Shown here one piece after another: positions 1 to 64,000 of a stretch of 64,000 nucleotides of DNA. The notes under the pieces were generated by a model. It saw only the letters and a program-made list of their open reading frames with translations. It made no database searches and was not told where the DNA came from. Position numbers and translations under genes: made by a program. The number at the start of each line of letters is the position of its first letter. Positions within the stretch are counted from its first letter, which is position 1. This DNA is from Chlorokybus atmophyticus (taxonomy: Eukaryota > Plantae > Mesostigma and Chlorokybus algae): the NCBI GenBank assembly GCA_009103225.1, contig RHPI01002090.1, forward strand, positions 954,414 through 1,018,413, given 5' to 3'.

Positions 1-370
1 TAACAAAGATAATAACATCACTGTACCATCTTTGTTTCAGGTAGATATGTGATCAGATCCATGCTCACACTTTCCCACTGATAGTTGGGAACAGCTAAGG
101 GCTTCAGCAACCCTGCTAGCTTCTTGCGAGGCTTTGTCTCCCAGACAAGTGTCACAACATGCGACATACTTTGATGCATCAGCACACAAGCTTGGCCACC
201 AATACAGTCTCTACAATTGCTTGATGGTCTTTGTCATTCCCATGTGCCCACTGTACACGGAATTGTGTGCCTCAAACAGACACGCTAGCCTCAAGCCGAG
301 TGCATCTGGCACTATTACCTTGCCCTCACGATACCATAGGCCCTTGTGACAAGTGATCATGTCGTCTGCT
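1..370 (-). pseudogene. Gypsy integrase N-terminal HHCC zinc-binding domain and start of catalytic core (disrupted)
   Basis: Hand translation: GLWYREGKVIVPD..LFEAHNSVYSGHMGMTKT..*RLYWWPSL..YVACCDTC..LLKPLAVPNYQWESVSMDLITYLP. Confidence 0.85.
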
Positions 371-374
371 TGCT

Positions 375-2116
375 TTATAATTTAATAAACCATGTGTCAA
401 GTGCATAAGCATCAGGCAAACGCTGTATGATGTCCTTCACAACGGCCATTGGGTCCTCCCCACTTGGCTCGTGAGCTGCCAACGGTGCTTCACAGTCTGC
501 TCTCTCGAGCGCAGTTAGCATCTCACTGGTCTCTGTTGCCACTGCTGTCTCACTAGCAGCTGGCTCATGCTCATGTGGCAACTCAGAAATACTGGCATTA
601 CTTGCTTGTGCCCATCCTTGGCTTCGTGCACGTGCACGTTTTGTCACTACCAATAGCAGCGGCGAACGGCTCAACGGTTCTGCCACATTCACTCTCCCCG
701 ATCTGTAAACCCAGGTGAAGTTGAATCTCGACAAGTACTCAGCCCACCTTGCTTGTCTTCTTGACAAGGTTGGTTGGGTCTGAAAGAAAACAAGGGGGTT
801 GTGGTCCGTGATCACACAAAACCCGCCTTCTACCCCCTTTAGATAGCAACGACACTCCTGTAGCGCATGGACTACCCCCAACAGCTCTTGCTCAATTATT
901 GTACGGTTTCTCTCAGCTGGAGAGAACTTCTTGCTAACATAAGCAAGGGGGTGCCCACTCTGGACCAACACAGCACCACTGCCCTCAACAGATGCATCAC
1001 ACATCACCTTAAAGCGCTTGGTGAAGTCCGGCCGCTCAAGACAGGCGCTGTCACCAAAGCCTCTTTAATGGAATCAAAAGGTTCTTGCTGCCTCTGTGAC
1101 CACCTCCACACCACCTTGTCATGCAACAGATTAGTGAGAGGGGCAACACGGGACGAATAATCCAAGATATACTTGCGGAAGTAGTTGCTCAATCTCAAGA
1201 ATGCGCGCAGCTTATGCACATTTGGAGGGCTCGGCCAATCCTTGACCTTGGCAACCTTCTATGGGCCAGGGCGCACGCCCTCTTTGCTTGCAATGTGGCC
1301 GTGGAACTTTAGTTTCTTCATGCCAAACTCGCACTTGGGCATGTAAGCACAAAAACGTTGCCCACGCAAGGTTCCCAACACCTCGCGCACATGTGCGACA
1401 TGCAAGTCATTCTTGCTGAGCACAAGTATATCATCACGATATACAAGCACTGTCTTCCTCATTAGCTTGTGAAACACACGGTTCATCATAGCTTGAAAGG
1501 TGGCGGGCGCATTCGTCAGTCCAAAAGGGAGCACCTTGTACTGTAAGTGGCCCACATGCGTTCTGAACGCTGTCTTAGGCACATTATCCGGAGTGATACG
1601 TATCTGGTGGTACCCACTAATCAGATCCAAGGAATTGAACATTAAGGCACCGCTCAATTGGTCAAGCAAATCATCTATCCTTGGCAACAGATACCTGTTC
1701 TTGATGGTCAACTTGTTCAAGGCCGTGTAGTCTACGCACATGCGTAGCCTGCCGCCCTTCTTATGTACAAATGGGTGCTCCAAAGGGAGAGCTACTTGGC
1801 TCAATCATCCCTTCCCAAGCAAGGCCTTGATCTGCCCCTCCATGTCCACATACTCAACTGGACTCTGCCTATATACAGGTCTGAACGGAGGCTGTGCATC
1901 CGAATCTTAAGGAATCGTATGCTAGACGTCCCTCTCAGGTGGCAATGCAGGCAGTTCAGCTTGAAACATATCAGACAATTCAGACAACAGACCTTGAAGG
2001 GCCGTGTCTGGTGGGTTGCCATCGGTCTCACCAATAAAAGCGGAAGTGCTGTTGCTGTTGACTGGGCGGACGAGCATTAGAAGGGGTTCACCTGCGTGGC
2101 ACTCAACAAAGAGCAT
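375..2116 (-). pseudogene. Gypsy reverse transcriptase + RNase H (frameshifted)
   Basis: ORFs 1922-2116, 1259-1804, 1004-1219 and 375-1007 carry consecutive RT/RH motifs in different frames; YxDD motif reads YRDD. Confidence 0.93.
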
Positions 2117-2900
2117 AAGATATATGTACCAATTGCGTCATCAACACAGTCAGCAGTGGGCACTACATCATGCCCATCAGCTTGCAAGGTCACACGACCT
2201 CGCCCTTTGCGCACACTGCAAAGCCTTATGTCTGCATCCGTACGCAAGCCACATGCTTGCTCCCAATGGCTGCCAACAATGACAGCCACGCCTGGCACCT
2301 CTACTGGGATGACCAAGAACTTGAGCTGAGCATGATAGCCTTGCACACGCACAGACAAGCGCACAACTCCCCGCACGGGGCTCTCATGCTTGTTCAGGGC
2401 AACAACCATGTCATCACACTTGCCGACACGAATGCCCAAGCGCCGCACAAGAGACTCACTCACGAAGTTCTCAGGTGTGCCTGTGTTTATCATTAAGATG
2501 CACGGCACATGTGCGACAGACGCCTTAAACAGCCAAGTCAAGTCTAGAGTACTTACCGGATGGAGGGCAGGAGGGTCATACATCACATACACGGACTTCT
2601 TACCCAGCTCGACTTCACCGAGAACCTGCACACCTTTAACAAGGTGAGTCCATGGCCCCGCATACTTGGGCACCACGATGCATGCACTTGTGTCATGCAC
2701 GCTCTTGCATGCTACATAAAGCTTGAGCATGTTGCACAACTGGTAGACAGGCGCGTTGAGCAAAACACATTTGCCCGCACAATTGTGCTGCATATGTGAG
2801 CATCCCCATGTACACCCAACTCATTCTCCCACACAGCAACATTGCATGGTTGGGGAAGGCGTGACATCAAGTCACTAGAAGCACATTGCTTATCAATGTC
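2077..2900 (-). pseudogene. Gypsy aspartic protease (catalytic D->N) preceded by a degenerate N6-adenine-methyltransferase-like segment
   Basis: ORF 2077-2793: HNCAGKCVLLNAPVYQL..MLKLYVACK..TSACIVVPKYAGPW then LMINTG..NFVSESLVRRLG..VILGSHW-like. Protease is clear; the MTase call rests on motif resemblance only. Confidence 0.6.
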
Positions 2901-3308
2901 CACAGAGCAGCTAGCCATATGCAATCCCTACTGTATACATGGCTTCTTGCTCTTTTCATGTCCCTCATACATGAGAGCATGGCCCCGAGCAGTTTCAGCC
3001 TGAGCCTCTTTAAGCTGAACTTTGCGGCTGCGTTTGCGCTCTTGGTGGTCCTGTCGAGCTGCATCAGCTGATGCACCAACATGTCCCTCACATGGGATCG
3101 CTTGGTCAACGTTGTCACCCGACCGTTGCCATTGAACTATGTTGGCCTCGTGTTGTTGCTGTAACTCTGTTACCTGCTCACACAACGCGGCAACAAAAGT
3201 GGTCAACTGTCGGGTGGTCTTGGCAACATCATTGCCCCAGGATGCCTCCTCTTGTGCTGTATGCTGTTGCTCAGCCATCCCCACATAAGGTTGGAGCCAA
3301 CACCACAC
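2867..3308 (-). pseudogene. Probable gag remnant of the gypsy element
   Basis: Coiled-coil-like ORF fragments (LCEQVTELQQQHE) directly upstream of the pol region; no strong motif. Confidence 0.45.
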
Positions 3309-4164
3309 GGTGAGGTCGCCTTAACAGATGCACTCACGCGCACACACGCGCATACGCGCAGCTGGTGCGGCAACAAGCAAATGCGTGTGTAATGCTGTGT
3401 ATGTGCAGCAAAAACACACAACCAATGCACAGATCGGCGTGTAGAACGACCCACACCGTGCATGCAAGTGTGCACGCAACTGGACGCACCAACTAGCATG
3501 CACAATCAGCTCAAAACCCTGCCATGTAGTGCGTGCAAGCAAAGAATGCAACGCACACACGGTGCAGCAAGTGCATAGGCTGATGGGCAAGCATGCAAGG
3601 CTTGGAATGCAAGCTCCGAGTCCAATGTAACGATACTACTCACTTACTTGCTGGACGGCTTGGCAAACTTATGCACAAGCATAAGGACTTACTTCCCAGA
3701 AGCCCGACCAGCAACACACAGTGCAGTACCTTGAAGGGGAAGTCACAGCACCGCACCAAGGAAGGAGAGGATGCCACCAACCTCTCTACTCAGCTCCCAC
3801 ACACATGCACATTCAAACACCCCACACACATGTGCAGAGCTGCCACAAGCATCACACCCCACATGGGATGAGAGGGAGAGCCCCTTGAACAACTAAACTA
3901 GGCACCCCACACACAAGAGTCGAGTATGCACCTGCTGAGCTCCCTCAACACTTGTTGAGACTGTTCATATACCCCCTCTTTGGTGCTCTCCGACTTAGAA
4001 CATCCAAGTTCAAGGCTACTTGCCTTGTCATGGCTGCGTTGACTACAACTCATGTCTAGGGCAGCCACATCAGCCCTTGGACCTCTTGTTTAATGTCCAA
4101 GATTGATCACACATCAGCTTCGGACATGAACGTCCTTGGCTGGTCATATCAGCGTAGGACATCA

Positions 4165-4335
4165 CACACATGCATACGTATGCATCCCTATGCATACATA
4201 TGCGCGCATATGCACACACATATGCGCATGCACACATACACATGCATACATCTAGTACGTACCTCATATCCTCACATATGCACTCATATGCGGACATATG
4301 TACATGCAAATGTATGCACACACATGCGGACACAT
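4165..4335. repeat. Degenerate alternating purine-pyrimidine (CATA/CACA/CATG) low-complexity tract
   Basis: cacacatgcatacgtatgcat...catatgcgcgcatatgcacacacatatgcgcatgcacac... Confidence 0.8.
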
Positions 4336-4727
4336 GGCTCACATGGCCATGTCTCTATGGTACCGACCAGCTCTGTGCTTGCTGATATGCAATACCTTGT
4401 GTAGTTTATCTCACTCAAGGCCTCATAGGCTCAAGAGCAGACCACGTGAGAGCCACCCCACAAGCACTACACATGCTTATGAAATAAAAAACGCACCCGG
4501 TCTCATCTTACTTACATACAAGTAAGGAACAGAGAATGACTTTAGCCAGCCTTATAGGCGTGACAATCGTTTGTGAAGGTTGCGCCCATCGGCGCGCATT
4601 GCGCTTGTGCATGTATGGCATGTCTACGCCGCATAACCTGTGGCTGTGCCGACCTTTCTTAAAGAATATCGTATGCTGGATCAATCGCACTACATCTTGC
4701 ATGGCATGCAAGGTGTAAAGCACATGC

Positions 4728-6560
4728 AATACTAGCGCAACATGCAGCACTCGCCACATGCCATTTCATGCTTACACTCTACATCAGCAATTTCACCACT
4801 GGGCTGCCTACCTCTACCTAACACGCCAAGCCCCTACCCTATTGGTAAAAGCAACATGCATGATCCACAGCCATTACCTGCACCACGGCTGTACACGTGC
4901 TCGCACGGAGTTGGCGACAGAGCCGATGCATGCTGCGGGCCAATGCTAACGCTTTGCGCGTAACCCTAACAATGGTTGCCAGCGGCAGTGTAGACAACAG
5001 GGGAAGAGGCGGCAAGAGAGATAGGGAGGGAGGGGGAGTCCACGTCAGGCGATTGGTGCTGGTGGCTGCTGCTGCAAAAAGGCCGCTAACCAAGGTGCAT
5101 GCAGGTGCCTGCAATTGCCATGCATGCATGCATGCATGCATGTCAAACAGGGGGGCAGTAGAGATAGGGTGAGAAGTTGTCACAAATTGGGATACATTGT
5201 GATAGACCTCACTCATGGTAGTGTCTTTTACTACCATAGCCTAGTGGTCGGGCCCCAATTGTTACAATGGTTACGGAGCTTAACGTCCCAGGTTCAATTC
5301 CCGTAGGGGACTGAGGCAGATCCGTGGCAAAATAAAACATTTGGGGCGGCTTGCCCTAGGCTGCGCGCGGGACACGACCTGCGCGCTGAGCCAATTCAAC
5401 CTAAGGCCGCGTGAGCGGTCGCGCTGCGATGGTAGGTCGCGCGGTGAGGATGGCCGTTCGATCGGTCAGGACCATTCGTGGGCCGGATCCAACAAGCCGC
5501 GGGCAGACCGATCGTGGCACGGTCGTGAACACGGCGACGTGGGCTAGTGCCTCATTGGATTACGAGGAACTCATGGGTTAAATTGGGGAGGAATGTCACA
5601 AATTGGGATAAATTGTGACAGACCTCACTCGTGGTAGTGTCTTTTACTACCATAGCCTAGTGGTCGGGCCCCAATTGTTGCAGAAGTAGTCAGTAGGTAG
5701 CATGTAGGCGCCGTCTGCCCCGGTGGTCAATTGGTGAGTGTTTGTAGTGTTAGTAACATTGCATGTGCACATAAGTTTGCATGTATGAAATCCCTCTTGC
5801 ATCTTTTGTACACACATCGCCATTGTGTACAGGTAACTACGCATGCATGTTGACTAACGGGGCAAGGGCTTAGCGAAGGTAGCTTCCTAGTATGTATAGG
5901 TAGCCCGGTGGTGTAACAAGTTGTTGTTTGCTGGCGTGTGCGAGTGCGCTTGTGTTTGCATGTGTCATGCATGTGCACAATGCAATGGGGTCACATGCAT
6001 AGCATTGCATATACGCTACACAATACTAGCACTGTACACACAATACTAGCACTTTTATGCTTACGCTGTATATCAGGAGCTCACCGCTGGGCTGCCTACT
6101 CTATCAAACACGCTAACTTAGCCCCTACCCCGATAGTCAGAGCTACATGCATCTGCAATGCTTTGCAGGTGCTTCCTTTGCTGCTTGCCGCTACCCCTTC
6201 CCTGAACCCCCACCCTCCCCAAGTCTATAGCTAGTGCACTTAGCTATAGCTTAGTGGGGGCCGCCACCCCGTTGTCTTGCCCTTGCTTGTGAAGTGTTAT
6301 CAAGCTTGGATGTGTTGTGTGCTTGCTGCCTTCACTAATTGGCCCCAATCCATCTGTTGTGTACTATGCATGATGTCCACCCATCACATGCTGCGCGGCT
6401 ATGGTTAGCGACCAGCCTTCTTCATTGCAGTGACAGCAGGAGCAGTCTCAATGGACCCCCCCGCCCTCCTCCACCACTCCTCCTCCGCCTACTCCTGCAG
6501 TAGGGGCCCCGCTCGCTCGCTACCACGCACTGTCGACGCTACTGTTATGCCAATCAGGGT
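4728..6560. repeat. Cluster of diverged copies of a ~400-bp dispersed repeat: forward partial ~4730-4870, reverse ~4950-5915 (split by the TRIM), forward ~6020-6560
   Basis: Shared blocks with the 11.5/12.3-kb copies: (c)cggg/ctggg..ctacc..acacgct..ccctacc(a)ccccg.tag..catgca; ggttagcg.cc.ag; caatggac.ccccc..cctcctcc; gttagggtt. Confidence 0.65.
5178..5682 (+). mobile_element. Complete TRIM (terminal-repeat retrotransposon in miniature)
   Basis: 89-bp LTRs 5178-5266 and 5594-5682 (TG...CA, 4 substitutions); 5-bp TSD GAAGT at 5173-5177 and 5683-5687; PBS TGGTTACGGAGC at 5268-5279; polypurine tract GGGGAGGAA at 5585-5593; 327-bp non-coding interior. Confidence 0.95.
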
Positions 6561-7213
6561 TAGCTTTCTCGCAGCATGTAAGTGTGACATCAGCAAGAGA
6601 AGATGTCGCCTGTGCCGTTGCAATCTTTACTGTGTGTCGTCACTGTGTTTTGCTTGGCGTTAGGCACATAGGGTGCATATTTTCACCAAACCTAATTACA
6701 GTTTATTTGCATCTCTCTCATACCGTATGCGCGTACATACGCGTATGGATAAATACGCAACCCAAAGTGGCTTAGTATGACATAGCTATGCTAGCTATGA
6801 GCACATGTCACCCATAATTGAGCTCCAGCTTTTGCTTTGTCTACAAGGTGATAGTCATTGCGCCTCACAACTCTGAACGTGTTGTAGGGTGCTTGCATAG
6901 CATTTTACATATATCACAACAAATCCCATAGCATGGAATTTCAATAGTACAATCATGACGACTTCAGAGAGATCACAGCATCCCTAGAATTGCTGAGTGG
7001 TGGACAGAGTGGAGAGCACTGACTCCTGCGCTGTTGGTTCACAAGTTGGAGCGTTTGGCAGGCCACAAATAGCAAAGAGTGTATGCAGAACAGCATGTTT
7101 CAACAGGCTACAAAGGCTTATACCCTATTTGCCTGCATTACTGTGGTTGCGTGCAGTAATATGCATGGTCGCCAAACACTGATGCCTTAGTGGTGAGTGT
7201 GCCAGAGCGTGTA

Positions 7214-8882
7214 TTATGTCCTTGATGGCCTTTCCTCGTCCACAGCAGGCTGTACAATAGCGAGTGCTTGCAGGTCACCATCAGTACTGCGTGATGACAT
7301 CCCCAGTTGCAAGCGCAACTTCTTGGCTTCCATCTCCACCTGTTCGCATCGCTCCTGCCACATCTTGCAATCCTGTCCTTCATGCTCCACTCCTTTGCGC
7401 AGGGCACACACATGTTCCTGAAGAAAGGAGCACGTTTGGAAAAAGATCCGCCCAGCCAGCCACATCTGCACGGAACACAGCCACATCACTCATGTCAGGC
7501 TGCACCTGAGAGCGTTGCAGCAGTTGCTCAAGATCAGCACGCTGTGTTTCAGCCACTTGATGCCGCTTGTTGCTACGCTCCAGCTCCTCACGCGTCTCAG
7601 ACAGCTCAATGTGCACACTCTTCAATTCTGCTTCCAACTGATTATTGGACGTTTCGAGGGCATGCTGACGTTCCCGCGCCTTGGTCACCTCTATCTGCAA
7701 CCTTTGCAGCTCGTCACTGGCTGCTTTGGTAGCTTGTACCAGTGCTGTCTGCAGGCCCTGCATGTGGCGTTGCAGCAGCCGCCGTAGCGTCTCTGCATGC
7801 TGACCTACTGCTGCATCCACTTGCGAGTAAACATCTTCAAGACCATGTGATGGCGGCGCCGCAAGCTGTTGGAGCGGCTGCCCGCTAGCCACAGTGCCAG
7901 TTGAGCGTGCCGGAGCCATATGTGGAACGCCACCCAACCGCAATGCATTGTCGCAAGCAGCCTGGCCTTCCTTGTCTGCCCGGTCATGGCGCTCCAACAA
8001 GAGGCTACGGAATGCTTCAAAGGCTTCTTCTGTACCTCCTGTTGCCGCTGCTCCTTGCGAGGCAGCGGCTGCAAGCATGACGGGCGGCAGGCCAAGACCG
8101 AGACTATCGCCTCTTCCATCTCCAACAGCACCCAACAGCGGCTGCGTACTGCTTTGGTCTGTGTTCTTTCGACCAAGCAGCTCTCTGTTTTCAAAGTATG
8201 GCCGAACCTTGTACGGCGGTTGCCCTGCAGCTTGTGCGGCTGGTGCCCGTGGAATGTCCTTGCGGCCTTTGAGAGCACGGCCCTGAGAACTCACGTCCTC
8301 ATCGGACACAGACTGCCAAAACAAATGGCAAAATCAGCCCTATAACAGTCGATTGAGCATGAAGGAACAACTTACATTACTCGCGTAGCATTATTGTTGG
8401 TTGCTTGTAAGAAATGAGGAGCAAACGGGCTTACATCAGTCACATAGGGATGCCCAACACAGTACAACAGGTGGGGTGTACTTTGAGCAGCATGCATGTG
8501 TTCAGTCATGCACCACACAGGCAGCTTACCTGTCCCTCATTTCGCTTGCGCCGTCGCGGCCGAGCCAGAAGCTTAGCCATTTCCTCGGGTGTTGCCTCAC
8601 GTATCTGAAAGAGGTGCACTTGCCAGTTATTCACCGCAGTATCACGTGGCAAAGGCTGAGACCGCTCCTTATGGGCGCCTAGCCTTGGTGACAAGCACTA
8701 GTTGCTAACAGGCTGGCCACACGGCTTACTTGAGGCAGGAGCCGTTTGGCTTCAGCTTTAGCCTCATCAGCTGTCAGCCCATGTGCACTGCTGGTGAGAT
8801 GCCTTTCCATGATAGACGGCTTGAAGAGACATGATGCTGGTCTTTCGCACAGAGGACACACGCCATACCGATTGCCCGCCAT
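7214..8882 (-). CDS. Hypothetical multi-exon protein: N-terminal C2H2-like zinc finger, low-complexity middle, C-terminal coiled coil
   Basis: ATG 8882 MAGNRYGVCPLCERP...ERHLTSSAHG; donor CAG|GTAAGC after RLLPQ; further exons in ORFs 8506-8694, 7380-8324 (LQRLQIEVTKARERQHALETSNNQLEAEL), 7214-7489; no family recognised. Confidence 0.7.
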
Positions 8883-9587
8883 AGCAAACCCGTAGGAGCC
8901 AAATTGCTGCGCTAACAGCTACATCTGCAACACAAACAATCGTTCTCAATGGTTTCGTCCAAATGTGTTGGGACATATTATACTCTACAATGCTGTGATG
9001 TCAGTCCTAATCGCTAGATACATGCGAGACTTGTTGCGTGCAAGAGCTCCTACGTGCAACCTTTCAGACTGCCAGCCACAATATGCAATGACGTACTGCT
9101 ACCTGCTATTCATCAAACCCGCTGCTAAATTTCGTGTCCAACGTGGCATCGTTACGACAATCGCGGTGTACAACTACTGTCGGCCTCTTATGTGCAAGGT
9201 ACGTTGCAATACGACATTAGGTGTTCCATCCAAGAATACCTTACAACATGCACGCTGGCAAGTGAGTGCAAGCAGTGCGGCACGCAAACGTCTGCATCGC
9301 ACACAGTGTTGGTAATGCTGGCAACACAGCATGCAAAGAATGCTCAAGGGCAATGTTGTTTGCCCTAACACATAGATTGCGCTTGAACAAAGTGGTTTTC
9401 TTCAGGTACAACATGCCAATGCAAACGCAGTCTATCTATCTTATCGCAAGCAACAACCGTTCTTCCAGCTGGTAGAAACAGGCAATCGGCGTGCTCGACG
9501 CAGCTAATTACAAGAGAAATAGCTTAAACACATGTGTGACTGGTGTGGATTAGTACGCAACGAGCAACAGCCAAACGAGGGCCCCTA

Positions 9588-10765
9588 TGCAAACAATAGG
9601 GCCCGCACTCACTCTGCGACGGCCGTGCTGGTCAACCAACCTCCGCGCCTCTCTGAACCCTAATATTCCAGGCCCCAGATACCCTTGGAGATTTCTTCTG
9701 CGCCTCACGCTCGCCAGCAACATGCGCTTTACGCAAACCTTGTGAAAAAAGCTTCTTCCCGAGACCGAAGCCTCTGACGATGTCTCGGACCCCTGTGACG
9801 CCGCTCAAGGATGCCGTGGATACCACCGCCACCCACGCCCACGTAGGGCCGCAAGCCACGGCTATGCACGCTGCCTGCGGTGTGTGTACGTCCCCAGTTC
9901 TGAAAACCCTAAGGCCGGGTTCGTGCCAATCCGACCGAACCCACGCACAGTGCCTCATGCATGAGTCATGAGGCAGAAGTGCGTGACGAACGCAGTTCAT
10001 GACCGTACAGCCTGCTTCAACGTTGTCATTGGGTGCTGAGTCACTCAGTGCACCCAATGACAACCGTTGTCACTCAGTCTGAGTGCATTCGGTAAGTGGC
10101 CGTTGGGAGCGAGCGTTTCTCACCGTTGGACCGGTGCAATACTGGTGCCGAGCCGGAACTCAGCCGCAGCAAGAGCCGACGGCATCTGTAATACGGTCGA
10201 CGCATGCTTTCATAGTGTCACATTGTAATTGTCCCGGGAAGGAAATTTACCGCCAACCGGCCCTACAGCGGTTGCCAGCGCGGTGCACTAACCCAGTACT
10301 GTAGAAACGCATACATTACCACACATAATAATCAACCGCCTTTGGGTATAGTTCCATGAGGGTATTACAAGCCATACCTATCGAATTGACTACTAACTCT
10401 TATGGCATCATAGCAAAAGGTGGAAATGAATGATAAGTCGCAAAAGCGATTGTGGGTTGCAATGTACGTGTCTCTACGGTATCAAGTAACTGAAGACTAA
10501 GTGAACCGAGGTGACACTGCGAACGCACTGCCAAAGCGCGTGCGTAACTGCATGGGCCATGCAGCATGGCACCGGTCCCAGACCGGCGATCCGTGGTGTC
10601 GACCACGCACGCGCAAGCTGTGGGTCAGTCATGAATTGTCCCGCTGCGAACAATGGTGTCAGCAACAATCGCGCGCTGACATATTGTCAACACTGTCAGC
10701 ACCAACTTGCATGGGTGCCACGGTCGCCAGTAGCAAGTGGCCTATGGTGACTGGTAGTCACCGGC
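9588..10765. other. Intergenic cluster of inverted repeats/hairpins
   Basis: Hairpins at ~9589-9604, 9951-9975, 10017-10069 (15-bp perfect arms), ~10657-10681 and ~10748-10762. Confidence 0.7.
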
Positions 10766-11510
10766 GCACTGTACCTGACAGTAATAAGCATGCATGGTAG
10801 TCATAGCAAAGCACACAGCAAACACACGCACATCAATAACCAGCGTGCATTTGTTCAAACAATACTATGGCCCATGGTATGAGGCACGGCCGCAGATTAT
10901 GGTTGTATGAGCTTCGGAAAGTCAGATTGCAATAAAGCATAACACCCATGCGCACACACTCTGAGCGCATCTGTAAAACATCAGCATATATGAATTACTT
11001 AACCACCAGCATAATGGTTCCAACTTGTAGCATTATAGTACCTCTTGAAACAATTGCAAACAATTTAACAACATGTGTGCTATGTCAATATTGGCAATCG
11101 ATGCAAAGGGAAAGAATAAATGGACGTAGCATATACCGCATGTCTCCATTTTTGCATAAATACTTTGTGTAAAATGTAATGTATTCTGAATACACCTCAC
11201 ATCAAGTACACCAATATGTATCCACACACAATAAGTACGCATACGCAAGCTAGCAGTATAAAACATAGCACTAACATTATTTTGTGATTGATCAAGCGAG
11301 TCATCATACTATGTCGACCAATGTTTCTTTAAAGTGATTGTTGTTTAGTAATGGATAAGATGCACAATCAGCTCTCAATGGTTAATTAATATCAGCTCTC
11401 GGTGATGAATGTGTCATTGTAATCATCAAGGTTGGTGAGATTAGTTTAAAAGGAAAAATATTCGACATGGAATGATGTTTCGTTGGATTAATCACGAAAT
11501 CGCTGATGCT

Positions 11511-12704
11511 ATGTACATACAATGCGAAACGGCAATGCACATGCATAGTGGCATGCACAGTCAGTAGCATGAGGAGTGACATAGCGCATACCAACAGCAC
11601 CATTGTCAGGTTGACCACCGGGTTCATTCGCTACCTCACACGCTGCACTAACCCTACCACCCCGTTAGCCATGTAAGCATGCATATGCATATGCGTTCAC
11701 CTACACAACGGCCGTTGGTTAGTGGCTCAGGCTTAGCCGAGGCAGCAGCAGCAGCAGCAGCAGACCCAATGGACTCCCCCTCCTCCTCCGCCCACATCAC
11801 CACCTCTACCAACAACTGCGTCATACACCCTACTGTAGCTGCGTTGTTAGGGTTTGCGCCCATTAGCGCGCAGCATGCATACGCACAACACGTCGCACTC
11901 CCTTTTCGCAGTGCTGTGTACTCCACCGTGATGACACGGGCAGACCTCGCTGCTCCCCATGTACTGCAATTCGCCATAGTAGTCCTGCTTGGGTGCTCCT
12001 TGTACGAATTGAGGGCGAGGTTGTCGATGCCGGCCGAGCACTGCATGCATGCATGGCCAACGGGGTGCTGCCTCGCTATGCTATTTGCATGTCTATGCAT
12101 GCATGGTGCCCCCGGTCAAGCACCCTATTCACACCCAACAGTCACAAGCAATCAGCAACCAACCTATGGGGACCTATGGGGACTAAGGGGACCTCCCTAC
12201 GCCTCAACATAGGGTAGCTAGGCGCACACCTCAACCAGCGTGGGCTGACCTAGCTTGCCTCTGGCTCGGGACGGCCTGAAGGACTGCCAGGGCGTAGAAT
12301 GTACATACAATGCGAAACGGCACTGCACATGCATAGTGGCATGCACAGTCAGTAGCATGCAGAGTGACATAGCGCATACCAACAACACCATTGTCAGGTT
12401 GACCACCGGGTTCATTCACTACCTCACACGCTGCACTAACCCTACCACCCCGTTAGCCATGTAAGCATGCACATGCATATGCGTTCACCTGCACAACGGC
12501 CGTTGGTTAGCGGCCCAGTCTTAGCCAAGGCAGCAACAGCAGCAGCAGACCCAACGGACTCCCCCTCCTCCTCCGCCCACATCACCACCTCCACCAACAA
12601 CTGAGTCATACACCCTGCTGTGGCTGCGTCGTTAGGGTTTGCGCCCATTAGCGCGCAGCATGCATACGCACAGCACGTCGCACTCCCTTTTCGCAATGCT
12701 GTGT
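11511..12704. repeat. Partial tandem duplication, 788-bp period: copies 11511-11919 and 12299-12704
   Basis: By-eye alignment: about 20 substitutions and one 3-bp (GCA) indel over ~406 bp; same repeat family as at 4.7-6.6 kb. Confidence 0.92.
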
Positions 12705-13606
12705 TATGCCGGTCTTAGCTTGCGTACTCGTACATATTTCAGATACATACTGGTTGTGTATGTCGTATTTGGTGTGAGGTGTGTTTAGTACACGTTACAT
12801 TTACACAAATTGTTCGGCAAAAATGGAGACATGCGATATATGCTAAGCAACAAATACAGTTAGAGTTTTTTAGATTTAATGGCAATTATTGTCTATGTAA
12901 AATTGAATCTGTGCATAAAAACTACAACGGGGTCAATCTTGAAAAACTGATCAAAAGCCACCGGCAATAGGAGTAAAAAATTCAACTCCCATACCTTCTC
13001 CGGACTATTGAATGACATATCTATTTTCAAGCTTATAAGTGCATGTAGTGTTTTTCACACGCCCTTTGCGTTCATACACCAATAACCATACCATTACCTC
13101 AATTTCTACTGACCGCTGACTTGCACCACGTGTCCACCACCATTACTATTGCCTGCTGCTAGGCCACTGTGTACTGCTTTTTGATGTGCTTGTTTACTGG
13201 ATGCGCATCACTTGCATCTGGCCACGGTCTTTGCACACACAAGTTGCACAATAGCTGGTCCTTGTCGCTTGGATGCACAATACTTAACATCAACATTGCA
13301 ATGACGCACTAGGATCACGAGGGTAGGGCAGGCATCAGTGTAGTGACATACAGACTGCTACTGTCACATGAGATATGGAATGCGTACACGTCATCATGCA
13401 GGAGCATATCCTGCAACGGCGACGGTGATTTGCAAGCAGCTGCTGTAGTATCAAAAGTTTAAAACTGGTACGACGACTGACGCACATGCAAGCACAGCAC
13501 ACAGCAACAAGCACACAAGTGGAGGGTATATAGGCTACAATGCAAGGCACAAACATAGTAACTATCTGCAGAAAGCCGACAGACAACCAGAATGCCAAAC
13601 AAGGCT

Positions 13607-16600
13607 TCACGAGCTTTTGCCCCTGCCTCTGCCGGATCCTCCTCCTCGTCTGCTTTTCGTGCTTTTGCCGCGACTTGCGGCGGCAGCAGCACCCTTCCCT
13701 CTGCCACCAGCACCCTTGACCTTGACTCCCGGGATATACTCAGGCTTGATGTCTTCTTCCTCCTCTTGAGCATCTTCCTCACCTTCCTCACCCTCACTGC
13801 CAATATCTACTTCGTCATCTCGTGCAGGAGCAACATCGCCGCCATCCGCGCTTTCAAGCAGGTTGGTGACCCGTTTGGTCAGCTTGGGTTTTCGCCCAGG
13901 AACCTGTAACCATAGCCATTCGTCCATCATCATTTGAAATCGCTCACCCACTCACGATCAATTGTGACGAAGTGTCCATCAGAGTGTTCTGCAACAGCCG
14001 CATAACACACTTACTTTCAGCTCAGGCAGCAGCACTGATGACTTCACAGCATGCTCTGCTAGCTGCGTGTTGTACGTTCTAGTAAACGCAGACTTCACGT
14101 TTGTGGCAACACCCTCAGTAGGGTTGGGTTTGCCCTTGAACTGGGTGATGTCCAAAATATTTTGCCAGTCATCTCGCGTGATGCAATATTCATTCATGGT
14201 GTCGACAACCGTTGTGACCGCGCTCAGTCCGTCTTCCCGCAGTGGCTTGGTGAGCGCCTCCCTCAACACTGGCATGTAATCCAACCGACAGCCAGACCGG
14301 CCAGTATGAAAGTTGCCTGCGCATTCAACAGCCCATCAGCGCTGGGCATAGACCTGGCCGGACACAAACTGCATGGCGAATGTCATAACTAGACCTGAAA
14401 TGAGGAGGTGGGTGCACAACTCCTGAAGCAGCCGTTTGTTCTTCCCTTCCGATGAATTCTTCCCCAGCCATGCCGAAAAGCGATTGTAATGGTCGCTGGG
14501 GTGCAGAGCTTCTCTGGACCCCCGCACGCACATTGCAGGCGTTACACAGGCCATGACGGCATAGGCAGGCATCAGGTTCCATCTCTGAAACCTGCGTATT
14601 CGCCTGCTAACCATGTCCCCGTCTGCAATAGAGTCAGCAGCCCTTGAGATGCACTCCATGCGCTCGCACTCATTTCTCGCACTGCGCATCCATACCACAG
14701 GTACGTCAGCTCACATTCTTTGACTGCAAGTCACATGCTTCCGCTTGCAACCGAACAACATGTCGCATGGTGTACCATGCGACATGTTGTGCGGTTGCAC
14801 CATAGGTTTACTTGAACGGCCGATGGTTGATGTAGTTCTCTTGTATAAGAAGAGGCACCAGGTCAGCGTCATAGAACACCAAGTTCATCCGATCACCCAG
14901 AGATAGTGAAGAATCCGACTTGAAAACCCTGCATACAACCTTTGAGAAATGTTGAAAGAAAAAGACCCTGCAACAAATGCTGCCTGAAAGTGGGACAATT
15001 CAGTGAGAGCAATACTTGGTACTGCGAGCACCTGTCGGCCGCAACAAAAGGCGAGATGTCCATGTCTTTGCTAGCGCTCCGCATGTGTGCTTGCACGTCA
15101 TCGTACTGCAATTTGTTTGACTTTGTGCGCCACATCTGCATCACATTCAGTGACAGCCGGATATCGGACTGCACACTCTCCACCAGCTTCTCAATGGCTG
15201 CATCATTCGTTGATAGGCCTTCTTGGCTAGCAATCCAGCCAAGCCTTTTGGCCACCTGGTTGACATGTGAAATACATGATGTCTGAAAAAAAGGCCGTCT
15301 AGAATTGTCAACAACATGAATGCGCAGCAGGTAATGCCAGCAAGAGCTTGCATGCAACTGGCCTGCTGTTTTGTCGGTCGCCGGAACTCCAACTCAAGCA
15401 CATGGTTCAATAGTGACTTGATCTTTTGTGAATACTTGTCATTACAAATGCAGATAATGGGCACCATGCTTTTATGGATGCTTTGGATGAGATCTGCCAC
15501 ACCTCCACGATCACCACCAGACATGCCATCCACCTGCATTCAAGCCTGCATATTGCACCGGCCCATGCCATGACGTATGGTTGCCACTTGCATGTGAAGT
15601 ACGCGAATTCTATAACAAGCAACCAGTCCTCTTGCCTCATCCATGATGAGGACCATCTTCTTCATATGCCCGTCTGAGGCCTTTCCTTGACCAACACCAC
15701 TGACAGCATCTCCTTTCACAAAAGGCAATGCCGTGTTGGTAATCATTTCCTTCATTATGTTGGCTGTTGAGCCATGCATGCCATTTCGGATGTCTTTCTC
15801 CGCCTTGTTGCGAGTGTCACTTGCATTCACCTGTTGGAACATGATAGACAACAGTATCAGCCTGCTGTCGTGTCATCCTTACACGTTGACGCGGAAGGTC
15901 AAGCAAATCTGACCTCAAACACAATAAAGCCCAGCGCCTTGCTGACAATGTGTGCAGCAGTGGTCTTGCCAACACCAGGCGACCCGTACAGCAGAACAGC
16001 TTTCTTATCACTGCCATCACCGCCCTTGCCCCAACGCCCTTTGCTGCTGCCCGCGCCTTTCTTCTCAGCTGTTCCACCCAAACGATTGCTGTCCCAGTTT
16101 GCCAACCAGTCTCGCAGGCGTGCCACCTGCAACAGCGAGGGACCGCTTGGCAATAGCGTGCCATTTTGCACTGAGCGCAGCAAGAGACCTGCTTGCCTGC
16201 ACAGCCACATTACCTGAGCATTGTTGCCTATGATGTCTTCTGTGCTCTTGGGTGCATACTTTGTTGTCCACAACTGACTGTTGTCATCGGGCAACGGGGG
16301 CGCTGCACCTTTTTTGGATACCGGAGCAGGCGCTGCAGCCTTCCCCGTATCTTTGCTCATGGCTTTGGGTTTTTCTGGAGGCTTCACTGGGGCTTTGGTG
16401 GTGGCAGCCTTTGTGGCTGGCTTCGCTGCAGATGCTTTTCGAATCATGTCAAATAATTCATCTTCAGTAATAATCGGCGTTCTGCATGTCATGAAACACC
16501 AGTGCGCATGAGAGGTTGGCGCTGAACCAGGAAAAGATGTATGACATCTATGGCTTACCCGAGTTCGTGAGCCTTTTTAGACTTGCTCCCACCAGGATCC

Positions 16601-18601
16601 ATATCTGTAACAACATAAGTCTGAAGGACAACCGTGTGGTCAGCCTCAATGGTCAGAAAGCTGTTCATGGGTCACCAGCTGCACCTACCGTTTTGCTGCT
16701 GACAGCGCTGGTGATGCGGCCTCCATGTCGCTTAATCAAATCCTCAGCTTCGTCTCGTTCCAAGCTGTCATGTAAAGAACACGTTGCATACATGCAACCT
16801 CGACCACTGCTTGATAAAGACGGGTAGAGTTTGCAGCTTGCCTGTCGAGCGTGCCAGTCAGCACGAAAGTCGATCCTGCCAGACAGTCATCTGGTCCCCT
16901 AGGCACTTCCTGCATGACAGGTACAGCCTCCAAGTTGGCAAATAGGCCGCTTCAACACGAAAATCGACACAACAGCAGCCTGTGCTTAAAGTACCTTTTC
17001 TCCCTTGTGAGGCGGCGGGACACGCTCCTGCATCCATGGAGGCTTGCCTCCAGCCCACCTTGCACCACCGCCACCCGCAGGTTTTTGAGCTGATATTGGG
17101 GCCTCCGCCTGAAGTTCAGGCTTGGCGGCTGCAACTAGCAGATGCCACAGAATAGTCATGTTGTTGACAATGTCAATTGTTGCAACCCAGGGAGCTTAAC
17201 TGAACGAGTTGCTGATTGCATAATTGCTTAAGTCACACAACATGCATGTGTTTGCAAGTTTGCCGTTAATGAAAACAGATGTACAGCAGGACTTGTTGTG
17301 GTCCATTGAGCGTCAAACAGCAACATGTATGGCTTGGTGTGGTCACATGTGGTCGCGCACCTGCTGGCTTCTTCGCTTCTTTGGCAGCAGCTGGTGCTTC
17401 CGCCTTGCGTTTGTTTGACTGTGCTGCGGGTTTTCGTCTTGCCTGTGGCTTGCGAGCTGCAGGCTTCTCTTCTTTTTCTTCATCTTCAAGATCTTTCATT
17501 TCGTCATCCTTTTCTTCAACCTGATGCTTTGCGGGCACGAAGTCGTCATCATCGTCCTCTGACTCACTCACCACCTTGCGCCTTCCCCTGCCTTTTGCAA
17601 CCTTCTTGGCCACTTCTTTTGGGAAATACTTGCTGCGCCTCGATGCCGTGGGTTTGACTTCAACTACCTCATCATCCGACTCGCTGTCTTCTACCTGTTG
17701 ACAAGCCAGTGAGATGCGATGACATTGTTGCAATCAATGGCAACCGGTAACGCTTAAACAAATCCTGGACCGAACATCCAGCATCACATACTGCAGCGCG
17801 TTTGCCTCGGGCAGGAGTCTTCTTCTTTGCAGGTGACGGTGTCGCAGGCTTCTTCACGGGTGGTGTATTACGTTGTGTCTCAGGCGCTTTAGCCTTTGCC
17901 GGAGGCGTCTTTGCGCTTGCCTTGTTGATCGTCTCACCGGCCTTGCCTTTGTTGAAAAAGTTGCGAATGTCCTGCAAACAAAACAACCTGCGTATGAAGA
18001 GTCGACCATGTATGCTCTGCGCACGAGCACGTGTGTATAGGATAAGTGTCATACTGTTACGCGCGCACAGACACACACTACGCACATGCACAGTGTGTGT
18101 TTGTGTGCGTGCATTAAGTGACATGCGCAATCAAATCGTCATCTGCGTGCACATACAGCACATGACTGAGCTGTGCTCACAAGAATCCCCCAAAGCATGT
18201 TGGGAGGGGAACAACACCGGAAGTTGTAAGCAAGGACGTTTGTACCAAAGTAATTGCTGGGACATGGCCCGCAACACCAACAATGACAAGCATGTGCTAA
18301 TGGGTATATCAAAAGTGGGAGGCCAACAGACAAGGTAGCTCCCTGAAGAGACCACACTGCACAATAATCACATGCATGCACGTGTGCCTGCATGTGACTG
18401 AGCACCAGCATCCAAAATATCATTCATTCACACCCCTTCGCTGTGAAGCTGGACATGCAAAGCAAAATTGCGAGACGGCAAGAAGCGCGTCCTCTGAGTA
18501 AACGCGATGCATTGGAAGCAGCAGTGGGCAACAGCAGCCACCCTTGAGCTCCACAACGATGGACCACCACAAAAAGCAGCAGCATACCGACCACTCACCA
18601 T
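13607..18601 (-). CDS. RFC1: Replication factor C subunit 1 (BRCT + AAA+ + RFC1 C-terminal), about 15 exons
   Basis: M|DIRNFF start; BRCT PDDCLAGSTFVLTGTLDS|LERDEAEDLIKRHGG; WTTKYAPKS; Walker A GSPGVGKTT; Walker B LIMDE|VDGMS; PIICICND; NVKSAFTRTYN; acidic/Gly-rich C-terminus with stop at 13607. Confidence 0.97.
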
Positions 18602-19100
18602 GACGTAAAAGCTTGAAAGCCGCTCTTCAAAATCACCTTCAACGTGTGCACCCGCCACGGCCTACCCCGTTGCCATCGCTGCCGCCATCGCCGCCCACCG
18701 CATGCACAAATCAGCGCGGGAGATCTCGCCGCAGCGACATCAGAAGATTAAGGGGATAGTGTCACCTGTCTTGCACACTGAAATTAGGGTTGGAATGCCA
18801 ATATTCGGAGCAGCACTGGCGGAACAGGCGCGGTGGGCGGCGGCGGCGCTGGCATTGTCGTCCCTCTGATTGCTGTTGTGGCTTGAAACGCAGTGCATGG
18901 CAGTCTGAGATTTTCACGTATTTGTGGGGTTGACAAAGCAATCTTTGTACGATTAGGGTTTCGGTTGTGCTGTGCGCCAGTGGGAGCAGCAGATGGAATG
19001 CTGCTGTAGGCAGTTGCTGGGAGAGGTTTCTCGGGGTTTGGCCTATGGAGAGTAAGCTCACGAAGCATAGTAGCTGTTGCGTAGCCGGTTTCTAGCACGC
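18602..19100. promoter_or_regulatory. Divergent RFC1/PRP17 promoter with telo-box motifs
   Basis: 499 nt between opposite start codons; TTAGGGTTT (AAACCCTAA) at 18953-18961 and TTAGGGTT at 18784-18791. Confidence 0.55.
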
Positions 19101-22100
19101 ATGGATCTACTCAGGCAGTACGCTGGGGGCCAGCACGAGGGTGAGGAGCAGGAGCAGGAGCGGGAGCAGGAGCAGGAAGCTGCTACGGAGTCCCGCGAGG
19201 CAGCTGGCGTTGCCACCACTGTGGCAATTCAGCCTCTCAGCGCTGCACCAGGTCAGTCCAATCATAGCCGCGTTCGCTCGCATGTGACTTGCTTCTGCTT
19301 TTAATGTTAAAACAGGCATGGCTTGAGCATCCTGAGTTGCTGTTTACACAGGCATGTCGTGAGCGTGGTACATAGCTGCCACAATAACTGTCCCATCGTG
19401 CAAACAATCGCCTTTTGCAACTCCAACTGAGGGGGCAGTACAACTTTTGTTTTAAGTACATGATTGCAAAGGACTATTGCATACAAGTGTGGCGTGCTGC
19501 TGACTGTGGCGACCGTTGCATGTTTGAAGCACATGTACCTAAGCACTTTACGCGTTGTGAGCATGCGTCCCGGCATGAATCTTACTCGGGCGCTTCTGGA
19601 CAGATGTTGCGGACGTGGGCACTGTTGAAGTGTGGAAGCAGGATGGTGCTGCTGCTGCAGCTATAGTTGATCCACACAGGCGTCAAATTTACTACAACCC
19701 CACTTACGATCAGCTTTGGGCACCTGTCGCGGGGCCCGCGCATCCGTATGCCAGGGATGGTTTAGCAACTGGGTTGCTCAATCATAGGGTGGGTGTTCTA
19801 GCCAATGAGAAGCGGTTTCTTTACTGGTTGTATATTTAGAGCTTGCCCTCATCGCCAATGTTGTTGCTTTTGCAGACAGGCCAAGTGGAGGATGCGCACA
19901 TCAACCCTGCACTTTTTGATGAACAAATACACACCTTCAATACGTTCGGTTACGCATATGACCCGTCGAACACCAATGTGGTAGGCGATGTGGAAAAGGC
20001 TACTGATCTGCGGGGAGACACTATCTACACCGGGTATGCACGTAAACGCAAAATACCAAAGGAAAAGGAGGGTGAAGCGTTGGATCCGTCTGCTGACGAT
20101 GTGAGCTGAGCACTATCGTGCATTGTTGTGCTCGGTGCTAGCGACATTGGATGCCAGCTTGCCATTGAGAAGCATATAGCATAATTTGACCGCTGTGATG
20201 CGCGCAGTGGGTGACAAAGAGCAAAGCAAGCCCTTGGGCGGGCAAGAAGGAAGTAAAGCCAATTGAGCTGACGGTATGCTGGTGCCAAGCACTGTCGCTG
20301 CATGCATTGTTCCATTTTGCCGCATGATGTCACAACATGGATGCATTGCAACAGGAAGAACACAAACAACAGCTTGAGAAGCTACAGGAAGAAATGGAAT
20401 CACGCAAGGAGGTGTGTAGCCGCAGAACTGTGTTCTCTGATTGCAACTTGTTGCTCATTGTTGGCTGTTGTACAATAGGGGAAAGGCCATGTTGAGGACA
20501 AAAGCATCTTCCATGGTAAGGAACTCAAGGATTACCAGGGCAGATCTTGGCTTGCAGCTCCCAAGGAACACAAGGCAGATAACGCCCACTGCTACATTCC
20601 GAAGCGCCATGTCCACACCTGGTATGCTGTTTCTGAAATTATGCTACATGTTTGCCTTGACAGCGCCTAATTTGTGACATTGGTTGCAGGAGTGGGCACA
20701 CAAAAGGGGTTCATGCTATTCGCTTTTTTCCCAAAACTGGACATTTGCTGCTGTCGGCCAGCATGGATACCAAAGTCAAGGTGCGTGTTTCGCCATCGGA
20801 AGCAGCAAGTACATGACAGAACGCAGTGTCATGACACATGTCTCTGTTCCTGCAGATTTGGGATGTGTATGGCAATGGCAAGTGCATGCGCACTTACATG
20901 GGTCACTCCAAACCTGTTCGGGACATTTGTTTCACTAACAATGGACAACAGTTCCTAAGCGCAAGGTATGCTCACTGCTATTTCAAAGCTTGCAATGACC
21001 GCTTGCTGCAGTCCATTGCAAGGCAGAGATGTGCTCTGTAACTTTGCAGTTATGACCGCAACATTAAGCTCTGGGACACCGAGACTGGCCAAGTCGTCAG
21101 CACGTTTTCAACTGGCAAGGTATGGAATTGTGTTGCATACAGAAGGTCTTTGCTTTACTGCAGTCGTGCAAACCGCATATCATTTATCGCAGGTGCCCTA
21201 TGTAGTCAAGTTCAACCCCGACAACGACAAGCAGCACATCTTCTTGGCAGGCATGAGCGATAAGAAGATTATTCAGGTATGCACTTTGGCATGCTGTCCG
21301 TAGTCTTTAACCCAAGCCTGTTGGTTGAATGCTAGTGCCAATGCGTTCTATGTGTCTTGGCAGTGGGACACACGGACAGGGAAGTTGGAGCAAGAGTATG
21401 ATCAGCATCTGGGAGCTGTCAACACCATTACCTTTGTGGATGACAACAGGCGATTTGTCACATCCAGCGATGACAAATCGCTACGAGTCTGGTGAGCATG
21501 TTACGTGTTGTTTTGGTCACTGATTTGTGGTGTCTTGTTGGCAGCCCTCAAGCACCTGACACACTGTGCTCTTACAGGGAGTTTGGCATCCCAGTGGTCA
21601 TCAAGTATATCAGCGAGCCACATATGCACTCGATGCCTGCGCTAACTCTGCATCCGAATGGTACTCCTTAACTAAATTTTGCAACCTGTCCAGCGTCAAC
21701 ATGCATGGACCTGCACTGGACATCTGCGCAGACGGCACTTGCTCGTTTCCAGGCTATGCACATTGTGACAGTGGCTTCTGTTGCACATTGCAGGCAATTG
21801 GCTTGCTGCACAGTCGCTAGACAATCAGATCCTGATATACAGCACGCGCGAGCGCTTCAGGCTCAACAAGAAGAAGGTTGGTTCAACTTACGCTTCTTGT
21901 CTTTGCTGGAGTTTTGGCTCTGGCTCTCGCATAACCTGACCTGGTGCGTGTTGCAGCGATTTGTCGGGCACTTATGCGCAGGGTATGCTTGTCAAGTCGG
22001 CTTCTCGCCCGATGGCAGGTGAGTTGTTTGCTTCATGTGTGGTTGAGACACTGATCTGTTGCACTGCCGTACTCTCACATGCTATTATACCTGCAGGTTT

Positions 22101-22447
22101 GTGATTTCCGGGGATGCGGATGGGCGCTGCTTCTTTTGGGACTGGAAGACTAGCAAAATATTCAGGTTTGCTTGCACACAGTTGCTGCCATGCAGGCTGC
22201 TCTTGTCACAAGCTCACGGGTCAGGTTGTGTGTTTGCTGAAGTGTTGCCTGCGTTTTAGGACATTGAAGTGTCACGATGGCGTCTGCATCGGTGCGGTCT
22301 GGCACCCGCTGGAGACGAGCAAAGTCGCAACTTGTGGCTGGGATGGGCTCATTAAGTTCTGGTCCGTGTGTTACTTCACTGGACCTGCTTGCCCACCTGG
22401 AGTAGCAATCCCTGTGCTGACATCATGCTCATTGTTGCAGGGATTGA
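19101..22447 (+). CDS. PRP17: Pre-mRNA-processing factor 17 (CDC40/PRP17), WD40 protein
   Basis: MDLLRQY start; [21 protein letters not shown]; [14 protein letters not shown]; [11 protein letters not shown]; [32 protein letters not shown]; [20 protein letters not shown]|D*. Confidence 0.96.
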
Positions 22448-23536
22448 GACGAATCTTGCGCGAGTGGTGCAGTGTGCTCGCATTCAGTCAAAGCTTGACA
22501 GGCATCCTGTCATCTTGTGCCACCAGCAGATAGCAATGCACTACCTAGGAGAGATGCACTCATTGGTCCTATGCGGGGTTTGCTGAGAAACGCAGTGCTG
22601 TGCACGCTGTGGGCCGCGACGTAGTTGTGGCTGCAGCTGCCTGTTGGCAGATATTTCCTGCACTATCTAGAGGACTATCCCTACATTCCGCGTGCCGGGC
22701 AGAGGATGCGAGCTCTATATGTGACATGACGGTGCAGCAGTTGGTTGCTTGGTGCTGTCCGCCTGAGTGTACAGTTTCGCGGACGCATATCTGACAGTGA
22801 TGTACACTTGTAATGTCAAGGTCCTAGTGATGGTGAGAAAGAAACTCTCTGTGTTAAGGAGCTCTTGGTTACACCATTGCACACATGTTGACAGTTGTGG
22901 CAAATGTAACATCTGTGCGCGAGTACGGGCAGTCGAGACAGATACTGCTTGTGACACTTGGCCGCCCCTGTGAGCCGCTTGTGGTGTTTCCTTGAGGGTA
23001 CTGGTCTATGATTGGCTCATGTTTGGCATGCGGAGCCAAAGGTGACAACTCTACGCGCAAGATTGTACATGATCTGGCTTTAAGAGTTGCGTGCAGAAGA
23101 AGACTTTGATGATTATACAACTGCTGTTGCACAAAGCCCAATTGAACAAATCACGCCCGAGAATGTACTCGCAACTGAGAGCAAAGCGCATTGACAGTAC
23201 TGTGTAATTATACAGAATATGCACGTGATGTATGCTGCAGTTGTAGCTGTAGCCAACTGCCGTGTACTCTAAACTCACAACTTACCTCCAGCAGCATATG
23301 GCCATGCTAGCCTGTCTGCCTATACTGCCTTGCACACCGCCCCNGTGCTGTGTCTTGCATTCTGGCCCCTCTCTATTATTATCATCCTATGCATTGCTTG
23401 TGGCGCGTACTTGTGCATGCCAAATCCACCTTGGGTGCAATTCTGCCGTAAGTACGCATGTACTTTGCGCGTGTGCATGCCGAACAGTGCAACAGTGCAA
23501 AATTGATGGCCATGTGTATTGCACTGGCTGTTTGGA

Positions 23537-26500
23537 TCATATGACAATTTCCCGCGGCTGCGGCTTGCGTATGTGTCGCATGGATGATCCAGCTTCTGTT
23601 GGTTTGAAAGGTGCAAGCACGCCGTACGGTTTGGGAATGCCCAGGTCCACCGACATGTACGCATTGGGCCTGGTCTCCGCGGCAGTCTTCCTTGCGGGGG
23701 CCATCCCGCTCTCTATCAGTGCCTTGCGCGACGCCACCACCGCCTGTGCTGCCGCCGCCATGGCCGCCGCCCTCTGCACACAGTTGCTTTGTAAGTCACA
23801 CGCACAACAACCCAGTACAAAATTGGTATGTCACGCATGCGCAGACTCGCTGCACGCAGGTGCAGTCACTCACCTGCATGCGATCCCACTCGCTGTCTGC
23901 ATCGTCGGTAGGGGCCTGGCCGTCGGCGAGGCGGACGCCGGCGTCCTCGACCTGCGCCTCAAGGGCGGCCTTGTCTTGCGCGAGCTTCATGGCCATGGCC
24001 TGGTACATGGAGAGCTCCGCAACCGTCGCCATCATGCGCTGCGTGACGGTGTAAATCTTGCTCTGGTAGCTCTTTACCGTCGCCGCCAGCTCCAGCGTAT
24101 CCTCCCGCCCTTCTGCCGCTTGCTCCTGCAGCCTCTCCGCCAACGCGGTGACCTCCTCCAGAATCAACTCCTTTTCCAACAGCTGCTCCTTCTGTAGGGG
24201 TACACACGAGTACAAACACCAACACGTGTTAGCACACACTCTATGGATATGGATCGCTTGTACTGTGTCTGCATGGCACCTTGTCATTCAGTCTCTCTTC
24301 CAAGGAATTGATTTTGGCAAGCAGTTCATCGCGTTCCGGTATCTTGCCCTCCAGATTGCGCCACTTGGGCCGCGTGGCAGGGTCCTCCAGCGTGTTCGAC
24401 ACGTCCTCAACCTGTGATAAACAAGCAGTTGCAACGCTCAACCAGGGGCAGTTGTTGCTGTTGCTGCTCATCAATAGCAACACAGCCATCACAACACAAA
24501 CAAATACTTACGCGACTCGCGGTTGCTTCAAGCTCCGAGCGCAAATTGCCTATTGACTTTTGGCATTCGGGGATGATCGGCTGCTGGGCTTGCGCGTTGA
24601 TGATGGAGCGCTTGAGATGCTCTATCTGTATGCGGAGGAGGCGGGACTGGTCGTCAATGTGCGCGAGGGCGACGGTGCCATTGTGGAGGGCGTCATCGTT
24701 GGCGTGGGCGCGCTGGTAGAGTATGCAGAGCTCATCGTGACGGTCGATGAGGGTGAGGCCCGTGAGGTTCCTACGCTCGGCAGCGCCCTCGTACTCCTTC
24801 CTGAGGGCGACCATGCTGCGCTCGGCGACGTCCACGCCGCCGTTGAGCTTGTCGATCTCTGCAAGCTGCTCCTCGACGGCGGTGCGGCGATCACGAATGA
24901 CAATGGCGCTGGCGTTGACCTCGAGGCGAAGGTGGTCCCTGTCGGCAACGAGGCCGCCGGCTTCCAGACGCACCTTGGCGAGCTGCTTCTCTTTGGCGGC
25001 GAGCTCCTCGCGCAGGATGTCGGCCTCGCTGGACACGGCCTTGAGCTTCTCCTTCATCTCCGACAGCGTCTGACTGCTCTGCTGGATGAGGTTAACGAAG
25101 TTGGAGCGCTGGTTCTTGACGAGGTTGTAGAGCGCGTGCGTGGCCGCCAGCCGCGAGGCCGTCTCCCGCTTCTTCTTCTTCAGGTCCAGGATCACCAGGT
25201 CCTTCACCCGCACGGCCTCCAGCGCCTCCCTCTGCTGCGCCGCCTTGTGTCCGGCCTCCCTCGCAGCCCGCAGCCTCGCCGAGTCCAGCTCGCTCACCCG
25301 TCTCCTCGCCGCCGCCTCCGCCCTCGCAAGGCTCACCACCTCCCTCTCCAGGTCCGCCACCGCCGTCGCCGACTTCCTCACCGCCTCGGCAGCCTCCTTC
25401 CCGAGGCCCTCCTCGCGCGCGAGGACCTGCCTCTGGGCGCCGGCCTCCACCCTGGCCTCCTCCAGGGAGGCCGCCTGGCGAGCGCGCTCGGCCTCGAGGG
25501 ATGCCAGCTGGGCAGACGCCTGCTCCTTCACGCTCGCAAGCATTGGCACGCTGCTTTGAAGCGCCTTGAACGCCGCGTCGGCACGCTTCAGCCGCTTCAG
25601 CGCCAGGTCCTTGTCCTTGATACGCCTCGCAAGCTCCTCCTTTGCCGCCCTCACCTCCACCGTCACCGACGACACCTGCGCCACCATGTGCACGCATGCT
25701 AGTGTTACCCGAGCGCACAGCGAGATGGTCTGGTTCCATACCCACGCAGTGCCACTCACCTGCATGTCTACGCTGACGCGGTCGGCCATGAGCTGATCGG
25801 CCTCGAGGCCAGCGGCGTCCAGGTCGCGGCGCACCTCATCTGCCGCGCGCTCTTTTGCCTCCGCCGCCGCACGCGACCGCTCCATCAGCGCTGCCAACTG
25901 ATACAACAATATAACATTTAGTGGCTGGACCGATCTCGTGTAGCAGCTGTACACGACAACTGCTCCCTCACCTTGCTGTGCTCATCGTTGATCTCTTTGA
26001 AGCGTGTGCCCTGTGCGCCGCCGTCAGCCTCCAGGTCCCGCAAACGCTCTAGCGCGCGAGCCTCTTGCAGCCGCAGCGTCCTCAGCCCCGTCGCCAGCAC
26101 CTCCACTTGCTTCGCCACCTGAACCAACAACCACAGTCAACAATAACGCCATGACCATTGATGATAATGATGGTGATGATGGTGGTGTACCTTGTCGGGG
26201 CCTTGGGCGAGGCGGGTAAGGGCGCTCTCGGCGGCGAGCTTCTCGGAGATGAGGTTCTCGGTCTCGCGCTTGACCTCAGCGGCGCGCTCCTCGAGGGCTT
26301 CGAGCTCCTTGCGCAGGGCGGAGGCGCGGGTGGCGTCCTCGGCCGCAGTCGCCCCCGCGTCCGACGCCTCCTTCCTCGCCGCCCTCACCTGCGGCACCAG
26401 CAACGCCGCCGACTCCCTCTCAGCCGCGTCCACCAGATCCATCGCCTACACACAGCACTCATTGGTGTGCACGCGCGCATGTGCACGTGTATGTATGTGC

Positions 26501-27478
26501 ATGTGTTTTCGAACTGGGAGTGATAGACTCTGCAGAGTGATTGGACCTCCCGGCATGCACTGACTATCCAGAGTGCGCACCTCTCCCTTATTGCGCTTAA
26601 GCTCTTCAATCTCGAGCTCAAGGAGCTGCTCTCGTTGCCTTGCCATTGCAGCCTGAGTGCCCAACCCAGCATTTTGCTGAATATATTGGAACAACGCCTT
26701 ACCAAGCATGCACATGACATCCGAGAGAACATGCGCGTACTTGAGACTGAGCATAATCAGCGTCGTCGCGGAGGCCTTCAACTAGAGTGGCATAGTCCGG
26801 GGAGGTCGCTGCGAGACGGGCGCGGGTCTCCGCCACCCGTACCGCTTGGGCCTTTGCCTACACACATGCAGGCAACAATCCTCACACATGAGCATTGTTG
26901 CTTGTCAAGGCTGTGCTAAATGATTGGCTTGTGATGCAGTCAGGACTGGGACGTACATGGTTCTGAAGCCGCTTGTCCGTCGAGACAGCATCCTCCAGCG
27001 CAGAGTAGAGCGCGATGAACTTCTCTCTATATTATTGAACGGTTAGCTATCAACATCAGCATGGGAGAGCCAGGCCATGCCAAGAGCACAATGGTGTTAC
27101 ATCTGCCTCGTATTGATATATAAGATGTATATTATATGCCACATATGAGACTGACCTCCATCTCACAGTACCCTCTGCGCTGCCTCCGCCGCTTTCGGAG
27201 GTCTCTTCCAGTGCCTCCAGGGCGGCAGCTCTGGACACGGAGCGCAGGCCCTCCTCCGCCCATCCGTGGCCAGCGCCGCCCCCGCTGCCGGGGCTCAGGC
27301 CCAGGCCACCCAGCACGTGGCTGCTGCTGGAGTCGGGGCTGTACGCGTGGCTGGGGCTGCCGTGGCTTTCAGGGCTGCCCTTGGGCGATGCTGACGACGG
27401 CGATGGGATGGGGGAGGACGTGGAGGGGGCGGTGGTGGTGGTGGTGATGTTGGCGGGTGGAGGCTTTGTTATTGCCAT
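23537..27478 (-). CDS. CCDC146: Coiled-coil domain-containing protein 146 (MBO2-like axonemal protein); start codon uncertain
   Basis: Long coiled-coil exons with [39 protein letters not shown], and C-terminal [41 protein letters not shown], motifs I recognise from CCDC146/MBO2. Confidence 0.88.
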
Positions 27479-27914
27479 AGCGACAGAGAGTGCAGCAGCT
27501 CCCCGTCGCTCTACGCCTACTCCTGCTCCTCCTTGACGATCTGCTGCTCCGCCGCCGCCTGCGGTTCGGTGCCCCGCCGGCGGCGGCGGCTAGCGAGCGT
27601 GTATGTGCCACGTGGCACGATCATCACTCAGCGACGATTGCGCGGTAATTTTGGGTCTAGCCTAGAGTGACTCGCGAGTCACGTGATAGGTTAAGAACCC
27701 CCCCGCGCACGACGTTTAGAAACACTGCAAACCATGAAGCTAGCTCTCATATCGGGAGAGTCTGCTGCGCGCGTTCTGATATCCATGCCTTTTCGCAGTT
27801 GGAGGCGAGCCGTGTCCAGCGTGAGCCAACCGTGAACGACGGCGTGTGACAGTGGCTCCACACCAGGTCGGATTAGGCGCACCTGCGCCGGCGGCGGCGG
27901 CGAAGGTGCCCTAG

Positions 27915-30900
27915 GTGGTGGAGGCAGAGGACGCAAGGGCAGAAGCGGTTTGGGAGGCGTTGGGCATACAGTGGGAAACGTTGGACGCACAGGAGGAGAT
28001 GGGGTTGGACCCCATGTTGAGCCCTTCCAGAGGAGGTCACACCAACGCTGGGGAGAAGGTCACATCGGCTATGCTTAGAGAGGCGGCTGCTCAGGTCCGT
28101 TTCCTGCACTCAAAAGGAATAGTGGGGTTGTAACTCACAATTCAGTTAGGCACAAACAGTAGTTTCTGTGAGTAGCAGTTGCTGTAGAGACTAACAAGGT
28201 TTGAGGAACGTTTAGACACTAATGATGGGAACTGAACAGCATTGCGCGTTGCACATTGATACCTTTGATGATGACTAAACTGTACAGTGTATGGTTCGAG
28301 CGGTGGAACAACTCGGCCGTATAGGTGTGCCGCACGCCTATACAAACACATAATGCCACCATGACTGCGTTGTCACAGCATGATGACTGTGTCCAGGGAA
28401 GCTTATCTTCACATATAGTGCAAACCTGTACTTGTTGTTGATTGCATACTCGTCCAGGCCGAGTTGTTGCGCAAAGAGCTATCGGCAGTGAAGCAGCAGC
28501 GCATGAGTTTGACGCTGCCGGCCCAGCTGCAAGTCCCGGCCAAGTCCCAAACCCAAAACCACACCCAAACGCATCATCCCCGTCCCATCAACCCAAAGTC
28601 CCCGCCGCGTGCGGAGTGGCGTGGCGTGCTGAACACCCTCCACGACAACGACAAGACGCATGACGCTCGCAACAGTACCCATCACCACAGCGGCGCCCAC
28701 AGCCCTCGACATGATGGCAACGGCGGCGCCGGCGGCCCAAAACTATGGGACGGCCACGGCCTGGCGCCCGCAAACGCCCGACGCGACAAGCTCACCTCCA
28801 AAGAAGCCATGATTGAGTACCTGCGCCAGGTGAGATGAGTTAATGGCAGTGTAAGTGTGATGTTGGTAGTGCTGGCGGAAATGACGGTGAGGATGAGGAT
28901 GTTGAGTGTGGCGTGCGGCGCAGGTGAATGCGGTGATGGACCACATAGCGTTAGCTGCGGGTCACAAGAGCAATGCGAGCCAGCATGACTCTGCTGCTGC
29001 CCGCGATCATGCGCATGAAAGCGAGGAGGACCTCGATGAAGCGGCATACCGGCCAACATCAACATCATCATCCTCGCCTTTGAGGCGCCGACGCAGCAAG
29101 AGCGCGCGAAGCAGGAGCGGCAGCGGCAGCGGCAGCCATCACAGGCACCGCCGCGCGATTTACACCCACAACAATCACCAAAGACGCAGCAGCGTGCAGG
29201 ACAACCGCGGCAGCAACACGTACGCGGAGGGGTTCGCGTACGACGAGGAGCTCATCGAGGACGACCACATGACCACCCACGAGCGGAGGCCACTAGCGCG
29301 GCTCAAGCCTAGGAGGACGTCCGCCGCATCGGATGTCAGTGCTGGCACCGATGCGGGCATCATGACGGGATACCGCCTGACTCCGATGGGATATGGTTAC
29401 CTTCCTGCGGGAGGAGGAGGAGGAGGAAACGACGACGAACGCAATGACTACGCTGCCGACGAGTACGTCAACGAGTCGCACCACGGAGCGCGCGGGAGCA
29501 ACCGCGTGTACGCCATGCCTGCTGCTCAGATCAGGATGGTATACCCTCCTGAACAGCAGCAGCAGCCGCTGCAGCAGCAGCCTACAGTGCTATCACCGCC
29601 AGCTGGTGTAACATCGCCGCCTTCGAGTCAGGAGCAAGCGCATTGGCCGTCCGTGCGTGTAGCAGTAAAACTGACGTCCCTCATGAAGGGCAAGATGGCC
29701 GCTGGCAGGTCTCGCCCAACGAGCCCTGCGGCATCCAGCGTCGGGTCTCTGATAGACGCGGACTTACCCGACAACACGCCGATGTTGCCGTCTTCTGCTC
29801 CGCCCGAAACTAGTGTCTCATTCTCCAATGGCATGGGAACAACAACAACGACGCTCGCAAAGACGGCGTCGGTCAGGCTGCGCACACTCATGTACAGCAA
29901 CTCTGCCAAACTGGAACGAATGCGGTCGTTCTCAGCGCCCAAACCCAACGCCCATCTCGTCCTGCAGAAGTCCCGCAGCATCGCGCCCACAGCTACATCA
30001 ACGTCCACAACAACGCTGTCTCCTCCGCCGCCGCCAGCAGAGCCGTTGCGCGCATTCCAACGCTCCACCTCAGCGTCGCGCTCTCGCTCTCGCTTGCAAC
30101 CGCCCAACGCAGTGCTTGCGCACAGCAATAGCGCGAAGGCGAGCACACGTGCGGTGAGGACTTCCAGCTTCAACATCAGCGAGGCCCTCAAGCGTGGCAG
30201 CAGCAACGTTGGCATGAGCCCGCACGTGGCGAACCTCATCGCTTCTGAGCTCAGCCCTCGGCGACGAAGCCGCCTCAGCAATATGGACATCGCACCTGCC
30301 GAGGGGGATATCCGCACCGCACGCGACGCAAACAGCAACAGGGCTGAGCACAATGAACATGAGAGTGGAGCGGGTGCAGCGCCCGCAAACGCGCTTACGC
30401 CAAGCTCGCCGGCCGCATGCATGCTTACGCCGCCACTTTCCGACAGCGAAGAGGGCGAGGAGATGCACGGGGAGGATGACTGCGTGACAGACGCACACGT
30501 GCACAACAGCGCTCACGCCTCGCCAAGGAACTCCATGAAGTCTCTGAAGTCTCCTCAGCGCATGCGCGATGTTGATGTTGATATTGAAGAATCTGGCATT
30601 GAAGGTGTTGACGACCACAGCACTAGGAAGGCTCAAGAAGAGCGAGCGCAGCTGGAAGAACTGTTGAGATTGGCTGAGGAGGCGGGCACTGCCGGCCACC
30701 ATGCGTACCGCTCAGAAAGTGCGGGATCAAGCTCGTCGCACCTGGACGGAGGTAGTGCTAATCCTGGTGGTGCCGGAGCCAGCCAACGGCATGAACAACA
30801 GCATCCAAAGCAGCAACAGCGACAGGGGGAGGGAGCAAATCAGGTGGAGGAGCAGTTCAGGTGAGAAGGCGTTCCACGTAAGAGCGCACACAACATGCAA

Positions 30901-31453
30901 TGAAGCACTCAAATCCACATAACATGACAGGGAGGCAGAGGCTGCCTTGGCATTGCTGGCAAGCGGGTATGAGATACGCAAGCTGGGGCGTTCTGGTAAG
31001 GGCAGGGGTCACATCCGGAGGCTCTTTATGGAAGTCGACATTAATGCACAGGTGTGAGCGCTGAGCACTCGTCACATGCTGTCCATGCTGTCCAAGCCAA
31101 GTGTCACCGCATGCATTGTCTCACAGGTATGCCCTGTGTTCAGGTCAGCTTAGTGTGGAAAGGTGGCTTCATGGAGCGCACTCCAAAGCGCGGTACGTCA
31201 CACTACAACATCCAACTAACACATCAACGCGGCTGCCTTTCACGCACACTTACCTGATCCTGTATTTGCAGTGAAGCTGCTGGGGACGGAGCGGGTGGCA
31301 GGCATGCCGCTGGTCGTGCGGGTGTTAACACCGCAGAAGGATATCCTGCTGCAGGCGGAGGACGAGTCGGCTTGCCGCCTCTGGACGTACGGCGTGGGTC
31401 AGATCCTCACCCACGCCGAGCTCCTCACCGATGATGCCCTGCCTGACGAGTGA
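27915..31453 (+). CDS. Hypothetical multi-exon protein: long Ser/Arg/Pro-rich disordered region and C-terminal PH-like domain; 5' end uncertain
   Basis: Exons ~27915-28094, 28470-28829, 28924-30861 (652-aa ORF), 30931-30994 (LLASGYEIRKLGRS), 31144-31190 (VSLVWK), 31272-31453 (VRVLTPQKDILLQAEDESACRLWTYGVGQIL); GT-AG boundaries. PH call is inference. Confidence 0.7.
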
Positions 31454-31880
31454 TTGTGCTGGCCTTGGGTTGGCCGCAAAGTCAGTGCGCAACTGCAGCC
31501 GAATGCAGCTTCACATCCCAGAGCATACTAGAAGTGTGAAACAGCCACCCCCATATCCTTATGTTTGTATAGGCCCTACGTCACGTGTTCATATGAGGAT
31601 ACCTGAGATTTCTGCTCGATGCAGAAAAAAACCCTACACATGACCTGATAGTACTTGGAGTGATGCAACGAGTGTTGGTACAAGTGCAGTTCAATTATAC
31701 ACTGTGCCCCGCGGTCGATGCTTTGTCATGCACATGTTGGGCACAGTGAGTACAAGAAGGCGTTTTACAGGCGTTTTACATGAGCGAAATGTATTCACAT
31801 AACGAGTGCTCGTCAAAGCTGCTACAACACAACTTTACCATCCACCAGAGAACTTGGGCGCTGTGCCTCTCCTCCCCACA

Positions 31881-33356
31881 TCACTCATTGGGATTCAGCA
31901 ACAGCTTGCCGGTGGTGCCCTGCCCCTGGATGCGGTCATGCGCCGCCTTGGCATCAGCCAATGGCAACACGTCGTTGATGTTGATCTTCAGCTGCCCAGC
32001 TTGAATCCACTTGAACACTTCACCCGCTCGCTGGTCGAGTTCACCGGGCTGGCGGATGTAATCAAACAAGGACGGCCGCGTGACAATGTACGACCCCTTC
32101 GACAGTAGATTCAGGTCAAGCGGGTCGGGCGCACCGGAGGCAGCCCCAAACAGCACAACGGTTCCTCTAGGTGCCAGCACATTAAAGTTCTTCACGAATG
32201 TGGACTTGCCGACCCCGTCATAGACCGCTTGCACGCCCTTGCCTTGAGTCAACCGCTTCGTCTCCTCAACAAAATCAACAGCACTGTACAGAACAACCTG
32301 TACAGTACAAAGTTTAACAACCATGAGCATATTGAGAACAAGCATTGCCCATTCAAAACGTTTCAACCTCGTCTGCGCCGGCCTCCTTAGCAATGGCGGC
32401 CTTTTCTTCTGTGGATGTGGTGCCAATAACCAGGCTTGCACCACACAGCTTTGCTATACGGCAGATGAGCTGACCCGTGCCACCCGCTGCGGCGTGCACA
32501 AGCACGGAATCACCAGACTTGACCTTATATGCTCCCTAAACGGTAATAATAGTGAGACAGTCAAACGACGGCACATGTGGGTTATACTACTATGTTACCT
32601 TGACCAGGTAATGCCCTGTCATGCCTTGAATCATGGCGGTCGCCGCCGCATCCAGGCTAATGCCATCAGGTACAACAACAAGGCCATCAGCATTAACCAC
32701 AGCTTTTTGCGCGTATGATCCTGACACGGCGCTCGGGAAGGCCACCTTGTCGCCAACCTGCAGACAGTGCGTGTCAGAGTATGCCCCATGCAAGTGTTGT
32801 GACAAATAACCAGAGCGTCTGCAAGTCAAGGAGCCATGCCTCCACTTTGGTGACGCCCTCGCCAACAGCTTCCACTGTGCCGGAGCCTTCAAGACCTGCC
32901 GTGAAAGGAACCGGCTTCGGGTACCTGGAAGGAGAGAAACAAGTGTGAGGTTAGCTCATGCAAACGTGAAACACTAGCAAGCTACCGACAGTATACTACA
33001 AATCGACTCTTTGTAATCAGCAGTGCATGTTCCCATGCAATCAGCAACTTGTTGTTCACGTTCATGCCGCTATGCCACTACCTGTCCGCACCTGCCTTCA
33101 CGGAAATAGATGTCGATGAAGTTCACGCCAGCGTACGCCAAAGCGACGAGAACTTGCCCGGGTCCTGGTGAAGGCACTGGCACCTCCTCCAGCACAAGCT
33201 TGTCGGAGCCGCCCGGCTCATTGACTCGGATCGCCTGTGAAGCAATGGATCAATGCATGAGCGGATGGATGGACGACTGCAGTTACGGGCGGTTGCAATC
33301 GCTTCCTTGTTGTTGTGTGTGGCTGCAACACGAGATTTGACTTGACTGCGTCGCAT
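31881..33356 (-). CDS. NADPH:quinone oxidoreductase (zeta-crystallin/Qor-type MDR); start uncertain
   Basis: AIRVNEPGGSDKLVLEEVPVPSPGPGQVLV..AGVNFIDIYFREG; GLEGSGTVEAVG; AATAMIQGMTGHYL; VYDGVGKSTF; TRPSLFDY; TTGKLLL*. Confidence 0.92.
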
Positions 33357-34149
33357 GACACGGAAGAACGGGTTCGCTTGCCTTGACTCAAACAAGTGCT
33401 ACGAGACACGGTACATGGAGCTGCTCAACAAGCCAGAAATACTAAACAAACAAGGCACCCCAAGGAGTAGGCTTGCTGTGCATGCGCACCCTTATGAGGC
33501 CAGGCCGTGATGTGTAGTTTTTAAACAAAGTCGCCGTAGCATCAACAGGCATGAGGAGTATCCAAGATAGCAAGCAACCGCACACAACACCAAACTGCAT
33601 GACATTACACAGCAGTCCGAAGGCAATCTCTCAGACAGCATCATGCACTAAATCCTTTTACTTTCATGGTGACCATGCTGGGCAGCTAGCGGACGACAAC
33701 CGAGCTTCCCCCCGACAGCCCAGCCTGGAAAGCCCGCCAACCAGACCGCCACCGCCGCCCAGCAGCGACTAACCCAAAAACTGCTGCCGCTTAGCTCTTC
33801 TGCGCTTGTTTTGTCCTGAAACCTTCGTTCATCACATGTGTGAAGTTTTTCCTATCAATGCAGTGGGCAAAACGTCTCGGCTTTGAAAGGACAAAGCATT
33901 GTTTTTACGAATAGATATTGTCTCGAGATACCCGATATCGCACGATGGAAGCCTGACATCCGCTATCACGTGTTGTGCGCTATTTGCCCGCAAGCAGCCC
34001 GCAGCTCTGCCTCGTCGTCGGCGGCGGTGGCAGCAGTGGTGGTGGCTGCGGCCGAGGTGGAGAGGAAGGCGGAGTCTAAGGGACGTATGTGAAGTAAGAT
34101 CAGCAGCTTGCAAGCGCTGAAGGGCTGGATCGCACGTTAGGCGGTTACA

Positions 34150-37100
34150 GATGGAGTAGAGCAGCTGGGGGGATCGCAGCAGGCGCCATTGCTGCCGTTG
34201 GAGCAGTGCTGATGATCCGCTTGGAGGTCAGTGTGCTCGTCATTGCTCAGATTGTGCTCAGGGCTTGTGTTTCCCAAGCCAGGCTTAGGGCTAGTTTCTG
34301 CCGTGGTCGTGGATGTGCAGTGAGCTGTCAGCCGTGGTAGTTGAGGCTTTCCGGCTGATTACCTGCTCAACTGCACAGTGCAGCTCATTGTGTCTGATCT
34401 GCTGCGCATTGGTACACACGGAGTGGTCCCTAGGGTAATACTTCTCGTGATACACTCGATCTCAACACTGCTGAGGCTAAGACCGTAGAACAAGCAGTGC
34501 ACAAGCTGTGATGACTGTGCTTGTGGACAAGTGTAGGTGAGCAGTGCGGACGTGCTGAGATCACTCAACCTGATCTGAGAAACATTGATTTGAGTGCGGG
34601 TCATTGAAGTCTTACATAACGGTTGAACTGACACAGACATAAGGTGCTGTATGTTGCTGCCAACGTTAAGGGCAACAACAGCTGTTGGCAAGCCTAAACA
34701 AGGCATAATGCACAGTGTGGTCGGTGGACACACACCCCTTTGATCTGCTTGCAATGATTGTAATCAATTAAGTAGTTAGGCAAAAGTTCTTTGGTTCAGT
34801 TGTTCTGTGCTTTGCATGCTACATGTCAGCAGCACTGTTTTGTTACATTCGGGGGTTGAAGGGCAAGCACGTCAATCGTTGGGTTTCAACGATATCATGT
34901 TTTCAAGCTTGACGACACAGTTTGCAGCACGCGAAAGCATAAACAGAGCCCACACAGCAGCTTCGCTGAGCTTTGGTTGTAGAGCGCAATGCCAGCAATG
35001 GATAGAGACTCACAAAATCTGAAAACAACGTCGTTGATGGGACTGCTTTGCTGAGTGGCACAATATGTCGATGCACGCAGAGCACTGAAGCTCAAGCAAG
35101 GCTGGCTGCACATGGGCGTACGGATCATGGGTGCGTGTTATGAGCGCTGTGATGGAGGTAATCGCTACGCCTGAGGGTCCTCGCGCTAGGTGGAGGCAAG
35201 AAGCCGTGTTGGAAGTTGACAAGTTGGATGCGCATACCGCTCAACCACACATTGGACACAGCCCAGGTATGGCTGCTGAAAGCAACCCGCTCGACGCACG
35301 TCGTTTGCGTATTGCATAGTCGTCTCATAACACTGAGGTTGTGGTTTCATGTCTGTGTGCGCATTCACTGCCAGCAGCAAAGGGATATGCTAGGCGAGTA
35401 GTGGCTGCCCCGGTCTCACCACGCGAGTCCTTGGAAAGCTCGCAGCGGACCGTTGACAGCCGTCGGCATGCAGCTTCCTTCTCGGCACTACCGGACAGTC
35501 TCAGAGTGAGTGTCTGCCGCACTCAACACAAGCTTAACCTAGCCAACAGAGCCGTTACGCTCACGTTAATGTGGGTGCGGCCTGCACTCTACTTATGACA
35601 CGTGCTGACTGCAGCAGGAGTCTAAGTTGCCACAGAGCCCCAGACGATTGAAAGCATTGCTATGTAAGGCAGTTTGGCATGTTTCACATATATGCAGTGC
35701 AGCCTCAGTGTGCAATTTGTTGCTTAGCTGCAGTGCACTGCCATTGCTTGCTTGAACCCAACCAAGCTGCTGTGTCTAGCAGACCGCCTGCATTCTGTTG
35801 ACGACACATCCGCGCAGCCGCCATCTCCCAGCCCTCGAGGCTTCAACTTATCCCAAGACAGGTATATATCAGCCAAAACGCCCGTACTGCCACCTGCGGG
35901 GTGCGCTCTCGACTGGCCTGCCTTGACTGGGTATTTCTTATGTTGGGATGTGGCTGCCTTGGCCCGGTGGCAGCAGCTACACAATACATGGCCCACAATT
36001 GCACCTTTTAGCAGGTCAGGGGATGCTGTGAGTTCTCACGATGACAGCCAGGATGCTGCAGATCAGCAGATCGACACCTCTCACGAGAACAGGGACCAAG
36101 TAAGCAACATTGCAATGTGTCTATTAACAAGATTCTTATTTCATATGTCAATGCCTATGCTTGGACGATGACATAACCAAAACTTGTAAAAGCAACATTG
36201 GTTGCGTGCGCTGTGTTGAAGGACGATGCAGAGTATGAGGATGTTGCAAGTGCTGCAGACATTCGCGTGGAAGTTGCCGGGAAGGATGCTTCACCCATGG
36301 CATCGCCTGCAAGTGTTGATGCGCCGGCTGAGTCCTGGCGGCACCTGCTTGGGGACTGGTTCTCACGTGCAGGGATTGAAAAGTTGGCCGACCAACCTGT
36401 AAAGCACAGTTCCCATGGTACCAGAACCATGCCTGCTGGCTCTGAAGTAATGCAATCTGAAGAACACTCAGATGGCGGGCATCTCAGCCGCTGCGACAGC
36501 GGCAAGTCTGCGAGCACGAGCCAGTCCGTGGAAATGGACATCCACTCTGCACATGCGCATGCCTTGCAACGGTTGGATGGCATCAGACACACTGATGGCG
36601 AACTGTATCAGCAGCAGGGTGCGTGCTTTAAACTTGGCAGAACTCGTCAGTCCTTTCACAATCAGCTGATCCCTTCTGATGTCCACATGTTGCACAGATC
36701 ACTGGGTGCACTCCCCGTCATCGCCAACATACCTCTCCATGCAAGCTGCGCTGCATCGAGCCAGAGAGCGAGCAAACTCCCCACCACCACCGTCTCCATG
36801 GGGAAGGTCCCCCTTGCACACGCGCACGCAGAGTGTTCCCTCCGACTTGAATGCTTCAGGCGACTTGCAGCGGCAGAACGCCGAGTTAAACGGCATGGTC
36901 ACCACCCTTGACGACTTGGTGCAGAAGTTGTGGTTGCGAGTGCTTTCTCTGGAGGTGCGTTGTGTGGTGTACAAGCTTGTTGGTGCCTCGCGTGGTGAGT
37001 CAACAAACACCAATGCATCCTCATGCTGCAGGATCAAGTGCGCGACCTCGGGGCTGAGCCCGTGCTGACAGAGCAAGCTGCGTTGACTCACATATGCGGT

Positions 37101-37805
37101 GTTCCAGTGGTAAGCAACGTGAACCACCTACCTTGCGATTGCACATAATCCCGTATCACGCTGAGATTTTAACCTTGTGATTTCTTCCAGGATGAGCTCA
37201 CGGGTCTGCCGGATTACCACGGCGTGTTTGCTGTTAAGCACGTCGATCAGCATAAAAAACACCGGACAAAGTCATTCAAGCGCTGGAACAAGCTAAAAAG
37301 CGCGACGTGGCTACGCACTTCCCACAGGGCCTCGGATGTGGAGCGAGCAATTGCACAGCACAGTCCCAGTGTGACGTCGCACGGCAGCAGCACAGCTGCA
37401 TTCACACCCGTTGACTCCCCCACCGCGCATCAAGTATCATCGCAGGACAGAACTCCGGCAGAATCCCCCGAAACCTCTGTCGAGTTAACAGCGTTCAAGC
37501 CGGAGGGCGCGGAACTCCTGGAGCACTCGGTGCGACACATTGCGCGAGCTCGCTCTAGGGGCAAGCATGCAATATTCAAGAGCATCACACCGCAGCAAGA
37601 GCAGAGCAGTGTTGATGATGATGCTCCGTCTGATGCGGAGGAGGTGTCGGCACTGAAACAGCGCATGTGGCAGCGCATGCGCCAGGCAAAGGACGCGCCC
37701 GCTCCACCTTCGCTCATGCAGCAGCTGCGCAGGGCGCTGAGCGGCTTGCACAGCAAACACAAGGAGTGTGCCACAAACCCCACACCAGCAAGTGAACGGC
37801 TGTAA
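34150..37805 (+). CDS. Hypothetical multi-exon protein with a short coiled coil; 5' structure uncertain
   Basis: Exon-like segments bounded by AG/GT at ~34430-34505, 35131-35270, 35390-35510, 35780-35860, 36015-36100, 36198-36620, 36858-36955, 37031-37110 and 37190-37805 (stop TAA); no family recognised. Confidence 0.55.
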
Positions 37806-38149
37806 CTGCACTACAGATCAGTACCGGTGTGTTGCGCTGCAGTAGTGCTGGTATCTGAACAGCAGCCACACACATCAACCTGCTTTCGGCCACCACAATG
37901 ATGCGCACCATAGGTGCTAGTGCTGGTAACTATTGGTCACCTTTCCAATTGAATTTGGGGGTAAGGCACATACATGACGTATATGATGAGCCGTTTGCCT
38001 TAGGCAAGTGACCTGTCATTCTTACATGCATCGTATATTTAAACATGCTGGTGTGTGGGCTATGTGGCTGAGGCTGTGTAATACTCGCCATTGCATCATG
38101 CATGCGGCCAAGCGAGTGTGTGCATGGCACATGGCAAAGCACAACATAC

Positions 38150-39300
38150 CACGGATGTGAGCTAGCCCTGCTTAAGCATACACATTCAGCATTGCACTCG
38201 TATCATTTTGTAATATTGCATCCCTTCCATCGCAGTGTAAATGTATCATAGCATACGCATTTATCTATAGCCACGTGACTGCTTTGCATTGTTGACGTGA
38301 TGTTGCTTGAGCAATTGCATACCTTGATGCTACTCCCTTTTTGCATATGAAAATTTCGCTGACGCATTAGTTATGAAGTTAATGTCATCAACGGGGTAAT
38401 AAACACATAACTTATGTGTCCTGATGTGCATTCATCACACAAATTTAAGATGAATAGCAAATTCACCTTACCCATTTCATAAGTTGATTTGAGCGTACCT
38501 TATTGCAATACATATTGGTGTTCATTGGTTTCCAACTCTTGTGTGTTGGGTTGTAGTTCATAAAACGCCACAATTACAATGTAGCGTGAGACCTTTCAAT
38601 GCATATACTTACATCTATACACACATATAACATGTATGTTGGCGATCAGCCGCGTTGTGGGGCCATATTATAGCCTTTGCATGTATTGTTCATAACCACA
38701 TAAATGAATATCACGCAATATGAGAATACCATTCGCCTACACTCAAACATCATATCGGCGTTTGATACAAGCTTGCAAATATTGCTGCAACTCAATTGAA
38801 TGCATGATACACACACACACACACCCTCCGGCACCTCCGCACGGGTGGGGCCCAGTGTGATAGTAAAACTTGCTTTAATTGAGACTTTAACTTGCGTACA
38901 TAATATGTATATTGATGAACTTGCAATCGTTATATAATCAATGTATTATTAACAATTCTGATTGGCTTCATCTTTCTAGCTGTAAAATGTGTACCAAGTA
39001 ACATGAGTAGTCACGATTTGTTAATGTAGTTGCTCGTCAGAATGTCAATTGTTTTTAGCAATTGTGCGCATCAATATAGCTTCAGTATTTGTCAAATATA
39101 ACAAATAGGCCACAATAATAACATCACAATGTCATTACTGTGGCTTTCGAAAGCCATTTGTTGAAAACACTTGAAACACCAACATGAGCCGCATTGGCTT
39201 CTTGGAACCACTTCTTACAATGCTGATGTGACTCATCTAACGTTTTGTGTTCCACACAATGGGATTGCGTGGAACATGACACAAGCGTGACTTGTTGTGC
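38150..39300. other. AT-rich intergenic island, possibly an old TE remnant
   Basis: Abrupt drop in GC relative to flanking genes; no ORF of note; (CA)n at ~38808-38823. Confidence 0.5.
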
Positions 39301-39339
39301 ATTTCATGCTTTGGAGCAAGTTTTATCCTATCTCGGCGC

Positions 39340-39416
39340 CTGTTGACTCCGTCGCAGCGTCGACGCGCGTCCGCTCGCCAGCGTCGACTGTTGACTCCTT
39401 CGCAGCGACGACGCGC
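39340..39416 (+). repeat. Two 29-bp direct repeats, 48-bp period
   Basis: ctgttgactccgtcgcagcgtcgacgcgc (39340-39368) vs ctgttgactccttcgcagcgacgacgcgc (39388-39416). Confidence 0.85.
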
Positions 39417-39831
39417 ACTGCACTGCGCACTGCACTCCGCGGCAAGCGTCTACGCGTCATGCACGTCGTTGTACTGGACTGAGGCAGGCCGGCGATCGGG
39501 CGGCGGCGACGCTGGCGAGGGGAGGGGCGGAGCTGCCGCCGTCGTCGTCGTCGTCGCCGTGGGGGCCGGCGGGGCTGCGCGGCTCCTCCTCCGCCTCGGC
39601 GTTTCTGGACCACCTCCAAGATCAGCACGACGGCATTGCCTCGTCCGGCATACGGTCGCCGCCTCTAAGCGCCGCTGGCACTGCCCCCTCGCTGCCTTCC
39701 CCCGCCGCCGTCATCGCTGCCGCAACCGCCGCCTCCTCAAACCCGAAGTCTCCAGGCCCCTTTCCCAGAGAACCCCGCAAGTCGATACCCAGTCCATTGC
39801 CTCCCCAGCAGCATACGCCAACCACAGTCCA

Positions 39832-40145
39832 GGTACTACTGCAGTCGTTATGGCATGCACAGTCCGCATCACAGCTGCTCTGGATGCAATGCTGACTGGG
39901 AACATTACCGTAGTGCTGATGTTTGTGCAATGTCTATGCACTTTGTCAGCAATGCCACAACGGTTGATCACAAGTGCGTATGCCCCCAAGTACTGCAGCA
40001 ATTGTCATGGCATGCACAGCCGTTGTAGCTGCTCTCAATGCAATGCTGACTTGGAACATTACCCTAATACTGATGTTTGTGCATTAAGTTGATGCACTTG
40101 GTCAGCAGTGTCATAATGGTTGCTTAAAAGCGCGTATGCAACGGT
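39832..40145 (+). repeat. Diverged two-copy ~158-bp tandem repeat
   Basis: Both halves contain tggcatgcacag..agctgctct..atgcaatgctgact.ggaacattacc.ta.t.ctgatgtttgtgca..tgcactt.gtcagca..gcgtatgc. Confidence 0.8.
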
Positions 40146-40553
40146 TGTCTCACTCTTGCATCTGCAGAGTTCGGGCACATGCGCAGCACTGTGCTTCTGG
40201 CTATTACTTGGAGCAACACTCATCGCAAGTTGAACTTGCCTGATGCTCGCTGTCGAGCTGCCACGGATGTCACAAGTTGAAACTGTGTTGCTTGCCATGT
40301 AGCAGCATAGGAGTAATCAACCAATGGAAGAACAGGATACTCATGCATGTCGGGGTTATGAACCAGAAAGCTCACTTATAAGCTTGTGTTAACGGGTTCA
40401 TCACCAGCTGGGCATCATTGTCAGCACATGCAATGTGCTGACAATGACCATTGATAGGTGTTCTAGTAGCGTCAATTATCATCACCCTTCTACGTGCAGG
40501 TGGTGATTGGTGGCGAGCGGGAGGAGACTTGGCCGCTGCTGCTGTCCCCTGCA

Positions 40554-42412
40554 ATGGTAGTGGCCGGATACAGCTGGCGGACATTGAGCCTGCTGTGCGT
40601 GTGCGTTGCTGGCGTATGGCTGTCTTATGTCGTGCAGGGTGTGCTACAAGAAGACATGTAAGCCTCCGCTTGTCTGCCTCTTCTATCAATATAGTTTGGT
40701 CTGGAGCACTTGTGGGCTTACCACAACGCACCATTTTGCACATGCGTCATTGAGTGGCAATAGTGATGGAATTACTGGTAACTAAAGATTGTCACTGATG
40801 TGCTGACTGTGATGCTTTACAGATCCACGAGGCGCTATGCACCTGACGGTCAGCAGTTCCCCCATTTGGTATTCTTGAATTTCGCGCAAAGTGTCGCCTG
40901 CTTCTTGTGGGCTGGTGCAGGTAAGCGTATATATCGGCTATCATGTTTGAGTTCCACGTCAATAGCTGTCAAGCCGTCAGTCACAAGGAGTGCGCCTGTT
41001 CTTCCTTGGGCTGCCTGCACAGTTACAGCCACAGTGTCATTATATTCTTGCTGTGCATATTGATGTGCAACGTCAGCGCCATTGGCTGACCGTCGTTTCT
41101 TTGCGCAGTTGTTGCCTGGATGTCAAAATTCCGATCTCGATATGAAAACGCACACCTGCCATTTTGGGGTTACTTGTGGCCTGCGCTGTCGAACTCCATA
41201 GGTAATGGCATAGGCGGCCAGCTCAGCGCACTGTATCAACCTGCAGCTTGCTTCACTGTCTTAGCGCAACCTCGTTCGCAGGCCCTGCTTGCGGCATGCA
41301 GGCCTTGAAGAACATCAGCTATCCAGCACAGGTGTGTGCTTGCCACAGTTGTATGATGTGCAAGATTGCCTGCCTGTTGTTGTAGTAGTGTTGAAGGAGG
41401 GTGGTTTCAATTCTAGCCCGGTGCAGGTTCTGGCCAAGTCATCCAAGATGGTGGCAGGTCGGTTTCACATCAAGTGCTAGGCTCTAGGATCGGTACTATC
41501 TGCCTCTGATTGAATATGTGCAAATAACCTGGTGTGCCCGCAGTCATGGTCGCTGGCACTCTATTGTCTGGCGCTGTCTATTCCTATGGAGAGTACATGT
41601 GTGCCTTCCTGATCGCTGGTGGCATTTCAGTGTTTGCCATGTTCAAGGTGAGTGCACAAGTGGTTTAAGCAATTCCTTGTACCCATGCTGAGAGATGTGC
41701 AGTAATAGGAAAGTTCTTGCCGCCACAAGGCTATGTTATGCGGTGAAGTAACAGTCAACACCACCTCATGAACCTGTTTTCTGATGCCAGGCTTCCAAAG
41801 CGACTTTGGACAAATTGGCCAACTACAACGCTCCGTTAGGGTACTTCTTGTGCGCTGTTAACTTGGCCATGGACGGCTACACCAATGCTGCACAAGACCG
41901 GTTGCACAGCAGGTCAGCGCGGACCCTTGTGTACGCGTGCGCTGTGTACTGCTGGCGTGTTGAGCTTTGTCATAACCAGTGCTTTGCGCAGGTACCCAAA
42001 ATTGAACAGCCTGGATATGATGTGTGGGATCAACTTCTTCTGCTCTGTCATATCCGCATTGGGCTTGTTTGTCTTCACCGACGTCGGGTACCAAGCCATC
42101 CTCTTCATCCAATACCATCCAAGGGTTGGATACGATATTGTCCTGTACTGCCTCTGCGGAATAGTTGGCCAGAACTTCATCTTCCTCACAATCAACCGCT
42201 TCGGGTCGCTGATCTGCACAACCATTACGACACTGCGCAAGTTCACGAGCATACTGCTCTCATCGGTCTGGAACAACAACCCCTTGAGCTCTGCGCAGTG
42301 GGCGGGAGTGTTCTTGGTGTTTTTAGGGCTTTTCCTAAGCATTTACATAAAGGCATCCAGGCGCAAGAGCGGGTTGCAAAAGAAGCCTGGTGTTGATGCA
42401 AAGGGTCATTGA
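40554..42412 (+). CDS. UDP-galactose/UDP-glucose transporter (SLC35B1/HUT1/UTr3 family)
   Basis: MVVAGYSW..CVAGVWLSYVVQGVLQEDI|STRRYAPDGQQFPHLVFLNFAQ; ALKNISYPAQ|VLAKSSKM; NLAMDGYTNAAQD; GQNFIFLTINRFGSLICTTITTLRKF; C-terminal KKPGVDAKGH*. Confidence 0.93.
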
Positions 42413-42627
42413 GGGAAATAGGTCAGATGGGTCTGTTGTGTGGTCACAACTTGTGCCCGCACAATATGCCAACAGAGCTGGGTCGGTCACTTCAGCAGTA
42501 GACATTGCAAGAACACTTTGACTGACACATCTACTGACAATGTCGCAAGTGATTGTCTCACAAGCCTCCAGTCACACATGCTTTGTACATTTGTCCTTGT
42601 GCATAACTCTCAGGCAAATCGCATCAA

Positions 42628-44595
42628 TCACTGCTTTAGAAGGTGCTGCCTGAACCATGCGTGCATCTCAGTCAGGGCTGTCTTCGCATCCGCAACATCG
42701 TCTGCCTGCATGCAACACGGCATGCGCTCATTAAGTTTTCTCACGTATACACAAGACGCAGACCACACCTTCGGGTCATGTGCAAAAGCGTGTCCTCGAC
42801 CCGGGAACACCAGAAGCCGGTGCTCACACTGTATCATCACAAACTTAAAGAGAATTTGTATGACAATTGCTGCTGTGCAGCAGATAAGCACAATCACACC
42901 GCCGCCAACAAATAAGTCAAGTTACGTAGTCTTACCGCAGCGGTGTCAAAGAGATGCTTTTGCAGCGAAGTCACCTGCACAAGAGTGTGCGATCAGTTGA
43001 GTAACGCTGGCACACATGAAGTGCACGCAGGTTTAATGTATGGCCACAAGGCTATGTAGCGCGCACCACATCATGAGTGACCAGATGGTCTTGATCTCCT
43101 GCATGTTACACGCAGTTGGTAAGCACAGACAGCTGGCGGTGCATTTGTGACAACCGTTGCACTGCACCTGCTATGAACAGCAGTGGCGCAGCGATGGTAG
43201 ATGCAATGCGCGGGTTGACTCGTGTGCCATAGAAGGACACTCCGGCAGCTGCTCACAAAATCTTAGTTGGTGAAATGCTCGGGTAACTCACTCACAGCCC
43301 ACCTTTGCACTCACCATACTGGTTGGCGTCATCCTCGGCCAACAACTCAATCACCCGCCCTCCACCAATGCTGCACGCGCACATGATTACCTGTGCACTG
43401 CATGAAATGCTAGACGACACACGCACCAGAATCCTAGCAGACCCAAACGTTGGACACGCTGCTTCATGTGGTGAACAGCTGCGGTAATGTCAGTAAGTAT
43501 GTTCTCTGGCGTATGCTGCGAGCGCCATCGCTCATAGGCTTCCTGCGCGCAAGCATGATTGTTGCTGCTGCGTGACATACACATCGTGTTGTGTCCAACC
43601 AGTGCTGTCATCACACCTGGTCACTGTAATCGCCTTTCCATGGTTTGCCTCGGAACATGTCCACCAGCAGCACGTAGAAGCCTTGCTTCGCCAAATTCCG
43701 TCCCACTGCACCATTCGCCTTGTCACGGTGCCCTCTCACTGCACACACAGCACAGGTTGTTGGCAACTCAACGCAAATGGTGCCCTATACGCTCGCGCTC
43801 GCTGCCACGCACGCAGCAACCGGCCAAGGTACTTCAACGTTGTGTATGCACCTGCGATGTCGTACCATCGCTGAGCAGCAGGATGCCCGCGGAGCTACTT
43901 CCATTGCTAAAGCATATGCACACTGTTAGCTCTGTGAGATGTTAACAATTGACAACGATACTGCGCATTGCTGGTGCGTGGAATCTCGAGCTCTACGCAC
44001 CTGCCATCGTATGCGATTGCATCAATGGTTCCCGAGCTGTTTCCACGGGGGATGGTGACATTCTGTGCCTGCAAGCTTGATGACAAGCATGATGGTGACG
44101 CAGGGCGGCGCTCTGTGTTTGTGGTGGCATTCGCTGCAAACCTCCTTTTGTGCCATACCAACGTTTGCACTTGATTTCTGCTGCTTGGCCGTGGAGGCTG
44201 GGAGGCACTCTGGGCTGCAATCTGCGAATGACAATGACAGAGACGAATGCTTAACACTAAGCATGTCCTCTGCCAGCTGTAAGCTTACATCGCTTGCGAG
44301 CTACCAGCATGCAGCATGCAATACTCACAAGTTGCAGCAGTACACACGAGGAAGACCATGAGCAAGATGCAAGTGCTACACTCTGTACCAAACCTCAGCT
44401 CAAAGCACGCAATGCGCTGTGCAAACAAGGCACTTGATGGCACTTGCTTACAGCTTGCTGGCGTCCTCCTGGAGGCAGTTTAGTGGTAGAAGGGCAGCAG
44501 GACAAGGCTACGGGCGACCAGAAGCGCAGTGAGCTCGAGGCTGCCATCGCCCTGACCGCCGGCAGCACCACAGCCGCCGCCGACATCGCACGCAT
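42628..44595 (-). CDS. Dienelactone hydrolase family protein (carboxymethylenebutenolidase-like) with putative organelle transit peptide; start uncertain (44595/44586/44547)
   Basis: AGILLLSD; GFYVLLVDMFRGKPW; nucleophile motif LGLLGFCIGGG; GVSFYGT; LLFIAG; VFPGRGHAFAH; AWFRQHL*. Confidence 0.88.
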
Positions 44596-44633
44596 AACTC
44601 CACTGCAACGCAGCACAGCATGCACGCTGCGCC

Positions 44634-47600
44634 ATGCTGCGGAACGCTACCAGGGCGGCGGCGGCGGCGGTGAGATCTGGGTTGACGACGGCGGTGGGGC
44701 TGGGCTGGCTGCCCACGGAGGCAGGTGGTTGCCCTGCTGGCACTATTGCTGCTGCTGCAGCTGCTGAGCGAGTGCACTCCTGGCGGTGGTGCAGCAGCAG
44801 CAGCAGCAGCGCCAGCGGCGACGGCACAGCCTTCTCCGCTTCTGCTTTGAAGCCATGGGCGCCGATCATAGCTGTGGCTCGTCCCTGCTTCAGAGGTGAT
44901 TACTCCTTAGAACATTACCTGGTCCGTCGCACGCATCAGTGTATGCTGAGGCGAATCCCTCTGACCGAACAATGCGAACAAGGTGCATGCGATCAGGTTG
45001 CTGGAGAGTCGCGCACGCAATGACAGAGTTTCGGCTCAAGGGCATTGTCCGCATAACCTGTTACCATCCACTTACATGACTGCAAGTCGAGTTTACGGTT
45101 ACCACCAGGACAAATTCGCCTGCTGTGCAATAGTTTTCGCTGGTAATGGTTCCAAACACTTGTGCATGTAGGTGTCAATGCGGCGTACAGTGCACTCGCT
45201 GCAACAGCTGCAGTTCAGGCGGCCACAGCTCACTCGCGCACAGTGGACCTGGACGCCTTCCCACCAGAGCGCGTGCGCAACTTTGGCATCATCGCACATG
45301 TTGACCATGGGAAGAGCACTCTAGCTGACCGCCTGCTGGAGATGACCGGCACGATACAGCGCGGCGGCCCTCAACAGTACTTAGACAAGCTGCAGGTGGG
45401 TTTTACACACAGCATGCCCCGTCTCGAGGTGCCTGCTTGCACGTGCCCACATCGTGCACGAGTAAACACATCGTCTCATGGCATCTTGCCATGCAGGTTG
45501 AGCGGGAACGAGGCATTACAGTCAAGGCACAGACCGTGTCGCTCGTGTACAGGCATAGTGACGGCTTCGATTACTTGCTCAACTTGATTGACACACCGGG
45601 CCACGTTGACTTCAGCTATGAAGTGAGCCGCAGCCTCGCAGCCTGCCAGGGCGCTTTGCTTCTAGTTGACGCTGCTCAAGGCATCCAGGTGGGTTATCCT
45701 TAAGACACATGTACATCATAGAGACTTGGTTGTCACGTTAGCGGCAACACGCATGGCTTCGTAGCCAGTTGTTGTGTACACCCTGACTATTTTGCATATC
45801 ATATAGGCGCAGACGCTTGCAAACTTCTACTTGGCATTTGAGAACGGCATCAAAATCATCCCTGTTATCACCAAGATTGATCAGCCTCACTCGGACATAC
45901 CGAGAGTTGCCGAGCAGCTGAAGTCCGTTCTTGACGTGAACCCAACAGAGATCCTCACCATCTCTGCCAAGGCTGGATTGGGTCTGGAACAGGTACTCTT
46001 GTTGAATGAGGCTTGGACAAGCTGATGGCGCAGTAGAATCGGACGGTCAATGCCCCTGAAACTTTGCAGGTGCTACCCGCAGTTGTAGAGAGCATTCCCG
46101 CGCCTTCAGGCCGTGCATCCGAGCCTCTGAAGCTGTTGCTGTTCGACTGCTACTATGACGACTATCGTGGCGTGATTTGCCTTGTCGAGGTAGTGTGGTT
46201 GTTTGCGTGTCATGCCATCCGCCCTCTACTGCATGATAACCATGCCACTGATGCCATAAGGAATTTGGCAGGTGTTGGATGGAGAGATGTTGAAGGGAGA
46301 GCGCATCACATCAGCCGCTACAGACCAGAGCTATGAGGTGCTTGATGTAGGCATACTTCACCCTGAGCTCACTCCAACAGGGAGACTGCTTACTGGCCAG
46401 GTGAGTGCCACACACGCTTGGGTAATGCTGAGGTTGCAGCTATATGTGGTCAATATTTTCAGTTAGTCGATCCCTCAGGCCTCTTGGTGGTAGCTTAGCC
46501 AACACACCACATTCTGTGTCGCTTGCCTGGCAGGTTGGTTACATCATTACGGGGATGCGAACTACCCGTGAAGCGCGCGTAGGTGACACGCTTTACCGTC
46601 TGGGAAAGCCCGTTGAGCCGCTGCCCGGTTTCAAGCCTGCGAGGTCTACCGTGTATGCGGGAGTGTACCCGACCAGCAATGCCGATTATGACGGTCTGCG
46701 AGCTGCTATTGAGAAGCTCACTTGCAACGATGCAAGCGTGGCTGTCTCCAAAGAAAGCTCCGCTGCCCTTGGTATTGGCTTCAGGTATCGTCCACCAGCA
46801 GCGATACTAGCTGCTTGAGCTGCCACTGATATTTGCATGTGCTGTATGTGATGTTCGCAACTATGCATTGACAGGGCTGTTTGTAGTGTGGCTTGATGCG
46901 GGCTTTACATGTGTGCAGATGCGGCTTTCTTGGTCTCCTTCACATGGATGTCTTCTTTCAGAGGCTTGAGCAGGTGTGTCTTCTCACGGACTAATTGTTA
47001 CTGTGCTAGTTCTTTGCCACAACAATTTGCTGATTCATGTTATATCGGTGACAATGTTATATTGGTAACAGGAGTACGGCGCCTCGGTTATTGGCACAGC
47101 CCCGACGGTGCCATACATTGTTGAGTATGCGGATGGAAGGTAAGGTGCTGCTGTTGTCAGTTGAGTAAGGCCTGCAGTTTTAGGCTACACACTGTTGCAT
47201 GTTGCATGATGCGCCCCCTCAGTTGCTCTATTCGCTCGCTGCTGCTGCAGTCAGCAGCAACTCTCCAATGCAGCGCAGTTGCCAGCAGCGGGTGAAACTA
47301 GCAAAGCCCGCATTGCCAGGATACTGGAGCCAACTGTAAATGCCACGGTGATCAGTCCCTCAGAGTAAGTGACGCACGGAAAACTGTGTTGCTCTCACTG
47401 TCAACGGAGTTAAGGTTGCAACGTGTTGCCTGCCTTTAACCAGTATGGGTGCATATTGTGTTGCTAGATCACTCCGTTTGCTATCTGGTATGTTATATTG
47501 AGTCTGTCTGTCTGTACGCATGTATGTGCGTTCGTACGTACTACTAGAATTTTACACGTACGCATAGGTCTACTACTAGAGCATATTGCATGCCGCTCGA

Positions 47601-48378
47601 GTAGTGCTTAAAGTGTGGCTGTTGTGTCCTGATGCAGCAAGGGCTCATGCAGGTACGTAGGGTCCCTGATGACTTTGTGTGCGGAGAGAGAAGGGGAACA
47701 GCTGGAGTATTCGTATTTGGACAGTCAGCGCGTGCTGCTGCGATACAAGTTTCCACTGCGCGAGATCGTCACTGATTTTTACGACCAGCTGAAGAGCAGG
47801 TCATCTGGTTACGCTTCGTTTGACTACGAAGAAGCTGGGTAAGGAGGAGTCATTTGAACCAGAGTGTGGTTGTCTTAGTTCATTGCCAGGCTCGACCTGT
47901 GTTATAACAATGTATGTGGTTTATCGTACTGCAGATACACGCCATCAGACGTGGTGCGTCTGGACATATTACTCAACGGCGAGCTCGTGGACGCATTTGC
48001 GTCGGTGGTGCATCGATCCAAGGCGGCCCGCATAGGCCGCAACTTGGTTGACAAGCTGAAGGATCTGATTGACAGGTGAATGAGTCACGGGATGGACTAC
48101 CACAGGGAGAGTGCGACATGCGTGCTAACATTTCCGTCTGCAGGCAAATGTATGAAGTCGCCATTCAGGCAGCTGTTGGCGGGAAGGTTGTCGCGCGGGA
48201 GTCTCTCTCCGCATTGCGCAAGAACGTGCTGGCCAAGTGCTATGGCGGGGACGTGACGCGCAAGCGCAAGCTGCTGGAAAAGCAGAAAGAAGGCAAGAAG
48301 CGAATGAAGCGCCTCGGTCACGTTGACGTGCCACAAGAGGCCTTCCTTGGCCTGCTGCGTGGACACACCTCAAAATAA
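44634..48378 (+). CDS. GUF1: Translation factor GUF1 (EF-4/LepA), mitochondrial-type
   Basis: Arg/Ala-rich presequence [16 protein letters not shown]; [22 protein letters not shown]; [12 protein letters not shown]; [18 protein letters not shown]; [25 protein letters not shown]; stop 48378. Confidence 0.97.
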
Positions 48379-48476
48379 TGACACGAATACAGTCGCTCAT
48401 TGATGATAGCTGTGTGGTAAGGCCATTCGGTCTTAGTGTGGCGTTCCAGTCGTATTGCAATATTACCTTACCACTA

Positions 48477-49497
48477 TTAGAAAATTCTAGGCACTAACTT
48501 GGTGCGAGGATAAAGCTCTACAAGGCCTGGCCACTGCACGTACATCTGGTCTGCCAGTCTCAATTTGTACAGCAAAAGTCCGGTGAGAGACAGCTTCTCC
48601 ACCCTTGCAATGCTCTCGACGTACACGACAATCGTATTGCACCAGCCCCACACCTGCCAAGCAGAAGCAGCAATTGCTTCACTAGTGTGTGAATGGGGTT
48701 GATACTATGCCAATACAACAGCAAGTTGCGAAGTGCTGAATAGTGACCTTGAAGAAAAAGGCTGCCCAACACAGTGGAAGGCAAGTCCCGGGACCGTTGC
48801 ACAACATCTGCGAGACACAAGTTTCTCATCAATCCTTCACAGCCATTGTGTTTAGCATGCGGTCTGTGCGAACACTGCAACTAAGCTGACTCAGACAGTC
48901 CAAACAACACTGACCAACTGCGGGCGATGTTTGGCGACAAAATACAGTGCGTGAAGGCAGGCGTAAGCGGTGGTCACAAATGATGACGACCAGGTTTGTC
49001 CAACTTCTCTGCTTCGCGGGATTACTTCGCAGCTACAGTCAGTAAGAGCGCCTTTCTGTTACAACGCGGTCAGGGACCAGCTTGGTGTTGGACAAAAGTA
49101 GTCCCGCATTGCTGGTTCAAGTGAGCACCTACCTGCTGTTCAAGCTCGTGTGCCCGGCGCGCGCTCATCTTATCCGATGCTGCAACCACATAGCAGCGAG
49201 GCGTGTATCGTTTCAGGTCGAGGGTGTCGACGATGTTGAGCATTTCTGCTGTGTGGCCCCCTGCGCAGACAATGTGGCCGCCCTAAGCTGTCAAGTAAAC
49301 AATTCATTGCTATGGTTTATGCGTGCAAAAGGTTTACCGGAGCCAAGGACGATCAGGACAGATACTTTGTCATCTTGTTTTTTCTTCTTTTTGAGAGCCG
49401 GTTTTGCAAAGACAACATACACCGTGCGGCATGCGAGCAAACCCGCAATTGCGAAGCATGACAGTATCGCAGACAACAACAAACTATACTCCTCCAT
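48477..49497 (-). CDS. ALG14: UDP-N-acetylglucosamine transferase subunit ALG14
   Basis: N-terminal TM then VLIVLGSG|GHTAEML; IPRSREVGQTW; NGPGTC; VYVESIARVEKLSLTG; VQWP. Confidence 0.95.
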
Positions 49498-50257
49498 CCT
49501 GTCTGCTAGGAGGAAGCATCCACACAAGCCAATGCGGATCAATGCGCCATTGTGAAAGCTATTCCCTGGTGGTGATTGGCCTTGTGCGCTTTTTTGGCTT
49601 GAGTCTCCTCTATGCCCTGCTGACCCACACATAATGTAAGCTCAGCTCACTTAATTGGTTAATTGCGTTTCTAGTAATATATGAATGAGACACGCGATGT
49701 TGTATTGAGGCAGGTTTATCTGCGAAAGTAATTCTGTTACAGCGTGCGGCATGCTTCTTCCAGTTCACTGCTCGCGAATGCATAACAACGCATGTGGCTG
49801 CATACGATGACTGTCAACTCAGAGAAGATATTGCGTTCTGAGAATTTAAAAAGATCAGCAGCGACGATAACCAGGCCGTGCATACACGCAGAAACGGCAC
49901 GCATGCTGCGACACACTGCTGCAAGCAATGCAGCGCACTGACAGTACTGTCATCCCGCAGGTAAGTGCCGTGCACGTGTATTACAATGACTTATTCGCAA
50001 GGAACACCTGGCCAGGTGCAAGCACCGCCCTCCTCCGCCACCGCCGCCGTCGCCTCCTCGTCAATGTGCACAGCGCCCCAGGGCAAAGAGCTGCATGTTT
50101 TGCTGCTTGGCCGTTGAGGGATGCCCGCCTGTGCTGGAGTCAGGTAGACCGCAGCGCGCAAGCCTGTGCTGGTGCTCGGCATTGCGCGTGTGCGTAGCGA
50201 CGGCGACGGCGGTGGCGGTGGCGGTGGCGGTGGAGGTGGAGGTGGAGGTGGCGGGGG

Positions 50258-53200
50258 ATGAAGCGGCGGTTCAAGGGCGGGGGCGGGCGCGGCGAGGGTG
50301 GTGGTGCTGGGCGGGGCGGATGTGTCCGTGGTGGTGGTGGTGGTCGCGAGCGTGACGAGAGCGGGCGAGTGCTTCCCCATCCAAGGTTTGGTTGATATGC
50401 TGATGTAGCACGCTTGATCTGCCTTTCTGCGAAGCATGCAGCAGCCTGAAACGCTTCGTACAGCGAAGCGAGCGGTAACAGCAACTTTAAGAACCTCCTA
50501 TGTTTGTTGCTAACAGCAGTGGGATTGTGATAACAATGTCGCTTGCAAAAAATGCAGCAACAAGTCTCACAGTTTGACGAAATGCTGCAACCAAGAGTAC
50601 AGTTGTCACACTTACACTTGAGCATCAAGGAACACAGGGCTTTCTTGACGCATGCAAGGTACTCATCTATTAACAGGGGTGCCTGTCTATATGCAGGAGT
50701 CGTTACGCTGACAAAGCTCCAGATTTCGCAGCGCTCGCAGAACTGTACCCATCATTCAAGCCTTAGTAAGCCCTACAGCCTTAAACATGCATCCTTGAGT
50801 TTCAGTCTGGCAGTTGACCGAGAGGCCATGCACGGCGTTGCATATACTTGCACACCAGTTTCTGTCCCTTCACCAAGCCCCATGCATTATCAAAACACAT
50901 TGTGACAAGCAATTGTTGCATGGTAGTGTGCGCATACGGGAGGACGGCTCAGTTTCAATAGACTGGACCAGCTTTGACGCCACGCGGTGCGTGACTTCAT
51001 TCCAATCTCAGCTGTGCTGTTGGTGCGAAGGATGTAGAGAGGCTGTCCAGCCGTTACATATGTGTATGCATCTTTAGCGTTGATTCCATGCAGGGAGCTT
51101 ACATGCGCCCTGCTGCATCACGACTACAAAGTGGACTGGGTTTTACCAGATGGCTATCTATGCCCTACAGTAAGCGTGCAGCAGAGAAGAGACTCCATAT
51201 GCATTGAACTTTTTTTTGGTTGATCAACCATGGCATACACACAACATAACCACGGTTATCACTTCGGCAGGTCACTTCACGTGAGAACTACATCAACTGG
51301 ATTCATGACCTGCTGCAACTCTCGCGGCGCGGGCATGCCTCACCGCCTGATAAACAGCCCGACATCACTGGCATTGACATTGGCACCGGTGCCTCATGCA
51401 TCTACCCTCTGATCGGAGCGAGCATATTCGGTTGGCATTTCGTTGGAACAGGTATGCATGTATAAGCAACAGGCAGAGTCAACAAACTCAGCGGTGCAGT
51501 GAAGTTGACAAAATATGCACAGATATCGTGGACCCTGCATTGCAGCATGCCAAGGCCAATGTCGACCGCAATCCCCATCTGGTGCGCCATGGTGTTGAAA
51601 GGTGCCACATTTAGTCCACTGAGAAACTGTTTGCAGTATTTGCCATGTACACCTGTAACCACGGTTACACTCTCCAGGCGCATCTGATACAGGTTCGCCG
51701 AGGCCACGTATTGGAGTCACAGGGGGGTGACATCGATGGCGATGGTGCCAAGGGGTTGCTTGTGGGCGTTGTCAATGACGATGAAAGGTTGGTGTTGTAA
51801 GGCGGTTACTGTCACCCAAGGCACAATGTATCATGTGTTCTGTCGTGGCACACAGGTACGATTTCTGCATGTGCAACCCACCTTTCTTTGAGTCTTTTGA
51901 AGAAGTTGGCGCCAACCCTCGCACGGTACGGTAGCAGCTGCATGCAGTCACACTGCCTTTGTTTGGTTTTACATTGACGCTCTGCACAGCGCACATGGAC
52001 TGGTCTATCACCGTCATCACAGTCCATTGTACTCGTGCAACAAAAGCGTGTGCAGTGTGCTCACATAGTGGTCAGGCTTGCGGTGGTTCGCCTGCTGAAA
52101 TGGTGACTCCTGGAGGTGAGGCGGCATTTGTACGGCGTATCATCGCTGACAGTTTTGTTTTGCGCGACCGCGTATGGTGAGCAAGGGATTGCAACTACAT
52201 ACGGCTAATGCTGCTCGCAATGTGAACTGACTCATTCAACTTTCATACAGGTGGTACACGTCTATGTTGGGCCGCAAAGCCACCCTGCTGCAGTTGAAAA
52301 AGGAATTACACGAGCGGAAGGTTGAGCACGTCGTATCATATTTGAAAGCATGCAGGTTGTAAAGGGACAGAAGTGCATGATGTGAGGATTGTTGCAGGTG
52401 CCAGCTGTGAGAGTAACTGAGTTCAGTCAAGGGCGTACGGCGCGATGGGGACTAGCCTGGTCCTTTGCACCAGATGTTGCTGCAGACATTCAGGTAGGCA
52501 CAGCGATGAGGCGAGGAAACAACCCCTGTACCTGTCCTGTAGATTTGCTTGTACCGTGTGGTGGCTGGACTCATTGGACTGAAGCCATGGATGCCGCTAC
52601 ATCATGGACCTGTGTTTGTGTATCGCAGAAAAGCATCACATCCCATACTCAACCCCGTGCCAACCACGTTTTCTCTGTAGACAAGTACTCTGCAGCAGAC
52701 CTGCTGAGCACCTTGCGGCACTTGTTGACTGAGGAACAGGCCAACTTCAAACAAGACGGTTCCGCATTTTCTTTTTCAGTACGGTGGCCACGTACTGCGG
52801 ATGCTGTGTTCAAACAAGTATGTAATGTCAAGTGACAGCGCAATATATGGCAGGGCACTCTTGTAATGCATAAGAGCAGTGACAGCGCTGTTCAAGGAAA
52901 GCGAGCACGCAGCAATGAAGTCGGGAGATCTACAAGCAGTCCTCCTGCGCTCAGCGGTGTACCGTTTAGCATCTCTGTCTTTCAGCAAGCCCCAGGGGCA
53001 TTTGCCGTGAAGACTGGCATAGGTCGACTGTCTCCAGAAAGTTCAGCTGCAGGTACATTGGGCAAGCCAGCGCTGCCCAGTACGAGTACTTGAGTATTTC
53101 TGTCGTGTGAAGAGATTTTGGGGGTGGTCATTTCATTTTTGTCTTGGCCTGGTCTTGGGTGTGTACATCAAATGCAGGACATGCATGCGTGTGGGGCGGG

Positions 53201-53322
53201 GAGGGGGAGGGGATTTGTGTGCACAGCTGACTCGTTTTGTTTTGTGGTGTGTAACAGCACTGCACAACTTCGACGCATTCGCCAGGCGAATACAGAAGGG
53301 ACTGTTACTAGACAGGTCATGA
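50258..53322 (+). CDS. METTL16: U6 snRNA/mRNA m6A methyltransferase METTL16 (FIONA1/RlmF family)
   Basis: MKRRFKGGG..LPHPR|SRYADKAPDFAALAELYP; NYINWIHDLL; GIDIGTGASCIYPLIG; FCMCNPPFF; GGEAAFVRRII; WYTSMLGRK; FSQGRTARWGLAWSF. 3' end less certain. Confidence 0.93.
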
Positions 53323-54264
53323 CTACATGGTTATCTCCAGGTGAAAACAACAGAGGTGTTCTACCCATGTAATGTACTTCACTGAAAGAAGGCTGAGAGA
53401 TTGAGAGATTGAAATCGCTGTACATGTGTGGTCGCAGGTTCAACCTTGCAGCACAATTCTGATGCGCAAGGGCAACCCCACGCATGAGTTCACACCTGTT
53501 GAACGATCATTTGCGCAAGCATGTCAGTTGGATTAAGTTTGGGTGGTGTTGCAAGCCTGCTGGCGGCCTCAGTCTCACTCGCCCAGGCTGGCAGTGACAG
53601 ACTGTGGCATGCATACTGAATGCTCGGCTGATTGGTAAGTGTGTGCGAGCATGTGTGCATGCGTGGATGAAGTGTTTGCGGCTTAACATTTGGGCCAGCC
53701 CCTGGTTGCTCTGCTGTCCAAGCAATGTCTGTGTCATTGTGGTGTGCATGGATGCATGCACGCATCAAAGCCTCATATCCATTGATTCACATTAGAGTTA
53801 CCTGTTTGGTTCAACAAACAACCCCCGGCAGTCCACCCAAGCAGAACTACCCTGCTATGTTGTGGTGGTTGGTTGCGTGCATGTGCATGTGCATGCACGC
53901 ACATGCAAGCATTGAGTGCGTTCCTATTTGCATAAACTGTAGTAGGACTCGATGCAGCAAATCAACCCGTCAAGCATGACACAACACGAGACTCTCTACT
54001 GCAATATATACGGTATCATAGAAATGCAGCAAGCCATAGCTAGACAAGTACAACACAACCGCACAAGACAACATAAGATTTGGCCAGGGGGTGCAGCTGG
54101 CCACCGCCTCACTCAACCACTAGATACACCACACTACACCACACTATGTGCGTGCATATGCGTGCAAGTGCGTGCAGTAGTAGGAATGGCAGCAACGGAC
54201 AACCACCTGCAGCAGCCGAGCAGCAGCCGAGCACATATGCAAGTGTTTGGCTGTTAGTGCTGCC

Positions 54265-54420
54265 ACTATGTAAGCACATGCATGTCTGATGGGTATGGGC
54301 AGTAGAGAAGGTAGGTAGCAGCTAGGTTGGCAGCCCGGTGGTTGATAAGAGTGCTTCATGGTGTGGTGAGTCGACTGCTCATGCAAGTGTGTGTCACACT
54401 CTCATGCATGCCACAATCCT
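54265..54420 (-). repeat. Further diverged copy of the dispersed repeat family seen at 4.7-6.6 and 11.5-12.7 kb
   Basis: gcagcccggtggttg..ggtg.g..gtcacactctcatgcatgccac aligns by eye with the reverse complement of ~11540-11690. Confidence 0.5.
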
Positions 54421-55022
54421 TGCACTCTATTTATTATACACACAACTATACGTAACCAGACAATCACACATCGAACACTCACGCTCTACTTCTATATCAG
54501 TGCCGCATTCACCGCCATAGTAGAGGGCCTACAGGTCCCCAGCCTGGTACTGCCATCACCTCCACCTTACTACTAGTACTTGGCTACTAGAACAGTATAC
54601 TGCAGGTTGCAGTCGTGTCGCTGCTGACGGCGCGATATATGTTAACGACGTGGTGGTGGCTGGGGGCAAGGGCCTAGAGCACAGCACAGCACCGCACTGC
54701 ACCACTCCCATCTTGCTTGTCCAGCCAACGCCTGATCGCAGGCCTAACTCGCTGCCTGCTGCTAACTGCCTGCCCCACTACCATTGCATTGCACAGCACA
54801 TAGCAGCACTTCGGGTAGCGAGTAGGTGGCCGCGGGTGTCATGTTAACTGTCTCTCCTTGTTGTCCTCGCTCTGCTTGCCCTGTTATGCATCTTTGCATG
54901 TGCATGACATACAATGATATATACCCTATATACCCTGATATGTACTGCAGCTTTTTTAAGGTATGTGTGTGTGTGCGTGCAGTGTGGGGGGGGTAGTGTG
55001 TGGGGGGCAGCCTGCCCCGTGG

Positions 55023-55239
55023 NNNNNNNNNNNNNNNNNNNNNNNNNNNNNNNNNNNNNNNNNNNNNNNNNNNNNNNNNNNNNNNNNNNNNNNNNNNNNN
55101 NNNNNNNNNNNNNNNNNNNNNNNNNNNNNNNNNNNNNNNNNNNNNNNNNNNNNNNNNNNNNNNNNNNNNNNNNNNNNNNNNNNNNNNNNNNNNNNNNNNN
55201 NNNNNNNNNNNNNNNNNNNNNNNNNNNNNNNNNNNNNNN
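55023..55239. other. Assembly gap (217 N) flanked by (GT)n/G-runs on the left and poly-C/(CA)n on the right
   Basis: Seen directly. Confidence 0.98.
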
Positions 55240-56862
55240 CCCCCCCCCCCCCCCCCCCCCCCCACCACCCACCCACCCACACACACACACACACACTACC
55301 GGGTAGTTATGACGCTGTGTGACCGACCTGTGAGCCACCGAAAGCGAGCAGACTGAGGGTTAGTCCACTGGCTAGAGGTGGAGGAGCAAAGACTGTGCAG
55401 TGTAGTGCAGTATGGAACGCGAAGCCCCCGCCCTCTGGCACTCCCCCCGCCAGCTTGCAGTCTTTGTGGCGGCTGTGGGGTGAAGGGCGTTCAGTCTCGC
55501 AGTTGCGACAGCGAAGGACCTGTAACTGCAACTGCAACTTCATAACACAGCCCGTTGAGTCAACAACAGTAACTTCAGTTGCATGCATTAGCACTCAGCA
55601 CGCTTTACACTCATAAGGTGCGGCGCAAGCAAACAGGACCATGACTTGCATGAGGGCAAACTAGCTGCTCCCCTCACGTGCACTTACCATCACTTACATG
55701 TGTCTTTACCCGGTACTTACCCTTCATGCGTCCTTGCATGCTCGTACGACCTGCATAGGGTATACATCATAGTCAATCATGTGCACACACGCGTGCTCAG
55801 TGCGCTCAGTGCGGACGCACAACCGATAAAGACTAGGTACAGCAAGCAAGCCAACAACTATCACCCCCGGAAACTTTCCCTTCTCTACACCACACCAAAT
55901 GCCATGTGTGCTATGCCAGTGTGATGCAGCAGGAGGCAGTAGCAGCAACCACCAGCGGCTTAACCAACTCGTGAAGCACAGGCATGTACAAATGCATTGG
56001 TGCGACTTCACAGATATAACCCTGCTATCTTACCATCTTCGCCCACAAGCTGCATTGTGTAACAACTGCAACACAACTGCATTGTGTATATATAGTACAC
56101 TACACATTGAAGATCGTAGCAAGCCATGTGCCATGGCGAAAGGCGAGCAGGAGAACGGGTTAACTCTAAGTTGGCTGGTAGTGTTAAGACTGGATGGCGG
56201 ATAATAATCCTCTCTGCGGTCAACGTTCGGTTGAAATGGTAACCATATCCCAAGCCTAACAACAATAACTGCTTGCACAAGTGCATTACAACAATTGTCC
56301 GTGCTACACAGCTTTTTCCATGCAAAGCTGTCAAATATGACCAGTCTACATTCCCGCAGACAGCATCAGATGCACACAACATGCAACAATCTGTGGCTAC
56401 CGTGTTTTGTGTAGTGCAAGGCATCGCCAGGGAACTAGTAGTGGTCTAGCAGATCAGATTGGGCTACTCCACTGCTCCACATGTACACTTCAATAGCATT
56501 CACCTTACCTGAAGCTGTCAACATGCGACCATTTGGTAATTTCAGAATATCAATGGTTGTATTTTGGTATAACCAGGCATGTCCACCCATCAATGAGGGA
56601 TGCATGCATGTCTAGGCAAACATGACAAGCTCGTGGCCAGTCACACAAAGACACATCACATGATACGTTCTGCAACACACAGCTAGACAAAAGCAACAAC
56701 TTCAATCGTCAGACAAACCCTAAGCTCGAGTTATTCAGCTAACACCCAACCCCCGCGAAATTACATCAATATAAACAATGGCACTGACAATGTCTGGATC
56801 CAACGTCCACAGTTGCCCTAGGCCTAAGACACGACATTTTCCTGATCGACATGCATTCTCAC

Positions 56863-58842
56863 TCATTTCTTCTGGCCTTCGCTATAAGGCACATACTGCA
56901 GCTTCTTGTCGTCATACAGCTGGCACTTCTTGATGATGGTGGACATCAGCGGGAGCCCAAACTCAGCGGTGGTCATGTACTTGCCCCAGTTTTGCTTCAA
57001 CGACTCATAGGCTGGCCGCAGGTTGTAGCTTGGAATTTTGGTGTTCAGATGGTGAGGCACGTGAACACTAATATCGTGGCACAAGGTCTCAATCCTGTAG
57101 GATGCGAAGCAAGTGATCAGGACAGCTTTGGTTGGACTTCAGTCACAAGACCGAGTGAGAGTGCTACAGAAGGACAGATGTGTGACAGATGTGGATGCAT
57201 TCAATTTGTCATGACAGCCAACCATGCGCACACCATACCAACAACGTCAGCGAGAATTGCATACCAAGAGGGATAATCGCAGTGAACTGTGCCGCCGAGC
57301 TGAGCCTTAACCTGGCTCCAGTCAGAACCCTTTGTGAATGGGATGTGTGGTGCGGTGTGATGAACCATGGTGAAAGTGCTCATCCAGAAGTGGAAGCCCA
57401 ACCACGGCATCACCCAGTACTTGGCCACAAACAAGGGGCCCTGTGTAACGAGCATGGGGACCAAAACCGCGCCAATGAAGGCTGCGACTGCCGCCAGACT
57501 CACCTACACACAGAAGAAGATGATCAGCAAATTGGCAATTATGTCCTCGAGAAACCTAAGACTGTCACAAACGCAAGGACTACCGCAAGGCCACTACCAT
57601 CAACTGAGACACTCAAGCACAGATCAAGGTTGTAATGTCATACCCAGACGCGTGGCCTCTCAGCAGGCCTGTACTTGTTGATGTCAAAATGCCAGATTGC
57701 CCAGTGCCCAATCGAAGCAATGTACCAGGCTGGACCATATGCAGAGTGAATGCCAGCCTTCATAGGCAGGCTTGCAGTCTTGTACTGCTCAACGCGGAAT
57801 GGCTGCCATGCAGTATCCAGGACGAGCCTACAGTCATAGACGTCAGCACAGCATGCTCACAGACAATGCAAAATCCGCACAACTCTCCAACTAGGCTCAC
57901 TTGTTGGTGTGCGCGTGGTGGGTGTTGTGCTTGATTCTCCAGGGCTCGAATGGGTAAACGAGAGGCATGAACACCAAGGTTCCCACGATGTCATTCACAA
58001 GCTGGTTCTTGGAGAAAGAATTGTGTCCGCAGTCATGGCCAATCACGAATAGACCGGTTACAGCTGCGCTCATGTATGCATACACCGCTGGTAGCAGATA
58101 CCAGGGCGAGTTTGCAAGCGCAACATAACCAGCAGCCACTGAAGCCACGGTGACGGCCACACTTCTCCAGGCCTTCAAGTCATTGACTTCAAACACCTGT
58201 GGGTCATTGGATGAGTCAGACGCCTCTGTGAGCGGAACAAATAGGTCAACACTGCCCCCAGCTGCTCACCTCCTTGGGAAGGGTCTTCAGAACATCACTC
58301 ATGGAGATTTCATCTGGGATCTGCGCAACACAACTGTGAGGTCTTGGAAACTAACAACAGATATGGTTTGCTAATTAAGGACGACAACTCACCGGCTCGC
58401 CAATCTGAGTGTAGCCAGGGAATGGATTAGTGTACACTGGGGCAGGAGGTGCGGCAACAGCTTGGGTGGCTGTGCGGGTGTTGGCAACAGAGCGAGTCTG
58501 CAGCCACAAATCTTACTTAGCACTGGTTATGTATGCAAGAGGACAAACCGACACTCGCAAATCTCAATCTGTGCCAACTGCCACCAGCAACGTGCATGCT
58601 TGCCTGTCGCAGAGTGAGAGGCACACCGCGCACGAAGCTGGAAGCTGTGCGTGAGCTGGCTAGGCGACCTGCGTCTCTCCTGACGGAACCCCTAGGCTGA
58701 GGTGTCCTGTAAGAGCTCTGCGTACAAGAAATGGGATCAGAATCTACCGATGTAGAGCAAGTACGACTCAACCAGCCCATATTGTAGACGCAGCAGCGCC
58801 ATGAGCAAGTCCAGCGAGAGAGGAGCGAGAGATGACAGCCAT
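56863..58842 (-). CDS. FAD6: Plastid omega-6 fatty acid desaturase
   Basis: Transit peptide MAVISRSSLAG..; His boxes GHDCGH, KHNTHH, HVPHH; WLGFHFWMSTFTMVHHTAPHIPF; TVHCDYPSW. Confidence 0.96.
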
Positions 58843-59040
58843 TGTGTGCTTGAATGTGCGTGAACTCATAGCTGCGAAGTTGACGTACAGCAAAAGGCAA
58901 GTGCTCCGACGGCAGCTACTGTAGCGTTGCTGCCTGTAGCGGTCAACAAAAAGGGTAGCATTCAGTCACTCACTGTGGCAGCTGTGCGAAGCAGTGCCGC
59001 TGCAGGCGTGGCGACAGCGGACCCCGCCATTGCGGCTGCG

Positions 59041-59078
59041 AAGTGCCCCCCGAGATGCCAAGTGCCCCCCGAGATGCC
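59041..59078 (+). repeat. 19-bp tandem duplication
   Basis: aagtgccccccgagatgcc x2. Confidence 0.85.
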
Positions 59079-59999
59079 AAGCAACTACTCCCGCACAGTG
59101 TCACCCCTGACGGCGCCTGCCACGCACCCTTCGCCGCCGTTCCCGCCTCCAGCACCTTCACCCCGCCACTGGCAGCCAGCAATACCGCCCCCCCAAAACA
59201 ATTCCGCCACCTCCTCCGCGTACTGAACCCACCCTAAAACCTACACCTTGCCGGCGGTAAACCCCTTGTCAGTCAGATCACCTTCAAACACAAGCCCCAA
59301 GCACCAATAGTAACCTACTTTTACGATATAACGCTCTTCTAACGGCTGGTATTGTCGATATCCCGCTATACCAGTGATATGTGCTCGCGGCTAGTTTTGT
59401 CAAGGTTGATTAGTTGACTGACAAGTACAGCTGGGTTCGCCGCCAGATACGCGGCGCTCAGCGACCAAGGCCTCCCCCCCGAGTTCGCGGGCATCTGATT
59501 GGTGCGGTTGATCTGAGGGCAGGCAGCAAGCCAGGCGCTTTGCCCTTTTCCTGCTTGGCATTATGAGCGGCGGAGGGTGGACGGGGGGGGTTTCGCATGA
59601 TCGCCGGCGCACGGGGTGCCACGCGGGCAGGAGGGCAGCGCCTGCCTCGCTGGACAATGTGGACGCGGGGAGGTGCGACCTGGCCCCGCGGCAGCGCTGA
59701 TATTTTGATTTGCTATGTTGGGTGGCTGCCGTCGATTGGGGACAAGTCGCGGAGTGGACTGGAAAGCTGTGGCCACGGTGGGGAAGGCCAACGCACATTG
59801 TGCGGCGCATGTGCGACAGCGTGAATTCCCCTTGAACATGTTCATGACATTCATGGCGTTCCTGAACAGTTCATCCCCACTGACGGTCCCTTTGTGCCGA
59901 TACAAGAACCACTTGGCCGCCATCCTCTTGCATGAATTCTGCTGCTGCTGCTGCTGTTCCGTAATGCGTATTAGGTAGCATGACACACCTTATTGGATT

Positions 60000-61700
60000 C
60001 TCAACTATGCTCAAGTTAATAAGCATAAATGACTTTGTTTGTAAAGAAGCACAGGTAATATGCATATCTAGTGAGAAGTACATACGTGATTATTAATTTA
60101 TGAACATCGTCAACAAGTTACAGCGACAAATGATGATAACGCGATGAGTATATTTACAATTGCATAATAAACGCATATGCGTTCAATTACACTTATGCAA
60201 TGGTATCGCTGCATCGCAGAGAACATAAAATCGTGCAAACCGTGTTAACCTAAATGATATACGACTTTATCATGGTACTTCTCTATGGGCCACACGTGCA
60301 GTTTTCAATTATGGGCTGTGGATGAAAATGAATCTCATCCACAATACATTACCTCATATTAAACGCCGTCACATATTTTATTTCACTACATGTTATTTAA
60401 CGTGATAATTGAAATATATACACACAAAATCTTGTGCAATGCATTTAACACCATATTTATTATTGAGCATACATCTTGCTGAAATTATTTAATAGAATTA
60501 ATGTAACATACAACATACAACATTTGCCAAACATTGCGTTAAGATGTTGATGTGAGCTCTTATCAACTCAATTTCTGTTATCAACAACTCGTTACACCAA
60601 CATTATTTATTACAATTTGCTCAAAGATTTTCACCAACATGCAACATATAATGCTACTAGTCAACCTCATTACCGTATCTCGCAATTCAACCCCTTCAAT
60701 TATATACAAGCCCCCCCNACTTGTGTGGCTGTGTCGTGCATTGTTGGTCAGCGCGATCCAGAAAGCCAGTGGATACTTGGCAGCACAATGGCCATTGCGA
60801 GTGACATGTTGTCATATCTGTGTAAGATATGTCCCATACAGGCTGCTCTATGATACTGGTTGTCATATTAGCTATACTCATTGCTTGGCTACCAATTGCT
60901 GCTGCTACTGTGTTTGCAACACACCACCGCGCGTATCCTGTACATATGTATGCAGCTATGTTGAATTTCACTTGCATTCTTGTTCTTCTTCTTCTGAAGT
61001 ATGAAGGGCCCCACCCACCCCTTTGTAATATTATTGCAACAATCTTAATATATCGCTCATGAGAGTTGTACATAAGGGGTAATTGAGGTAACATAATAAG
61101 ATAAATACTGTGCTTGACGCAACGTGTTTGCTACTTGGCTTTTATTGGTTGCAGCAATTACATGCACATAAATTTATAAACATAAACACAAGCGCAGCCT
61201 GATGTTGTTATTCAATTTTTTATCGCAGACTCAACATGCATATTATACATATACATACTTAAATGTGGTAAAAACTCACGCGCGCATATCCAACTCAATA
61301 AATGATTTGTACATTTATCTCATTACAAAACAAGCTACCTCACTGCCACATAATGACAAGCTACTTGATTGTGGCAGTGAGGTAGCTTGTCAACATATGG
61401 AACATGCGTGAGTCTACGCGTTACAAATCAGCATGGTGATGATAACGAGACAATGAATTTGCCGTATTGCTATTGCTCATTGCTGCTACACCTACATTGG
61501 GCATTTTTGTCCTCTTAGAAACGTGATTGAGTAACATGTTCGCAGTATACATTCAGTGACGTCATTTGCAAAGTTATAAACATATTGCAATTATATAAAT
61601 ATGTAAGCATAGTAGTTGATCTACGACTGTTGAATACAATGTCATTGTCATTGTCAGCGTTGTGTGCAGGATAATTTGTTTGCAAGATGTACTGCATGTC
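60000..61700. other. AT-rich island with broken hydrophobic ORF fragments
   Basis: Composition visibly more AT-rich than flanking genes; fragments 60617-60853 and 60829-61062. Confidence 0.5.
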
Positions 61701-61863
61701 TCTTTAAGTGACATTGTCAAAGCACTTTGAGACACATGACCTGCAGTTCATGATGTAGCTTACAAGAAGTGTTTTTGTGACAACCTCGATGTGAGAGCAC
61801 GTCTCTTACACCGAGGAAGGACGCCCTTCGTATAAGACAAAAGAACACGAAAGTCTCTGAGAC

Positions 61864-62653
61864 ATGACATGCGAGACTGCGACCAGTGGCGGCGGCGGCG
61901 GCGGCGGCGGCAAGGAGGGCAGGGGGCATGGGACTGCAGATGTTGTCGTGAGTACCGTTATGGAGGAGTACGAGGTGAGGAATCAAAGAAGAGAGACAGC
62001 TTTGGTTTGCTGTCGTTGGTCTTGTCGCTGACACCGTAGCCTCACAAGTCGTAATGTGTCCGTTGTCACCTGAAAAGGCTTGCATAGTTTCGCCAGCAAA
62101 TCTCGACGTCATGCACACGCTGTGTGTTCTGCGATGCATGCAGTAGTTTGGTTGGTTCCAGCGTGCATCCGAGCTAAATGTGCGCAACACCCTATAGAGC
62201 AGCCTTATTAGTTATTCGTATCAGTCGGGCATACACATTACATGTGCGTATGCGGCAAGGACTTGTGTCGTTGTCATTCATTGGTGTTGCGCAGGTGGAG
62301 GAGGTGAAGCAGAATGCGGCGGAGACGCTCTCGCGCTACTCGCACCTCACACTCGGCGTGCTTACGGATGGCACCCCTCCCGCCCGGCTCCGCCTCCACC
62401 TCCTCAAAGTAGGCCTTAATTCACAATCCCGCGAGTGTGAACTGCCCCACACACCAAACATGCGTGCTTTGTCCACCTTGTTGTAAACATGCATGCGAGG
62501 AAAGGATTTGAAAGGTTGACTCTGCAGGAGATTTCCGGTATGTCTCGGGAAGAGCCGGCGGTGGCATTCCCGGCCGCGCCGCCCACGTTGACCACCGCCT
62601 CAGCGCACCACGCCAACCAACTCCAGCAGCGGCAGCGGGAACGAGAGCAATGA
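61864..62653 (+). CDS. Small three-exon hypothetical protein (116 aa)
   Basis: Exons 61864-61974, 62295-62408, 62528-62653, each a multiple of 3, GT-AG introns; MTCETATSG8KEG..VMEEYE|VEEVKQNAAETLSRYSHLTLGVLTDGTPPARLRLHLLK|EISGMSREE..*. Confidence 0.75.
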
Positions 62654-63716
62654 TAGCCGCATACACGGCATTGCGTATGCTGGCAACCGCTTCATTGCAT
62701 TGTTGATGGCCGCACCTTGCATGTACATAACACCCAGCCATGTTCAACAGGTCTATTGCAACGGTCAGGGCAGTGCCTTGGGCATTTTGTGATGCTCAAG
62801 GTCAGGCAGCATAGGGTATATAATTCGGCCCAGCATTGTACAGTGTTGCACACGATGGTATGCATGAACAGCATCTCGGGCAAACTGCAGACACAAGCAT
62901 GCCTAGCTAAGCCCTCTGGTGAATAAAGCTCTGGTTGGGTGGGTGGTTATGCGTGTGAGGCTGCCATGTGTGGGATTGCCATGTGTGTTTGCATCTTCCA
63001 TAGTGTGAGAGCATGAATGGAGCAGTCTTTGGATATATGCAAGCATGATTTTGTTGGCTTAATTTGAGTGTGATCTGCATCAGCATGTTTATGCCTGTGT
63101 GGCGTATTTACTTTGTTATCTGCAGTTGTGTCACGACATGCCAACGTGGACACTCGGTATGGCTGCTACATTGCCAACTCCCTGCCGCACAGTGAGCCAC
63201 TGCTTGAAGCTGGCCGCCGATGACAACTTCACCATGCAGTACGACATAAGCAATGCAAACTTCATTACACACGCACCATGTTGGTCAGATCCTAGATTCC
63301 TCAGCCAAGGGATAACCGCGCGAAGATTGACTCGTGATTGCATTATCGGCTTGCACAGGAAAATGCATATGCGCGGTGCATGACAGATGCGCTAACATTC
63401 ACAATTATGTGTGCGTTTTGCCAGTGTCTGTGTCACTCAATATGCACATGCAAAACCTGCAAGAATTGCTCCACACCTTTCAAACCATGAGGACTGCCAG
63501 CAGCTGCGCAACCGACACACATAGATTGCCACAAACAGCAATACAAGTTTCTTGCACCGCCCATATTCAGAGCTACAAACTATCGTGGCTGCCTGTCCTA
63601 TGACAACCCTGACATGCACAGAACAACATAGTACTACAATACGCAGCTGCACAGTGGTGACCAGCTGCAGAGGCTGCTGCAACAAGTACAGCAGGTATAT
63701 ACTAGCAATGAGAACC

Positions 63717-64000
63717 CTACTGGTCCAGGAAGAATGCATCAAGTGGCTTGCCAATGGCATACACAATGAAGCCAATCTTGCGCAGCTCAGTATGGTCGAC
63801 AACGTTGCGCCCGTCGAATACGAATGCTGGCTTGACCATACTGTCATAGATCTGTGCAGCATACGCTTAAGTAAGTGCAATTTCAACAGTGACTGTCATG
63901 CCTGAGACAACCTTCCGAGCAACAGTAGTAGACAACCCATCCAGGCTGACTGCACTCTTACCTTCTGGTAGTCCAAGTCCTTGAACTCGTCCCACTCGGT
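63717..64000 (-). CDS. UGD: UDP-glucose 6-dehydrogenase, last two exons (gene continues beyond the window)
   Basis: TEWDEFKDLDYQK|IYDSMVKPAFVFDGRNVVDHTELRKIGFIVYAIGKPLDAFFLDQ*. Confidence 0.93.

Follow-up and report, generated by a model that had tools for sequence, protein, structure and literature searches.

The minus strand of the 64,000-nt stretch analysed here (the window; contig RHPI01002090.1 of the streptophyte alga Chlorokybus atmophyticus) very probably carries, at positions ~30-3308, a dead copy of a chromovirus-type Ty3/gypsy LTR retrotransposon. This copy would belong to a lineage whose Pol starts in a Dam-like adenine-N6 methyltransferase domain ('DAM-LTR'). Read on the minus strand, the Pfam matches follow one another in the order aspartic protease, RVT_1, RNase H and integrase H2C2, which is the pol order of Ty3/gypsy-type elements, and tblastn comparison with intact pol ORFs concurs. 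The parts that could be delimited, with the evidence for each, are as follows (L021 is one of the metagenomic relatives described below):

2928..3308, minus strand: upstream ORF of 126 aa at the gag position, ending in TAG (2930-2928), without gag, capsid or zinc-knuckle match
2794..2927, minus strand: 43 codons, in a different frame, between the in-frame stop and the domain remnant; the expected place of the N-terminal half of the domain (motif I, F-x-L-D-A-C-C-N)
2569..2805, minus strand: Dam-like domain remnant (PF05869/PCIF1-clade); phmmer E 4.9e-9, relatives-only HMM 66.6 bits, alignment A1
2263..2523, minus strand: retroviral-type aspartic protease with active site N-T-G; PF13650/PF13975/PF08284 at residues 91-177 of ORF 2793..2077, alignment with relatives
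1034..2029, minus strand: reverse transcriptase (Y-R-D-D) running into the RNase H linker, four stops in frame; PF00078 E 1e-28, tblastn with L021 pol (47% identity)
636..1043, minus strand: RNase H, in a frame that differs from that of the reverse transcriptase; PF17917 E 2e-26, tblastn frames
30..357, minus strand: integrase H2C2 zinc-binding region in two frames, with a stop at 213-211; PF17921, tblastn

The Dam-like remnant and the protease are carried by one open frame of 238 aa, i.e. ORF 2793..2077 (-), and the remaining Pfam matches fall in ORFs 1804..1259 (RVT_1), 1007..375 (RNase H) and 360..37 (H2C2 integrase), all on the minus strand. Further upstream, the TAG that closes the 126-aa ORF (3308-2928) is followed by 43 codons of the same frame and then by a frame switch. 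The element runs off the window, which truncates it at the 3' side: its 3' end lies beyond the window start, and the C-terminus of the integrase, where a chromodomain would follow, is off-window. No LTR pair for the gypsy remnant was found in the window, and no second copy of the element is present in these 64 kb. Upstream of the DAM-pol region, in ORF 2928-3308, gag was recognised neither by Pfam nor by comparison with the gag ORFs of six relatives (L013, L021, L009 and L008, used in tblastn, among them); as the intact relatives have gag, that of the window copy was likely lost.

Other repeats and one exon were recorded in the window. Just upstream of the gypsy remnant, in the minus-strand sense, two 89-nt direct repeats (5178-5266 and 5594-5682; 96% identical, TG...CA ends, 416 bp apart) make up a TRIM-like miniature LTR element (5178-5682). 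A unit of ~790 bp is present in two tandem copies, 95% identical, at 11511-12704. An open exon at 24407-25954 (-) encodes 515 aa with the central coiled-coil domain of the flagellar protein CFAP58, its best database relatives being 39-46% identical.

Homology and fold of the Dam-like segment

The original prediction placed a Dam-type adenine methyltransferase domain in the polyprotein of a gypsy element, on the basis of a motif NAPV (2757-2746), a hydrophobic strand TSACIVVP (2691-2668) and a Trp, here found in K-Y-A-G-P-W. Its coordinates are exact (ORF 2793..2077 contains M-Q-H-N-C-A-G-K-C-V-L-L-N-A-P-V-Y-Q-L). The motif does stand upstream of the protease and in the same frame, ~78 aa before the Pfam protease match, where ~90 aa had been given.

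As a query we used the 95-aa piece of the window at 2509-2793 (-). Against Pfam, at E values up to 10, it produced only a chance match to Toxin_28 and none to PF05869; against PDB, phmmer produced a single chance match (E 1.9), and the ESM Atlas and a word-indexed protein search gave no usable match. The phmmer search of 1.84 billion representative proteins, by contrast with these, returned 19 hits, the best with an E value of 4.9e-9 and ~42% identity. The proteins found in this way have in common a block of ~160 aa with the signatures F-x-L-D-A-C-C-N, S-F-L, W-L-N-P-P-F and H-Y-x-x-C-K, which continues with T-S-A-C-I-L-V-P-x-W-x-G-P-W and L-P-G-I-P-W-P-V-x-V-Y-Y-D-P-P; an aspartic protease and a reverse transcriptase come directly after it. 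In a profile built from the relatives only, with the window left out, positions 48-118 (of 162) matched the window frame at 66.6 bits (E 6e-22).

These comparisons show, at the level of sequence, that window positions 2569-2805 are homologous to the conserved ~160-aa Dam-like domain of the relatives. The assignment of the window piece to Dam is transitive, i.e. it passes through relatives at ~42% identity, as the piece itself misses PF05869. The feature that defines a DAM-LTR, a Dam-homologous domain in the frame of the polyprotein, is therefore recognised here indirectly, through the profile of the relatives. The proposed profile comparison with PF05869 had a divided outcome, the window piece giving no match and relatives scoring above threshold.

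Might the segment be the C-terminus of gag, a zinc knuckle or a linker, in which NAPV, a strand ending in Pro and a Trp had come together by chance? The window piece taken alone has no Pfam or PDB match, and H-N-C-A-G-K-C superficially resembles a CCHC knuckle. We nevertheless regard this explanation as extremely improbable, since the domain to which the piece has significant homology scores as Dam in the relatives, whose true zinc knuckles are found upstream, in a gag ORF of their own. Ordinary gag C-terminus or zinc-knuckle sequence in intact copies, named in advance as the finding that would speak against a methyltransferase, was thus not what the relatives have at this place. H-N-C-A-G-K-C was also considered as the remnant of a zinc knuckle and rejected: it aligns with H-N-C-A-G-K-H of relative P0007, directly before W-I-N-P-P-F in the Dam domain.

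The domain of the relatives is more readily recognised than the segment in the window. Seven of ten relatives (P0001, P0008, P0009, P0011, P0014, P0016 and P0018) exceed the gathering threshold of PF05869 (Dam), with 28.3-36.9 bits against a cutoff of 28.1, and in some of the relatives faint matches to PF12237 (PCIF1) accompany it. In pol ORFs from metagenomes the PF05869 scores are 45.2 bits (L022) and 29.6-31 bits (L009 and L008).

An AlphaFold2 model of P0007, made with alignment A1, has a mean pLDDT of 83. When this model was submitted to Foldseek, E values of 0.001 or lower were obtained only for PCIF1/CAPAM (best E 6e-5), entries of which took the top six ranks. In VIA-align, PCIF1 (Z 11.6, rmsd 3.0 Å, 137 residues) was followed by the adenine-N6 RNA methyltransferases KsgA/DIMT1/Erm/METTL5 (Z ~9), T4 Dam (8.8), E. 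coli Dam (8.7) and M.TaqI (8.2). A sequence-profile search of PDB found DDI1-type proteases only and no methyltransferase, so the methyltransferase assignment rests on Pfam and on the fold. The domain of the relatives is predicted to adopt an adenine-N6 methyltransferase fold, nearest to that of PCIF1. With relatives bearing W-L-N-P-P-F passing PF05869 and the modelled relative folded as a methyltransferase, the reading of the segment as a Dam-type domain in a gypsy polyprotein is upheld. The methyltransferase assignment also agrees with the placing of the DIRS1 MT domain in the PCIF1 clade by Iyer et al. 2015.

Intact relatives and decay of the window copy

Scanning metagenome contigs with alignment A2 yielded 30 loci. 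Open pol frames of 1365-1440 aa are present in L013, L021, L009 and L017 and have the order DAM - PR - RT - RNase H - integrase (H2C2, rve, SH3) - chromodomain (PF00385). The first of these domains is matched by PF05869 at E <= 0.001 in L021, L009 and L017, and in L013 it is recognised by the relatives-only profile (172.5 bits), not by Pfam. The reverse transcriptases of these elements, all of which have a chromodomain, are the closest relatives of that in the window (50-59% identity).

Just upstream of pol, the intact relatives have gag ORFs with CX2CX4HX4C knuckles. In L013 (899-6991), a complete DAM-chromovirus of the NAPF type, the gag stop is directly in frame with pol, as in readthrough-type expression, and in L021 the two ORFs overlap without sharing a frame. 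LTR segments are visible on the contigs of L013, L009 and L017 and are 97-100% identical; in L013, 109 nt are 100% identical at both ends. Because gag, DAM and protease stand in this order in intact relatives, the location between gag and protease, which was claimed from the decayed copy, is the true architecture of the family, and these elements are chromoviruses. In the window copy itself, a remnant of the methyltransferase domain is there; the N-terminal SAM-binding half is undetectable, and gag is unrecognisable.

Locus L022:532-5394 (contig Ga0114972_10014300) is a Ty1/copia-type element with one ORF of 1621 aa, in which Retrotran_gag_2, Dam (PF05869, 45 bits, NPPF), a copia protease barrel, gag_pre-integrase, rve and RVT_2 were recognised. 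Its Dam domain again lies between gag and protease, and the two ends of the contig share a stretch of 123 nt at 100% identity. Copia elements are nowhere mentioned in the preprint on DAM-LTRs (bioRxiv 10.64898/2026.05.21.726589).

DIRS elements are the classical carriers of the domain, and the window copy lacks gag and has been rearranged, with changes of frame; both facts would suit an origin of the Dam-like piece from a DIRS-type element, or from another foreign insertion, nested in the gypsy element. Such an origin is very unlikely, given that the remnant and the protease share one unbroken open frame and that the same kind of DAM-PR junction (...V-x-V-Y-Y-D-P-P, then the protease) is seen in intact relatives. 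In addition, the window element has an H2C2 integrase and no tyrosine recombinase, and so does not have the make-up of the DIRS type. We therefore treat the remnant as a native part of the Pol of a DAM chromovirus.

What remains of the domain in the window is its central ~70 residues and the last strand. Strand 4, motif IV (NAPV), the next helix, strand 5 (TSACIVVP) and GPW are kept, as are the following helix and strand and the terminal V-Y-V-M-Y-D-P-P. A six-frame HMM search of the window gave no match in any frame to profile positions 1-47, the presumed SAM-binding region with the N-terminal helix and the F-x-L-D-A-C-C-N strand, and likewise none to positions 119-162. Alignment A1 revealed an internal deletion of ~20 residues in the C-terminal sheet, which comprises the L-F-x-A-P...L-P-G-I-P-W part.

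Within 2794..2927, V-D-I-D-K-Q-C was set by MAFFT under F-D-L-D-A-C-C and was examined as a candidate for motif I; its HMM score of -0.5 gives no support, and the candidate was rejected. Around the break at 2794-2830, two peptides of different frames, E-N-E-L-G-V-H (frame 2) and H-N-C-A-G-K-C (frame 1), fell in one set of columns of the family alignment, and the distance from the S-F-L position to H-N-C is longer by ~26-29 bases. A small tandem duplication could have caused the frameshift here.

Damage extends over the rest of pol, in which there are at least five in-frame stops (1924-1922, 1909-1907, 1807-1805, 1261-1259 and 213-211) and, by tblastn against intact pol ORFs, at least four frame changes; one break lies between 2794-2927 and 2793. 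The substitutions pointed out in the protease and the reverse transcriptase are real: the active site of the former is N-T-G where the relatives have D-S/T-G, and the latter has Y-R-D-D against Y-L/M-D-D. An active Dam-type enzyme has a complete Dam fold, an uninterrupted frame and (D/N)-P-P-(Y/F/W) in motif IV; the window copy has an incomplete fold, an interrupted frame and N-A-P-V. Since its SAM-binding half is undetectable, ~20 residues have been deleted, motif IV has Val for its aromatic residue, and stops and frameshifts occur throughout pol, the window copy is a dead pseudogene that can neither produce the enzyme nor perform its function.

Motif IV, selection and possible function

Motif IV is NPPF/NPPY in 18 distinct sequences among the relatives and NAPF/NAPL in about as many; NVPF, NVPT, HPPV, DPPS, DPPE and YVST were also found. 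An intact NPPF/Y, which was to be looked for in better preserved copies, is present in some of them, L009 included. NAPF is the form of two elements whose gag and pol are complete and whose D-S-G and Y-x-D-D are intact, namely L013 and L021, and HPPV is present in the intact chromovirus pol of L017 (715-4809), which forms a pair with L019, likewise HPPV. In a quick tree of poor resolution the NAP forms do not cluster, and the window has a weak affinity for lineages bearing non-canonical motifs.

As NAPF is common among the relatives, including intact young elements, the Ala of the window NAPV was probably inherited and is not a product of decay in this copy, in which case F->V alone would be copy-specific. 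The original prediction was right to see a decayed copy, in view of the stops and frame changes; its derivation of NAPV from NPPF by decay fits the F->V change and probably does not apply to the Ala.

Pairwise dN/dS values of the domain (Nei-Gojobori), which come from few substitutions, are 0.28 for L017/L019 and 0.17-0.42 for pairs in the NAPF group of L001. The exception is the almost undiverged pair L010/L014, with seven differences in all and a ratio of 1.8. The downstream protease region has similar values (0.27-0.32). Judged by these ratios, few as the underlying substitutions are, the Dam-like domain is maintained by purifying selection even without the canonical motif, and the L017/L019 pair suggests that it is kept without the catalytic Asn and the aromatic residue. 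NAPF domains may be catalytically active, or they may not. Amino-methyltransferase families include motif variants with one Pro, e.g. NLPY, and NAPF is therefore not necessarily inactive; NLPY/NIPY are found in KsgA/Erm, and the catalytic motif of PCIF1 is NPPF.

In intact relatives Pol begins with the domain, which comes after gag and either follows an in-frame stop or lies in an overlapping frame. The domain would be made as part of Gag-Pol, be packaged in the virus-like particle and be freed by the protease. According to the model of the preprint, it would then adenine-methylate the products of reverse transcription, and new insertions would carry 6mA and sit in permissive chromatin. Alternatively, binding of nucleic acid or of a cofactor without catalysis may be the function that is maintained in many lineages, which fits the occurrence of NAPF, HPPV, DPPS and DPPE in intact ORFs under purifying selection.

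It is possible, although we have more doubt than confidence in it, that DNA methylation is not what the domain does in practice. The domain would then be a PCIF1-clade module that acts on RNA, e.g. on the cap-adjacent adenosine of the element transcript, or that catalyses nothing and binds RNA, SAM or the Pol II machinery, and the window copy would be a relic of it. Among the structural matches PCIF1/CAPAM is clearly ahead of the others, and weak PF12237 matches lie beside PF05869, yet Pfam puts the relatives in Dam and not in PCIF1, with significant scores. The MT domain of DIRS1 was assigned to the PCIF1 clade and considered probably inactive (Iyer et al. 2015, PMC4738411), and eukaryotic DAMs expressed in E. 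coli gave no 6mA; on the other hand, the same preprint places the domains with prokaryotic DAMs in its phylogeny and reports more 6mA on DAM-LTR insertions (bioRxiv 10.64898/2026.05.21.726589). Many relatives, some with intact pol ORFs, have a non-canonical motif IV (NAPF, NVPF, HPPV, DPPS, DPPE or YVST), a point in favour of such a module that is weakened by the one-Pro amino-methyltransferases of the NLPY kind. The dN/dS of the domain (0.17-0.42), like that of the rest of pol, points the same way, but the values come from few substitutions.

For the host lineage we propose, tentatively and with more doubt than confidence, that the earliest-branching streptophytes formerly had active DAM chromoviruses, of which only relics are left; this would run counter to the absence reported for Streptophyta. 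In this proposal the domain would be kept by purifying selection across the wider family even where NPPF is replaced (NAPF, HPPV, DPPS/E), often in a non-catalytic role (nucleic-acid or SAM binding, PCIF1 mimicry).

Comparison with known systems

DAM domains, earlier known only in DIRS elements, were recently reported also in Ty3/gypsy LTR elements, the 'DAM-LTRs', including a DAM-chromovirus-like clade of Chlorophyta (bioRxiv 10.64898/2026.05.21.726589, preprint, May 2026). According to that preprint, Asn-Pro-Pro is almost universal in DAM-LTRs, and 6mA is higher on their insertions in ichthyosporeans and Euglena. Its authors state that Metazoa and Streptophyta have no DAM-LTRs; these elements are tied to hosts that keep the AMT1/6mA system, and the absence from Streptophyta is used as support. 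The underlying screen applied a Pfam HMM at E <= 1e-5 to ORFs and would miss the window copy, because this copy has no Pfam Dam match.

The family is thus already described, but not in streptophytes. As DAM-LTRs have been published, the window copy adds a member and not a kind, and it is notable only as a streptophyte relic. Such a relic means that the DAM-LTR family did reach this lineage, and it dates a loss, not an absence; it is also a place to test whether the decay of the elements followed the loss of 6mA by the host. The frequency of non-canonical catalytic motifs in intact, young elements bears on whether DAM domains methylate anything.

The window element resembles the DAM-LTRs of the preprint in its Ty3/gypsy-type pol (PR, RT, RNase H, H2C2 integrase) with a PF05869-type domain, in its relatives with chromodomain and LTRs, and in its host from the green lineage. 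It differs from them in that this host is a streptophyte, a group from which they were reported absent, in that the copy is a pseudogene, and in that motif IV, which is NAPV in this copy and NAPF in its near relatives, departs from an almost universal Asn-Pro-Pro.

Phage and bacterial Dam (PF05869; T4 Dam 1q0s, E. coli Dam 2ore) belong to the Pfam family of the relatives and share with them the class I SAM-methyltransferase fold and the N-P-P-F/Y motif. However, the domain of eukaryotic transposable elements aligns to only a part of these enzymes (bioRxiv 10.64898/2026.05.21.726589), and the Z scores with the modelled relative are ~8.7-8.8. PCIF1/CAPAM (PDB 6irv-6is0), the best structural match of that model, has 16-21% identity and no sequence-level match in PDB, and acts in the cell as an RNA enzyme that also has a WW domain and a helical one.

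The MT domain of the DIRS1 group (Goodwin and Poulter; Iyer et al. 2015, PMC4738411) is likewise a Dam/PCIF1-clade domain with a putative function in the polyprotein of a retroelement. DIRS elements, however, have a tyrosine recombinase and neither a protease nor a DDE integrase, and their MT domain lies downstream of RNase H, whereas the domain in the window lies upstream of the protease in an element that bears an integrase.
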